Shown here piece after piece: positions 1 through 32,000 of a stretch of DNA of 32,000 bases. The translations under genes and the position numbers were made by a program. The stretch covers positions 510,001 through 542,000 of the forward strand of contig JASBSB010000006.1 of the NCBI GenBank assembly GCA_030149205.1. The letters are read 5' to 3'. The DNA comes from Candidatus Heimdallarchaeota archaeon. GTDB lineage: Archaea; Asgardarchaeota; Heimdallarchaeia; Heimdallarchaeales; Kariarchaeaceae. The notes under the pieces are model-generated. The model had not been told where the DNA came from, searched no databases, and worked only from the letters and a program-made list of their open reading frames with translations. Within the stretch, counting starts at the first letter, position 1; the number at the start of each line of letters is the position of its first letter.

Positions 1-237
1 TTCTATATGACCAAAGTGCCCCGGACAGCCACCGATCCTATTTCCACAGGTAGTACATCTGGTACCAGGGTCTATCGTCCCTAATGCCGAATCCATTAAC
101 CCATGAGGAATTGGTGTCCCATCCTCGTCAAATGTGTCTGCTGTAATAATACGTTGGACACTCATCTTTCGGATTTCATCTGGTGATAAAAGTCCGAACC
201 TTATTGCTGCAATAGATTTAGGTAAATTGTAAGCCAT
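1..237 (-). CDS. rpoA1: DNA-directed RNA polymerase subunit A' (Rpo1N), N-terminal 79 codons, runs off the window start
   Basis: Not in the ORF track. Manual translation from ATG at 235-237 gives [79 protein letters not shown]. It contains the [13 protein letters not shown] and CxxC...CPGHFGHIE clamp zinc motifs of the largest RNAP subunit. Confidence 0.97.
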
Positions 238-423
238 GTCACACCCACGGAATTGTGATTGAAAAAAAAAAGCTCTTCGAGACAATTTGAAGAACTTTTA
301 GATATATCTTAACCTATTGGAGAATCAATTTTATTAAAGTATTAAGATGCCTCGCGCATAAAGTTAGGCATAAAAACCCTTTTTTTATGAAAGAAACTTT
401 TAACCAAATTCAAGAGAAATTTA

Positions 424-1035
424 TCATTCTTTTGTCTTAAGTTTCTCCTTTTCTTCTTTTGCCTTTTCTCGTTGAAGAATAAAGCTATGAGTAAACTGAT
501 AAAGCCACTCCATAATTTCTAACGATACAGATGGCTTGTTCTCAAATACATTCCAACCCCTATCATAAATTCGATTCAAACTCAGAGATTCAATAATTTG
601 GGAACGGCTTAAAGACCCTATTTGAGTAGTCTCTGGAATTACTATCGCAAGTGGTAAGGCCTTATCCTCGGTTTGCCAAATAAAATCTTTCCAAAAGGAT
701 TTCCTGATTTCTATCACTAAATCATCATCGACATCAAGATTTAGAACAATAGCATCAACTGAACTATTAGAGAAATTTTTCTTCCATTTGGAAAAGGATT
801 CGACTTCTTCAACCAACCATTCCGTCTTATCGTCAGAGGATTCATTTAATGAATCAAACAGACTTTTTGGCTTTCCAACCTTAAGATATAGGATTTTAGG
901 ATGGATGATTGAATACTTATTAAAGGCGAATCGAAGAGTATCCATAATTGAAATATTAAATAGACTTATAATAACTCTTCTTTTTGAATCCCAATGAAGA
1001 ATTAAAGTATTTTCATTAAAGGTTTTTATTAACAT
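424..1035 (-). CDS. Hypothetical protein, probable degenerate Arf-like small-GTPase fold (pseudo-GTPase)
   Basis: 203-aa ORF. The C-terminal half aligns by eye with Arf (WKKNFSNSSVDAIVLNLD; LPLAIV; GSLSRSQIIESLSLNRIYDRGWNVF; MEWL), but the G1, G3 and G4 motifs are absent. Confidence 0.6.
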   Translation of the reverse strand: MLIKTFNENTLILHWDSKRRVIISLFNISIMDTLRFAFNKYSIIHPKILYLKVGKPKSLFDSLNESSDDKTEWLVEEVESFSKWKKNFSNSSVDAIVLNLDVDDDLVIEIRKSFWKDFIWQTEDKALPLAIVIPETTQIGSLSRSQIIESLSLNRIYDRGWNVFENKPSVSLEIMEWLYQFTHSFILQREKAKEEKEKLKTKE

Positions 1036-1354
1036 TGCTAAAAAATAAAAAAAAGATTACCCTCTCAATATTTAACATCAAAAAATAAAAAGTCTAAAAT
1101 GTGTTTAAGCGTCAAAATATAAAGAAAAAGAAAGGAATAATTGTAATTTATTACCTTATATGATTTTATTTGAAATGTTATTTTTTAGATTTGATCATTA
1201 ACCATTCTCAAGTAATAAAATTCTTTAGAAAATTTAAATCAAAGAGAACTAGAAAATACTATACTATTCTAAAAGGTTCAAACTCAAATTCAACCCCCAT
1301 AGGTTAACAACATTAATAACAACACATATAAATTCAAGAAAGGAAGGATTTACA

Positions 1355-1993
1355 GTGAATAAGAAAAGAATAACTGTAATTTGTTTCCTTATTATTTTGA
1401 CTTTTTTAATCTCTCATTCACAAGCAACAGCCTATTCTGCAACGAGAGGAGTTGAACTCGGTGATACAATCAGGCTCGCATATAAGGGTGTGTTTAAGAA
1501 TGGAACAATTTTTGACCAAAACCAAAATGCTGTATTCAAGAATCTGCAATACGGAAATTATATTGATGGTTTTGTCACCAATGTGCTTGGAATGAAAATT
1601 GGAGAGTCTAAAACTTTTGAAGTTCCTCCATCTCAGGGGTACACTCAAAAAGGTCACAAATTATATGGACTTACCCTAATTTTCACTGTAAAGATACTTG
1701 GGGTACAGGGTTACACTAGTGCCGCTCCTCAATCGTCTGGTCCTAACATTCTAAGTCAGACATTTACAGTGATCGCGTGGATTGGGGGTATCATTCTTGC
1801 CCCAATAGTTGGTTATAGAGGTTATGAATATTTTAAAAACTCCACAGTTATAAACAAAAAGATTAATGTGTGTTCTGTATGTGGTGATAAGTCAGACGGT
1901 ATCTGTGCAAGTTGTGGTTTTCCATACTGCAGATCAGATTTTAGAAAGGGTTGCCCAAACTGTCATGCAAACACGTTCAAGCCTAAGTCCTAA
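1355..1993 (+). CDS. Membrane-anchored FKBP-type peptidyl-prolyl isomerase with signal peptide, one TM helix and a C-terminal Cys-rich zinc finger
   Basis: GTG start. Basic-hydrophobic N-terminus with an AxA site (QATA). FKBP core GDTIRLAYKGVFKNGTIFD...YIDGF...GMKIGESKTFEVPPSQGY...LIFTVKIL. TM segment FTVIAWIGGIILAPIVGY. Seven Cys in the last 40 aa. Confidence 0.85.
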   Translation: MNKKRITVICFLIILTFLISHSQATAYSATRGVELGDTIRLAYKGVFKNGTIFDQNQNAVFKNLQYGNYIDGFVTNVLGMKIGESKTFEVPPSQGYTQKGHKLYGLTLIFTVKILGVQGYTSAAPQSSGPNILSQTFTVIAWIGGIILAPIVGYRGYEYFKNSTVINKKINVCSVCGDKSDGICASCGFPYCRSDFRKGCPNCHANTFKPKS

Positions 1994-2056
1994 AATATAA
2001 TATCCTCATGTATACAACTACAATTTTTTTAAGTATAAGCATTATTTGGTAAACTG

Positions 2057-2788
2057 TTGAAGAAAAAGATTGAACTACGTTCTCCCCATAGGAAAAGAGA
2101 GATGAGAACTTTTCCAATCAATGTTATTGACATAGATATGCTAAATCCTCATGAAATGATAATTGAAAGCGAGTTAGAGTTTGTTATTGAAGATTTAAAA
2201 AAAAATAAGATTTTATGGTATCCAATTGTCATTGACAAGAAATCTAAGATTGTGTTAGATGGACATCATAGGTTCGAAGCTCTCAAAAGACTTGGATTCA
2301 AGAAAATACCTGTGATTGAACTTGATTATCAAGATGAGGATTTGATACAGGTCGACACCTGGTATCCTATTATTAAGGTAGAATTGACAAAGTTTCTTGA
2401 AGAATTGAAAGAACTTGGCTTTATTTTCTCACCACTTGTAAAAATTGAAAACTCCCTTCTTCAGGATTTGTCTAAACTAAAATCTAGAGATATTACAGCA
2501 ATTATACATAACAACAAACTCCAATGTCATGTTAAGGGTGATAGAGAGAAAATCTTTCAGCTCATTAACAAAAAATACCTAGAGGGAATAATATACACAG
2601 ATTCTCAAGAGTTATCAATAAAACATAGTGACTTGAATACCACCTCAGTGATTTCTTGGGGATATACAAAGAAGGAAATTGTGCAATTAGCACTAAAGGG
2701 CAGAACATTTTTACCAAAAACAACTCGTCATACCATCAAATACCAATATCAAAGAATTGATTTCAATATTGATGAATTAACAACTTAA
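2057..2788 (+). CDS. serK: ADP-dependent L-serine kinase (SerK family, ParB/Srx fold)
   Basis: 243 aa. Motifs PHE..IESELE, W.PI, DGHHR, LG.KKIP..ELDY, TWYP and C-terminal PKTTRH match Thermococcales SerK as I recall it. The start is TTG 2057 or ATG 2102. Confidence 0.8.
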   Translation: MKKKIELRSPHRKREMRTFPINVIDIDMLNPHEMIIESELEFVIEDLKKNKILWYPIVIDKKSKIVLDGHHRFEALKRLGFKKIPVIELDYQDEDLIQVDTWYPIIKVELTKFLEELKELGFIFSPLVKIENSLLQDLSKLKSRDITAIIHNNKLQCHVKGDREKIFQLINKKYLEGIIYTDSQELSIKHSDLNTTSVISWGYTKKEIVQLALKGRTFLPKTTRHTIKYQYQRIDFNIDELTT

Positions 2789-2833
2789 GCATCAAAAAAT
2801 TAATTCAGTAAATAATTAAGTAAGCATCGTTTC

Positions 2834-2841
2834 CTTTATAT
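2834..2841 (+). promoter_or_regulatory. Putative TATA box for the AAA-vWA operon
   Basis: CTTTATAT ends 24 nt before ATG 2866, the spacing expected for a leaderless transcript. Confidence 0.45.
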
Positions 2842-2865
2842 CAAGGTCGAAGTAAACGCGAGTAT

Positions 2866-4410
2866 ATGGTAACAATAGGGAAATTAATGGAGGATGGTTA
2901 CGACGGTTGTTCCATTAGATCAATTATGACGGATCTGTCATTTCGTTCCCGTGTACTTTCAGATAATACAGTCAGAGGAAATGATGAATCAAAGAAGTTA
3001 GTAATGGATAAGATTGCAGTCGGTGGAAAAGTCCTACTAACTGGCCCTACAGGAGAAGCTAAGACTCTCTTCGCCAGGGTACTACTTAATCATATTACCA
3101 GAGAAATCAATACTAAGAAGTATCATATAAAAACAAGTCCATTTTTGGAAGATGCTGGATATATTATCAAAGTTATACAAAATTATGATAAAAATATTTT
3201 TAGTTCAATAGCTGTACTTCAAAGTCTTTCCCCATATAGTAGAATTGCTATTGAGAGTGTACTATCTGATGCTACAACAAAGGTAAATCTTGATAATACA
3301 GAACAACTAATAAAACTTGGAAAGAAAGTTCCTGAGGCATTGATGGAGTTAGAAGCTGAAAAAACCTTGGTGAGAACTGCACAGATTGACCCAAGAAATG
3401 ACCCTGATTCTTTGTATATGCTTCTTGCAGGTGTTGAAAACTTAGAGCAATTATTTAGTAAGGAAAGTGAAACAACATTTCACCATACAACTCATAAAGT
3501 TGGATCATTATCCCAAGGATTTCTTATAGTTAATGAGATACAGAGATTACACCTATCTTTGCTGGAGTCTCTTATGGGGTTCCTGGAGGATCCTGAGGGT
3601 ATAAAATACAACCTTGCAGGTCAACCAATTTACGTCGATGGAGCAATAATTTTTACTTCCAATGCACCACTAACTGTATTCGGAGAAGAGTCACAACCTA
3701 TAATCAACCGTATTCCTGAAGTACTGTGGCCAGCACGTAATATTGAGGATAGAATTTCAATAGTTCAAGATATGTTTGAAGAACATCTGGTTTTACAAAG
3801 AGCAAATATCGTTGCTAATCCTACCTTAATTCAAATGTATGAACTAACTGGAATGGGGAAAAATGACTTTATTTCTAAATTAGCCATTGAATTTGTAGCA
3901 ACACTTGCTGGTGAATCAATACCTAACTCATTAAAGAATCTCAGAGGAAGATCAGAGAACAGAAACACACGTGCAGAGTTCTATTCTGGCCTTGATGAAA
4001 TTCACAACCCTCAAAGGAGCCCACATATTGACCTGCGTACCTTGAATAACGCAATTGGAGAGATAGTTATTAGGGCTACTGAGGATATAACCACTGAGGG
4101 GAATATTTTAACCTTAGAAAGTGTCCAGAAGACTTTAGAGCTTTATGATATTTCACCCACACTAATTAACAATGCACTTCAGTCAATCAAGTTAAACCTC
4201 AGGAATCATATTAGAGAAGGTGAGAGCGCAATTAAGGTGGAGGATGTTTCTGAAGAACTAGACCGGTTAACCTCTCTTACTGAGCAAGACCTGATTTCAA
4301 TCATCATGAGCTATGAATCCCTTGAAGGAAAAGATAAGAAGGATGTTGATGAGATTTTGACTAAGCTTAAACCAAGCTACGAATCCTTATTAGAAGTAGC
4401 ATACTTATAA
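2866..4410 (+). CDS. AAA+ ATPase, chelatase/MoxR-related (Rv0958-like family with NE-type Walker B)
   Basis: Walker A GPTGEAKT, Walker B variant FLIVNE, sensor-1 TSN, Arg finger PIINRI. The N-terminal TIGKL..GY..SI pattern resembles the actinobacterial Rv0958 chelatase-like family. A vWA gene follows. Confidence 0.8.
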   Translation: MVTIGKLMEDGYDGCSIRSIMTDLSFRSRVLSDNTVRGNDESKKLVMDKIAVGGKVLLTGPTGEAKTLFARVLLNHITREINTKKYHIKTSPFLEDAGYIIKVIQNYDKNIFSSIAVLQSLSPYSRIAIESVLSDATTKVNLDNTEQLIKLGKKVPEALMELEAEKTLVRTAQIDPRNDPDSLYMLLAGVENLEQLFSKESETTFHHTTHKVGSLSQGFLIVNEIQRLHLSLLESLMGFLEDPEGIKYNLAGQPIYVDGAIIFTSNAPLTVFGEESQPIINRIPEVLWPARNIEDRISIVQDMFEEHLVLQRANIVANPTLIQMYELTGMGKNDFISKLAIEFVATLAGESIPNSLKNLRGRSENRNTRAEFYSGLDEIHNPQRSPHIDLRTLNNAIGEIVIRATEDITTEGNILTLESVQKTLELYDISPTLINNALQSIKLNLRNHIREGESAIKVEDVSEELDRLTSLTEQDLISIIMSYESLEGKDKKDVDEILTKLKPSYESLLEVAYL

Positions 4411-4421
4411 GAGGAATTTAA

Positions 4422-5801
4422 ATGCCTCACAGGATCAAATGGTTAACAGAAGCACATTATCAGGATCCATTGGTAGACTATGGGTCAACTGAATTTGTAT
4501 TACAGTTTGAGAATGCTGCAGATCTGTTACAAAAATGGAGAAATCCTAAACTAGGAAGATCATCAAGAGAAGGAACGGTTATTCGATTAGCAAATGAGGC
4601 TAATCGTACGATAACAACCATTGAGAATACGCTTCTGACAACCTCATTAGATGAGAAAACAGAGAGAGACTTGATCGAACAACTAAAAATTTTGAACTTT
4701 ATGTTGAACTTTACCCTTCCTGAGGCACTGGAATTAATCAATACCGACCAGTTGCTTTCTATTGAAGATGTGTTAAAATTCATACAAAAACATCTTAACC
4801 TTATGCAACAAGAAATTCAGATAGACGTAGGAATGGCTCAGGGGATACTGAACCAATTAAAGGATATTACTGACATCGAAATAAAGGATCAGTTTGGTAG
4901 GTCACGAAAAGTTAATCGAGATGAAGTGTTGGATGTTTTAGGAAGGACATTGGCAAATTTGATCATACGACAGTCATCTCTCAGACCTGTAGACCAGGTT
5001 GATATCAAACCTCGAGGTAAGCTACTGCTAAAAGAGACATTTAAAGCAGCTGTGTTAAGAACCTCTCGAATACCACCAGATGAGGTAATTTCAGATGATA
5101 TAAGAGTTGTAAATCAGGATAGGCTTTCATTGATTTACTTTATTGTAGATGTAAGTCAATCTATGTCAATACCAGTGTTTTCAGGAGGGCTCACAAGATT
5201 AGATGGCGCACTACTCACCTCACTAGGAATGTTTTATTATTTCAATACAGTAAACAGACGGAAACGTCGATCATTTGATACTTTTAAGATGCATCTTGTT
5301 CCTGTGACCAAACTTCCTTATGTGATAGAAGACAAGAGAAAATTGGAAGATTTTCTCTATAATGCTGAGGCAAAGGGAAAAACAAGATTGGTGCATGCTT
5401 TAAATGCAGTACATAATCATGTGAAATCCTATCAAAAAAACAATGATTTTGATGTTCAGGTAATTGTCCTAACAGATGGAAGACCAAATGTCCCCTTTGA
5501 GGGAAGAGTCCCAGGTGTTAAAAATAAGTTCCTAAATGAATATTTAAATGAATCTACCACAAACGTAGATACCAAGACCTGTATGCTTCAGCTTAACCAG
5601 TTTTTCAACTATTTAAAAAGAAACACAATCCGAGAATGGGATATTTCATATTTCCTGATGGCACCAGAAAAATTTAGGAATTCTGACCTGTTTAAGGACA
5701 CTCAGGTAATGTTAACAGGAATAACAAAACCAGTATTAGTTGATCCAACACAGATAGAAAAGCTTGGTGCAACTATTATTAGGAATATGGTGATGGGCTG
5801 A
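4422..5801 (+). CDS. von Willebrand factor A domain protein
   Basis: Intact MIDAS (FIVDVSQS, GKT, VLTDG) in the C-terminal half, preceded by LKETFKAAVLR, a segment typical of CoxE/ChlD-like vWA partners. Helical N-terminal half. Confidence 0.9.
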   Translation: MPHRIKWLTEAHYQDPLVDYGSTEFVLQFENAADLLQKWRNPKLGRSSREGTVIRLANEANRTITTIENTLLTTSLDEKTERDLIEQLKILNFMLNFTLPEALELINTDQLLSIEDVLKFIQKHLNLMQQEIQIDVGMAQGILNQLKDITDIEIKDQFGRSRKVNRDEVLDVLGRTLANLIIRQSSLRPVDQVDIKPRGKLLLKETFKAAVLRTSRIPPDEVISDDIRVVNQDRLSLIYFIVDVSQSMSIPVFSGGLTRLDGALLTSLGMFYYFNTVNRRKRRSFDTFKMHLVPVTKLPYVIEDKRKLEDFLYNAEAKGKTRLVHALNAVHNHVKSYQKNNDFDVQVIVLTDGRPNVPFEGRVPGVKNKFLNEYLNESTTNVDTKTCMLQLNQFFNYLKRNTIREWDISYFLMAPEKFRNSDLFKDTQVMLTGITKPVLVDPTQIEKLGATIIRNMVMG

Positions 5802-7318
5802 TGTTAGAACTAAAACAAGAATTTCTTGAAGCATATTTAGAAGCAAGAAAAGAGTTGAAAGAATTAATTGGAAAGGATCCGTCAGATTATGTTGTTGCTT
5901 TATTTATAGATTCACAAATTTATGATTCTGTACTAATGCAAACCTTACAAGGAGAGACACCCCATGCATTATTATCAACCAATGAATTAGAGCTATTACG
6001 GGAGATTAAGGATAATAAAAAGATTGTCCCTAATGGTATAGATCTATTTTTTGGATCTAAAAAACCAAGGATCTATCTGCCCAGTAACAGATTTAAATTG
6101 TCCAAGCAGGTGTTAAAAGCTAAATTAGTTCAGTTGCTTGCAATGGCAACTCTCTGTGAAAATAGCATGTCTAGATTTCCGACCCTTTTAGAACAGATAT
6201 ATAGAAATGATTCTATCATTAAAGAACTTTTTTCAAATAATGTATTCGAGTTGATCAAAGAGAGAGGAACTCCATGGGCATGGCAATATTTCCAAGATTT
6301 TGTTGCAACCATGAGATTGCTAGCAATTTATGGGTTTGATGATTTTTATGTTCCACCGAACACAGTTAGGAAAACTTCAGTCTTCTATAACTTTTTACTT
6401 GAAATAAAGGATATTAACAAGGAGAGGGCCCAACTCACAAGAAAACTTCCTTTGTTTGATCTTGTACTTGTTGGATTTGGTCATAAGGTATTGCGGACAT
6501 ACATAAACTCCTTACCTGAGAAAGTCCAGGAAGGGGTGGTTCCACAATTAAAAGCTAATCTCGGTCAACCAATTGGAGAGTTAGGTTCAATGTTTTTTGA
6601 TCTCTTGTCTGAATTAGAGGAAAATAAAGATAAAAACATCTTGGAGATAGCTACTGACTTAAAAAGTGATTATGACCTTGTACGTCACTGGAATAGGAAA
6701 GAAACTAAGCAATTCGTAGAAGAACTAAGAGAAAAATCAAGCCAAGAGGCAATTCATTGGCATTCATACCGAAATGGCTATTGGACTGACCTTTGGCCAC
6801 TTAGAGCTCGAACCTTTGATCAGGTCGCTGCATATATTGGAAAGATTCAAAGGAAAAATATGAGTCTTTTAGCAGATATATTGGAAGATAAACCAGAAGT
6901 AGAATATCATGGAAGTATAGAACTCTCTGACAAGGAAGTAGTGGTATTTAGTATCAAACCTGATACAATAGGTCAAGAACAATTAATAATTCTTAGAAAT
7001 CATCTGCTTGCCAGAAAAGATGAATTTCTCACGCCCCTACCAGGATTACCTGATGTAATTGTATTTAAAAAATTTGCTGGGATGCACATTGCCTCATATA
7101 TTGGAGTAAAGAATACCGACAGATATCCAAAATCCCCATATGATTTACCATTAATAACAAGGGCAATTCAGGTATCCAAGAAAAAGGATGCTTATCTTAG
7201 TGTATTGAGAGAGGAGGAAGGAAAACTTAGTGAGACTGCAGATTATTCTAAATTAAAGGGGCTCTCTGAACCTCAACATAGAGCAATTCGATATCTCATT
7301 AGACAGGAGGACAGTTGA
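5801..7318 (+). CDS. Hypothetical protein (505 aa), third gene of the AAA-vWA operon
   Basis: Long ORF whose start overlaps the upstream stop (TGATG, shared base 5801). No family recognised with confidence. Confidence 0.85.
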   Translation: MLELKQEFLEAYLEARKELKELIGKDPSDYVVALFIDSQIYDSVLMQTLQGETPHALLSTNELELLREIKDNKKIVPNGIDLFFGSKKPRIYLPSNRFKLSKQVLKAKLVQLLAMATLCENSMSRFPTLLEQIYRNDSIIKELFSNNVFELIKERGTPWAWQYFQDFVATMRLLAIYGFDDFYVPPNTVRKTSVFYNFLLEIKDINKERAQLTRKLPLFDLVLVGFGHKVLRTYINSLPEKVQEGVVPQLKANLGQPIGELGSMFFDLLSELEENKDKNILEIATDLKSDYDLVRHWNRKETKQFVEELREKSSQEAIHWHSYRNGYWTDLWPLRARTFDQVAAYIGKIQRKNMSLLADILEDKPEVEYHGSIELSDKEVVVFSIKPDTIGQEQLIILRNHLLARKDEFLTPLPGLPDVIVFKKFAGMHIASYIGVKNTDRYPKSPYDLPLITRAIQVSKKKDAYLSVLREEEGKLSETADYSKLKGLSEPQHRAIRYLIRQEDS

Positions 7319-7319
7319 A

Positions 7320-8126
7320 ATGGGACCTTTTAAGAAAATCAATGACAATCTTCTCAGTAGAATTGCAAGAAAGAGGCTTTCTAACCAAAATAACCTAGAT
7401 AAAATATCTGCTATTCACGTTTTGATGGAAGTTGGAACAATTCAAGACTTAGAAACTCTATTGCTGAATCTTTGGAAAGAACCTACCCATGAAATCCAAA
7501 TTGAGATGCTTAAAGCCATCAAACATTTAACAAAATCATTGAATTACACAAAGGCAACTGATATTATCAAAAAATATCTTTCTACTGGTAATTTAAGAGA
7601 AAGAATGCTTGCTGTTGAATTATGTGAGCCTTTTCCACTTGTCACAAGAGAGAATATTCTATTGGAAAAATCAAAAGAAAGTGAGGATGATTTGTTATTT
7701 TTACTGGTCAGAGTTTTAAGAGGTTCAAAAGATCTTGACTTTTTAGATAGAATTATTTCACATTCCTTTACAAAAGATCTGGTTTTACGTAGAGCAATCT
7801 ATACAACCTGGTTTGAGGGTATCAGCAACCTCCCAGAGGATCAAAAGCTTTATTACGGAACTAAAAATATTCATACTCTCATTCGTGCAACCTACGAGAT
7901 GAATGATAAGGGTACTCTCCTTAATTGGGTACTTGCAAATGCTGATAGAAGTGATTTACCAGAACCAAAGGCATATCCTGAATTTATCTTTCGATATGTA
8001 ATCAGTTTAATTCATCGTTGGGAGTATGACCCAGACGTGAATCGTGCACTTCATCAGTTAATCGTTCCAGCGTATTTCACATTTGATGAGAGGAATGATG
8101 ACCTCAAAGAGTTCGTGATTGTATAA
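7320..8126 (+). CDS. HEAT-repeat (alpha-solenoid) protein
   Basis: Repeated amphipathic helix pairs with HEAT-like signatures (DKISAIHVL, EIQIEMLKAI, RERMLAVEL, VLRRAI). Starts 1 nt after the upstream stop. Confidence 0.65.
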   Translation: MGPFKKINDNLLSRIARKRLSNQNNLDKISAIHVLMEVGTIQDLETLLLNLWKEPTHEIQIEMLKAIKHLTKSLNYTKATDIIKKYLSTGNLRERMLAVELCEPFPLVTRENILLEKSKESEDDLLFLLVRVLRGSKDLDFLDRIISHSFTKDLVLRRAIYTTWFEGISNLPEDQKLYYGTKNIHTLIRATYEMNDKGTLLNWVLANADRSDLPEPKAYPEFIFRYVISLIHRWEYDPDVNRALHQLIVPAYFTFDERNDDLKEFVIV

Positions 8127-8170
8127 AATTTTTATATATATCTAAAACTTTCCGTGAGTAATTGAATACA

Positions 8171-8587
8171 TCATAAAGCCATGATTAATTCATTCATATC
8201 ATTCTGCCATTTCCAGAATCCCCAATAAATTAATACAAAGAAAGGAATAATTAGAAAAGTTAATATTGACATTAATATAACCATTACAGGAGATGTGCCT
8301 TCAGGAAGACCTTTTGCCATCCTTAAAGTGTTAAGGTTTGAATATCGAGTCCAAGCTGGAATAAACCAAAGAATTGGAAAAAAAATCCCAATAAACAATA
8401 ATAAAAATGCCATTAAGGGACTCATAGTTGAAACAGGGGTGCCCCCTTGTGAGACTATTTGAGCAGCTTGTTCCATTTCAGAGAAGTTAAACCAAAGATA
8501 AACCAAAAATCCAATTCCTGTAAAAATAGATAGGAGGAACCAGTTAGTTGCATTTCTTGTAGGTATAGGTGTCATTTGTTGTGCCAT
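8171..8587 (-). CDS. Small membrane protein, DUF4234-like
   Basis: Three hydrophobic segments with the pattern WFLLSIFTGIGFLVYLW ... WQNDMN. Confidence 0.6.
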   Translation of the reverse strand: MAQQMTPIPTRNATNWFLLSIFTGIGFLVYLWFNFSEMEQAAQIVSQGGTPVSTMSPLMAFLLLFIGIFFPILWFIPAWTRYSNLNTLRMAKGLPEGTSPVMVILMSILTFLIIPFFVLIYWGFWKWQNDMNELIMAL

Positions 8588-8825
8588 TGTACCACTGTGC
8601 TGATTGATAATTAATAAATTATAAATTTTTCTCCTAGCTATTTCATTTATATCAATATTCTATATAATTCCTATCATATGTATAAATTTCTTATAATTGA
8701 GTAATTACATAAGAAGAGATATTGTAAATTATTTTTATCACAAATTAAATTCATTAAAAAACATGAATTTACGTTTAAATACTTTTAATTGTATATTTAT
8801 AGGTTATTACTATAATAAATAGATG

Positions 8826-10028
8826 TCAAATAAAAATATCTAAAGAATCATTATCTTTGGATTTTCTCTCGGTTTCTATTTTGTCAAATGCGCTTCGGAA
8901 GTCTTTCATGGTGATCTGCGTTCTTTTTTCTCGTATGGCAAACATTCCAGCTTCTATACACACATTTCGAATATCTGCTCCTGAATAATCTTTAGATTTT
9001 TTGACTAAATAATCTATGTTGATTTCCTCAGCCAGATTTAGTCCTCTCAGATGAACTGCAAAAATTTCTTTCCTTCCTTCCTCATCAGCTGCAGGTACCT
9101 CAATCAGTCTATCAAACCGTCCAGGTCTTAAGAGAGCAGTATCCAAGATATCAGGTCTGTTAGTAGCACCAATTACCTTTACATTTCCTCTGGATTCAAA
9201 TCCGTCCATACTTGATAATAATTGCATCAGAGTTCTTTGAACCTCTCTATCACCGCTTGTGGCAATTTCTAACCGTTTTGATCCGATAGCATCCATCTCA
9301 TCAATAAAGATTATTGAAGGTGAATTTTCAATCGCAAATTCGAATAGCTCTCTAACAAGTCTAGCACCTTCTCCAATAAACTTTTGCACGAGTTCAGAGG
9401 CTATAATTCTTATAAATTTCGCATTGGTCTCTCTTGCTACTGCCTTTGCTAACAGGGTTTTCCCTGTTCCAGGTGGCCCATGTAAAAGAATCCCTTTTGG
9501 GGGGGATATTCCAATCTCTTCAAATATCTCTGGGTGTTTTAAGGGAAGCTCAACAACTTCTTTTATTTCTTCAATTTGATTTTTCAGTCCACCAATATCT
9601 TCATAACTAATAGAAGGTTTGTTTTCAACCTCCATGGCCCTGACTGTTGGATCGTGAGATTGTGGTAATATTTCCACTATTGCGAATGACCTTTGATTTA
9701 AGCCTATACGAGTGTTAGGTTTGAGTTGATCCTCAGAGATCTTGCTACTTACATTAACCACTAGTTGAGGCCCTGTACTGGATTTAACAATTGCTCTATT
9801 ATCTCCAAGGTATTCTAAGATTACTCCTTCAAATAGGGGGGGTGCCCTTAAGCGTTCCAATTCACTTCTTATATTATTAACCTCTCTCTGTAACCTTAAC
9901 CTTTCTCCTTCAACAACTTGCTTCTCTTTCTCTAACCTCTTTGTTTGTCTCTCTAAGTGTCTTGTGTAACTTAATAGATATGAGGCATCTTGGGTTGGAA
10001 TTTCTACATCTTCTTCTTCGACAGGCAT
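8826..10028 (-). CDS. pan: Proteasome-activating nucleotidase
   Basis: N-terminal coiled coil ending LRAPPL, OB domain, [15 protein letters not shown], second region of homology [20 protein letters not shown]. Confidence 0.97.
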
Positions 10029-10187
10029 AAGTTCCCTATGATAAACTATAATGTTCCTTTTTAATATTTGTTTCCTTAGAGTAATTTACTCTTTGATTTT
10101 TACTGACAAGTATCGTTTTTTTTAGAGTCTGAGTGATAACTTCAACAATCGATTAGTTTTTAAGAGTCAACTTCCATATACAAAGTA

Positions 10188-10568
10188 ATGGAAACATTAG
10201 AACCTCAATTAGAACTCCCTTCTGTTACAGTAAGTGATGAAGCTGTAAAGCAGATTTTAGAAGTTGTTAAACAACAGGGTGGAAAGAAACTTTATTTGAG
10301 ATTGTTTATTCAACCAAATGGTGGAGGATTGTCATTTGGAATGGCATTAGATACCAAAAAGAATTCTGACGATCATTCTGAAATTCATGAAAGTGGAATT
10401 GAAGTAATAATCGATAGCCTATCATTCCCTTACCTAAAAGGTGCATCAGTTTCTTACACCGTGGGTGAGCAGACAGGTTTCTCAATTTCTAGCCCAAATG
10501 CTGAGCTTTTAGCTGCTGGTGGAGCCTCTTGTGGTTCCTGTAGTGGTGATGCTGGCTGCTGTGGTTGA
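10188..10568 (+). CDS. HesB/IscA family (A-type) Fe-S carrier-like protein
   Basis: VTVSDEAV...LRLF...GLSFGMALD...IIDSLSFPYLKGASV...GFSI.SPNA is the A-type carrier pattern. The tail is Cys-rich (CGSCSGDAGCCG). Confidence 0.85.
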   Translation: METLEPQLELPSVTVSDEAVKQILEVVKQQGGKKLYLRLFIQPNGGGLSFGMALDTKKNSDDHSEIHESGIEVIIDSLSFPYLKGASVSYTVGEQTGFSISSPNAELLAAGGASCGSCSGDAGCCG

Positions 10569-10644
10569 TAAGTAAGAATTAATCTTTTAAATGTAGCAAA
10601 TTAGCCTAGAAAATATAAATAGTCAAACTCAACAACTTATTCTT

Positions 10645-11019
10645 ATGAACCTTATGTTTAATAGTTCAGCAATATTAAAAGAAGAGGAAGATTATAAGAA
10701 ATTAAATTTAGCACCTGAACAAAGGGCGATAGTAGAACAGCTCGGAGCAGTTCTTAATAATTATCTTGAACTCTCAAAGTTAGCTACCCTTGGATTTATC
10801 TGGAAATCTATTCGTGACTGGCAGGTAAAATATTCCAGAAGTATATCTGAACTTTCGAATTCACCACCACAAGATAGACTTGCATCTGTTAAAGAGATGT
10901 CTGAGACACTTAAAATATATTTGATTAAAGTGTTGAGAAGAACAGAGGATGAAAACACGATAAAAAGAGCAGTAGATTCTATGTATAGGTTTTACTCGGC
11001 TCAGTTTTCTAAACGTTAA
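10645..11019 (+). CDS. Hypothetical helical protein (124 aa)
   Basis: ORF fills the gap between hesB and the proline dehydrogenase gene, with protein-like composition. No family recognised. Confidence 0.7.
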   Translation: MNLMFNSSAILKEEEDYKKLNLAPEQRAIVEQLGAVLNNYLELSKLATLGFIWKSIRDWQVKYSRSISELSNSPPQDRLASVKEMSETLKIYLIKVLRRTEDENTIKRAVDSMYRFYSAQFSKR

Positions 11020-11238
11020 ATGTTAATTTAAATAAGGGTAAACCTTCATCCTATAATCAAATTTTATAATTAACACCATCTTTAACAAAAATTTAAGACC
11101 TAAGTTCGATTGTTCTAGATAATTCTAAATCTATTTATTGAGCAAAAAAAAATAATATGGTTATTGATGAAAGATGAAATAAATGTATGTTGAATTAAAG
11201 TTAAGCTTAAGAGATTACGGATTATTTTAACTTGATTT

Positions 11239-12129
11239 ATGTTGAAAGATGCAATTATTAATCTAACACCTGGATTTATTGTTCGCTTTTTCGCTAAACC
11301 ATATATTGGAGGATATGGGATAGATAATGCAATACAAAAAGCTGAAGATTATTATAATGAAAATCACTTTTATAGCACTCTGGATTTATTAGGTGAGAGT
11401 GTGAACAATAGGGAAGCTGTTGAATTTACCATGGATGTTTATAAACAACTTATCGCTAAAACTAACAAAGTTGAGAAAGCTACTATATCAATAAAACCAA
11501 CTGCCTTTGGGTTAAATTTTGATCAACAGTTTGCGGAAGAACAAATTATGGACCTGGTTAACTTTGCTGATAAACACAATATCCCTGTAACTCTAGATAT
11601 GGAAGAATCTGAATTTGTGGATAAAACCCTTGAAATGTATAAAAAATTGTTGAAGAAGCATCCTAACATAGGGACTGTACTTCAATCAAGGTTATTTAGG
11701 ACTGATAAAGATATTGAAGAGATGAAAGGAATCAAGGGAAGATTTCGCTGTGTAATTGGAATATACAATGAACCTGCATCCATAGCGCTTACTAATAAAA
11801 AAGAAATGAAGGAAAAATTAATTCAGCAGGTGGGAAATTTATTGGAACAGGGACATTATGTAGAGGTTGGAACACATGACGAGTATTATGTTAAAAAGAT
11901 AGTTGACACTTATGGGGAGAAATACAAAGATCGTTTGGAATTTCAGTTCTTATTAGGAGTTCCTTTAGCGAAGTTACAGAAAGAATTAGTGGATAATGGT
12001 CATAAGGTGAGGTTGTACCTACCTTTTGTTATCAGGAAAAATGATGCCACAGCGTATTTAAAAAGAAGAATGAAAAACAATCCCCATATGATAATTTATG
12101 TTATCAAAAACCTATTTAAAATAAACTAG
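11239..12129 (+). CDS. Monofunctional proline dehydrogenase
   Basis: TLDLLGE, ISIKPT.FG, LDMEES, GTVLQSRL.R, GTHD, EFQFLLGV, YL.RR motifs. Confidence 0.93.
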   Translation: MLKDAIINLTPGFIVRFFAKPYIGGYGIDNAIQKAEDYYNENHFYSTLDLLGESVNNREAVEFTMDVYKQLIAKTNKVEKATISIKPTAFGLNFDQQFAEEQIMDLVNFADKHNIPVTLDMEESEFVDKTLEMYKKLLKKHPNIGTVLQSRLFRTDKDIEEMKGIKGRFRCVIGIYNEPASIALTNKKEMKEKLIQQVGNLLEQGHYVEVGTHDEYYVKKIVDTYGEKYKDRLEFQFLLGVPLAKLQKELVDNGHKVRLYLPFVIRKNDATAYLKRRMKNNPHMIIYVIKNLFKIN

Positions 12130-12611
12130 GCCAATTTCCACCAGCTATCTGACATATAATGAATATTCTTAACTACTTTTCCAGAATCCATTGCTTTCAT
12201 ATCCACTGAATCATAAAGTGCTATCCCCACAGCTAACGGAACTTCATTCAAATCTTCAACAACCACACAGAGTTTGTTTTCAAGTACATTTTCCTCAATT
12301 TTTGTAATACCGGGTCGCATTATATCTGCACCATTTGTTACAAATTTAATTGCTCCTCGATCTACGAAGACCCTAGGAATTCCTAAGTTTTCTTCCTTAA
12401 TGAAGTTTAAATGGGGAATTAGTCGTTCTTTGATTTTAATCAATCTGATTGAATCATTTATCTTATAATATTCTCCATCATCGGTTTGATTTAGCTCAAC
12501 CTTGTCTTTTTTGGTTAGATTCAAATCAAATGAAGAGGACACCTCTTCTTGAAATTGTCTGGATAATTCTTTTTTTAGTTTATTTGACAGCATTTGTACT
12601 TTTTGGGTCAA
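12126..12611 (-). CDS. PUA-domain RNA-binding protein (MCT-1/Tma20 family)
   Basis: LIPHL...VFVDRGAIKFVTNGADIMRPGI...PLAVG.AL...GKVVKNIHYMSD.WW. Confidence 0.92.
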   Translation of the reverse strand: MTQKVQMLSNKLKKELSRQFQEEVSSSFDLNLTKKDKVELNQTDDGEYYKINDSIRLIKIKERLIPHLNFIKEENLGIPRVFVDRGAIKFVTNGADIMRPGITKIEENVLENKLCVVVEDLNEVPLAVGIALYDSVDMKAMDSGKVVKNIHYMSDSWWKLA

Positions 12612-12809
12612 ATTAATCTATAATTCCTTAGAATCATAAAAAGCTTATTCTATGTAATTAAACTTAATTTGGGAATGAGATTTTGAAAATTGTTCATGTA
12701 AGGGCAAAATCATAGAGGGTTTGAAATTTGTTAAATTTAAGGGGCAAAAAGTTTGAAAGCCCATCAAAAATAAACGACTTTTTATAAAACCAGCTTATTA
12801 ATAGAAGTT

Positions 12810-13484
12810 GTGAGTCAGGCAGATAAGATCGAAGGTGTCGCTGCAACCAGAATGAAGCTATTAGAGCTACGTGGAAAGGCAAAATTAGCAGAGCATGGTC
12901 ACGATCTTTTGAAGGAAAAGATGGATGCGTTAATCATTGAATTTTACCAAATTTTGAGTGAAGTCAAATCTGCGCAAAGTGAAACCGCTGGTGTGTTAGA
13001 TGAGGCTCACAAAAAGCTAAAGTTAGCAAGTATACAATTAGGTAGGTCAGTTCTACGAAATTTAGGTAAGTTGGCTCCAGAAACTATTTCATTAGAAACG
13101 ACCACTCGAAACATTATGGGTGTTAAGGTCCCTAAGATAAAAGTTGTTGAGAGAAAACTAGAGCTACCATTCTATGACGCAGAAACCACCACATTAGAGT
13201 TTGATATTGCAGTTAACAGCTTTCGAGATTCTATAAGTTCGGTAGTAAAATTAGCTGAGAAGGTTGCTACTTTACAAAAACTTGCATATGACATAAATAG
13301 TACAAAAAGACGAGTCAACGCCTTACATCACATCATTATTCCTCGATTAAAAAATACTGCTAAATTTATAGAAATAACTCTTGAAGAAGATGACAGAGAA
13401 ACATTCAGCAGACTCAAGTTTATTAAAAAGAAAATTGAATCGGCAAAGGAGGAGAAGTTTGGAGGTATAGCAAATGAAGCCTGA
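12810..13484 (+). CDS. atpD: A/V-type ATP synthase subunit D
   Basis: GTG start. ATRMKL..L...A..GHDLLKEKMDAL, NIMGVKVP, TKRRVNAL..IIIP, LEEDDRETFSRLK. Confidence 0.95.
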   Translation: MSQADKIEGVAATRMKLLELRGKAKLAEHGHDLLKEKMDALIIEFYQILSEVKSAQSETAGVLDEAHKKLKLASIQLGRSVLRNLGKLAPETISLETTTRNIMGVKVPKIKVVERKLELPFYDAETTTLEFDIAVNSFRDSISSVVKLAEKVATLQKLAYDINSTKRRVNALHHIIIPRLKNTAKFIEITLEEDDRETFSRLKFIKKKIESAKEEKFGGIANEA

Positions 13485-13947
13485 ACTAAGTTTTAACAAT
13501 GTTGCAATAGGAAGATGGATGTTTAACTCAAACCTTCATTTTTTTGATTTAAATGTCTTCAACGAAGGTATTGGAGGGAATTTCATGTGGAAACAGATGA
13601 ATGTCAGAATACCTGGAATCGCAGTTATAACAGATTTTCAAAAAAGACAGAAATACAAGAGTCTATCTTTTGAAGATCAAGTAAAAATGAATGATTACAA
13701 CTTTTTTGTAACTTGGGAACAAATCCAGGGGGTAGTCTCTTATCGAGTAAATAAGGAATTTAAGATAAGAACCACAGATGAAATTATTACGATTTTGTTT
13801 AGATCTCCAGCAGAATTTGATTTGCTCCTTGATAGATTAAATAATCATATAAAAGAAAAGATATTCTCAAGAGATATTGAAAAAATGAAACAATCTGTTT
13901 TTGAAGGAATGGATAAAGTTCCAGAAGATCAACTTGCTTTTAGATAA
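13474..13947 (+). CDS. Hypothetical protein, possible PH-like fold
   Basis: Overlaps the atpD stop by 11 nt. Beta-rich core (FFVTWEQIQGV...FKIRT..IITILF) followed by a C-terminal helix, as in bacterial PH-like domains. Confidence 0.6.
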   Translation: MKPELSFNNVAIGRWMFNSNLHFFDLNVFNEGIGGNFMWKQMNVRIPGIAVITDFQKRQKYKSLSFEDQVKMNDYNFFVTWEQIQGVVSYRVNKEFKIRTTDEIITILFRSPAEFDLLLDRLNNHIKEKIFSRDIEKMKQSVFEGMDKVPEDQLAFR

Positions 13948-13948
13948 A

Positions 13949-14644
13949 ATGAACGATCAAACCCAATACCATCTCTTAGAAAAATGGATTGGCTATCTTT
14001 CAATTACTAACGGAGCTCAATTTGCTGGATTTCTCCTGATTTATCTATTTGTTATTGATGTGACAAAAGTTTACTTAATTAATTTCACTTCTACAGTACC
14101 TTGGTACTTATCAATCCTTTTGACTATAATTTTGCTGGTCGACTATATTGTAAGTATCTTCGTGATTTATCTTTTAGCAAAAAACACAGAGAAATACCAA
14201 TCGATTGTGAAAATTTTTGGTTTACTTTTTGCTCTTCTCTCACTCTATGCAAGAATAAATGTCATATTTTCTGTTTTATTTCCATATGTTACACAAATCG
14301 GATTTACATGGATATACACAATAGCTCCACTTTCAAGTGTTAGTTTCGGCATTATTTTGCTCATAATTTCATACACTAACCTTTCATTCACTAATAGAAG
14401 AGGTTTACTATTATTAGCTGTAATAAATCTTCTCTTCTCGATCCCTATGGCAATTTTCGGATTTTATAATTATGTAATTACCCCTTTAGACCTCCAATTG
14501 TGGAATCAAATAGTACTTGCATATGCATTCAAAGTGACACTTTTACCTTTGATTTCTGCTTTTGTTTTTGATTCTTGGAGTAGCTCAATTAAAAAATACC
14601 GAGAATACCTTAATGAACAGAATGTAGATTCAAATAAGGAATAG
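13949..14644 (+). CDS. Polytopic membrane protein (about 6 TM)
   Basis: The ORF track starts at 13901, but ATG 13949, 1 nt after the upstream stop, is the more likely start. Six long hydrophobic segments. Confidence 0.75.
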   Translation: MNDQTQYHLLEKWIGYLSITNGAQFAGFLLIYLFVIDVTKVYLINFTSTVPWYLSILLTIILLVDYIVSIFVIYLLAKNTEKYQSIVKIFGLLFALLSLYARINVIFSVLFPYVTQIGFTWIYTIAPLSSVSFGIILLIISYTNLSFTNRRGLLLLAVINLLFSIPMAIFGFYNYVITPLDLQLWNQIVLAYAFKVTLLPLISAFVFDSWSSSIKKYREYLNEQNVDSNKE

Positions 14645-14674
14645 TTTAAATTAAATAAGGTTGAAAATCAATTA

Positions 14675-15403
14675 ATGCCTTTTTACAATGATGAACGGTT
14701 GATCCCAACAGAGGATAATGAACATCCTCTGCTTAAACTAAAGGGAAAAGAAAGGAGAAAGTTTGCAATATACTCACTAACCGGTACCGTGTTGATCACA
14801 ATTCTGTTATATATCGTTCCACCATACTACGGTTTGGAGATGCTGACGACGCATACCAGTTATTTCTTTTTAGATATATTTGGATTTAAACCCAGGTATT
14901 TTACTTATGAAGATAAAATTCAAAATCTTGAGTTCATAGATGCAATATTTTACAATCTGTTTGACAACACAAGGGCAACATACCCAGCAATTGCCATAGA
15001 AAGTAAAAATCAGCTTCCAAATTATTATATGATTATAAGAGCTTGTACGGGCATGCAAGCTGGTGCATTACTTCTTGGATTGATTTGGATGACACCAGCT
15101 CATCTCCAAAACAAAATTAAAGCTTCATATACAGTATTAATTGCATTATTTATTGGAAATGCATTAAGAATTGCCTCTATGATAGCAATCGCAACAATTT
15201 TCACAAGTGATTTTGGGGTAGACCACAACATTGCATGGCATTATGCTCATGATTGGATGGGACAGCCAATTGGATTTTTTGGTACAATACTATTTACAAT
15301 CTTTATTGAAAAAAATGATGTAAGAATTCTTGATACAATTACCCTTTGGGTGGATGTCTTAATGCAGGACGTTTTAGGGAAACTTCCCCTATTAAAGAAC
15401 TAA
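14675..15403 (+). CDS. Exosortase/archaeosortase family protein
   Basis: Multi-TM protein with the catalytic Cys (IIRACTG), Arg (NALRI) and His (AHDW) in the family order. Confidence 0.85.
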   Translation: MPFYNDERLIPTEDNEHPLLKLKGKERRKFAIYSLTGTVLITILLYIVPPYYGLEMLTTHTSYFFLDIFGFKPRYFTYEDKIQNLEFIDAIFYNLFDNTRATYPAIAIESKNQLPNYYMIIRACTGMQAGALLLGLIWMTPAHLQNKIKASYTVLIALFIGNALRIASMIAIATIFTSDFGVDHNIAWHYAHDWMGQPIGFFGTILFTIFIEKNDVRILDTITLWVDVLMQDVLGKLPLLKN

Positions 15404-15445
15404 ATAATTCTTAGCAAAATTATCCTAAAAACTTGCATTTTCTAT

Positions 15446-15462
15446 CGAAATACTTTTTTAAA
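15446..15462 (+). promoter_or_regulatory. Putative BRE-TATA promoter of tRNA-Gln
   Basis: CGAAA-TAC-TTTTTTAAA, ending 44 nt upstream of the mature tRNA 5' end. Confidence 0.5.
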
Positions 15463-15506
15463 CTCATATTATCAGGAAATTAACTTGTAAGGTTATTACA
15501 AGATAT

Positions 15507-15612
15507 AGCCCCATGGTGTAGTGGCCAATCATGGTGGACTTTGAATATTTTCAAAAGTAATCCATCGACAAGGGTTCAAAATCATTTTCTGATGAAAATC
15601 CCTTTGGGGCTA
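15507..15612 (+). tRNA. tRNA-Gln(UUG) with two introns (15545-15559 at position 37/38; 15581-15598 at position 59/60); CCA not encoded
   Basis: Acceptor stem AGCCCCA/TGGGGCT, with the A1-U72 pair typical of archaeal tRNA-Gln. Anticodon stem GTGGA/TCCAT, anticodon TTG at 15541-15543, T-stem AAGGG/CCCTT. Removing the two inserts at bulge-helix-bulge cleavage points restores the 7-nt loops CTTTGAA and TTCAAAT. Confidence 0.93.
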
Positions 15613-17973
15613 TTATTCGTCTGACAGAGAAAAATAATCACTTAAATTACCAAAATTAAAATCATCAAAACCATATTTTTGTTTCAAGTTCAAAATTTGT
15701 TCCTTAATCATTTTAAGAGATATGCCAGGTAGTCTTTGAGAAGAGTTCTCATATAAGTTTCTTAGGAGGTTCCAGAATAGGTATTCATCAGATGCATTAA
15801 GGTTTTGCTTATTGTTTAATTTGTATAAAATATCAAGCATAAGTGCCGCCTCATTATATTTGTCATTCTTTACTGAGTTAATCACGTGAAGAAGCAATAC
15901 AAAAGATAATTCAAAATCGAATTGTTCACTCATCCAGGTTAATATCTGTGTGTTCTCAGTATACTTTACTCTCTCTTCATAGCTCTCCATAAGTTCTTTT
16001 GCTCGAACTTTGGCTAAAACTGCCCTTTCTTCGGATTTAAGTTCATTAAACCAAATATTGAAAAATTCTTGAAATTCATCTTCCAAGCTTAATTTTGAGG
16101 AATATTTTTTCTTGCGGATTGTCAGTAACAATATCTTAAGAGTGAAAATTTGTAATCTAAGAGCAGGTCGAATTGTTATATTTAAATGATGTGTGATCAA
16201 TCTTTCACATTCATCATATTCACCAGACCAAATTAATAGACGCAACTTTTTTAAGATATCTTCTTCCTGTTTTGAAAAAAGACCCCAAAAATCAATTGGA
16301 TTAACAGACTTGTAACCTGGATTGAGAACATATGAAGAGGATCCAACCATTAACTTTAGTTTATCTAAACCAAAAGGATTTAGTTGATGTGAGGTTTCAA
16401 GGATTTCTCTCACAGAATCTAAAGTTTTATTTTCAAGCTTTACTGTTTCAAACTTCTTCCCTTCGAAGACTCCCGGTTTTAAAAAGCTTTGTGCAATTGG
16501 GAAAAAATTATTTACTGGAACAAAGGTACTGGATAAAAATTTGAGTTTCTCGAGGTAGGAGTTTGCATGATTATTTTGATTTAGTAAAATATAAAAGAAG
16601 GCACGGTTTTCAAGCGTTAGTGCATGTAATAATTCAGTGGGAAATTCATGTTCTTTAAACTGTTTATTTATCTCATGATACACCTCTATTACAAATTGTA
16701 ATTTAATTTCCGAAATATTCCCTTCACTAACAGATTCTTTTATTATATAATGCTGTAATGTGTATCTCGCAACAATTTTGTTTGTTTCTGTTTTAAATAA
16801 TGGAAGAAGAAGTTCATCAAAATTTTGAAAATCAGAAAGCTCCTTGTGGGGTGATAAAATGATATTGATTAAGTCAAACAATTCACGAAGGTTTGAAAAT
16901 TCTCCTTCCCTATCTTCAAATAATGCTAAATATGACTTCTTTTCTGTTGGGTTATCAATTAAATAAAAAAATATATTCAATAAAAACATCCCTCTCTCCC
17001 AAAACTGGTGAATGCTACCCAACTTAAACGGGTTGAAAACCTTATTTTGTAAAAAATCAATTGCTTCACGGGATTTTGACTGAATGAACAATGAAGTGAT
17101 ATAAATTGGAACAAAAGCTTCTAGATAAGCTGAGGCAAAATCATTTTCTTCAAGAACCCGAAGTACCTCATTATCTCCGTCTGTGTACTGCTTTAGAAGA
17201 TAAAGAGCAAAACAATAATTATATCGAACACGAAGCTGATCTACCTCACTTCCACCATATCTGTCATAATATGAGATTAAAGCCTGCGTAGTTTTAAGGT
17301 AATTAGTGTATTCCCCAAGATCATAATATGCCTTGCTTAAAAGAAACAGGGAAAGTAAAACAAGTTTTGGGTCATTTACTTCCCTCGCATATTCTAAACC
17401 TTGGTCACAAATTGATATTAAAGACAGAGTATTCGAAGTTACTATGAAATATTCTCCCAGGAACGTAAAATAATTCTTCAAATTATATAAAACAGGAATG
17501 GTAAAGGGGCCTTCTTCTATAATTGAAGCATACTTTTGACTATTTTTAATAAGTAATCCTTTAAACTCTGAGTCGTTATACAAAACTGTCATTTTTTTGT
17601 CCAAAATTGGTATAGCAATGTTTGGTTTGGGCTCAGAGTACACCCACGACATTGCCCATATCCATAACAACAAGAAATTTAGCTCAAATAGCTCTGATTT
17701 TTCTCTGGTAACTTGAATTGATTTGAAGATAGATTCGTATGATCTTTGAACTTTTGATTTGATCCCTTCATTTAAAGTTGTAAGTTCGTTCAAGGCACTG
17801 TTGATTGAAGTTAAAACCACTATCAATTCAAATTCCTTTTTAGCTAATGGAAAATCTAAATCCAGAAAATTAATTGGTGACTCGATGTTCTCTCCGATTA
17901 AATCAATCAAATGTTCATCTATAAATTTGATAAAATTATTTGAATGAAAAATTTCTTTAGTGTTTATCCTCAA
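15613..17973 (-). CDS. Large alpha-helical (TPR-like) hypothetical protein, 786 aa
   Basis: TTG start. Helix-repeat patterns (LFLLSKAYYDLGEY; YNYCFALYLLKQY; SGEYDECERLI). Very AT-rich. The stop codon directly abuts the tRNA discriminator base. Confidence 0.8.
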   Translation of the reverse strand: MRINTKEIFHSNNFIKFIDEHLIDLIGENIESPINFLDLDFPLAKKEFELIVVLTSINSALNELTTLNEGIKSKVQRSYESIFKSIQVTREKSELFELNFLLLWIWAMSWVYSEPKPNIAIPILDKKMTVLYNDSEFKGLLIKNSQKYASIIEEGPFTIPVLYNLKNYFTFLGEYFIVTSNTLSLISICDQGLEYAREVNDPKLVLLSLFLLSKAYYDLGEYTNYLKTTQALISYYDRYGGSEVDQLRVRYNYCFALYLLKQYTDGDNEVLRVLEENDFASAYLEAFVPIYITSLFIQSKSREAIDFLQNKVFNPFKLGSIHQFWERGMFLLNIFFYLIDNPTEKKSYLALFEDREGEFSNLRELFDLINIILSPHKELSDFQNFDELLLPLFKTETNKIVARYTLQHYIIKESVSEGNISEIKLQFVIEVYHEINKQFKEHEFPTELLHALTLENRAFFYILLNQNNHANSYLEKLKFLSSTFVPVNNFFPIAQSFLKPGVFEGKKFETVKLENKTLDSVREILETSHQLNPFGLDKLKLMVGSSSYVLNPGYKSVNPIDFWGLFSKQEEDILKKLRLLIWSGEYDECERLITHHLNITIRPALRLQIFTLKILLLTIRKKKYSSKLSLEDEFQEFFNIWFNELKSEERAVLAKVRAKELMESYEERVKYTENTQILTWMSEQFDFELSFVLLLHVINSVKNDKYNEAALMLDILYKLNNKQNLNASDEYLFWNLLRNLYENSSQRLPGISLKMIKEQILNLKQKYGFDDFNFGNLSDYFSLSDE

Positions 17974-18127
17974 AGGTTCCCTATTATTATATATTCTTTT
18001 TATTTTTAAGGATTGACAAATGTACTGTAAACGAATTTAGATTTAAGTGTACATAATTACCTGCTGAATAGTCTTTCTGTTGGAATAAAGGTATAAAGCT
18101 TAATAATTCAATCAGGAATTGATTCAT

Positions 18128-18964
18128 ATGGTTCTTGAAAAAGCAGTGAACTGGGCTAAAGCAAATTTGTATGACGAAACAACTGATGGGCTGATGCTAA
18201 TAGGTTCTTGGGCAAGAAACAGAGAAGGAGATATAAATGATATTGATTTCGCACAAATTAAAAAGAACCAATTAGCTGCAATAGAGCAGAGGGAAGTGAT
18301 TCAAGATGACTTCATTCTTGATGTATGGGTGTATGACTATAATGCGCTAAGATTTGACCTCACTGAACCACCAGTCGATAGTAACCAAATTGCTAATATC
18401 TCAATATCACTCCAATTTCTCCTTGATGGGGAGATACTACAAGAGAGAGGTGATAGTATTTCTGAATTAAAAAATTTAGCTAAAAGTTATACTTGGGATA
18501 AAGACACAGAAGATTTACTAAACTTCAATTCCACCCCTCCCTCAAATCAATTCCTACAAAAAGCCTATGAAGAAAATCTTATTCTTATTCAACTCATAAA
18601 AGAAAAAATTCATGTCAATAAACCTGCTACATTCAGAAGGAAAGATTATCCTAGATTAAATCAGGTTACTGACCCATCTGAAATACAAAATTTGTTCCAG
18701 CTTACGAAAGATTCTTACAATAAGCTAGGTATAACCCGAAATTGGCCACAGTTTAAGGACGCAGAAAAAGCTCTGTTGATTAAAAATTGGTCAGGCGTCT
18801 TATCATCAATCAAAGATGTTCTGACCTATATTTTAAGATATGAACTTCCAAGTGTGCCAGATCAATTAATCGACCCCAACATTTGGAGATCCGTTGAAAA
18901 CTTTAAAATTAATCCTGTTACAATGAAGGCTATTGAATTGGCCTATTCTATCCCCTGCTCTTGA
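18128..18964 (+). CDS. Pol-beta superfamily nucleotidyltransferase domain protein
   Basis: LMLIGSWAR...DIDF plus a third acidic residue (LDVW), followed by a helical C-terminal domain. ATG 18128 is preferred over TTG 18119. Confidence 0.8.
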   Translation: MVLEKAVNWAKANLYDETTDGLMLIGSWARNREGDINDIDFAQIKKNQLAAIEQREVIQDDFILDVWVYDYNALRFDLTEPPVDSNQIANISISLQFLLDGEILQERGDSISELKNLAKSYTWDKDTEDLLNFNSTPPSNQFLQKAYEENLILIQLIKEKIHVNKPATFRRKDYPRLNQVTDPSEIQNLFQLTKDSYNKLGITRNWPQFKDAEKALLIKNWSGVLSSIKDVLTYILRYELPSVPDQLIDPNIWRSVENFKINPVTMKAIELAYSIPCS

Positions 18965-20057
18965 TCAAGGTCAAGATATCTTCATCCTCTAATACATGAT
19001 TAAGCATTACTTTTTGTCCTGGGTGTTTAGCACTCTTTCCCCAAACCCGTGCAAATTTTACCTCATTTCGAAGGCTTCGATGCAACTTATCACAAACGTC
19101 ACCCACAGTACAACCTTCTCTCATAATCAACGGTTCATCGAAGTCAGTTGTACCACCTTGTGGTCTCAGATATAGTCGCACCAGTGAAACTGAGTCAAAA
19201 ATAAGTTCTTTTAGCTCCTCTACATGATAATTTGTTTGTGCAGATATTTCAAGGTCGATATGTATTTTATTTCGAATTTTCTTAAGCATTTCTGGGGTAC
19301 CTAAATCAACTTTATTCACAATAACTAACGATTTAAGGTACACTCGATTACCCTCTAACACATCAATCAACTGGTCTGTATCAATATCTGTTCGGATTGT
19401 GATTGCAGCATTTAGAATCTTATATTCATTCATAATTGCCTTGATGGTTGGTTCATCAATTTTCGTCAATCTCTTAATACTTGCTACACCAATTCCACCT
19501 CTATCACTCTTTTTTATCTCAACGTCAGGTTTGCTTTGGTTTAACCTTATTCCAAAATGATACAATTCATTCATGATTAAGTTGAAATGGTTCACTGCAT
19601 CAAACACATCCAAGACAATCAGAATGATATCTGCGCTTCGTGCTACACTGAGTACCTGCTTTCCTCTCCCTTTCCCTTTCGAAGCTCCAGAAATTATACC
19701 TGGAAGGTCAATTACTTGGATCTGAGTATTTTTGTATTCTAATACCCCTGGAATTGCCTCAAGTGTTGTAAATGCATAAGCACCAACCTTTGAATCTTTA
19801 TTTGTTAATCTTCCTAGTATGGTTGATTTTCCCACTGATGGTAACCCTATTAGTGCGACACTACTGTCTCCGCTTTTCTTTACATCATAGCCCTCTCCTC
19901 CACTTTTACCTGAAGCAAGGATTCGTTCTTGTGCTTCTCGTTTTAATTTGGCTAACTTAGCTTTTAATCTTCCAACATGAGTCTCTGTAGCTTTATTCTT
20001 TTTGGTAATACGAAGCTCTTCCTCAATTTCTCGGATTTTATCCTCGGTGGAACTCAT
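18948..20057 (-). CDS. DRG/Rbg family GTP-binding protein (OBG-like, with TGS domain)
   Basis: TKKNKATE.H.G.LKAKLAKL, GLPSVGKST, YAFTT, DLPG, NKVD, C-terminal TGS domain (FARVWGKSAKHPGQKV). Confidence 0.96.
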   Translation of the reverse strand: MSSTEDKIREIEEELRITKKNKATETHVGRLKAKLAKLKREAQERILASGKSGGEGYDVKKSGDSSVALIGLPSVGKSTILGRLTNKDSKVGAYAFTTLEAIPGVLEYKNTQIQVIDLPGIISGASKGKGRGKQVLSVARSADIILIVLDVFDAVNHFNLIMNELYHFGIRLNQSKPDVEIKKSDRGGIGVASIKRLTKIDEPTIKAIMNEYKILNAAITIRTDIDTDQLIDVLEGNRVYLKSLVIVNKVDLGTPEMLKKIRNKIHIDLEISAQTNYHVEELKELIFDSVSLVRLYLRPQGGTTDFDEPLIMREGCTVGDVCDKLHRSLRNEVKFARVWGKSAKHPGQKVMLNHVLEDEDILTLIKSRG

Positions 20058-20112
20058 GTTCTTACCCTCTTATTTATTTCTCTAATTAAAAATTTGGTTT
20101 AGATAACTCCAC

Positions 20113-20616
20113 TCAAACATTGGTTGTCTTAGTTTTGGTTAATGATAGTGATTGTGTTTGTAAAAATCCAGCAAACAGATAAAAGGCAAAGAATGATACG
20201 AAAAGTTCAAAGAAAAGCTTCTGCATTGGGTCTTTTAATCCATTATCCACATATATTTTCCAGGAATTAAGAACATATCCAAAGAAGAAAAAGAATGTCA
20301 CAAAATAGAAAGCCGCTGCTAGAATTGAGGATTTCATTCCCACAATTAGTATGTCACGATTCCTTAATACCTTCTCATTCTGCCAGAAATATTGATCAAA
20401 CATAATTTCAATGAAAAATATCAAAAATCCTATAACAATTGGTAAACCAAATACCACAGCTTCATAAGACGTATTTGTAAATTTAAGAATCTCTCTCATG
20501 TAATAATAAAGAGGTAATTGTACCAACAAAGCAAAAAATAATTGATATGCTAAAACCCAAATTGTCCTTGGGTGTTGCCAATTAATGTTGTCAAGATTTC
20601 TTTGAGTTGCCATCAA
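20113..20616 (-). CDS. Four-TM membrane protein
   Basis: Four hydrophobic segments; co-oriented between hutH and the DRG gene. Confidence 0.75.
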   Translation of the reverse strand: MMATQRNLDNINWQHPRTIWVLAYQLFFALLVQLPLYYYMREILKFTNTSYEAVVFGLPIVIGFLIFFIEIMFDQYFWQNEKVLRNRDILIVGMKSSILAAAFYFVTFFFFFGYVLNSWKIYVDNGLKDPMQKLFFELFVSFFAFYLFAGFLQTQSLSLTKTKTTNV

Positions 20617-20693
20617 TCTATCATCAATTCAACAAATAAAAGAATGTTCCTTTTGACGCAGTTATATTGGAGTCTAATACTGTTATTTTGTTT

Positions 20694-22217
20694 TCAATCA
20701 AAGATAGAATAAATGTCTAAACTGTCTGATTCAACCAATTGGATTACTTTCAGAAGATCCGAATGTACAATATGATCTTCTGCAACAAAGGGAACTTTAC
20801 CATTGATTATTGAAATTACCTTTTCTAAAATTTCTGTTGATCGAGGGCGACCTTCTTGTAAGTTAAGAGCTCGAACAGCAGTTAATAGCTCAATAGCAAC
20901 AAGCTGTCTTACTTCTTTTAAAACCCGATATGTCTGAGTTGCTGAATTCATTCCCATAGAAACATGGTCTTCTTGGCCTCCAGAGACCTTTATATTATCA
21001 ACAACTGATGGATAGGCTTGAGATCTTAATTTGTTTAATAAGGCTGCAGCCGTATAATGCACAATCATATAGCCAGATTCTAATCCTGGACTTTGAGTAA
21101 GAAATGGAGTGGTCTCTTTGGTAAATGGTGTAACTAGCTTATCTATTCGACTTTCACTTATATTTGCCATTTCAATTAGAGAGTTTTTCACGGATTCTAA
21201 GGGAATTGCTAAAGGCTCAGCGTGAAAGTTCCCCCCGCTCAATATCAAATCATCATCAGGGAATATCAAGGGATTGTCAGTTACTGAATTTATTTCAATT
21301 GACAAGATTTTTTCTAGATGATTAAGTGTATCAATCACAGCACCCATAACCTGAGGAATACATCGAAGAGAATAGGGATCCTGAACTTTTTTATCAACCT
21401 TTACATCATGGTGTGATTTTAATATTTCTGATCCAGTAAGGAGTTTTCTCATCAACCTTGCAACCTCTTGTTGACCATAATAAGGTCTAAGGTTATGAAT
21501 CAATGCATGAAAACTTGTAAGTGTTCCTCGTAGAGCTTCTAAACTCAATGCAGAAGCTAAAATGGAGTAATAAATAAGCATTTTACCCTCTTTAAGTAAA
21601 TGTAGTGAGTATGCAGTCACAAAATGTGTACCGTTTATTAATGCTAATCCTTCTTTAGCTCCAAGGTTTAATGGATTAAGTTTATGTCGTTTTAATACAT
21701 CCACTGTGCCGTACTTTTCCCCATTTTCTGTTACCTCTCCATCACCGAGTAGTGAAAGTGCAACATGAGCCAGTGGTGCTAAATCTCCAGATGCACCTAA
21801 GCTACCTATTTCATAAGAAACTGGAATGATGTTATGATTTATGAATAAAACCAGTCGTTCTAATGTGGAACTACTTATTCCTGAATGACCTTTGGCCAAT
21901 GAGTTTGCAAGGAGGATCATTGCAGTTCTGGTAATTTTAGGATCTATGGGAGCTCCAAGTCCTGAAGAGTGTGAGTGGATGAGATTGGTCTGAAGCTTAC
22001 TCAATTGGCTATCATCAATCCAACTATTTGCTAAGAATCCAAAACCTGTTGAAACCCCATATATAGGTGTCTTTTCAGTTAATTTTTTCTCTAAAAACTC
22101 GCGACATTTTGCAACTTTATTAGATACATCAGTTGTTAGGATTACTGAGGTGTCTATGGAGCAAACCCTTAGAATGTTCGATTTCTCTACCTCTCTACCT
22201 AACTCAAACTCATTCAT
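20694..22217 (-). CDS. hutH: Histidine ammonia-lyase
   Basis: IYGVSTGFG, MIO-forming ASG (GSLGASGDLAPLAH), KEGLALINGT, QDPYSLRCIPQV, GGNFH, QEDHVSMG. Confidence 0.95.
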   Translation of the reverse strand: MNEFELGREVEKSNILRVCSIDTSVILTTDVSNKVAKCREFLEKKLTEKTPIYGVSTGFGFLANSWIDDSQLSKLQTNLIHSHSSGLGAPIDPKITRTAMILLANSLAKGHSGISSSTLERLVLFINHNIIPVSYEIGSLGASGDLAPLAHVALSLLGDGEVTENGEKYGTVDVLKRHKLNPLNLGAKEGLALINGTHFVTAYSLHLLKEGKMLIYYSILASALSLEALRGTLTSFHALIHNLRPYYGQQEVARLMRKLLTGSEILKSHHDVKVDKKVQDPYSLRCIPQVMGAVIDTLNHLEKILSIEINSVTDNPLIFPDDDLILSGGNFHAEPLAIPLESVKNSLIEMANISESRIDKLVTPFTKETTPFLTQSPGLESGYMIVHYTAAALLNKLRSQAYPSVVDNIKVSGGQEDHVSMGMNSATQTYRVLKEVRQLVAIELLTAVRALNLQEGRPRSTEILEKVISIINGKVPFVAEDHIVHSDLLKVIQLVESDSLDIYSIFD

Positions 22218-22290
22218 AAATTTGATACTTGTAGGTGTTTTTATTTCCTTAGATGAAGTGTTTTATGTTTTGATATAACAAAATTGCAAA

Positions 22291-23568
22291 TTATCCTTTT
22301 AGTGCTCTAATCAGTTCTGATTTATTATTCTCAACCGCCCATTTAAGAAGTTCCTCGGGTTCAACTATATCAAGTTTAGCAGCCTCTGCAGCCTGTGTAA
22401 GAGATTTAGCACCAGAAAATGAACCATCAGGATGCCCATGAATTCCACCACCTGCTGTAATGATTACATTAGGAGCAAGTGCTTGGATAATCTTTCCAAT
22501 GTTCTTAACCCCCACTCCTCCACTAGCAATTGGCATAACAGGTTTTAACCCACCGTATTCATTGTTTAACAATGCTTGATTGCTGGTGAGCACTTCTTTT
22601 TTGTCCTCTTTCAATTCACCATAACCCATCTTACCAAAAATTGTTCCTGTATGAATTGCATCTACACCTATAAGTCGAAACACCTTTGCTAAAACACTCA
22701 TATCTATACCATGTTCCGGGTGCCTCGTAATTGCTGCATGCATTGCTCTATGTGCGTGAATGGGAAGGTTAAATCCTGACTCTCTAATATGTTGTACAGC
22801 TTCAAATCCAGTGGTTAAAACATCAATCATCAGACACTTACCCCCATGATCCTTCACAAAATCCGCTCGCTCCAGCATTTGTGACACTGTGCCAGTTATA
22901 TTTGATGCATAGATGACCTGTCTCCCTTGTTCCTCTTTTATCCGATCAGCCATCTCCAGCACATTGCTTATTCTTTCATCAAATGGGCAGAATGATTGGT
23001 TGGTCATCGGTTCATCATCTTTAATCCAAGTGATTCCACCAGCCCATGTCTCATACGCCACTTTGGCATGTTCTTTTGGGGGAAGACCTAATTTAGGTTT
23101 AATTATGGATCCAAGAATAGGACCTTTTTCGACATTTAAGGTTTTATAGATTCCCTGAACGCCAAATTCTGGCCCTGGAAAACTTCGCATAAATTTATCG
23201 GGGAATATTACATCTAACAACCTTAGGGTTTTGAGTGTGTTCATTCCATAAATGTTTCCTGCAACTAAGGATAACATCTGTGCTATATTGCCTTCTTCGA
23301 ATAACTCAATTGGATATGCAACCTTTAATATTGCTGCTGATGGACTGAGTTTTTCCACTTCAAAGGTTGAGGCAGCAAGTCTCTTAAGAATATCTTCGGT
23401 TACCGTCTGTACTCTCTGCCAGGTACCTACTGATGATTCAGCAGGAATTTCCTTTAAGACAAGATCAAGTTTATCAGCATCTGCAGTAACAAAATATTTC
23501 GCAATTATATGAGATTGCAAATCGAACTCTTTACCAATTTGATAGAAAATATCATCTTCATAACTCAT
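22291..23568 (-). CDS. rbcL: Ribulose-1,5-bisphosphate carboxylase, archaeal form III-like
   Basis: ESS.GTW, GN, IKPKLG, KDDE, HAHRAMH, IHTGT..GK, ASGG and GGGIHGHP; the catalytic residue set is present. Confidence 0.88.
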   Translation of the reverse strand: MSYEDDIFYQIGKEFDLQSHIIAKYFVTADADKLDLVLKEIPAESSVGTWQRVQTVTEDILKRLAASTFEVEKLSPSAAILKVAYPIELFEEGNIAQMLSLVAGNIYGMNTLKTLRLLDVIFPDKFMRSFPGPEFGVQGIYKTLNVEKGPILGSIIKPKLGLPPKEHAKVAYETWAGGITWIKDDEPMTNQSFCPFDERISNVLEMADRIKEEQGRQVIYASNITGTVSQMLERADFVKDHGGKCLMIDVLTTGFEAVQHIRESGFNLPIHAHRAMHAAITRHPEHGIDMSVLAKVFRLIGVDAIHTGTIFGKMGYGELKEDKKEVLTSNQALLNNEYGGLKPVMPIASGGVGVKNIGKIIQALAPNVIITAGGGIHGHPDGSFSGAKSLTQAAEAAKLDIVEPEELLKWAVENNKSELIRALKG

Positions 23569-23639
23569 TAAGATTCAAAAACAATATCAATTGAAATTAT
23601 AAAAAGGAAATCTAAGATTTAAGTCTGTTCGTTAAATTT

Positions 23640-23990
23640 TTAATCATACTCTCGCCATTGCTTATAACAAGTCAAACATTTAAAAAATCTGGTAGGTGAT
23701 TCATCAGCACTTCTTGTTTGGATTTCCCAATATTCTACTTCTTGTCTACTTTCACAGTTTGGACAGTAGATCTGAGTACTTGGCCTCCCAACAGTCCTTC
23801 CATCACCTTCCTCCACAACTAACATTTTCCCACTCTCTGGATCATCACTTCTATCTATCTCTACAGTAATGGTTTTTATTTCAATGTCTTCTTTAAATTC
23901 ATTACAGTCAGGGCAGAATAACGCAGACTTTTCCATTCCTTTAAGCCTTTTAGGTTGAAGAAGAGAGTCACATTTGTCACAAAATTGCAT
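23640..23990 (-). CDS. tfs: Transcription elongation factor TFS (RpoM family)
   Basis: Two zinc ribbons; C-terminal QTRSADE..TRFFKCxxC..WREYD with the catalytic DE pair intact. Confidence 0.95.
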   Translation of the reverse strand: MQFCDKCDSLLQPKRLKGMEKSALFCPDCNEFKEDIEIKTITVEIDRSDDPESGKMLVVEEGDGRTVGRPSTQIYCPNCESRQEVEYWEIQTRSADESPTRFFKCLTCYKQWREYD

Positions 23991-24122
23991 AATTAAACAA
24001 CTCTTCTAAACTTATTTAATCTTACTGTTAGGATGAAGCTATCTAGAATTTTTGTAAAATTGGTTTTTGCTCGAATCGTTTTACAAACCTTTTTCTTAAA
24101 GAACGTTGTATAGTTATCATAG

Positions 24123-24509
24123 ATGAGTATAGATATTGATCAAACACAGAAAAGAGACCTCGTTAAACTACTTACTTCAATCTCCAAGCAATGTGAACTA
24201 GAGGCACTTGGTATTGTAAACAGACAGGGAATTTCTCTCGCATTTTTTGTTGGTGCAGGAGCTGATGCAGACCTGTTATCAGCTATTTCTGCAGCAATAA
24301 CATCCACAGGGGAAAGCGTTACTTCAAAAATGAACCATGGAGACCTTAATGATATGGTTATTCGTGGAAAAACAGGGTTTACAATTTTGGCAACTGCTGG
24401 ACCATTTATTCTCATTGGTGCATCAAAAGAGATACATTCCATCGGTTTAACATTGAACACAATAAGAGAATCTGTACCTAAATTAAAGAAAATACTAGTT
24501 AGAGATTAA
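24123..24509 (+). CDS. Roadblock/LC7 (MglB-like) domain protein
   Basis: GIVNRQGISLA...LSAISAAI..TGE....MNHGDLNDMVIRGKTG.TIL...SIGL is the roadblock pattern. Confidence 0.9.
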   Translation: MSIDIDQTQKRDLVKLLTSISKQCELEALGIVNRQGISLAFFVGAGADADLLSAISAAITSTGESVTSKMNHGDLNDMVIRGKTGFTILATAGPFILIGASKEIHSIGLTLNTIRESVPKLKKILVRD

Positions 24510-24937
24510 TAATCCTGTGCACTAGAACCAGCATCTGCTCTTCTTTCACGAATAACACGCTTACCAATTACATACCAAACTGTGACAAATTCACCCGACT
24601 CTAAGTTTTCTAACCCCTCATCGTGTGGTATTGGAGTCTCAAAAGTTTCATAGCTTTCTTGATCCATCAACTGAATTGAATCTGGGGTCACAGATAAAAC
24701 CTGAGCAGCCTTCTTCTCAACTATGGGCTGCATGTATTTATCATCTGTGGGGGTTACAATAGATTTTTTTCCACCAGTAAACACATTTTCGATTGTCATT
24801 CGAACCTTAGCATGTCCATGTTTACCTGCTTTTGATGATGTGAGGGTTTTGACTGTGTAAACTTCTCCATCATATACAATATAGTTTCCTACCTTTAATT
24901 GTCCTGCCTTAACGGGTTTGACATCTGATTCACTCAT
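24506..24937 (-). CDS. eif5a: Translation factor aIF5A
   Basis: Hypusine-site motif SKAGKHGHAK; QLMDQESYETFE. Confidence 0.97.
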   Translation of the reverse strand: MSESDVKPVKAGQLKVGNYIVYDGEVYTVKTLTSSKAGKHGHAKVRMTIENVFTGGKKSIVTPTDDKYMQPIVEKKAAQVLSVTPDSIQLMDQESYETFETPIPHDEGLENLESGEFVTVWYVIGKRVIRERRADAGSSAQDY

Positions 24938-25031
24938 AAATTTTAACCTAAGGCTTCTAAAAATTTAAGATACTTTAATATTTTCTCTAGTTTGTATTGT
25001 TAATTTGAAAATTTTATGTAATAATAGTTTA

Positions 25032-27314
25032 TTATGATCCTATTTTCGCCATTTTTTGATTAAAAGCTGCGACCTGTAGGAGAATATCACTTGGGTAAAC
25101 AACCTCATAAATTCGAATCATTGGATAATCTCCATTTTTTGTTGTAGCCACACCAGCTTGAGTTGGAAAACCTGTACTTCTAAAGGCTTCTTTAAAAAAT
25201 GGGGGAAGACTTAGCACATTGTGTTTGTCAACACCAGCTAGAATTGAGTTTTTAAATGAGGGTCGATCTACAAAGGGTGGTGCTGATTGAGCTGTCCCTG
25301 TCATATCGCTGGATTTATAAGCAATTAAGTTGTAAAGAACGGATTTATAGAATAAGTCAGTATACCCGGACCTAGGATCAAAATATTTATTTTCCTTTAT
25401 TCCAAATTGTGGGGTATATTGTGATGAAATCTTTATCATCCAAATTGCTTTTGCCAAATCAGAACCGTAACTACTTAAACCTGCTTGACTGTTTACCAGA
25501 ATATACTTAACATTATATTTGTACATCAATGGCAAAGCTGCTGTTGCATTCCACATTAACATAGTACCAACAACACCAATCTGTGTTGAATTGATAGTCG
25601 CACCATCAGCTAACGTTATAGTATTTCCAAGACTAGTGATATAATATCCGTAATCCCACCATGAAAGCATCGCAGGTGGCAATCCTTTCAATAGCCCCGG
25701 TCGAGAACCTGTCCAGTTTTGATACGAAGAATGAGACTGCATCCATTCAACAGCTTGGAACCAATCATCCAATGACCTACTTGGGGTGTTTGAGCTTAAG
25801 ATGCTTGGTGCAGAATAACTGGTTGCTGTGGCTTCAATACCTGAGATTACTAGAACTGAGAGCATCAAACCGACAATAAGATAAGCTGAGAAAGTTAAAC
25901 CATTATCAATCTTTTTGAGTTTCATCGTTGTTTTGGTTATTTTTATTCTGTTGTGTGATATCAATGCATAAGGAATCAATAGATTATCTACCGCCATTGC
26001 AGTCAACAAAGCACTTGCGGGTGCAAGAAGCAAAACAAGCCTAATCATTGAACCACTGAAGTATATTGTAATCAGACCGAAGGTCACCAAAAATATGTTC
26101 CTCTCAGTTGGTTTAACCATTGCAAAGTATATACCCAACGGAACAAAGAACACCATCATGTTCAGGTTAGCAAACAATGCTGCCCAAGTTACAGGCTGAT
26201 GCTCACTTACAGATTGTATCAATGGTAATGCATTCCTTGAATTCGGAAGAATAACTGAAATGAATTTGCTCCCAATTAACTCTAGGGATCCAAAAGATGC
26301 TAATAATATTGCAAATAATGATGCCAATGCCAGAAGAGAGACAAAAGCACTGAAGATAAACTGCCGAAATAGTTTAGGAGGTAGTGATTCTGAAAGGTGA
26401 TCAATGAGTCCAAATATTATCAGAAATATCAAGACACCAATAGGACCTATTCCCTCAGTAGATAAGATAAATGCACCACCCACACGAGGAATCAATATCA
26501 TTATCTGTACAGCCACGGCCAAAGTAATTGAATAGACTTTAACCAACCTTTCAGAGTAATTTCCTGTCATCACCAAAACGAGAGCAAATATACCAATAAA
26601 GTCGTAGGTAAATCTATAAGCTCCCCAGCTTGATGCTAAGAGTGCGAGAGATATACCTGCAAATATTGAGTTTGTGGTGCTCCCTCTTCTTAAAGCCTTT
26701 ATGAAGAAATATAGACTCATAACAGTGAACAAAACACCTACGGCTTCATTATCAAGAAAGCCAGCAATTGATCTCTGGATAAAAGCAGGAGTTACAGACA
26801 TAATTAAGGCAGTTATAAGACCAGCTCTTTTTGACATGAGCTCTCTTCCCAACAAATAACTAAAGTATACTGTAATCGTCCCAAATACAACTGGGACAAA
26901 ATACCCAGCTGTAGCAAAGGTTACATGGAACCCTAGAAGATTCAATATCCAATAAATCAGAATTGTAGCAGCTGGGATGGCTATATACATAGATGCCCCA
27001 ACATTTCTTCCGTAAGGGAACCAACTGAACTCATCCGTCCATTTAAAATATTCTAACAGACCATTATGGAAGATATATTCCGCACTTCTCAGTTGAAACC
27101 ATGGATCAAAAGCCTTAATCAATGGATCCCATCCCTGTAGTGACGGAAAGATTCTAACGGTGAAAGCCATGACCAAAATTATTGCCAAAGCTGTCCCATG
27201 CAGGAACGACCGCTTCTCCAAATCATAATCTGCATAATGATCTTTGATTGAATTATAGGTTTTCTCAGAAAACTCTGTTATCTTTTCAGTAAAATCAATT
27301 TCTTGTCTAGACAT
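25032..27314 (-). CDS. aglB: Oligosaccharyltransferase AglB/STT3
   Basis: FDPW, DNE, SVSEHQP, WWDYG and DxxK (DLAK) motifs; many TM helices plus a soluble C-terminal domain. Confidence 0.96.
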   Translation of the reverse strand: MSRQEIDFTEKITEFSEKTYNSIKDHYADYDLEKRSFLHGTALAIILVMAFTVRIFPSLQGWDPLIKAFDPWFQLRSAEYIFHNGLLEYFKWTDEFSWFPYGRNVGASMYIAIPAATILIYWILNLLGFHVTFATAGYFVPVVFGTITVYFSYLLGRELMSKRAGLITALIMSVTPAFIQRSIAGFLDNEAVGVLFTVMSLYFFIKALRRGSTTNSIFAGISLALLASSWGAYRFTYDFIGIFALVLVMTGNYSERLVKVYSITLAVAVQIMILIPRVGGAFILSTEGIGPIGVLIFLIIFGLIDHLSESLPPKLFRQFIFSAFVSLLALASLFAILLASFGSLELIGSKFISVILPNSRNALPLIQSVSEHQPVTWAALFANLNMMVFFVPLGIYFAMVKPTERNIFLVTFGLITIYFSGSMIRLVLLLAPASALLTAMAVDNLLIPYALISHNRIKITKTTMKLKKIDNGLTFSAYLIVGLMLSVLVISGIEATATSYSAPSILSSNTPSRSLDDWFQAVEWMQSHSSYQNWTGSRPGLLKGLPPAMLSWWDYGYYITSLGNTITLADGATINSTQIGVVGTMLMWNATAALPLMYKYNVKYILVNSQAGLSSYGSDLAKAIWMIKISSQYTPQFGIKENKYFDPRSGYTDLFYKSVLYNLIAYKSSDMTGTAQSAPPFVDRPSFKNSILAGVDKHNVLSLPPFFKEAFRSTGFPTQAGVATTKNGDYPMIRIYEVVYPSDILLQVAAFNQKMAKIGS

Positions 27315-27515
27315 TTTGCAGCCTCATTAATGATAAAACCCTAATAGAAGACTTTTATCTGATTCTTAATCCTCTAGATTTTTAGGAGTTAAAAAAGCAT
27401 AGGTTATAGAAATGGATAAGACTGTAAGTATAAACTATATCTGTAATCAAACTATTTTGTAGTAAATTGCAATTTTACTTACCAACTCTTTAATACTTAA
27501 TTCAAATTTTCTGAT

Positions 27516-27929
27516 ATGGCTCAAGAAAGACCATCTTTTCTTACTACTGCTGTTATAGCAATTGTTGTGCCCTTGGTTGTGAACCTTGCACTGTTTTTTA
27601 TTGGAACATTAGTTGGGGCCTTTCCTGACACGATTAAATTGCCAACCACAGGCAACCCGTTCACATTCATCGAGTTCACTATGCTTACTCTTGGAACCAC
27701 TATAGGCGCAGTTATCGCATATTGGTTGTTACAGAGATTTCTCCCAAATTATAGCATTCAGTTATTCATTCTTGGTTCACTCTTGGTGTATGCTGCATTA
27801 TTGATTGGCCCATTCGGTATACCTGGTTCTAATACACTTACAATTGTGTTTCTCCAGATTATCCATCTGGACACCTTAGGTATTGTTTTGTATCTAATCT
27901 GGAGATATCATAAAAGTATTGCCCAGTAA
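27516..27929 (+). CDS. Four-TM membrane protein, DUF6069-like
   Basis: Four hydrophobic segments; the family call rests on general pattern only. Confidence 0.6.
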   Translation: MAQERPSFLTTAVIAIVVPLVVNLALFFIGTLVGAFPDTIKLPTTGNPFTFIEFTMLTLGTTIGAVIAYWLLQRFLPNYSIQLFILGSLLVYAALLIGPFGIPGSNTLTIVFLQIIHLDTLGIVLYLIWRYHKSIAQ

Positions 27930-27977
27930 TCTATACTCCTTTGAGTATACAAATAAACATAGAATTCAAACAAATTT

Positions 27978-28616
27978 GTGAAAGCAGAGTTACACCTTCA
28001 TTCAGAGTATTCATGGGATAGCATGGTAAAGATCAAAGATTATGTTTCCCGTGCTGAAGAACTGAAGTTTGGCGTTATCTCAATCACTGACCATAACAAT
28101 ACAGAGAGTCATCAAACAATTGAGAAAATACAGGAAGAGACAGAAGTTTTGCTTATTCCAGGTCAGGAGGTTTCAACAACAGAGGGTCATCTATTAGTTT
28201 ATGGGTGGGTACCCCAAGTTCCAAAAAACTATACCATGAAAGAATCTGTCGAGTTTGTCAGAGATGAGTCAAAGGAGGTGCTATGTATAGCCGCACATCC
28301 CTTTGACAGATTTCGCAGTGGTCATGGACTTCGGATATTTGAATCTGGCATAGATGGTGTGGAAATACTGAACGCTTCAACCTGGTTAAATTACTTTAAT
28401 ACACTTTCAAATAATGCCTCTAAAGGTATTTTTCAGTATAGGCTGGCAAATTCTGATGCACACAGGTTAAGTGAATTTGGCACAGCTTGGAATGAAATAA
28501 AAGAAGCTGAAAGTATGACTGAGGTTTTCCAAAATCTTAAGGCTGGAGAAATTAACGGAGGAATTATTGGGGTTAAGAGAAAATTATATCGATTTTTAAG
28601 AAGAAAAGTTATTTAA
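27978..28616 (+). CDS. PHP-family metal-dependent phosphoesterase
   Basis: GTG start. HLHSEYS.D, ITDHN, GQEVST..GH, AHP, NSDAH. Confidence 0.92.
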   Translation: MKAELHLHSEYSWDSMVKIKDYVSRAEELKFGVISITDHNNTESHQTIEKIQEETEVLLIPGQEVSTTEGHLLVYGWVPQVPKNYTMKESVEFVRDESKEVLCIAAHPFDRFRSGHGLRIFESGIDGVEILNASTWLNYFNTLSNNASKGIFQYRLANSDAHRLSEFGTAWNEIKEAESMTEVFQNLKAGEINGGIIGVKRKLYRFLRRKVI

Positions 28617-28681
28617 TGAACCTATGTCCCTTGAGAGATTTAGTGAAGTTCTTAAATTCACAAACAATTATTTCTTAAGAT

Positions 28682-30649
28682 ATGGTTTCTATTGAACAAA
28701 TCAGAAATGTAAGTATTATTTCTCATGTGGATCATGGAAAAACAACACTCAGTGATTACCTGTTAGGAATCGGTGGAAAAGTTCCAAAGAAGCTCATGGG
28801 AGAACTTCGTGCATTGGATGATATGGAAGAGGAGCAAAGCAGAGGTATTACAATAGAAACCAGTTTAGCATCCTTAAACCTGACATACAACGATGAGCCA
28901 GTGGAAATAAACCTAATTGACACACCTGGACATGTAGACTTTTCTGGAAAGGTTGCAGAAGCCTTGAGGCTGGTCGATGGCAGTATTGTCTTAGTAGATT
29001 CAGTCGAAGGAGTGATGGCTCAGACACAAACGGTATTAAGACAAGCAATGGCAGAACACATTATCCCTATCTTGTTAATTAATAAAATTGACAGATTAAT
29101 AATAGAGTTAGAATTGCCATTGGAACAGATTCAGAGTCGAATACAACGAATTGTTTTCCAAGTTAACCAGATTCTAAAGGATCATGAATTTCCTGGAATG
29201 GTTAAACCTAATTTTAATAAAGGTTCCATTATTCTGGCTTCTGCAATTGATGGATGGGGAATTAATCATAAAATTACGGAAACGTCTACCAAAAATATTA
29301 AAGATGTAAAAGAACTCTACCTTGCTGGAAAGAAGGATGAACTAAAAGAGTTATTTCCCCTGGGGGAAGTTCTTGTTCAATCGATATTCGATAACCTTCC
29401 AAACCCACTTGCAGCACTTAAATTAAAATTTCCAGATTTATTATTGGAAGAAACTCCTGACGCAACAAGAGATGAATTTACAAAGGTAATGCATACTGCC
29501 TCAGAAAAAGGTGAAACTGTTTTATTATCCGGAAAGATAGCAAAAGTTGGTAAGTCACAAAGATTTGGTGCGCTTGTTAGAGTAAGCTCAGGCACGGTCT
29601 CAAAAGGAATGAAACTGTATTCCAATGCAACTCAAAAAGTGATTAAGGTGGTTCAAATAGTCAAAATGGTTGGCAATCAAACCTTCTCCATTGATTCAAC
29701 TGCTTTTGGAGAGGTAGTGGCTTTAATTACATCACCACAATTGCACCCCGGAGATGTTATCACTGAGAAGAGGTACAAAGATTTAGCACTAAAAAATATT
29801 AGTTATGTTCAGGAACCTGTTGTAGCTATGCATATAGAACCAAAGCGGATAAAAGATGTCAACAAGCTCCCTGAGCTTTTAGAGTCAATTACTGAGTCAA
29901 CTCCCGGATTGATTTTTGAAATGAACAAAGACACAGGACAATTAACAGTTATAGGTGTAGGAACATTACAGTTAGATATCCTGAAAAAAGAATTAACAAA
30001 GGCTGGGTTAGAAATTGAGGTCACCCCACCAATTGTGCTTAAGTTTGAAATCCCAACAACTTCTGCGGAATTTATTGCTGCATTATGGGATTCTTTCTCT
30101 GTCAAAGCAGGAAATTCAAATCAATGGAAAGACTCATCAAACGATGAGATACTCTATACAGACACTCACCAGAATCAGTTACTGTTGGGTACAACCTTTA
30201 CAATCAATTCTGAAGCGATTTTAGGTATGGTACAGTCATTCAAACAATGTGTAAGGGCTTCTCCTATAACGAATGAGTATATAAAAAACTTAACTGTTCG
30301 TATTGAAGAGCTAAACGATCAAAACCCCTTAAAAACATATGAAGAGGGGATGATATTGATGTTGGGAGTAGTGAGACAGGCATTAGAACAAACTCATGCC
30401 AAGATTCATCTTCCTTATTATCATCTAACAATATCAGTCCCTGAGGATTATGTGGGTAACCTGATCCAAGAATTGCAAAAAAGGTCTGCACAGATTATTG
30501 ACATTTCAGTTAAAGGAAAACTTCAAACTATTAGTTGTATAATGAAATTTGAGGAGGCATTAGATTCTGCTGATGCTTTCAGACATGCAACCGATGGAAA
30601 CGCCTTTTGGAGCTTTAACAACATCGAGTTTCTTCCAGAATTCATATGA
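28682..30649 (+). CDS. Divergent elongation factor 2 paralog (655 aa) lacking the diphthamide loop
   Basis: SHVDHGKTT, RGITI, DTPGHVDF, NKID, SA G-motifs. Domains II, III and V are recognisable. Domain IV is shortened and has no HED.xHRG motif. Confidence 0.85.
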   Translation: MVSIEQIRNVSIISHVDHGKTTLSDYLLGIGGKVPKKLMGELRALDDMEEEQSRGITIETSLASLNLTYNDEPVEINLIDTPGHVDFSGKVAEALRLVDGSIVLVDSVEGVMAQTQTVLRQAMAEHIIPILLINKIDRLIIELELPLEQIQSRIQRIVFQVNQILKDHEFPGMVKPNFNKGSIILASAIDGWGINHKITETSTKNIKDVKELYLAGKKDELKELFPLGEVLVQSIFDNLPNPLAALKLKFPDLLLEETPDATRDEFTKVMHTASEKGETVLLSGKIAKVGKSQRFGALVRVSSGTVSKGMKLYSNATQKVIKVVQIVKMVGNQTFSIDSTAFGEVVALITSPQLHPGDVITEKRYKDLALKNISYVQEPVVAMHIEPKRIKDVNKLPELLESITESTPGLIFEMNKDTGQLTVIGVGTLQLDILKKELTKAGLEIEVTPPIVLKFEIPTTSAEFIAALWDSFSVKAGNSNQWKDSSNDEILYTDTHQNQLLLGTTFTINSEAILGMVQSFKQCVRASPITNEYIKNLTVRIEELNDQNPLKTYEEGMILMLGVVRQALEQTHAKIHLPYYHLTISVPEDYVGNLIQELQKRSAQIIDISVKGKLQTISCIMKFEEALDSADAFRHATDGNAFWSFNNIEFLPEFI

Positions 30650-30658
30650 GGTAATTGA

Positions 30659-31591
30659 ATGAATATTGTGAAATTAAACGAGCTATCCCGAAAATATAAC
30701 ACTGATAAACATGTCGTCAAATCCATGTCTGAAGCGTTAGGTGTAGAAGAGACCGAAAACATTCTAAGGATGCAAAGTTATGAGATTAACAGGACAGCAA
30801 GAGTGAATCTATTGAAAACTACTCGAGAGGAAGCATTAGACCAGTTAGCTGAAGAGGGAATTATAGGTCTTCCTCATAAAGATTTGGAAGAGGCCATAAC
30901 AATCATAGAAAACAAGGAGAGCTTAGGTCATTCTATTTCATATCTTCAAGGATTAGTAACACCACAGGGCTTAGGTTCTATGTTAACTATACATTTACTT
31001 GATCCTAAACCAAATGAAATAATCTTTGACATGGCAGCTGCCCCAGGAGGAAAAACAACCTTCATAGCTGAAAGAATGAAAAACACAGGTCTCGTAATCG
31101 CAAATGATAGATCCTTTCCTAGGTTAAAAGCCCTAATTTCAAATTTAAATCGTCATGGAATCAAAAATACAATTGTCACAAATCAAGACGCGGTTGAAAG
31201 TTCCTACAAGAAAAAGTTCGACAGGGTGTTATTGGATGCTCCTTGTACTGGAGAAGGCTTAGTTGTTTCAAACCCAATGAGAAGAAAATCGAAAAAACCT
31301 GAAGACCCGTACATTCTACAAAGAGTTCAGCAACAATTGCTCAATGCGGCAATTAAAAGTCTGAAACCAGACGGGCAACTGGTCTATTCAACCTGCTCAT
31401 TAAATCAAATAGAAAATGAAGAGGTTTTGGAACCATACCTAAAAAAACTTGAGATAATTAATCTACGCAAGAGTATTAGACCTTATCCAATTGAATCAGA
31501 TGGGATAAAAGGGACAATTAGGCTCTTACCGAGTATTCATAGCTGTGATGGATTTTTCATTGCCTTATTGAAGAAATCTAAGAGATCTTAA
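30659..31591 (+). CDS. RsmB/Nop2 (NOL1) family RNA m5C methyltransferase
   Basis: DMAAAPGGKT, LLDAPCTGEG, YSTCS (both catalytic Cys present), ENE, DGFFIA.L.K. Confidence 0.95.
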   Translation: MNIVKLNELSRKYNTDKHVVKSMSEALGVEETENILRMQSYEINRTARVNLLKTTREEALDQLAEEGIIGLPHKDLEEAITIIENKESLGHSISYLQGLVTPQGLGSMLTIHLLDPKPNEIIFDMAAAPGGKTTFIAERMKNTGLVIANDRSFPRLKALISNLNRHGIKNTIVTNQDAVESSYKKKFDRVLLDAPCTGEGLVVSNPMRRKSKKPEDPYILQRVQQQLLNAAIKSLKPDGQLVYSTCSLNQIENEEVLEPYLKKLEIINLRKSIRPYPIESDGIKGTIRLLPSIHSCDGFFIALLKKSKRS

Positions 31592-31645
31592 CTTTTTACC
31601 CATCGACAAAATAAGAGTTTATCAAATAATTAAATTAGTTAACCC

Positions 31646-31936
31646 ATGAATTCTCCTATATGTCAAACTTGTAATTCACCATTAGAAAAATTATTTTTGA
31701 AAGAAAATCCTTTGAAAAACTATGGCTACTGTACTAAGTGTAATGAGCCGAGTGAATATTCATCTTTTTACATGCGATTTGGATTTGAGGCAACACAAAA
31801 GCAAAATGGTAAAGATTCATTAAATTTAGACGGACATCAACTAATTTGGAAGGATATTGCAGGAGTGGAAAAATATTATTGTGCAACTTGTGATAGCGAA
31901 CTTTTACACAGTCATCATCATCATTACAACACTTAG
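31646..31936 (+). CDS. Small zinc-finger protein with His-rich tail
   Basis: Three CxxC pairs (CQTC, CTKC, CATC) and terminal HSHHHH. Confidence 0.75.
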   Translation: MNSPICQTCNSPLEKLFLKENPLKNYGYCTKCNEPSEYSSFYMRFGFEATQKQNGKDSLNLDGHQLIWKDIAGVEKYYCATCDSELLHSHHHHYNT

Positions 31937-32000
31937 TTCGATAGTATGCTCTTAGCCTGAGCCTTCATTAAAGCAATCATTGATGTTAAACCTGCACTTC
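31933..32000 (-). CDS. C-terminal fragment of a gene entering from beyond the window, SufE-like
   Basis: Manual translation gives (R?)SAGLTSMIALMKAQAKSILSN*; the first codon is cut by the window edge. It resembles the SufE C-terminal helix RSxGLxAMI...A. Only 21 residues plus the stop are fully visible. Confidence 0.45.
   Translation of the reverse strand, partial: SAGLTSMIALMKAQAKSILSN

Follow-up and report, generated by a model that had tools for sequence, protein, structure and literature searches.

The closest described relatives of the protein analysed here are the Asgard ArfR/AArf GTPases (HodArfR1, 8OUK/8OUL; GerdArfR1, 8OUM/8OUN; 10.1101/2024.02.28.582541, PMC11914678), together with Arl1, Arl3 and Arf. 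In the Arf mechanism the interswitch hairpin ejects the N-terminal helix, and in ArfR this helix is needed for membrane binding (10.1101/2024.02.28.582541). The ArfR survey set aside divergent, unannotated sequences, and Rup3, a set of Heimdallarchaeia-specific small GTPases, carries expansions inside the GTPase domain (10.1101/2024.02.28.582541). The AArf survey found the G boxes well conserved, and neither of the two surveys describes the family reported below. The pseudo-GTPases for which we found descriptions, CENP-M, dynein LIC and p190RhoGAP, are eukaryotic scaffolds. CENP-M has a five-stranded small-GTPase fold in which the α1-β2 loop and β2 are deleted and the G motifs are lost, acts as a scaffold, and does not bind mant-nucleotides (PMC4080450). 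In the G domain of dynein LIC, nucleotide binding has been lost (fungi) or narrowed (human), and a conserved aromatic patch joins the domain to the AAA+ motor chain (PMC4359372). Our literature search found no paper on an archaeal pseudo-GTPase or on the operon described here.

We analysed a stretch of 32,000 nucleotides from a Heimdallarchaeota genome (hereafter the window). Its minus strand holds an open reading frame of 203 codons at 424-1035, in which a sequence-only reading had seen an Arf-like pseudo-GTPase; the frame and the segments quoted from it are present. Profile, profile-profile and fold evidence, together with the loss of the motifs across 75 orthologs, bear out the core of that proposal, an Arf-derived G-domain without GTP-binding motifs.

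The pseudo-GTPase gene and its kinship with Arf

When searched as a single sequence, the protein fell short of the Pfam cut-off for the Arf family (E 0.0058) and, across residues 84-180, matched PDB Arl1 at E 0.011. A word-index search of a 90% protein database returned no match except the protein itself, and the fold predicted from the lone sequence was of no use (pLDDT 39.7). Orthologs, which the sequence-only reading had proposed to collect, were sought in 400 Asgard genomes, among which seven Heimdallarchaeia families are labelled f1-f7. Of the 59 genomes in f1, f2, f3, f4 and f7, 57 carry the gene as a single copy, and the two without it are 86% and 64% complete; within the family and order of the window, 37 of 41 genomes searched yielded one copy. 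Searches of the 341 other Asgard genomes, comprising 24 of f5/f6 and 317 others, recovered no ortholog, and the best matches in f5/f6 were intact ArfR. Because a single copy with an open frame is kept in 57 of 59 genomes and invariant residues are retained, the ORF is real and under selection. It evolves fast, with a mean distance of 1.56 as compared with 0.56 for the neighbouring AAA+ ATPase. Some databases name the f7 orthologs 'ADP-ribosylation factor-like'.

The translation start is probably Met31 (position 945), giving a product of 173 residues. Ortholog starts point to this codon: in 56 of 75 non-redundant orthologs there are 0-1 residues before the Met31 column, and none of the 75 has the full 30 residues. 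Codon usage leaves the choice between Met1 and Met31 undecided, and a scan for bacterial promoters and terminators gave no signal over chance. The features of the locus are collected in Table 1.

Table 1. Features of the pseudo-GTPase gene and of the neighbouring operon, in window coordinates; residues are numbered from the first ATG of the longest frame.
Feature	Position	Strand	Basis
Arf-derived pseudo-GTPase gene, probable extent Met31 to stop, 173 aa	424..945	-	ortholog starts; model pLDDT 90.3
30-codon extension up to the first ATG, probably untranslated	946..1035	-	absent in full from every ortholog
N-terminal helix at residues 31-40, corresponding to the amphipathic helix of Arf; amphipathicity weak here	916..945	-	model, Arl1 alignment
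True β1, degenerate G1 and α1, residues 47-63; G54 kept, Gly-Lys-Thr positions are L59-F60-D61	847..897	-	model, alignment
β3 and degenerate G3, residues 73-80; retains the acidic residue and lacks the Gly; preceded by neither switch I nor β2	796..819	-	model, hhalign
α3 conserved patch: R111, W115 100%, position 116 Glu in 87%, W120 97%	676..705	-	ortholog alignment
Degenerate G4: PETT (residues 134-137) at the place of NKxD	625..636	-	hhalign, alignment
α4 and α4-β6 loop signature: L142, E149, S152, L153, R155, D158, R159, W161, E165; 81-100%	541..612	-	alignment
Degenerate G5, shortened by three residues and without Ser-Ala-Lys; α5 with W177 (97%)	505..543	-	hhalign, alignment
FKBP and ParB/SerK-like genes, carried along in the inversion that parts the pseudo-GTPase from its operon	1355..2788	+	
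AAA+ ATPase; in 45/55 genomes the next gene after the pseudo-GTPase	2866..4410	+	
VWA protein, intact MIDAS (DxSxS at 243, TDG at 351)	4422..5801	+	
505-aa protein, no family match; ortholog consensus Glu-less zincin-like HxxxH, later EGFA	5801..7318	+	
HEAT-repeat protein whose N-terminal helix is basic and hydrophobic; the operon ends with this gene	7320..8126	+	

With orthologs included, the kinship became clear. A profile of 47 ortholog sequences matched 87 PDB sequences at E<=1e-3, and the best 60 of these 87 all belong to the Arf family (Arl1, 3e-10; HodArfR1 in 8OUK, 4.6e-9). Aligned by hhalign to the profile of intact Asgard ArfR, it gave a probability of 98.3 with E 1.6e-14 over 113 columns, which is the kind of profile-profile match to small GTPases that the sequence-only reading had asked for; its affinity was to Arf over other Ras-superfamily groups. 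The structure model built from Met31 was confident (pLDDT 90.3). Its best 50 Foldseek matches were all Arf family (lowest E 5.4e-7), and a structure search of the Atlas returned Arf clusters only (TM 0.72). VIA-align gave Arf6, Arl13B, Arl8, Sar1 and HodArfR1 Z values of 13-14 and put SRbeta, Rag and Rab below them; the alignment with Arf6 has Z 13.8 and an rmsd of 2.5 over 138 residues, and that with 8OUL has Z 12.9. Among the candidates named beforehand, Arf, Sar1 and SRbeta, the Arf family therefore came first and SRbeta lower. The Arf likeness is beyond chance with the orthologs, given these profile values and three structure searches that place Arf first. One further candidate ortholog, P0015 (1590 aa, E 1.9e-10), was rejected as a BspA leucine-rich-repeat artefact.

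In phylogenetic trees, the pseudo-GTPase family forms one clade (100/99), which in the full tree is split together with ArfR from RasL-type GTPases at 95/87. The trees place it neither inside ArfR nor beside HodArfR1; in the C-terminal tree, three placements were compared and none was rejected (p-AU 0.11-0.24); orthology with HodArfR1 is neither shown nor rejected (p-AU 0.15). From the sequences and the model we infer that the pseudo-GTPase descends from, or is sister to, Asgard ArfR.

The intact relatives have a distribution of their own. HodArfR1 orthologs are present in 24 of 24 genomes of f5/f6 (e.g., L121:1501-2061(-) and L078:223-786(-)), are 75-79% identical to one another, match 8OUL at E 1.8e-80, and share the α3 Trp with the pseudo-GTPase. 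Because of these close orthologs, f5 and f6 are probably Hodarchaeales; f7 may be Gerdarchaeales. Most f5/f6 loci (L078, L079, L117-L137) carry a tandem of intact Arf-like GTPase genes in which the HodArfR1-type gene comes immediately after the other one. The five families that carry the pseudo-GTPase have no close HodArfR1 ortholog, the best being about 42% identical. An intact ArfR query reached only E 1e-16 to 1e-21 in f1, as compared with 1e-27 or better in the other families, and canonical ArfR may be scarce in f1; the best ArfR candidates in the genome of the window are C8:218607-219176 and C4:536864-537445.

The nucleotide site and the conserved surface

In 16 intact ArfR proteins, the Gly-Lys-Thr of G1, the Asp of G3 and the Asn-Lys-Asp of G4 are 100% conserved and the Ser of G5 is 94% conserved. 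At these positions, the consensus of the 75 pseudo-GTPase orthologs retains none of the original residues except at G3, where Glu or Asp is kept and the Gly is lost. The G1 motif GxxxxGK[ST] (GLDxAGKT in Arf) was found at its place in none of the orthologs. In the model, β1 comprises residues 47-53 and α1 starts at residue 60, so that G1 falls on residues 54-61, with G54 as the first P-loop Gly, conserved in 95% of the orthologs; an Arg near the position of the P-loop Lys is retained in f2 and f7. Neither the Lys nor the Asp of G4 is a consensus residue in the 75 orthologs, the G4 Asp and G5 are lost everywhere, the G4 loop holds an Asn in 71%, and the remaining columns of the G1-G5 loops vary across the family. 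Matches to an NKxD pattern occur in 23 orthologs and were rejected as G4, all of them lying outside it. We also dropped a P-loop four residues short with a retained Gly-Lys (G54-K55): without gaps G54 aligns with the first Gly, and the modelled α1 does not begin until residue 60.

These alignments uphold several registers of the sequence-only reading and correct one. Its placements of G3 (residues 73-80, which cover β3/G3), G4, β4 and the α4-β6-α5 segment were all recovered by hhalign or the alignment. The gap-free G1 match that it had drawn at residues 20-34 falls mostly inside the 30-residue extension, and its end belongs to the N-terminal helix. Its statement that all motifs were erased holds for G2-G5 and for most of G1; the first G1 Gly survives. 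It had also expected a six-stranded G-domain. The model of the window protein formally departs from this with five strands and no β2, and the alignment to ArfR has a 21-residue gap over switch I/β2, a degeneration of the G-domain fold of the kind seen in CENP-M. The span from α1 to α3 is 61 residues in the window protein, 71 in the median ortholog and 85 in ArfR; since many orthologs are longer here, the five-strand model need not hold for all subfamilies. Taken together, the sequences and the model indicate that the protein very probably does not bind nucleotide. Because the interswitch hairpin is missing, ejection of an N-terminal helix as in Arf would be impossible. Since G1-G5 and the switches are lost, the protein should not be filed as an Arf GTPase, judging from the alignment and the model.

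The family has instead conserved a different set of residues. W115, W120, E149, S152, R155, D158 and R159 are 92-100% conserved among the orthologs (D158 99%, E149 93%), which share 20-40% identity, and are variable in intact ArfR, whereas L153 and W177 are common to both. By G-domain topology, we take this patch to lie on the face away from the nucleotide site, near the N-terminal helix. By analogy, it overlaps the back side of Arf1, where A136, A137 and W172 contact the AP-1 γ solenoid (PMC5540999). The simplest reading suggested by the conservation and the model is that α3, α4 and the α4-β6 loop form a binding surface, although part of the patch could be structural instead. From Met31 onwards, the ortholog profile lines up with the N-terminal helix and β1 of Arl1, and the model, which begins at Met31, has a helix at residues 3-9 of its own count with a pLDDT of about 50. 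The hydrophobic moment of this region has a family mean of 0.56, as compared with 0.46 for shuffled sequences and 0.58 for ArfR; the helix is strong in f2 (up to 1.03) and weak in f1 (0.43 here), and f7 has a short basic stretch.

The operon neighbourhood and alternative explanations

Missing from the sequence-only account of the locus was a tie to an AAA+/VWA operon that begins 1.8 kb away. In f1, f2 and f7, the pseudo-GTPase gene heads a run of genes for the AAA+ ATPase, the VWA protein, the 505-aa protein and the HEAT protein. It is present in all 55 genomes that carry the AAA+ gene, directly upstream on the same strand in 45, and across the 400 Asgard genomes the two genes have the same range. 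These 55 genomes are kin, and the count stands for one conserved association, not 55 independent tests; the co-occurrence may reflect one gain and shared inheritance. The adjacency persists in three families, between orthologs only 20-25% identical and with wholly different genes on the other flanks. On these genomic grounds, a functional coupling of the pseudo-GTPase to the operon products is likely. It is the loosest member of the operon, because it is detached in the genus of the window (G000-G003), in G009 and G013, and in f4, where it lies four genes beyond the HEAT gene. Partial correlations of the distance matrices with the pseudo-GTPase were 0.45 for the 505-aa protein, 0.28 for HEAT, 0.12 for AAA+ and -0.06 for VWA, values that come from non-independent pairs, reflect rate similarity and are a hint at most. 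A predicted complex of the 505-aa protein and HEAT (1-256) with the pseudo-GTPase (1-160) as partner scored 0.71, 0.71 and 0.69; replacing the partner gave 0.00 and 0.00 and replacing the 505-aa chain gave 0.76. The score may come from the kept chain, and the prediction counts neither for nor against an interaction.

Several features of the operon and its surroundings were noted in passing. The AAA+ ATPase has its Walker A at residue 60, with an Ala before the Lys as in MCM-type ATPases, and an Asn instead of the usual Asp before the catalytic Glu of Walker B. The 505-aa protein received no name from Pfam SpoVR, AAA_PrkA, NCBIfam, PDB or Atlas searches, and its window copy has lost both HxxxH histidines (residues about 108-120). 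Matches of the HEAT protein to adaptins are generic HEAT matches. G010, an assembly 80% complete with 6% contamination, has two copies of the HEAT gene (L155 and L165), perhaps through a binning artefact. In f7, an actin-like gene (ALP_N, MreB-like_C) stands two genes upstream of the pseudo-GTPase (L188:5920-6993, L067:10943-12001, L068:11144-12235), separated from it by one gene of 214-230 aa on the other strand. Two loci from complete genomes (L016:2885-3820, L017:15248-16183) have, about 5 kb upstream of the operon, a gene for a 312-aa Arf-like GTPase that is intact and extended at its C terminus. The deep-branching orthologs P0018 and P0019 (L185:8001-8603, L186:8001-8612) have no operon gene nearby on their metagenome contigs; one follows a thermosome gene and a gene for a 291-aa unknown, the other a gene for an 1187-aa unknown.

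With coupling to the operon likely, the question is what the pseudo-GTPase does there. It might be the client rather than a subunit of the machine: the metal site of the VWA protein would grip D158 or E149, and the AAA+ ring would then pull the protein off a membrane or partner, much as Rea1 acts on Rsa4 and Ytm1 and CbbQO on Rubisco. The intact MIDAS, the near-invariance of both acidic residues and the position of the gene directly ahead of AAA+ and VWA fit such a role. Arl1 and Arl3, however, have Asp-Arg-x-Trp at the same place, so that D158 may be inherited structure, and VWA has the lowest of the four partial correlations, with the reservation on non-independent pairs made above; we regard the client role as unlikely. 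Much the same holds for a job of its own, for example as a membrane-bound homo-oligomer or with a partner outside the operon, in which case the synteny would be an ancestral neighbourhood. Of the 55 genomes with readable contigs for both genes, 9 have the pseudo-GTPase gene standing alone (two genomes in f2 and two in f7 are unjudgeable), and P0018 and P0019 have no operon gene nearby, but an ancestral neighbourhood accords poorly with an adjacency that outlasts such divergence while the other flanks differ, and with a range that tracks the AAA+ gene.

Less probable still is an atypical binder that, like human dynein LIC1, would hold GDP, phosphate or the head group of a lipid in the former pocket without hydrolysis. 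G54, the f2 and f7 Arg close to where the P-loop Lys would be, the acidic residue at the G3 Asp and the Asn of the G4 loop could be read as remnants of a site, yet in the window protein Phe and Asp stand in for the Lys and Thr, the G4 Asp and G5 are gone, and the loop columns vary in a manner unlike a ligand site. The window itself might suggest an RNA polymerase assembly factor, akin to the GPN-loop GTPases, since the gene lies 139 bases upstream of rpoA1 (RNA polymerase A') on the same strand, and RNA polymerase genes are a few kb off in G001 and L187. We rejected this link. The pseudo-GTPase directly precedes rpoA1 in no other genome seen, and its fold is Arf-like, not GPN-like. In L187 the genes run rpoA1, msrA, ParB, FKBP, with the pseudo-GTPase and the operon next on the opposite strand; inverting the block of ParB, FKBP and pseudo-GTPase once turns this order into the layout of the window, which leaves the polymerase role very improbable. 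On a separate point, no rpoB precedes rpoA1 (window 1-285) and L187 has msrA in that place; the RNA polymerase operon is therefore split in the family of the window. A decaying pseudogene or a chance Rossmann-like fold would account for the fast evolution and for single-sequence matches under the Pfam cut-off, but hardly for an open frame in one copy in 57 genomes, the invariant residues, a confident model and Arf in first place in four kinds of search, and its probability is negligible.

Proposed role and comparison with known systems

We favour, with some reserve, the reading in which the pseudo-GTPase is a fixed, nucleotide-free binding subunit of the AAA+/VWA/zincin-like/HEAT machine and not a switch, as suggested by the sequences, the model and analogy. 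It would neither bind nor hydrolyse GTP and would not switch; the cycle would be driven by ATP turnover in the AAA+ ring, not by GTP. The α3/α4/α4-β6 patch would, with a fair degree of probability, bind one operon protein constitutively; analogy points to the HEAT protein or the 505-aa protein as the likeliest partner. More tentatively, the basic N-termini of the pseudo-GTPase and of the HEAT protein might hold the ATP-driven remodeller at the membrane. The most specific version of the proposal is speculative and, as a whole, unlikely: a frozen, nucleotide-free archaeal Arf and a HEAT solenoid, joined through the Arf back side, would together hold the AAA+/VWA remodeller at the membrane, and the frozen Arf could be a dead ortholog of HodArfR1, whose distribution it mirrors, with HodArfR1 in 24 of 24 genomes of two families and the pseudo-GTPase in the five others. 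If true, it would place an Arf-plus-solenoid unit, of the kind found in eukaryotic coats, in the archaea nearest to eukaryotes. Being small and well folded, the pseudo-GTPase also gives a way into this uncharacterised ATP-driven machine of five proteins.

Among known modules, the operon resembles PrkA/YeaG-YeaH-SpoVR/YcgB in its gene order of AAA+, VWA and zincin-like protein. It differs in the missing zincin Glu and in the added pseudo-GTPase and HEAT protein, and neither Pfam SpoVR nor AAA_PrkA matched the operon genes. With ArfR/AArf and Arl1/Arl3/Arf, its best sequence and structure matches, the pseudo-GTPase shares the core from β4 to α5, an N-terminal helix before β1, the Leu/Arg/Trp pattern of α4-β6 and the α5 Trp. 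In contrast, ArfR and Arf have G1-G5, switch I, the interswitch hairpin and nucleotide-driven helix release, none of which is present in the pseudo-GTPase family, while the invariant patch and the operon are its own. The family thus amounts to a natural experiment on which Arf surfaces matter without switching. From Rup3, as described, it is set apart by deletions in place of expansions.

Among pseudo-GTPases, the window protein model is like CENP-M in its five strands, β2 deletion and motif loss, and the family as a whole has a G-domain fold whose nucleotide motifs were lost under continued selection, as in CENP-M. CENP-M is eukaryotic, closest to Rab and part of the kinetochore, whereas the pseudo-GTPase is archaeal and Arf-like, and the resemblance is convergence, not orthology; the Atlas gives CENP-M as a look-alike by features at 0.88, which is no more than a lead, and the top fold matches do not include it. 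Dynein LIC is much larger, with insertions and a cargo-binding tail, and gave no sequence or top fold match; it docks on an AAA+ protein, and the tie of the pseudo-GTPase to its AAA+ neighbour is a genomic one. By analogy, we infer that the pseudo-GTPase works like CENP-M or the G domain of dynein LIC. An Arf-derived pseudo-GTPase across two Heimdallarchaeia orders would then show that fixed GTPase scaffolds, described in eukaryotes, existed before or beside eukaryogenesis.

Follow-up and report, generated by a model that had tools for sequence, protein, structure and literature searches.

Several foldases that work outside the cytoplasm are anchored in a membrane, such as PrsA, PpiD and TlpA in bacteria and FKBP11 and TMX in the eukaryotic ER. 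To our knowledge, none of these five carries a zinc-finger tail on the cytoplasmic side.

FKBP11 is the nearest functional analogy that we can offer for the protein considered here, as an analogy and not as a homology. It is a transmembrane FKBP of ribosome-bound translocons (Sec61/OST), and its positively charged C-terminal cytosolic helix, which adjoins uL22 and H24 of the 28S rRNA, matters for ribosome binding (PMC12804085). Human FKBP11 (FKBP19) has the same layout as our protein: a signal peptide, a single FKBP domain, one transmembrane (TM) helix and a short, positively charged cytosolic tail. In FKBP11, the cytosolic contact, which is with the ribosome, is made by the tail and not by the FKBP domain. 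However, the tail of FKBP11 is a basic helix, whereas that of the present protein is a predicted two-zinc cross-brace finger; the likeness is in layout only, and a contact with the translocon or the ribosome is known only for FKBP11.

The gene lies in a window of 32,000 nucleotides (the whole stretch of DNA that was analysed) from a genome of the Heimdallarchaeia, the archaeal group that is currently placed closest to the eukaryotes. The architecture is conserved, and a literature search for this combination, a membrane foldase with a cytoplasmic zinc-finger tail, found no paper describing it; it is a variant of the membrane-anchored foldase theme. Three traits of the proteins that share it recall eukaryotes: the FKBP domain is of a short type, the finger is of the B-box/RING superfamily and, in one family of genomes, an Arf-like protein is co-inherited. 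Should the tail dock foldases at the site of export or to a partner with a GTPase fold, it would give a testable handle on how the secretory pathway came to be organised; if it is only an anchor, what we describe is a modest new domain architecture.

Architecture and topology of the protein

The gene occupies positions 1355..1993 of the + strand, from a GTG start to a TAA stop, and encodes a type I membrane FKBP of 212 aa with a cytoplasmic zinc finger; a protein called in the same genome matches the product at 100%. A first-pass annotation of this DNA, made by reading the letters, had listed a signal peptide, an FKBP domain, a linker, one TM helix and a cysteine motif, and this list of parts is borne out by hydropathy, by Pfam and by the sequence.

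The signal peptide (residues 1-26; 1355..1432, +) consists of a KKR n-region, a hydrophobic core (residues 6-24) and the sequence A-T-A/Y-S, where the slash marks the putative cleavage site. It is assigned from hydropathy and from the conserved [AGS]-Y, which follows the hydrophobic core in nearly all relatives in an alignment of 21 cluster representatives.

The exported part is an FKBP_C domain (PF00254; residues 33-114; 1451..1696, +), which is of the short type, without an insert-in-flap, according to Pfam, to alignments with solved FKBPs and to the AF2 model. The Pfam match reaches 53.4 bits, against a curated cut-off of 21.1, with an E-value of 3.3e-14. The alignments to solved FKBPs show that the pocket residues are kept (Y43, F53, D54, F61, I70, F73, Y96 and F110); we take them to be the counterparts of Y26, F36, D37, F46, I56, W59, Y82 and F99 of FKBP12, with Trp replaced by Phe at F73. 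Across the 21 cluster representatives, F73 is invariant and both Y96 and F110 are nearly so. The best solved-structure matches of this short-type domain are eukaryotic. The most likely role of the ectodomain is that of a foldase or holdase for exported proteins, presumably with PPIase activity. An N-G-T sequon, which had been picked out in the first reading, is indeed present (N49-G50-T51), but it falls within the generic x-[DN]-G-x-x-F-D turn of FKBPs, and we dropped it as a special feature.

A short Ser/Pro/Ala linker, TSAAPQSSGPN (1706..1759, +), is apparent in the sequence and coincides with low model confidence (pLDDT of 54 for residues 121-130). It leads to the single TM helix (residues 136-154; 1760..1816, +), whose mean hydropathy is 1.8 and which is part of a long helix (132-162) in the AF2 model. 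The whole-protein AF2 model, built from the alignment of 21 sequences, has a mean pLDDT of 85.6, with values of 92-98 in the FKBP core and 87-94 in the finger.

The cytoplasmic juxtamembrane stretch (1817..1870, +) contains R155, K161, K168 and K169, in keeping with the positive-inside rule. The same asymmetry is found throughout the family: in 59 of the 63 members, Lys and Arg are more numerous between the TM helix and the first cysteine (mean 4.0) than in the 15 residues that precede the helix (mean 1.2). Because Lys and Arg are enriched on that side of the helix, the finger is cytoplasmic and not outside the cell, which agrees with the type I topology proposed in the first-pass annotation.

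Distribution of the family and a tail common to two foldases

A word-indexed search with the whole protein returned only two close relatives (55-57% identity). An exhaustive phmmer search with residues 125-212 over 1.84 billion cluster representatives found 19 proteins, of 179-290 aa, in which the parts come in the same order. More than 100 proteins have this layout, and every one of them comes from one Asgard class; the source names attached to the database members are Heimdallarchaeota, Heimdallarchaeaceae, Heimdallarchaeum aukensis, Hodarchaeota and Promethearchaeota.

We also scanned 400 genomes of the phylum with a profile of the finger. The profile matches 11/11 genomes of the window's family (f1), the single genome of f2 (1/1), 30 of the 31 genomes of f3 and 18 of the 22 genomes of f5, which belongs to the same class. 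In this 400-genome scan, f4, f6 and f7 gave no match to the finger profile, and the rest of the phylum gave weak partial matches only. The family is confined to the Heimdallarchaeia, including the Hodarchaeales-type family.

Whether the architecture is conserved was a question raised at the first reading of the sequence. It is: in the loci that we fetched, an FKBP domain, a TM helix and Lys or Arg before the first cysteine are present in all full-length finger ORFs (51/51). One further finger ORF (L036) is truncated at its end, and its FKBP part is missing. The finger is present once in the window's genome and two to four times in the f3 genomes, where the copies are mostly in tandem.

At two f3 loci (L062 and L063), the TM helix and a C8 finger are fused to another ectodomain, of the Redoxin/AhpC-TSA thioredoxin-like type, with the motif WCPPC or WCSPC. 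When longer proteins are searched with the finger profile, the 120 matches listed are of two kinds only, namely proteins of the length of the FKBP form and TlpA/thioredoxin fusions (244-314 aa among the matches listed); most of the former have no precomputed Pfam domain, and FKBP_C is the domain wherever one is given. In these thioredoxin sister proteins, a CxxC thioredoxin ectodomain is combined with a TM helix and a signal or anchor sequence, as it is in TMX and in bacterial TlpA/ResA. We know of no TMX or TlpA/ResA protein that ends in a zinc finger. The tail made of the TM helix and the finger is a portable module common to two folding catalysts, FKBP and a TlpA-like thioredoxin. That two different foldases share one tail suggests that the tail places or assembles surface foldases, rather than acting on a particular substrate.

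Fold class and metal sites of the tail

The Cys-rich finger spans residues 173-212 (1871..1990, +) and ends in a conserved C-terminal strand, N-T-F-x-P. Its motif, C173-x2-C176-x7-C184-x2-C187-x4-C192-x2-D195-x4-C200-P-x-C203, lies at nt 1871-1963, exactly as the first-pass annotation had written it. It is not a chance motif, since the cysteines are conserved across the 21 cluster representatives and 28 further genomic copies: C173, C184, C187, C192, C200 and C203 never change, and C176 hardly ever does. The ancestral finger has eight cysteines (C-x2-C-x7-C-x2-C-x4-C-x2-C-x4-C-x2-C) and is found in full in f3 and f5, the second pair being spaced C-x4-C in the f5 fingers. In the window's finger, seven cysteines and Asp195 occupy the eight putative ligand positions of the cross-brace order. 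The finger presumably binds zinc, and following the cross-brace pattern we propose that C173, C176, C192 and D195 would be the ligands of the first zinc ion (site 1) and C184, C187, C200 and C203 those of the second (site 2).

The two sites have not been kept equally well. Site 2 is invariant. In f1, ligand 6 (position 195) is mostly Ser, and it is Cys in three representatives. Ser195 always occurs together with His at position 175, in the first knuckle (C-x-H-C), and position 175 is not His when residue 195 is Asp (as in the window), His or Cys; the one f2 member has both His175 and Cys195. The closest relatives of the window protein, which are from the same genus, have Gly instead of Cys176 and His at position 195. 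To judge from these substitutions, site 1 is degenerate in the window's family. The pattern looks like ligand swapping, and shared ancestry may account for part of it.

The AF2 model of the finger alone, which was computed without metal, has a pLDDT of 86.9, and DSSP assigns it two short strands and no helix. Its neighbours according to Foldseek and VIA are the RING, U-box, B-box, ZZ and HIT cross-brace domains. With weak scores throughout (Foldseek E >= 0.05, VIA Z <= 4.2), these structural matches give no basis for choosing between RING, U-box, B-box and ZZ. The finger is therefore predicted to be a helix-less cross-brace; the first-pass annotation had also considered a ribbon of another type, to which neither the model (pLDDT of 87) nor its structural neighbours point. 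The same annotation had likened the finger to the C-terminal domain of TFIIH p44/Ssl1. The predicted eight-ligand cross-brace with its CPxC knuckle fits this likeness, but neither p44/Ssl1 nor AN1 fingers are among the Foldseek and VIA matches listed for the finger model.

Comparisons with named families all give sequence matches at or below threshold, and among them the B-box recurs most. The consensus spacing of B-box1 is C-x2-C-x(7-12)-C-x2-C-x4-C-x2-[CH]. The first six ligands of the finger follow this spacing, with x7 (x13 in one subgroup) for the long gap, and in all members the gaps after it are x2, x4 and x2. Among Pfam families, the best match to recur is ANCHR-like_BBOX (PF22586), which is matched at E <= 1 by 12 of the 21 members; the best of them reaches 26.5 bits, against a cut-off of 27, and the window's own copy about 13 bits. 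The zf-HIT, PHD-like and zf-B_box matches are weaker, and zf-AN1 matches 3/21 members, with a best E-value of 0.022. When a profile of 28 finger sequences is compared to the sequences of the PDB, the cysteine-rich domain (CRD) of the piggyBac transposase comes with an E-value of 0.0026 and all eight ligands aligned, followed by the B-box of ZFYVE19 (E 0.0086) and B-box1 of PML (E 0.0096).

Neither of these relatives is a complete match. The B-boxes of ZFYVE19 (PDB 2d8v) and PML (PDB 2mvw) are small cross-braces like the finger; however, the last pair of a B-box is H-x(4-9)-H, whereas the finger has a C-P-x-C knuckle four residues on, and B-boxes occur in soluble proteins of eukaryotes, not, like this finger, as the tail of an archaeal membrane protein. 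The piggyBac CRD (PDB 5lme), a cross-brace of about 40 residues, aligns at all ligand positions including the terminal C-x2-C, but its loop is x11 instead of x7, it is the DNA-binding domain of a transposase, a context without a parallel here, and the E-value of the match is just 0.0026.

Possible roles of the cytoplasmic tail

We favour a reading, which we hold to be reasonably probable, in which the protein is a surface foldase with a shared cytoplasmic docking or assembly finger. A cleavable signal peptide would bring the FKBP domain, a peptidyl-prolyl isomerase of the short type, out to the cell surface, and the single TM helix would anchor the protein and leave in the cytoplasm a two-zinc cross-brace finger of about 40 residues, of the B-box1 or piggyBac-CRD type. 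The likeliest job of the tail would be docking or assembly, by which the catalysts may be held at a cytoplasmically defined site or in an oligomer; a docking role, rather than a catalytic one, is what we infer for the finger.

A more definite proposal is that the finger is the membrane receptor or effector site of a small-GTPase-fold protein, the pair being a GTPase-coupled membrane module that would serve for recruitment, for sorting or for the SR-beta-like docking of surface foldases at the translocon. We consider this proposal, which is motivated by the neighbouring gene, rather unlikely. The neighbour (424..945, -), which is transcribed divergently, codes for a protein of about 170 aa that we call ArfL; its ORF extends to 1035, and its relatives start at the Met at 945. 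The ArfL profile gives 33 matches in the PDB, Arf/Arl-related except for one designed fibre, with 31 chains of Arf/Arl GTPases, collinear and with a best E-value of 0.004, and two chains of ARL2-binding proteins. The Pfam Arf family matches it with an E-value of 0.006, and the Atlas look-alikes of two ArfL members are CENP-M, Ras, Arf and ARL15/16, at 0.85-0.89. ArfL is probably a pseudo-GTPase, because its P-loop is shortened and its NKxD motif is lost in the alignment.

The divergent pair formed by ArfL and the FKBP-finger gene is present in all f1 loci that have this flank (14/14, from six genera), and it has been kept through three contexts. In the first, the pair stands between genes for RpoA' and a ParB_N-like protein on one side and for an AAA protein on the other; in the second, which is the arrangement of the window, the RpoA'/ParB_N/AAA context is the same and the pair is inverted as a unit; in the third, found in the window's own genus, the pair lies between PAP2 and RsmB. 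In addition, a bona fide Ras-family GTPase (136 bits) is encoded upstream of the tandem FKBP-finger genes and on the same strand in one genus (g12) of f3. Downstream of these tandem genes, there is an RNase_E_G-like gene.

On the other hand, the Ras link is seen within one genus and counts as a single event, and no GTPase gene is a neighbour of the finger gene in the complete f3 genome G015, which is from another genus, or at the loci of f5 and f2. A comparison by hhalign finds no relation between ArfL and the Ras-family neighbour. Small GTPases are numerous in Asgard genomes, so that one adjacency is possible by chance, and the divergent pairing of ArfL may mean a shared promoter region instead of physical binding. 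We therefore take the link between the finger gene and a GTPase as a hint, and not as a general feature. The specific idea that ArfL, which is co-inherited with it, docks at the membrane on the zinc-finger tail (as the Ras-family GTPase would in one sister genus) is, in our opinion, unlikely. If it were true, the closest archaeal relatives of eukaryotes would already couple small-GTPase-fold proteins to the cytosolic tails of type I membrane proteins with lumen-type foldase domains, and recruitment of the Arf/SR-beta type at the secretory membrane would have a forerunner there.

The first-pass annotation had seen in the protein a possible device for the cytosolic tagging of misfolded exported proteins, in the manner of ERAD; on this reading, the finger would be a minimal RING-like E3 which recruits an E2 and ubiquitylates the clients or membrane proteins that the FKBP ectodomain has flagged. 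Part of its premise is correct: the genome has adjoining genes for ubiquitin (L007:1237-1482) and E1 (L007:1483-2460), and it also encodes several RING proteins and an E2 (L002:1504-1911) that is canonical, with HPN...C. The finger has a terminal CPxC and a predicted eight-ligand cross-brace in common with RING-H2 and C4C4 RINGs (zf-RING_2, zf-C3HC4_3, TFIIH p44/Ssl1), and the genome's own RINGs have the same C-x2-C-x4-[CH]-x2-[CH] core spacing. The top Foldseek rows are IAP-type RINGs that end in CPxC (IDOL, cIAP, XIAP and Cbl), and in many members of the family the motifs C-x-[VI]-C and CPxC occur along with a Lys that follows the final cysteine.

We nevertheless find this proposal improbable. 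Among the RING profiles that were tried (zf-RING_2, zf-C3HC4_3, zf-rbx1 and zf-ANAPC11), none reaches threshold on the finger, the best being zf-ANAPC11 (E 0.2, 12 bits). Six of the genome's own proteins are above the zf-RING_2 cut-off, and the FKBP-finger gene is not in the genome-wide lists of zf-RING_2 or zf-C3HC4_3 matches. Three elements are common to the genuine RINGs of this genome, namely C-x-[IV]-C, an H-L-x2-W-L helix of about 13 residues with an invariant Trp, and CPxC-[RK]. Where RINGs have this E2-contacting helix, the finger has four residues, and its AF2 model is devoid of helix; hhalign aligns the finger with the profile of the genome's RINGs only across a gap at the position of the helix, with a probability of 33%. 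Unlike RINGs, the finger has no central helix or Trp and no conserved linchpin, and its loop 1 is below the RING minimum.

The state of site 1 also speaks against a ligase. In RINGs, zinc site 1 shapes the E2-binding loop. In the finger, the ligands of this site vary: residue 195 may be Ser, Asp, His or Cys, and in the closest relatives Cys176 has given way to Gly. Position 175 is His in most f1 members, not a hydrophobic E2 contact.

The genomic context is no more favourable. There is no ubiquitin-system gene among the conserved neighbours. A link to ubiquitin genes, which the first-pass annotation had suggested looking for, cannot be read from co-occurrence: every genome of the class that was considered (83/83) has UQ_con (E2), with or without the FKBP-finger protein, and its presence is therefore uninformative. 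A UQ_con match 7 kb upstream of the window (C2:503008) was rejected as an E2 linked to the FKBP gene, since what it accompanies in relatives is the RNA polymerase/S12 block and not that gene. Last, a cytosolic ligase would not have access to the clients, because the ectodomain acts on proteins that are already outside the cell, out of reach of a cytosolic E2~Ub.

The finger is better described as resembling a B-box-type docking module than a RING ubiquitin ligase, and it is the fallback of the first-pass annotation, an interaction finger of the HIT/B-box type, that has fared better than the E3 half. The idea of an ERAD-like E3, attractive as it is, should be taken up again only if biochemical evidence supports it.

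Another reading would make the finger mainly a self-association module, which clusters FKBP and thioredoxin paralogues into a hetero-oligomeric folding platform at the surface. B-boxes often self-associate. The similarity of the finger to B-boxes is in line with this reading, as is the presence in f3 genomes of two to three tandem FKBP paralogues and of the thioredoxin form, all with the same tail. However, the window's genome has just one finger gene, so that hetero-assembly cannot be the role there, and we give self-association as the main function a low probability.

It is very improbable that the protein is a membrane-tethered regulator, whose ectodomain would sense the folding load and whose finger would bind nucleic acid or a regulator: the best PDB sequence match is indeed a DNA-binding cross-brace finger and the tail is rich in Lys and Arg, but the piggyBac match is marginal, there is no sign that the protein is released from the membrane, and the locus is not linked to genes for a regulator or for targets. 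The strong basic charge of the tail was discounted as a sign of nucleic-acid binding, since the mean apparent charge of the finger (+5.4) is expected to be largely offset by the thiolates of two Zn(Cys)4 sites (about -4).

C8 fingers on other proteins

An eight-cysteine (C8) finger also makes up the C-terminal 45 residues of a small stand-alone ORF (G000:C4:795465-795731, corresponding to locus L050:1369-1626, + strand), with the spacing C-x2-C-x7-C-x2-C-x4-C-x2-C-x7-C-x2-C. This ORF scores 27.9 bits with the Pfam profile ANCHR-like_BBOX, above the cut-off, and is the only such match in the genome.

In genomes of the sister family, f3, a Redoxin/AhpC-TSA ectodomain (WCPPC or WCSPC) is joined to the TM helix and C8 finger of the FKBP proteins. 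These thioredoxin-like fusions are encoded at L062:3211-4158 (+) and L063:4010-4822 (-); at L062, a secreted FKBP-like ORF that lacks the finger (1731-2225) lies 1 kb upstream. In genus g12 of f3 (L023, L026 and L035), three FKBP-TM-finger paralogues occur in tandem, their stop and start codons overlapping or abutting. A Ras-family GTPase gene and a gene of about 490 aa that contains an RNase_E_G-like region border this array.

RING and ubiquitin-like genes

Six proteins (L041-L048; for example G000:C2:619586-619717 and C8:630552-630674) pass the RING profile zf-RING_2. The second ligand pair is C-x2-C, not C-x-H, and the helix Trp is invariant in all six, two of which are about 1000 aa long.

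At L007:1237-2460 (G000:C2:577097-578320, +), a ubiquitin-like gene directly adjoins a 325-aa ThiF/E1-like gene. The 81-aa ubiquitin-like product ends in GG followed by LEY and therefore needs C-terminal processing. Downstream, a convergent gene encodes a multi-pass membrane protein of 314 aa whose N-terminus bears a CxxC...CxxC ribbon.

The Arf-like partner and the rpoA' side

The ORF of ArfL, the divergent gene for an Arf-like, probable pseudo-GTPase (424-1035, -), carries a 30-residue N-terminal extension that is absent from all relatives, in which the Met at 945 is the start. What remains of the P-loop is three residues shorter than in Arf and reads L-K-V-G-K-P, versus R-V-G-K-T-T in the relatives, and I-P-x-T replaces NKxD.

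No rpoB lies upstream of the rpoA' start (1-285, -), where the ArfL/FKBP pair stands instead. In other genera of the same family, f1, a ParB_N-like gene lies between RpoA' and the pair; here, therefore, both genes of the pair have been inverted together.

Follow-up and report, generated by a model that had tools for sequence, protein, structure and literature searches.

PrkA-YeaH-SpoVR is a widespread module of bacteria and some archaea that affects starvation survival and sporulation, and its biochemistry is unsolved. An AAA+ protein (PrkA/YeaG), a vWA protein (YeaH/YhbH; DUF444, PF04285) and SpoVR/YcgB (PF04293) are encoded in that order, which is found in 13 of 15 proteobacterial loci. The three bacterial genes show strong conserved cofitness, with biochemistry described as unknown (bioRxiv 10.1101/072470). 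The MoxR-type AAA+/vWA pairs (NorQ-NorD, CbbQ-CbbO, RavA-ViaA, CoxD-CoxE and Rv0958-Rv0959) also place an AAA+ gene before a gene with a C-terminal vWA/MIDAS domain; their mechanism is treated in two sources (PMC9976466; PMC13036017). The chelatase ChlI-ChlD-ChlH follows the same AAA+ plus vWA/MIDAS logic.

The DNA analysed here (the window) is a stretch of 32,000 nucleotides from a member of the Heimdallarchaeia, the archaeal group nearest to eukaryotes (assembly GCA_030149205.1, contig JASBSB010000006.1). Its ORF list shows four tightly packed plus-strand ORFs that read as an operon (positions 2866 to 8126), and the features relevant to it are as follows.

424..1035, minus strand: gene for an Arf-like pseudo-GTPase, inverted, 1.8 kb upstream of gene 1 with two genes between
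2835..2840, plus strand: TTTATA, a TATA-box-like hexamer about 25 bp 5′ of the gene 1 ATG (2866); a consensus match only
2866..4410, plus strand: gene 1, AAA+ ATPase of an orphan Heimdallarchaeial family, 514 aa
4422..5801, plus strand: gene 2, vWA protein, 459 aa
5801..7318, plus strand: gene 3, SpoVR-like protein by its predicted fold, 505 aa
7320..8126, plus strand: gene 4, HEAT-repeat protein, 268 aa
8127..8145, plus strand: T-rich stretch following the stop codon of gene 4; by its sequence it may be an archaeal terminator

The four genes are a real operon, as the first-pass annotation had proposed from their junctions. Direct reading confirmed each of these: TAA, 11 bp containing GAGGA and then ATG between genes 1 and 2; GGC TGA TG between genes 2 and 3, with stop and start sharing one base (a TGATG overlap); and TGA a ATG, a 1-bp gap with GGAGGA upstream, between genes 3 and 4. 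The TATA-like box noted upstream is also present and is the only TTTAWA in the 77-bp spacer 5′ of gene 1; the AT-rich operon itself contains eight TTTAWA hexamers as well, so the box counts as a consensus match only. Order and orientation are identical in all 16 relatives' loci compared, from four families of the order, so the arrangement is beyond chance.

Of the 41 genomes of the order, 38 have gene 3, as do 9 of 11 from a sister family. In a more distant lineage, where gene 1 has 36% identity, gene 1 is divergent from a vWA, gene-3-like and HEAT operon; all four genes are kept in this altered layout, and the linkage therefore survives rearrangement. Absence of genes 3 and 4 from the side of the AAA+/vWA pair in other genomes had been named beforehand as evidence against a dedicated system; since both are kept there, that objection does not arise. 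The more distant the taxon, the lower the identity (75% in the genus, 55–65% in the order, 36–44% beyond), gene 1 is present as one copy in the genome, and a profile search of 1.84 billion proteins recovered only 20 representatives of the gene 3 family. The four-gene system was found in Heimdallarchaeia only, and the operon is best explained as native to this group and vertically inherited. A literature search found no publication on it, in agreement with its earlier description as a candidate for an undescribed multi-gene system.

Gene 3 had been recorded simply as an unknown 505-aa protein. Its predicted model (pLDDT 80, pTM 0.82) instead has a zincin-type N-terminal domain (residues ~1–320) and a beta-rich C-terminal domain, and against the Atlas models every family entry among the best 30 matches was SpoVR, over both domains. 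The best of these aligned 387 residues (rmsd 5.3), its TM score being 0.57 relative to the query and 0.60 relative to the target, with predicted models on both sides of the comparison; no SpoVR structure was found in the PDB by sequence search. The N-terminal domain also matches zincin peptidases, having the fold of gluzincin metallopeptidases (M1, M32 and thermolysin-like) at Z 7–9, and relatives of gene 3 carry HxxxH and EGFA, the latter identical to the third-ligand motif of M1. The gene 3 family differs from gluzincins in having Ala in place of the catalytic Glu of HExxH wherever both His are retained (HAxxH), and in a motif spacing of ~110 aa versus ~20. The present genome has lost the metal ligands themselves, reading QxxxM and VGFG. 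In SpoVR, AHAxxGH and NEGWA are collinear with the HAxxH and EGFA of the family. Searches of the PDB with the gene 3 model (Foldseek, E 1e-3 or better) gave no match, the gene 3 profile against PDB sequences gave nothing meaningful, and a language-model search gave no usable match. On the predicted model, gene 3 is a SpoVR-like protein with a zincin-type fold.

With gene 3 SpoVR-like, the closest known layout is that of PrkA-YeaH-SpoVR, a comparison absent from the first-pass annotation. Gene 3 is, like SpoVR, ~500 aa long and, in its model, SpoVR-shaped over both domains; gene 2 and YeaH both carry a DxSxS MIDAS at ~245–250; Walker A and Walker B are ~155 residues apart in gene 1 and ~150 in YeaG; and neither of these two has Asp where our own alignment places the acidic residue of Walker B. 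Gene 1 differs in being ~130 aa shorter than PrkA, with no match to the PrkA C-terminal domain (PF06798), and the Heimdallarchaeial system, unlike the PrkA module, is confined to one group and has a HEAT protein and an Arf-like pseudo-GTPase added. Because the AAA+, vWA and SpoVR-like order mirrors prkA-yeaH-spoVR, we read the core as what may be a very distant, kinase-less cousin of this stress and starvation module; that the four genes encode subunits of one ATP-driven protein-remodelling machine of this descent is a reading towards which we lean, by a small degree.

Sequence comparison was negative throughout. AAA_PrkA (PF08298) and PF06798 did not match any of 19 gene 1 members at E up to 10, and a genome search with PF08298 hit only loci elsewhere in the genome, none of them above 16 bits. 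There was no Pfam match of DUF444 to gene 2 or of PF04293/SpoVR_C to gene 3, the genome search for SpoVR was empty, the gene 3 profile found no SpoVR in the 1.84 billion proteins, and no genes of the PrkA, DUF444 or SpoVR families were found in the genome. Alignment of genes 1–3 with YeaG, YeaH and YcgB by hhalign gave nothing significant (probabilities below 4%), the references being single E. coli sequences and 12-sequence proteobacterial alignments, and the SpoVR relatives obtained being from enterobacteria only (locus search) or listed at at least 75% identity (YcgB protein search). The individual values were 3% for gene 1 against the YeaG alignment, 0.3% for gene 2 against the YeaH alignment, where the MIDAS motifs alone align, and P 0.07–0.2 for gene 3 against SpoVR. 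In a column-shuffle control, the gene 1/YeaG comparison rose above the null over the generic AAA+ core only and not over the Walker A–B insert. A PDB sequence search found the solved PrkA, 9xip; its absence from the fold-match lists of this analysis weighs neither for nor against the link. Homology to PrkA-YeaH-SpoVR by sequence is thus not statistically supported, and the agreement lies in folds and gene order only.

Gene 2 consists of a conserved N-terminal domain (residues ~1–230) and a C-terminal vWA domain whose MIDAS, called intact at first pass, is indeed complete: D243-x-S245-x-S247, T321 and D352 do not vary among 14 members. Pfam VWA_2 scores 23.8 bits, below its cut-off of 27, and a search of PDB sequences with the gene 2 profile returned TRAP vWA domains only, at a marginal level. 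When genes 2 and 3 were co-folded the score was 0.91 (best of three controls 0.00). Among solved complexes 58 of 80 attained that mark, and among mismatched pairs 2 of 110; these counts hold only roughly, because the co-fold used our own alignments and a riding Mg. Runs share at least 93% of contacts, with partner pLDDT of at least 82, and seat gene 3 against the N-terminal part of gene 2, away from the MIDAS; conserved residues were not enriched at the predicted interface (p 0.25–0.45). Gene 3 had been proposed as a client or scaffold subunit, possibly completing the MIDAS with an acidic residue. The co-fold agrees with a subunit, predicted to sit on the vWA protein's N-terminal domain, and goes against a MIDAS-held client.

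Gene 1 has the ATPase motifs ascribed to it earlier: Walker A is GPTGEAKT (residues 60–67), Walker B is hhhhNE, N266 occupies the sensor-1 position and R282 the Arg-finger position, with N223-E224, N266 and R282 invariant in 19 family members. The Asn-Glu Walker B is best explained as a fixed family trait and not as decay. An insert of ~150 aa separates Walker A from Walker B, and a helical C-terminal part runs from ~300 to 514; in the predicted model the AAA+ core is of low confidence (pLDDT below 50 for residues 188–289). AAA_5 matches residues 56–91 only, its 20.8 bits falling short of the cut-off of 22, and weak Pfam matches across the 19 members are to AAA_5 (18/19), Sigma54 (17/19) and Mg_chelatase (6/19). 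The gene 1 profile found nothing among PDB sequences at E up to 1, and the model had no PDB match by Foldseek at E 1e-3 or better; its best long structural matches are RavA (Z 9.6), BchI (Z 9.2) and MoxR 2r44 (Z 8.5), values within the range that the structure-comparison tool calls common. Shape matches in the Atlas include an archaeal PrkA AAA cluster (TM 0.38/0.33, 233 residues). Gene 1 is an orphan AAA+ family with weak matches of chelatase/MoxR/MCM type; its earlier placement in the MoxR/chelatase clade is tentative, the matches behind it being sub-threshold in Pfam and middling in structural Z score.

These matches bear on the possibility that the locus is an ordinary MoxR/Rv0958-type AAA+ plus Rv0959-type vWA pair to which a zincin-like pseudo-enzyme and a HEAT protein were added independently. 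Like NorQD, CbbQO and CoxDE, it would have a single dedicated client complex to mature or repair; the likeness to PrkA-YeaH-SpoVR would then be convergent or reflect a mere shared zincin fold. The gene layout described above for MoxR pairs, the structural matches and the missing PrkA, DUF444 and SpoVR sequence signal are all consistent with it, as are language-model features, by which gene 1 groups with archaeal AAA_5/Mg_chelatase clusters and not PrkA, and gene 2 with VWA_2/Rv0959_3rd clusters and not DUF444. We nevertheless consider it doubtful, if possible. The nearest Atlas families of gene 3 are all SpoVR and extend over both domains, beyond the zincin core; gene order and Walker spacing are those of the PrkA module; and no client enzyme candidate is conserved beside the operon in the relatives' loci. 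Gene 1 also departs from MoxR pairs in its NE Walker B, versus their DE, in its 150-aa Walker A–B insert and in a 200-aa C-terminal extension, and two or three extra dedicated subunits accompany the pair here.

A MoxR-vWA ternary system for conflict or virus defence, with the AAA+/vWA proteins sensing invasion and the peptidase-like protein as effector, is very improbable. A peptidase-like fold does stand beside an NTPase, and by language-model features a bpMoxR cluster (from the MoxR-vWA-beta-propeller system) lies near gene 1 (score 0.95), but no PADLOC defence family was significant (best TRIP13, E 7e-4, 17 bits, P-loop region only) and no mobile-element or defence-island context was seen. 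The genes occur, moreover, in nearly every genome of the order, as single copies with identity tracking taxonomy, and gene 3 is without its catalytic Glu family-wide and without metal ligands here. Least probable of all, and rejected, is a metal chelatase of the ChlI/ChlD (BchI/BchD, CobS/CobT) kind, to which the weak Mg_chelatase and BchI matches of gene 1 and a 28.6-bit match of the gene 2 tail to cobaltochelatase TIGR02442 might point, since that score is far under the cut-off of 779, gene 2 is without the AAA-like N-terminal half of ChlD, and the H subunit (CobN/ChlH, PF02514), earlier reported missing from the neighbourhood, was not found in the whole 93.5%-complete genome although it was detected in five control genomes.

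The remaining genes are those without counterparts in PrkA-YeaH-SpoVR. Gene 4 was described at first pass as a HEAT repeat protein, and this is borne out at the family level: the copy in the window has no Pfam match on its own, HEAT_2 matches 13 of 14 orthologues (best E 7e-24), and the family profile matches alphaRep HEAT proteins at E 1e-35. A conserved PxYF motif is followed by an acidic C-terminal tail. The Arf-like pseudo-GTPase is the fifth operon gene in most relatives: its orthologues in loci L012–L014 and L017–L026 lie on the same strand as gene 1 and end 20–120 bp before it. The Arf Pfam profile covers the C-terminal half only, at 16.6 bits here and 26–34 in Heimdallarchaeaceae (cut-off 22.3), and the P-loop GxxxxGK[ST], DxxG and NKxD are absent from all 12 members inspected.

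In the favoured remodelling machine, gene 1 would form an AAA+ ring of chelatase/MoxR/MCM type and gene 2 would be the adaptor. The N-terminal domain of gene 2 would be permanently bound to gene 3, and its MIDAS would remain available to hold an acidic residue on a target or on a different subunit, in the manner of MoxR-vWA pairs such as NorQ-NorD. Gene 3, a peptidase-shaped pseudo-enzyme, would most likely be a recognition or regulatory module and gene 4 a HEAT scaffold, and in most relatives an Arf-shaped protein, probably unable to bind GTP judging from its motifs, would be co-transcribed with them. A further and unlikely step would make the operon an ancient, vertically inherited archaeal orthologue of PrkA-YeaH-SpoVR that lost the kinase-like domain and gained the HEAT scaffold and an Arf-derived, nucleotide-blind subunit; if so, the archaea most closely related to eukaryotes would provide the first example of an AAA+/MIDAS remodelling machine with a "eukaryotic signature" fold of the Arf family built into it.

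The operon is one of few multi-gene systems both near-universal in and specific to Heimdallarchaeia, and in most members it recruits an Arf-shaped protein. With its predicted heterodimer of vWA and SpoVR-like proteins and its MIDAS left free, a cousin lacking the kinase would give a second, simpler setting for finding out what machines of this type do. In public records all five proteins (those of the four genes and the Arf-like protein) are labelled "hypothetical".

Four same-strand genes form a coupled operon in this 3.3-Mb Asgard genome (93.5% complete):

2835-2840, TTTATA box, ~25 bp upstream of the first ATG
2866-4410, + strand, gene 1, AAA+ ATPase, 514-aa ORF
4422-5801, + strand, gene 2, vWA protein, 459-aa ORF
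5801-7318, + strand, gene 3, SpoVR-like protein, 505-aa ORF
7320-8126, + strand, gene 4, HEAT protein, 268-aa ORF
Directly after gene 4, a T-rich run, read from the sequence

The coupling described in the first-pass annotation is confirmed on direct reading: genes 1 and 2 are 11 bp apart, with GAGGA inside the gap; genes 2 and 3 overlap in a stop/start TGATG; and genes 3 and 4 are separated by 1 bp, preceded by GGAGGA. The single upstream TATA-like box is also present, as a consensus match only, and its weight is limited by eight TTTAWA hexamers inside the operon, in AT-rich DNA.

The order and orientation of genes 1-4 are identical in all 16 relatives' loci fetched, so that genes 3 and 4 do remain beside the AAA+/vWA pair in other genomes. 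Identity to the window copy falls with distance, differently for each gene (gene 1, 55-75%; gene 2, 44-68%; gene 3, 33-64%; gene 4, 21-41%). Within the order, gene 3 was detected in 38 of 41 genomes (four families, 12 of 13 genera), and across 301 sampled genomes of the phylum it also turned up in 9 of 11 genomes of one sister family; it was not found in the remaining families searched in that sample, apart from one marginal match in one further family (E 8.7e-4, 18 bits). A search of 1.84 billion proteins with its profile retrieved 20 representatives and no others. The gene 1 family comprises 105 clusters in 5.8 billion proteins, nearly all "hypothetical protein", and the named clusters are all labelled Heimdall-group or other Asgard archaea; since the weakest match still has E 5e-81, no bridge leads to other families. 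A literature search found no publication describing the operon. In one distant lineage (L151), gene 1 (36% identical) points away from an operon of overlapping genes whose products are a vWA protein resembling gene 2, a protein resembling gene 3, and a 391-aa HEAT protein, so the association survives rearrangement. In another (L150), gene 1 (42% identical) occurs without vWA, SpoVR-like, or HEAT genes nearby; there (7365-10464) it lies between genes for a 192-aa protein with faint winged-helix matches and a 201-aa protein.

The first interpretation, an AAA+/vWA remodelling complex with two added subunits, is supported in part; the key correction concerns gene 3, previously taken as an unknown protein. 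Gene 3 has no Pfam matches and no PDB matches by sequence, and Foldseek found nothing in the PDB for its model (pLDDT 80, pTM 0.82). In the ESM Atlas, every family assignment among the 30 nearest models is SpoVR (PF04293 with SpoVR_C), the best aligning over 387 residues (TM 0.57/0.60, span 1-497), and an exhaustive VIA search gives residues 1 to ~320 the fold of zincin-type metallopeptidases (3cmn, Z 9.1; M32, M1, M3, and thermolysin, Z 5.7-8.5; YbeY, Z 5.6-6.0). The models thus point to a SpoVR shape overall with a zincin-type N-terminal part. Orthologues in Heimdallarchaeaceae carry H-A-x-x-H...E, a zinc-site-like histidine pair without the catalytic Glu, followed ~110 residues on by E-G-F-A; the window protein has Q...M and V-G-F-G at these ligand positions, and the metal-like site is therefore eroded in this genome. 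A relaxed profile alignment with SpoVR is collinear over both domains, including INSxPxIxYL, LVxAHA, EGF/WA, and a C-terminal LxLxH, and is not significant (P 0.07).

Gene 2 consists of a conserved 230-aa N-terminal domain and a vWA domain whose MIDAS is intact, as first noted, all five residues being invariant (D243-x-S245-x-S247, T321, and D352). It has weak VWA_2 and cobaltochelatase-tail matches, and its feature neighbours are VWA_2 + Rv0959_3rd clusters. A co-fold with gene 3, run on our own alignments with an Mg included, gave a score of 0.91 (best control, 0.00). Among reference cases, 58 of 80 solved complexes attain that mark, as do 2 of 110 mismatched pairs; these counts hold only roughly given the alignments and the small molecule used here. 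The runs share at least 93% of contacts, with partner pLDDT of at least 82. The predicted interface involves gene 2 residues 2-107 and 155-161, in the N-terminal domain rather than the vWA/MIDAS; conserved residues are not enriched there. The co-fold supports, and does not demonstrate, binding of the two proteins.

Gene 4 alone has no Pfam match; 13 of 14 orthologues match HEAT_2, and the family profile matches alphaRep HEAT proteins (E 1e-35). All orthologues end in a conserved PxYF motif and an Asp/Glu-rich acidic tail, a candidate ligand for the free gene 2 MIDAS or the AAA+ pore.

The ATPase motifs reported for gene 1 hold: Walker A (GPTGEAKT) is intact, N266 (sensor-1 position) and R282 (Arg-finger position) are invariant, and the Walker B sequence, hhhhNE, keeps N223-E224 unchanged across 19 family members, indicating that the Asn is a family trait and not decay. 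The Walker motifs are ~155 residues apart, and the insert between them contains three Cys (CPF...CPxC) in most members. At these positions (residues 91, 122, and 125) this genome has Ser throughout and its congener L011 has Ser/Ser/Ala; a putative metal or disulfide site has been lost, in this genus only. Pfam matches are sub-threshold (AAA_22, AAA_5, Sigma54, and Mg_chelatase), and the family profile found no PDB matches by sequence. The AlphaFold model (pLDDT 75 overall, below 50 over residues 188-289) has its longest matches to RavA (Z 9.6, 254 residues) and BchI (Z 9.2, 239 residues), MCM subunits (Z 8-9), and MoxR 2r44 (Z 8.5), all in a range the search tool itself calls common. Atlas shape matches are an AAA_5/Mg_chelatase cluster, an archaeal PrkA cluster (TM 0.38/0.33, 233 residues), and YifB; language-model neighbours are archaeal AAA_5/Mg_chelatase clusters.

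In bacteria, prkA, yeaH, and spoVR show strong conserved cofitness, their biochemistry being unknown (10.1101/072470), and the AAA+ ATPase PrkA ends in a kinase-like domain (PMC13001217). In 13 of 15 proteobacterial loci, the canonical genes are arranged in this order. The window operon agrees with this module in gene 3 fold and gene order, whereas none of the sequence tests run connects the two. On balance, we lean toward a Heimdallarchaeia-specific AAA+/vWA remodelling machine. Its core would be very distantly related to PrkA-YeaH-SpoVR and lack the kinase part; a HEAT subunit would have been added and, in most members, a pseudo-GTPase resembling Arf. A MoxR-type pair elaborated independently is the main rival and the less likely reading. 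Gene 1-gene 2 adjacency and the MIDAS resemble MoxR/vWA pairs, whereas Walker B departs from DE and the matches to AAA and vWA domains are sub-threshold. A defence role is unlikely, because PADLOC found no match in the operon and its genes occur almost universally, in single copy (as gene 1 does in this genome), and are vertically inherited. Within the limits of this 93.5%-complete genome, a chelatase is ruled out because no CobN/ChlH was found in it; the first-pass annotation had already noted none nearby.

An orthologue of the Arf-like pseudo-GTPase gene lies upstream here, and the operon's surroundings are as follows:

424-1035, - strand, Arf-like gene, orthologue of the upstream gene in relatives
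1355-1993, FKBP membrane protein, between the Arf-like gene and gene 1
2057-2788, ParB_N-like protein, between the Arf-like gene and gene 1
8826-10028, - strand, proteasome-activating nucleotidase (PAN-type AAA with OB domains), convergent to the operon

In 13 of 16 loci the Arf-like orthologue is the gene immediately preceding gene 1, in the same orientation, and the gap between the two is 20-120 bp. The protein has an above-threshold match to the Arf C-terminal half in Heimdallarchaeaceae, and none of the nucleotide-binding motifs is present in the orthologues. The gene is detached from the operon in this genus and inverted in this window, where 424-2788 is a local rearrangement; other Kariarchaeaceae have it directly before gene 1, and in three loci (L012-L014) the FKBP-domain and ParB_N-like genes lie further upstream. 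Adjacency of the nucleotidase gene is not conserved in the 16 relatives' loci. Two canonical SpoVR genes (L027 and L031), one of 762 aa and probably with an inserted element, were seen in one Asgard genome of this class, which is fragmented, 80% complete, and 6% contaminated; they reflect either contamination or horizontal transfer.

Follow-up and report, generated by a model that had tools for sequence, protein, structure and literature searches.

Positions 15507 to 15612 of the window, by which we mean the whole stretch of 32,000 nucleotides that was analysed, hold on the forward strand a real and apparently essential tRNA-Gln(UUG) gene with two short introns (Table 1). Inspection of 15400-15720 showed the parts of a class I tRNA in the correct order with two interruptions. 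When both introns are excised in silico, the remaining 73 nt form a cloverleaf that ARAGORN identifies as tRNA-Gln(ttg). It has a 7-bp acceptor, a D arm with G18G19, a 5-bp anticodon stem, a 7-nt loop, U33, the anticodon UUG and a T arm in which T54-T55-C56 and A58 are all present; every stem and every conserved nucleotide of this product is intact. An initial annotation of the locus, made from the sequence alone, had proposed this gene with its two introns at these positions, one with a strict and one with a relaxed bulge-helix-bulge (BHB) motif, and had stated that cutting at the bulges gives a standard cloverleaf. Its coordinates and helices were all correct when the sequence was read again, the ARAGORN call on the spliced sequence agrees with the proposed cleavage sites, and the overall assignment is upheld by BHB scoring, by ARAGORN and by the alignment of relatives described below.

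TABLE 1. Coordinates (window numbering) of the interrupted tRNA-Gln(UUG) gene and its splicing motifs; a hyphen within a bulge marks the predicted cut
Feature	Position	Strand	Description
Candidate TATA-box element	15457..15462	+	TTTAAA, 50 nt upstream of the mature 5' end
tRNA-Gln(UUG) gene	15507..15612	+	106-nt precursor body, no encoded CCA
Exon 1	15507..15544	+	38 nt, positions 1-37: acceptor 5' strand, D arm, anticodon stem 5' strand, loop part C32-A37
Anticodon (in exon 1)	15541..15543	+	TTG
Intron 1	15545..15559	+	15 nt, canonical position 37/38, relaxed BHB
Intron 1 BHB	15539..15542 / 15554..15557		Central helix CTTT / AAAG; bulges GA-A and TA-A
Intron 1 flanks			Exon side, 5-bp anticodon stem; intron side, single T-A pair
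Exon 2	15560..15580	+	21 nt, positions 38-59: anticodon stem 3' strand, 4-nt variable loop, T stem 5' strand, T54-A59
Intron 2	15581..15598	+	18 nt, non-canonical T-loop position 59/60, strict hBHBh'
Intron 2 BHB	15575..15578 / 15593..15596		Central helix TTCA / TGAA; bulges AA-A and AA-T
Intron 2 flanks			Exon side, 5-bp T stem; intron side, TCA/TGA (3 bp)
Exon 3	15599..15612	+	14 nt, positions 60-73: T60, T stem 3' strand, acceptor 3' strand, discriminator A73
Junctions of spliced product (predicted)			CTTTGAATCC and TTCAAATCC

The motif TTTAA[AG] is found at -62 to -38 in 14 of 45 tRNA upstream regions, compared with 4% of random genomic positions, for an interval that was chosen post hoc; its reading as a TATA element is suggestive only, and its placement would probably imply leaders of roughly 15-25 nt. 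Four ORFs of 247, 242, 786 and 281 aa lie near the tRNA (13901-15403, plus strand; 15613-17973, minus strand; 18119-18964, plus strand), and none of them has a Pfam match at E<=0.001. The end of the 786-aa ORF abuts the 3' end of the tRNA in convergent orientation. A C/D-box guide RNA built from TGATGA (15591-15596, inside intron 2) and CTGA (15622-15625, about 26 nt downstream) was considered and rejected: the Rfam snoRNA match has an E value of about 5, and the C-box-like hexamer is attributed to chance because it is the TGA of the intron-side helix running into the TGAA of the central helix.

Splicing motifs and folding

Our own scorer gave a central helix (H) of 4 bp and an exon-side helix (h) of 5 bp for both introns, with an intron-side helix (h') of 1 bp for intron 1 and 3 bp for intron 2. 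Intron 2 has the strict hBHBh' form, in which h and h' each measure 2 bp or more, and was recovered by a genome-wide strict BHB scan. Intron 1, which has only one T-A pair in h' and whose 5' bulge is paired in the minimum free energy (MFE) structure, lies outside this form, which also calls for a free 5' bulge, and was classed as a relaxed (hBH-type) motif.

A BHB motif on its own proves little, since this AT-rich genome is full of them: the strict scan listed 163,183 candidates, and on each strand a loose BHB-like motif turns up roughly every 40 nt. The evidential weight lies instead in the exact register of the two motifs. In-place shuffling of intron 1 regained a 4-bp central helix in 0.6% of trials, and shuffling of intron 2 regained the central helix together with an h' of at least 3 bp in 0.06%; random genomic 18-mers placed at 59/60 produced the latter combination in 0.14% of trials. 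Excision of exactly both segments is the only operation that yields a tRNA. With intron 1 alone removed ARAGORN makes no call, and with intron 2 alone removed a match appears only when the intron search is on and is mis-typed as Lys(ttt), because ARAGORN sets the intron one base off. The abundance of loose motifs could be taken to mean that the locus is merely AT-rich intergenic DNA in which tRNA-like pieces occur by chance. However, the joint shuffle probability of obtaining both in-register BHBs is about 4e-6, and the spliced product agrees along its full 73 positions with relatives' Gln(UUG) genes and shows compensatory stem changes relative to them. A chance resemblance is effectively refuted by the spliced tRNA call, the shuffles and the relatives' alignment, and we regard it as extremely improbable.

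Folding with RNAfold placed the T arm at -7.5 kcal/mol in its MFE structure, which keeps an inner hairpin and leaves the central helix open, versus -5.7 kcal/mol for the BHB conformer; for the anticodon arm, in which the MFE structure pairs the 5' bulge, the values were -8.1 and -5.8 kcal/mol. Neither BHB is the predicted ground state, and both BHB conformers are predicted to lie within about 2 kcal/mol of it. BHB elements are usually not drawn as the MFE fold.

Detection by annotation tools

ARAGORN detects no tRNA anywhere in the window, and Rfam at its gathering threshold reports nothing; at permissive settings the Rfam tRNA model gives a partial alignment only, of 14.3 bits. The expectation that standard annotators would miss the gene thus holds for ARAGORN and for the Rfam model. 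Applied to the relatives' loci, RF00005 scored intron-less Gln(UUG) genes at 62-65 bits and a gene with a canonical intron at 54 bits, and fully missed both a gene with a T-loop intron only (in the relative G002) and the two-intron Gln(CUG) gene of the genome studied here. Because of this distribution of scores, we attribute the blindness of the Rfam model to the T-loop intron and not to the canonical one, and the comparison is a clear demonstration of what hides such genes from it. The failure of ARAGORN on the present gene is put down to the T-loop intron as well.

Elsewhere in the genome, several unusual ARAGORN calls arose from ordinary tRNAs whose canonical introns had been set in the wrong place. 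The true identities are Pro CGG for 'Phe aaa' (C8:37367), Arg UCG for 'SeC tca' (C7:348060) and Ala UGC for a second 'Ser tga' (C8:124991). ARAGORN also calls a 'Stop tta' at C4:59648.

Uniqueness of the tRNA-Gln(UUG) gene

A SPLITS-like scan was written that lists BHB candidates, splices each of them and submits the product to ARAGORN, under strict and then relaxed criteria. Together with the 22 tRNAs seen by Rfam, it recovered about 46 tRNA genes, which cover every standard archaeal anticodon except Arg(CCG); a tRNA-Arg(CCG) was not found by any approach used on the whole genome. The glutamine set consists of the Gln(UUG) gene described here and one Gln(CUG) gene. A second intact tRNA-Gln(UUG), which the initial annotation had named as an observation that would count against its reading, was searched for with the scan and ARAGORN in the whole 93.5%-complete genome, and none was found. 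Among the other 'Gln ttg' calls, the only one with a locus of its own (C4, reverse strand) is a 99-nt mis-fold of 21% GC, and the rest stem from Thr(UGU) and Ala(UGC) genes whose canonical introns were positioned wrongly. In long ORFs, 64% of the glutamine codons are CAA. As the sole Gln(UUG) gene in a genome in which CAA is the majority codon, the gene cannot be a dispensable copy, and without it the genome would seem to have no tRNA for its commonest glutamine codon.

These results bear on whether the locus might be a decaying tRNA pseudogene, non-functional, with the inserts as scars that are never removed, as its invisibility to standard tools could be taken to indicate. We consider this very unlikely: the glutamine set and the codon usage speak against it, as do the stems and conserved nucleotides that are intact after splicing, the presence of in-register BHBs in both inserts and the recurrence of the same design in 23 other tRNAs, without which, taken together, the anticodon set would be incomplete.

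When a second metagenome (X2, from a hydrothermal vent, 37% of words) was compared with 15200-15900, none of its contigs spanned the gene; its short pieces over 15507-15543 are Gln tRNAs of other organisms.

Splicing enzymes and identity of the organism

The genome contains two EndA paralogues (G000:C4:500350-500844 and G000:C2:623316-623762), both matched by PF01974 and PF02778 and both of about 190-210 aa with N- and C-terminal domains. One of them, alpha, aligns best with the catalytic alpha subunit of Aeropyrum pernix EndA (3P1Z chain B, E=3e-31, about 40% identity); the alignment is gap-free through the Crenarchaea-specific loop, with Lys at the columns of both Lys44 and Arg46, and the catalytic Tyr/His/Lys triad is intact in alignment to 3P1Z_B and 1A79. 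The other, beta, keeps the Tyr and the Lys and has Ser at the catalytic His column, as would be expected of a structural subunit. In sequence, the pair thus resembles the A. pernix enzyme (3P1Z) in having two paralogues and, in alpha, the triad, the uninterrupted loop and the two lysines. The beta subunit is closer to the M. jannaschii and M. kandleri EndA proteins, which are its best alignments, than to crenarchaeal beta subunits. These features support the presence of genes for a two-subunit, putatively (alpha-beta)2 EndA with predicted broad specificity. The initial annotation had supposed that the lineage possesses an endonuclease of this kind, and at the sequence level the two paralogues, the loop, the Lys44 equivalent and the triad bear this out.

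An RtcB ligase is also present (555 bits). A eukaryote-type actin (445 bits over the full model) and an ESCRT-II EAP30 gene (99.8 bits) beside two Snf7 genes, at 41.8-45.7 kb of C8, mark the organism as an Asgard archaeon on the evidence of its gene content.

T-loop introns in other tRNA genes

Removal of a 17-30-nt segment at 59/60 is needed in 24 of the approximately 46 tRNA genes, about half of the genome's complement, and 12 of these 24 also carry an intron at 37/38. The overall load is about 1.1 introns per tRNA gene and is dominated by the single site 59/60. All 24 genes have the same layout, in which a 5-bp T stem is followed by TTCR paired with the last-but-two tetramer of the intron, one bulge consisting of A58-N59 and the first intron base and the other of two intron bases and T60. 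Position 57 covaries with its intron partner: R57 is A with T in the intron in 15 of 15 cases and G with C in 7 of 9 (Fisher p=8e-7), both exceptions being G.A. This covariation supports the predicted central helix of the BHB.

The same observations bear on whether the T-loop insert is removed or, with only intron 1 being spliced, persists in mature tRNA to form an expanded T-loop hairpin. The stable inner hairpin and open central helix of the T-arm MFE structure are in line with retention. However, a retained insert would sequester T54-C56 and break the universal contacts between the T loop and the D loop, the covariation between R57 and the intron in 22 of 24 genes shows selection on the BHB central helix and not on a mere hairpin, and the genome possesses a loop-bearing EndA suited to such sites. 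Retention is therefore judged highly unlikely, and removal of both introns is the reading that we follow below.

No two of the 24 genes have the same intron-side helix sequence, and the length of this helix ranges from 2 to 9 bp. Only in Leu UAA (G000:C4:455919-455948) and Pro UGG (G000:C2:480740-480769) does the central helix contain a G.A mismatch (TTCG/AGAA); these two have the longest T-loop introns of the 24 (30 nt). The intron-side helix of Pro UGG is the longest of the set (9 bp) and that of Leu UAA has 4 bp; the long helix of Pro UGG may offset its mismatch.

Two introns are arranged in the same way in the Gln(CUG) paralogue (G000:C4:122005-122106), which has an h' of TTC/GAA versus TCA/TGA in Gln(UUG) and CTCT/AGAG in place of CTTT/AAAG as the central helix of intron 1. 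The latter difference is compensatory, from U34-A to C34-G, and lies opposite anticodon base 34. Local alignments among the 24 T-loop introns reached only the level of shuffled sequences (maximum 8 versus 7.8 +/- 0.9), and gave no indication of intron copying. The mutual dissimilarity of these introns means that there is no sign of a copy-type spread as in Thermoproteales.

Comparison with relatives

Intron-less 73-nt Gln(UUG) genes are present in two genomes of the same genus (G001 and G003) and in two of the same family (G007 and G008). Alignment to these four genes places gaps exactly at 37/38 and 59/60, and all share the T-loop TTCAAAT. The Gln(UUG) gene of G002 has only a T-loop intron, of 31 nt and unrelated sequence, and that of G040 has only a canonical intron, of 29 nt. 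Parsimony favours gains of the Gln(UUG) introns, which agrees with the repeated and often terminal-branch gains described in a 2026 preprint (10.64898/2026.10.13.758758). Searches with tblastn from the genes flanking the gene in the window found no matches at the relatives' Gln loci; with synteny lacking, the intron-less genes are treated as orthologues on isoacceptor identity only.

A sequence pattern for the 59/60 intron had 25 matches in the genome studied here (G000; at most 1 in the control) versus 0-9 in 40 relatives, a count that is biased towards G000 because the pattern was built from its own 24 cases. The number of Rfam-detectable tRNAs is an unbiased proxy and agrees with the pattern count: 22 are detected in G000 (93.5% complete) versus mostly 34-47 in relatives that are at least 88% complete. 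On both measures, G000 looks like an outlier in its number of T-loop introns. The relatives G002, G004, G009 and G013 also have low tRNA counts. It is possible, although we hold this only tentatively and think it somewhat doubtful, that a recent, site-specific burst of intron gain at 59/60 has occurred in this species lineage.

The two Gln genes of G000 (15570-15604 in the window for Gln(UUG), and the Gln(CUG) gene on C4) do not differ from each other in the variable loop and T arm (CGAC AAGGG...CCCTT), where congeners have CCCGG/CCGGG; the other stems of the pair differ from each other. The UUG and CUG genes of G002 differ only at base 34, and their 31-nt T-loop introns are nearly identical. 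These sequence likenesses suggest that concerted evolution or gene conversion could carry an intron from one Gln isoacceptor to the other.

Discussion

Our results indicate with high confidence that the locus is the single functional tRNA-Gln(UUG) gene of an Asgard archaeon, with BHB introns at 37/38 and 59/60 that would be cut by EndA and whose exons would be joined by RtcB. The observed anatomy of the gene, its uniqueness in the genome, the enzyme genes with the key residues that they encode and the repeated occurrence of this layout in other tRNA genes allow a path to be proposed for its transcription, cleavage and ligation. The gene is most likely transcribed as a body of about 106 nt preceded by a leader, and in the transcript each intron and the exon beside it would form a bulge-helix-bulge. 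The 5-bp stem of the anticodon arm would stack on a 4-bp helix formed by C32-U35 and the intron AAAG, and that of the T arm on a 4-bp helix formed by T54-A57 and the intron UGAA; of the two bulges in either arm, one would comprise loop nucleotides 5 and 6 with the first intron base, and the other the final two intron bases with loop nucleotide 7. A heterotetrameric (alpha-beta)2 EndA would cut after the second base of each bulge, and RtcB would join the three exons into a 73-nt tRNA. Position 59/60 is, as can be read off the sequence itself, an exact geometric twin of 37/38, with a 5-bp stem on a helix of loop nucleotides 1-4 and a cut between nucleotides 6 and 7, and this likeness of the two arms explains why it is a favoured intron site.

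The primary work on non-canonical archaeal tRNA introns is reportedly that of Marck and Grosjean in 2003 and of Sugahara et al. in 2007/2008. Position 59/60 is listed among the known non-canonical intron sites by Yoshihisa (2014, PMC4090602). The 59/60 introns of Crenarchaeota and Thermoproteales share with the gene described here the position, the hBHBh' geometry, the pairing with an intron at 37/38 and the dependence on a broad-specificity EndA, which for this gene is predicted from the enzyme genes. The hosts differ, being a hyperthermophilic crenarchaeon in the one case and an Asgard archaeon with 35% GC in the other. The introns differ also in their relations to each other: they are mutually dissimilar here, whereas those of Thermoproteales form transposition-like families, according to the account of Fujishima (2010) given in PMC4033280. 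Hirata et al. (2011, PMC3241643) showed that the Crenarchaea-specific loop and Lys44 enable the enzyme to cut relaxed motifs and introns at non-standard positions, and Kaneta et al. (2018, PMC5829648) found that Asgard archaea carry an (alpha-beta)2 EndA with an L1 loop.

The initial annotation had placed multi-intron tRNAs chiefly in Thermoproteales, other TACK lineages and ARMAN. This list is out of date, as the host is an Asgard archaeon and the trait has been published from that group (PMC5829648, PMC11291895, 10.64898/2026.10.13.758758). One study described Asgard genomes in which 92-95% of tRNA genes are interrupted, many by several introns and at non-canonical sites (2024, PMC11291895), and its Supplementary Data 4 includes a two-intron tRNA-Gln(TTG) of Atabeyarchaeia-1 in which intron 2 ends 17 nt before the end of the gene. 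The first intron of the Atabeyarchaeia gene lies in the D region, however, and that of the gene described here at 37/38. Goswami et al. (2026 preprint, 10.64898/2026.10.13.758758) found the T arm to be a main site of called introns, with repeated gains that are often on terminal branches. The interrupted tRNAs of these two reports (PMC11291895; 10.64898/2026.10.13.758758) are like those of the present genome in that most genes are split, many have two introns, and the introns cluster in the anticodon loop and the T arm; unlike the genome studied here, the two reports centre on Atabeyarchaeia, Freyarchaeia and Jordiarchaeia.

The 59/60 site, the Asgard (alpha-beta)2 EndA with its L1 loop and the heavy interruption of Asgard tRNA genes are therefore already published; the mechanism is the standard one, and the gene is an ordinary example of a published Asgard trait. 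For the gene alone, the result is a corrected annotation of a tRNA missed by ARAGORN and by general covariance models, and the published record of interrupted Asgard tRNA genes gains one more well-documented example. If the placement of the genome in the Heimdall group is true, the genome would be an intron-rich outlier in a class that has been reported to be intron-poor. If the burst of intron gain at 59/60 is also true, the lineage would offer a natural system for studying how BHB introns arrive, given that the introns show no sign of having been copied from each other.
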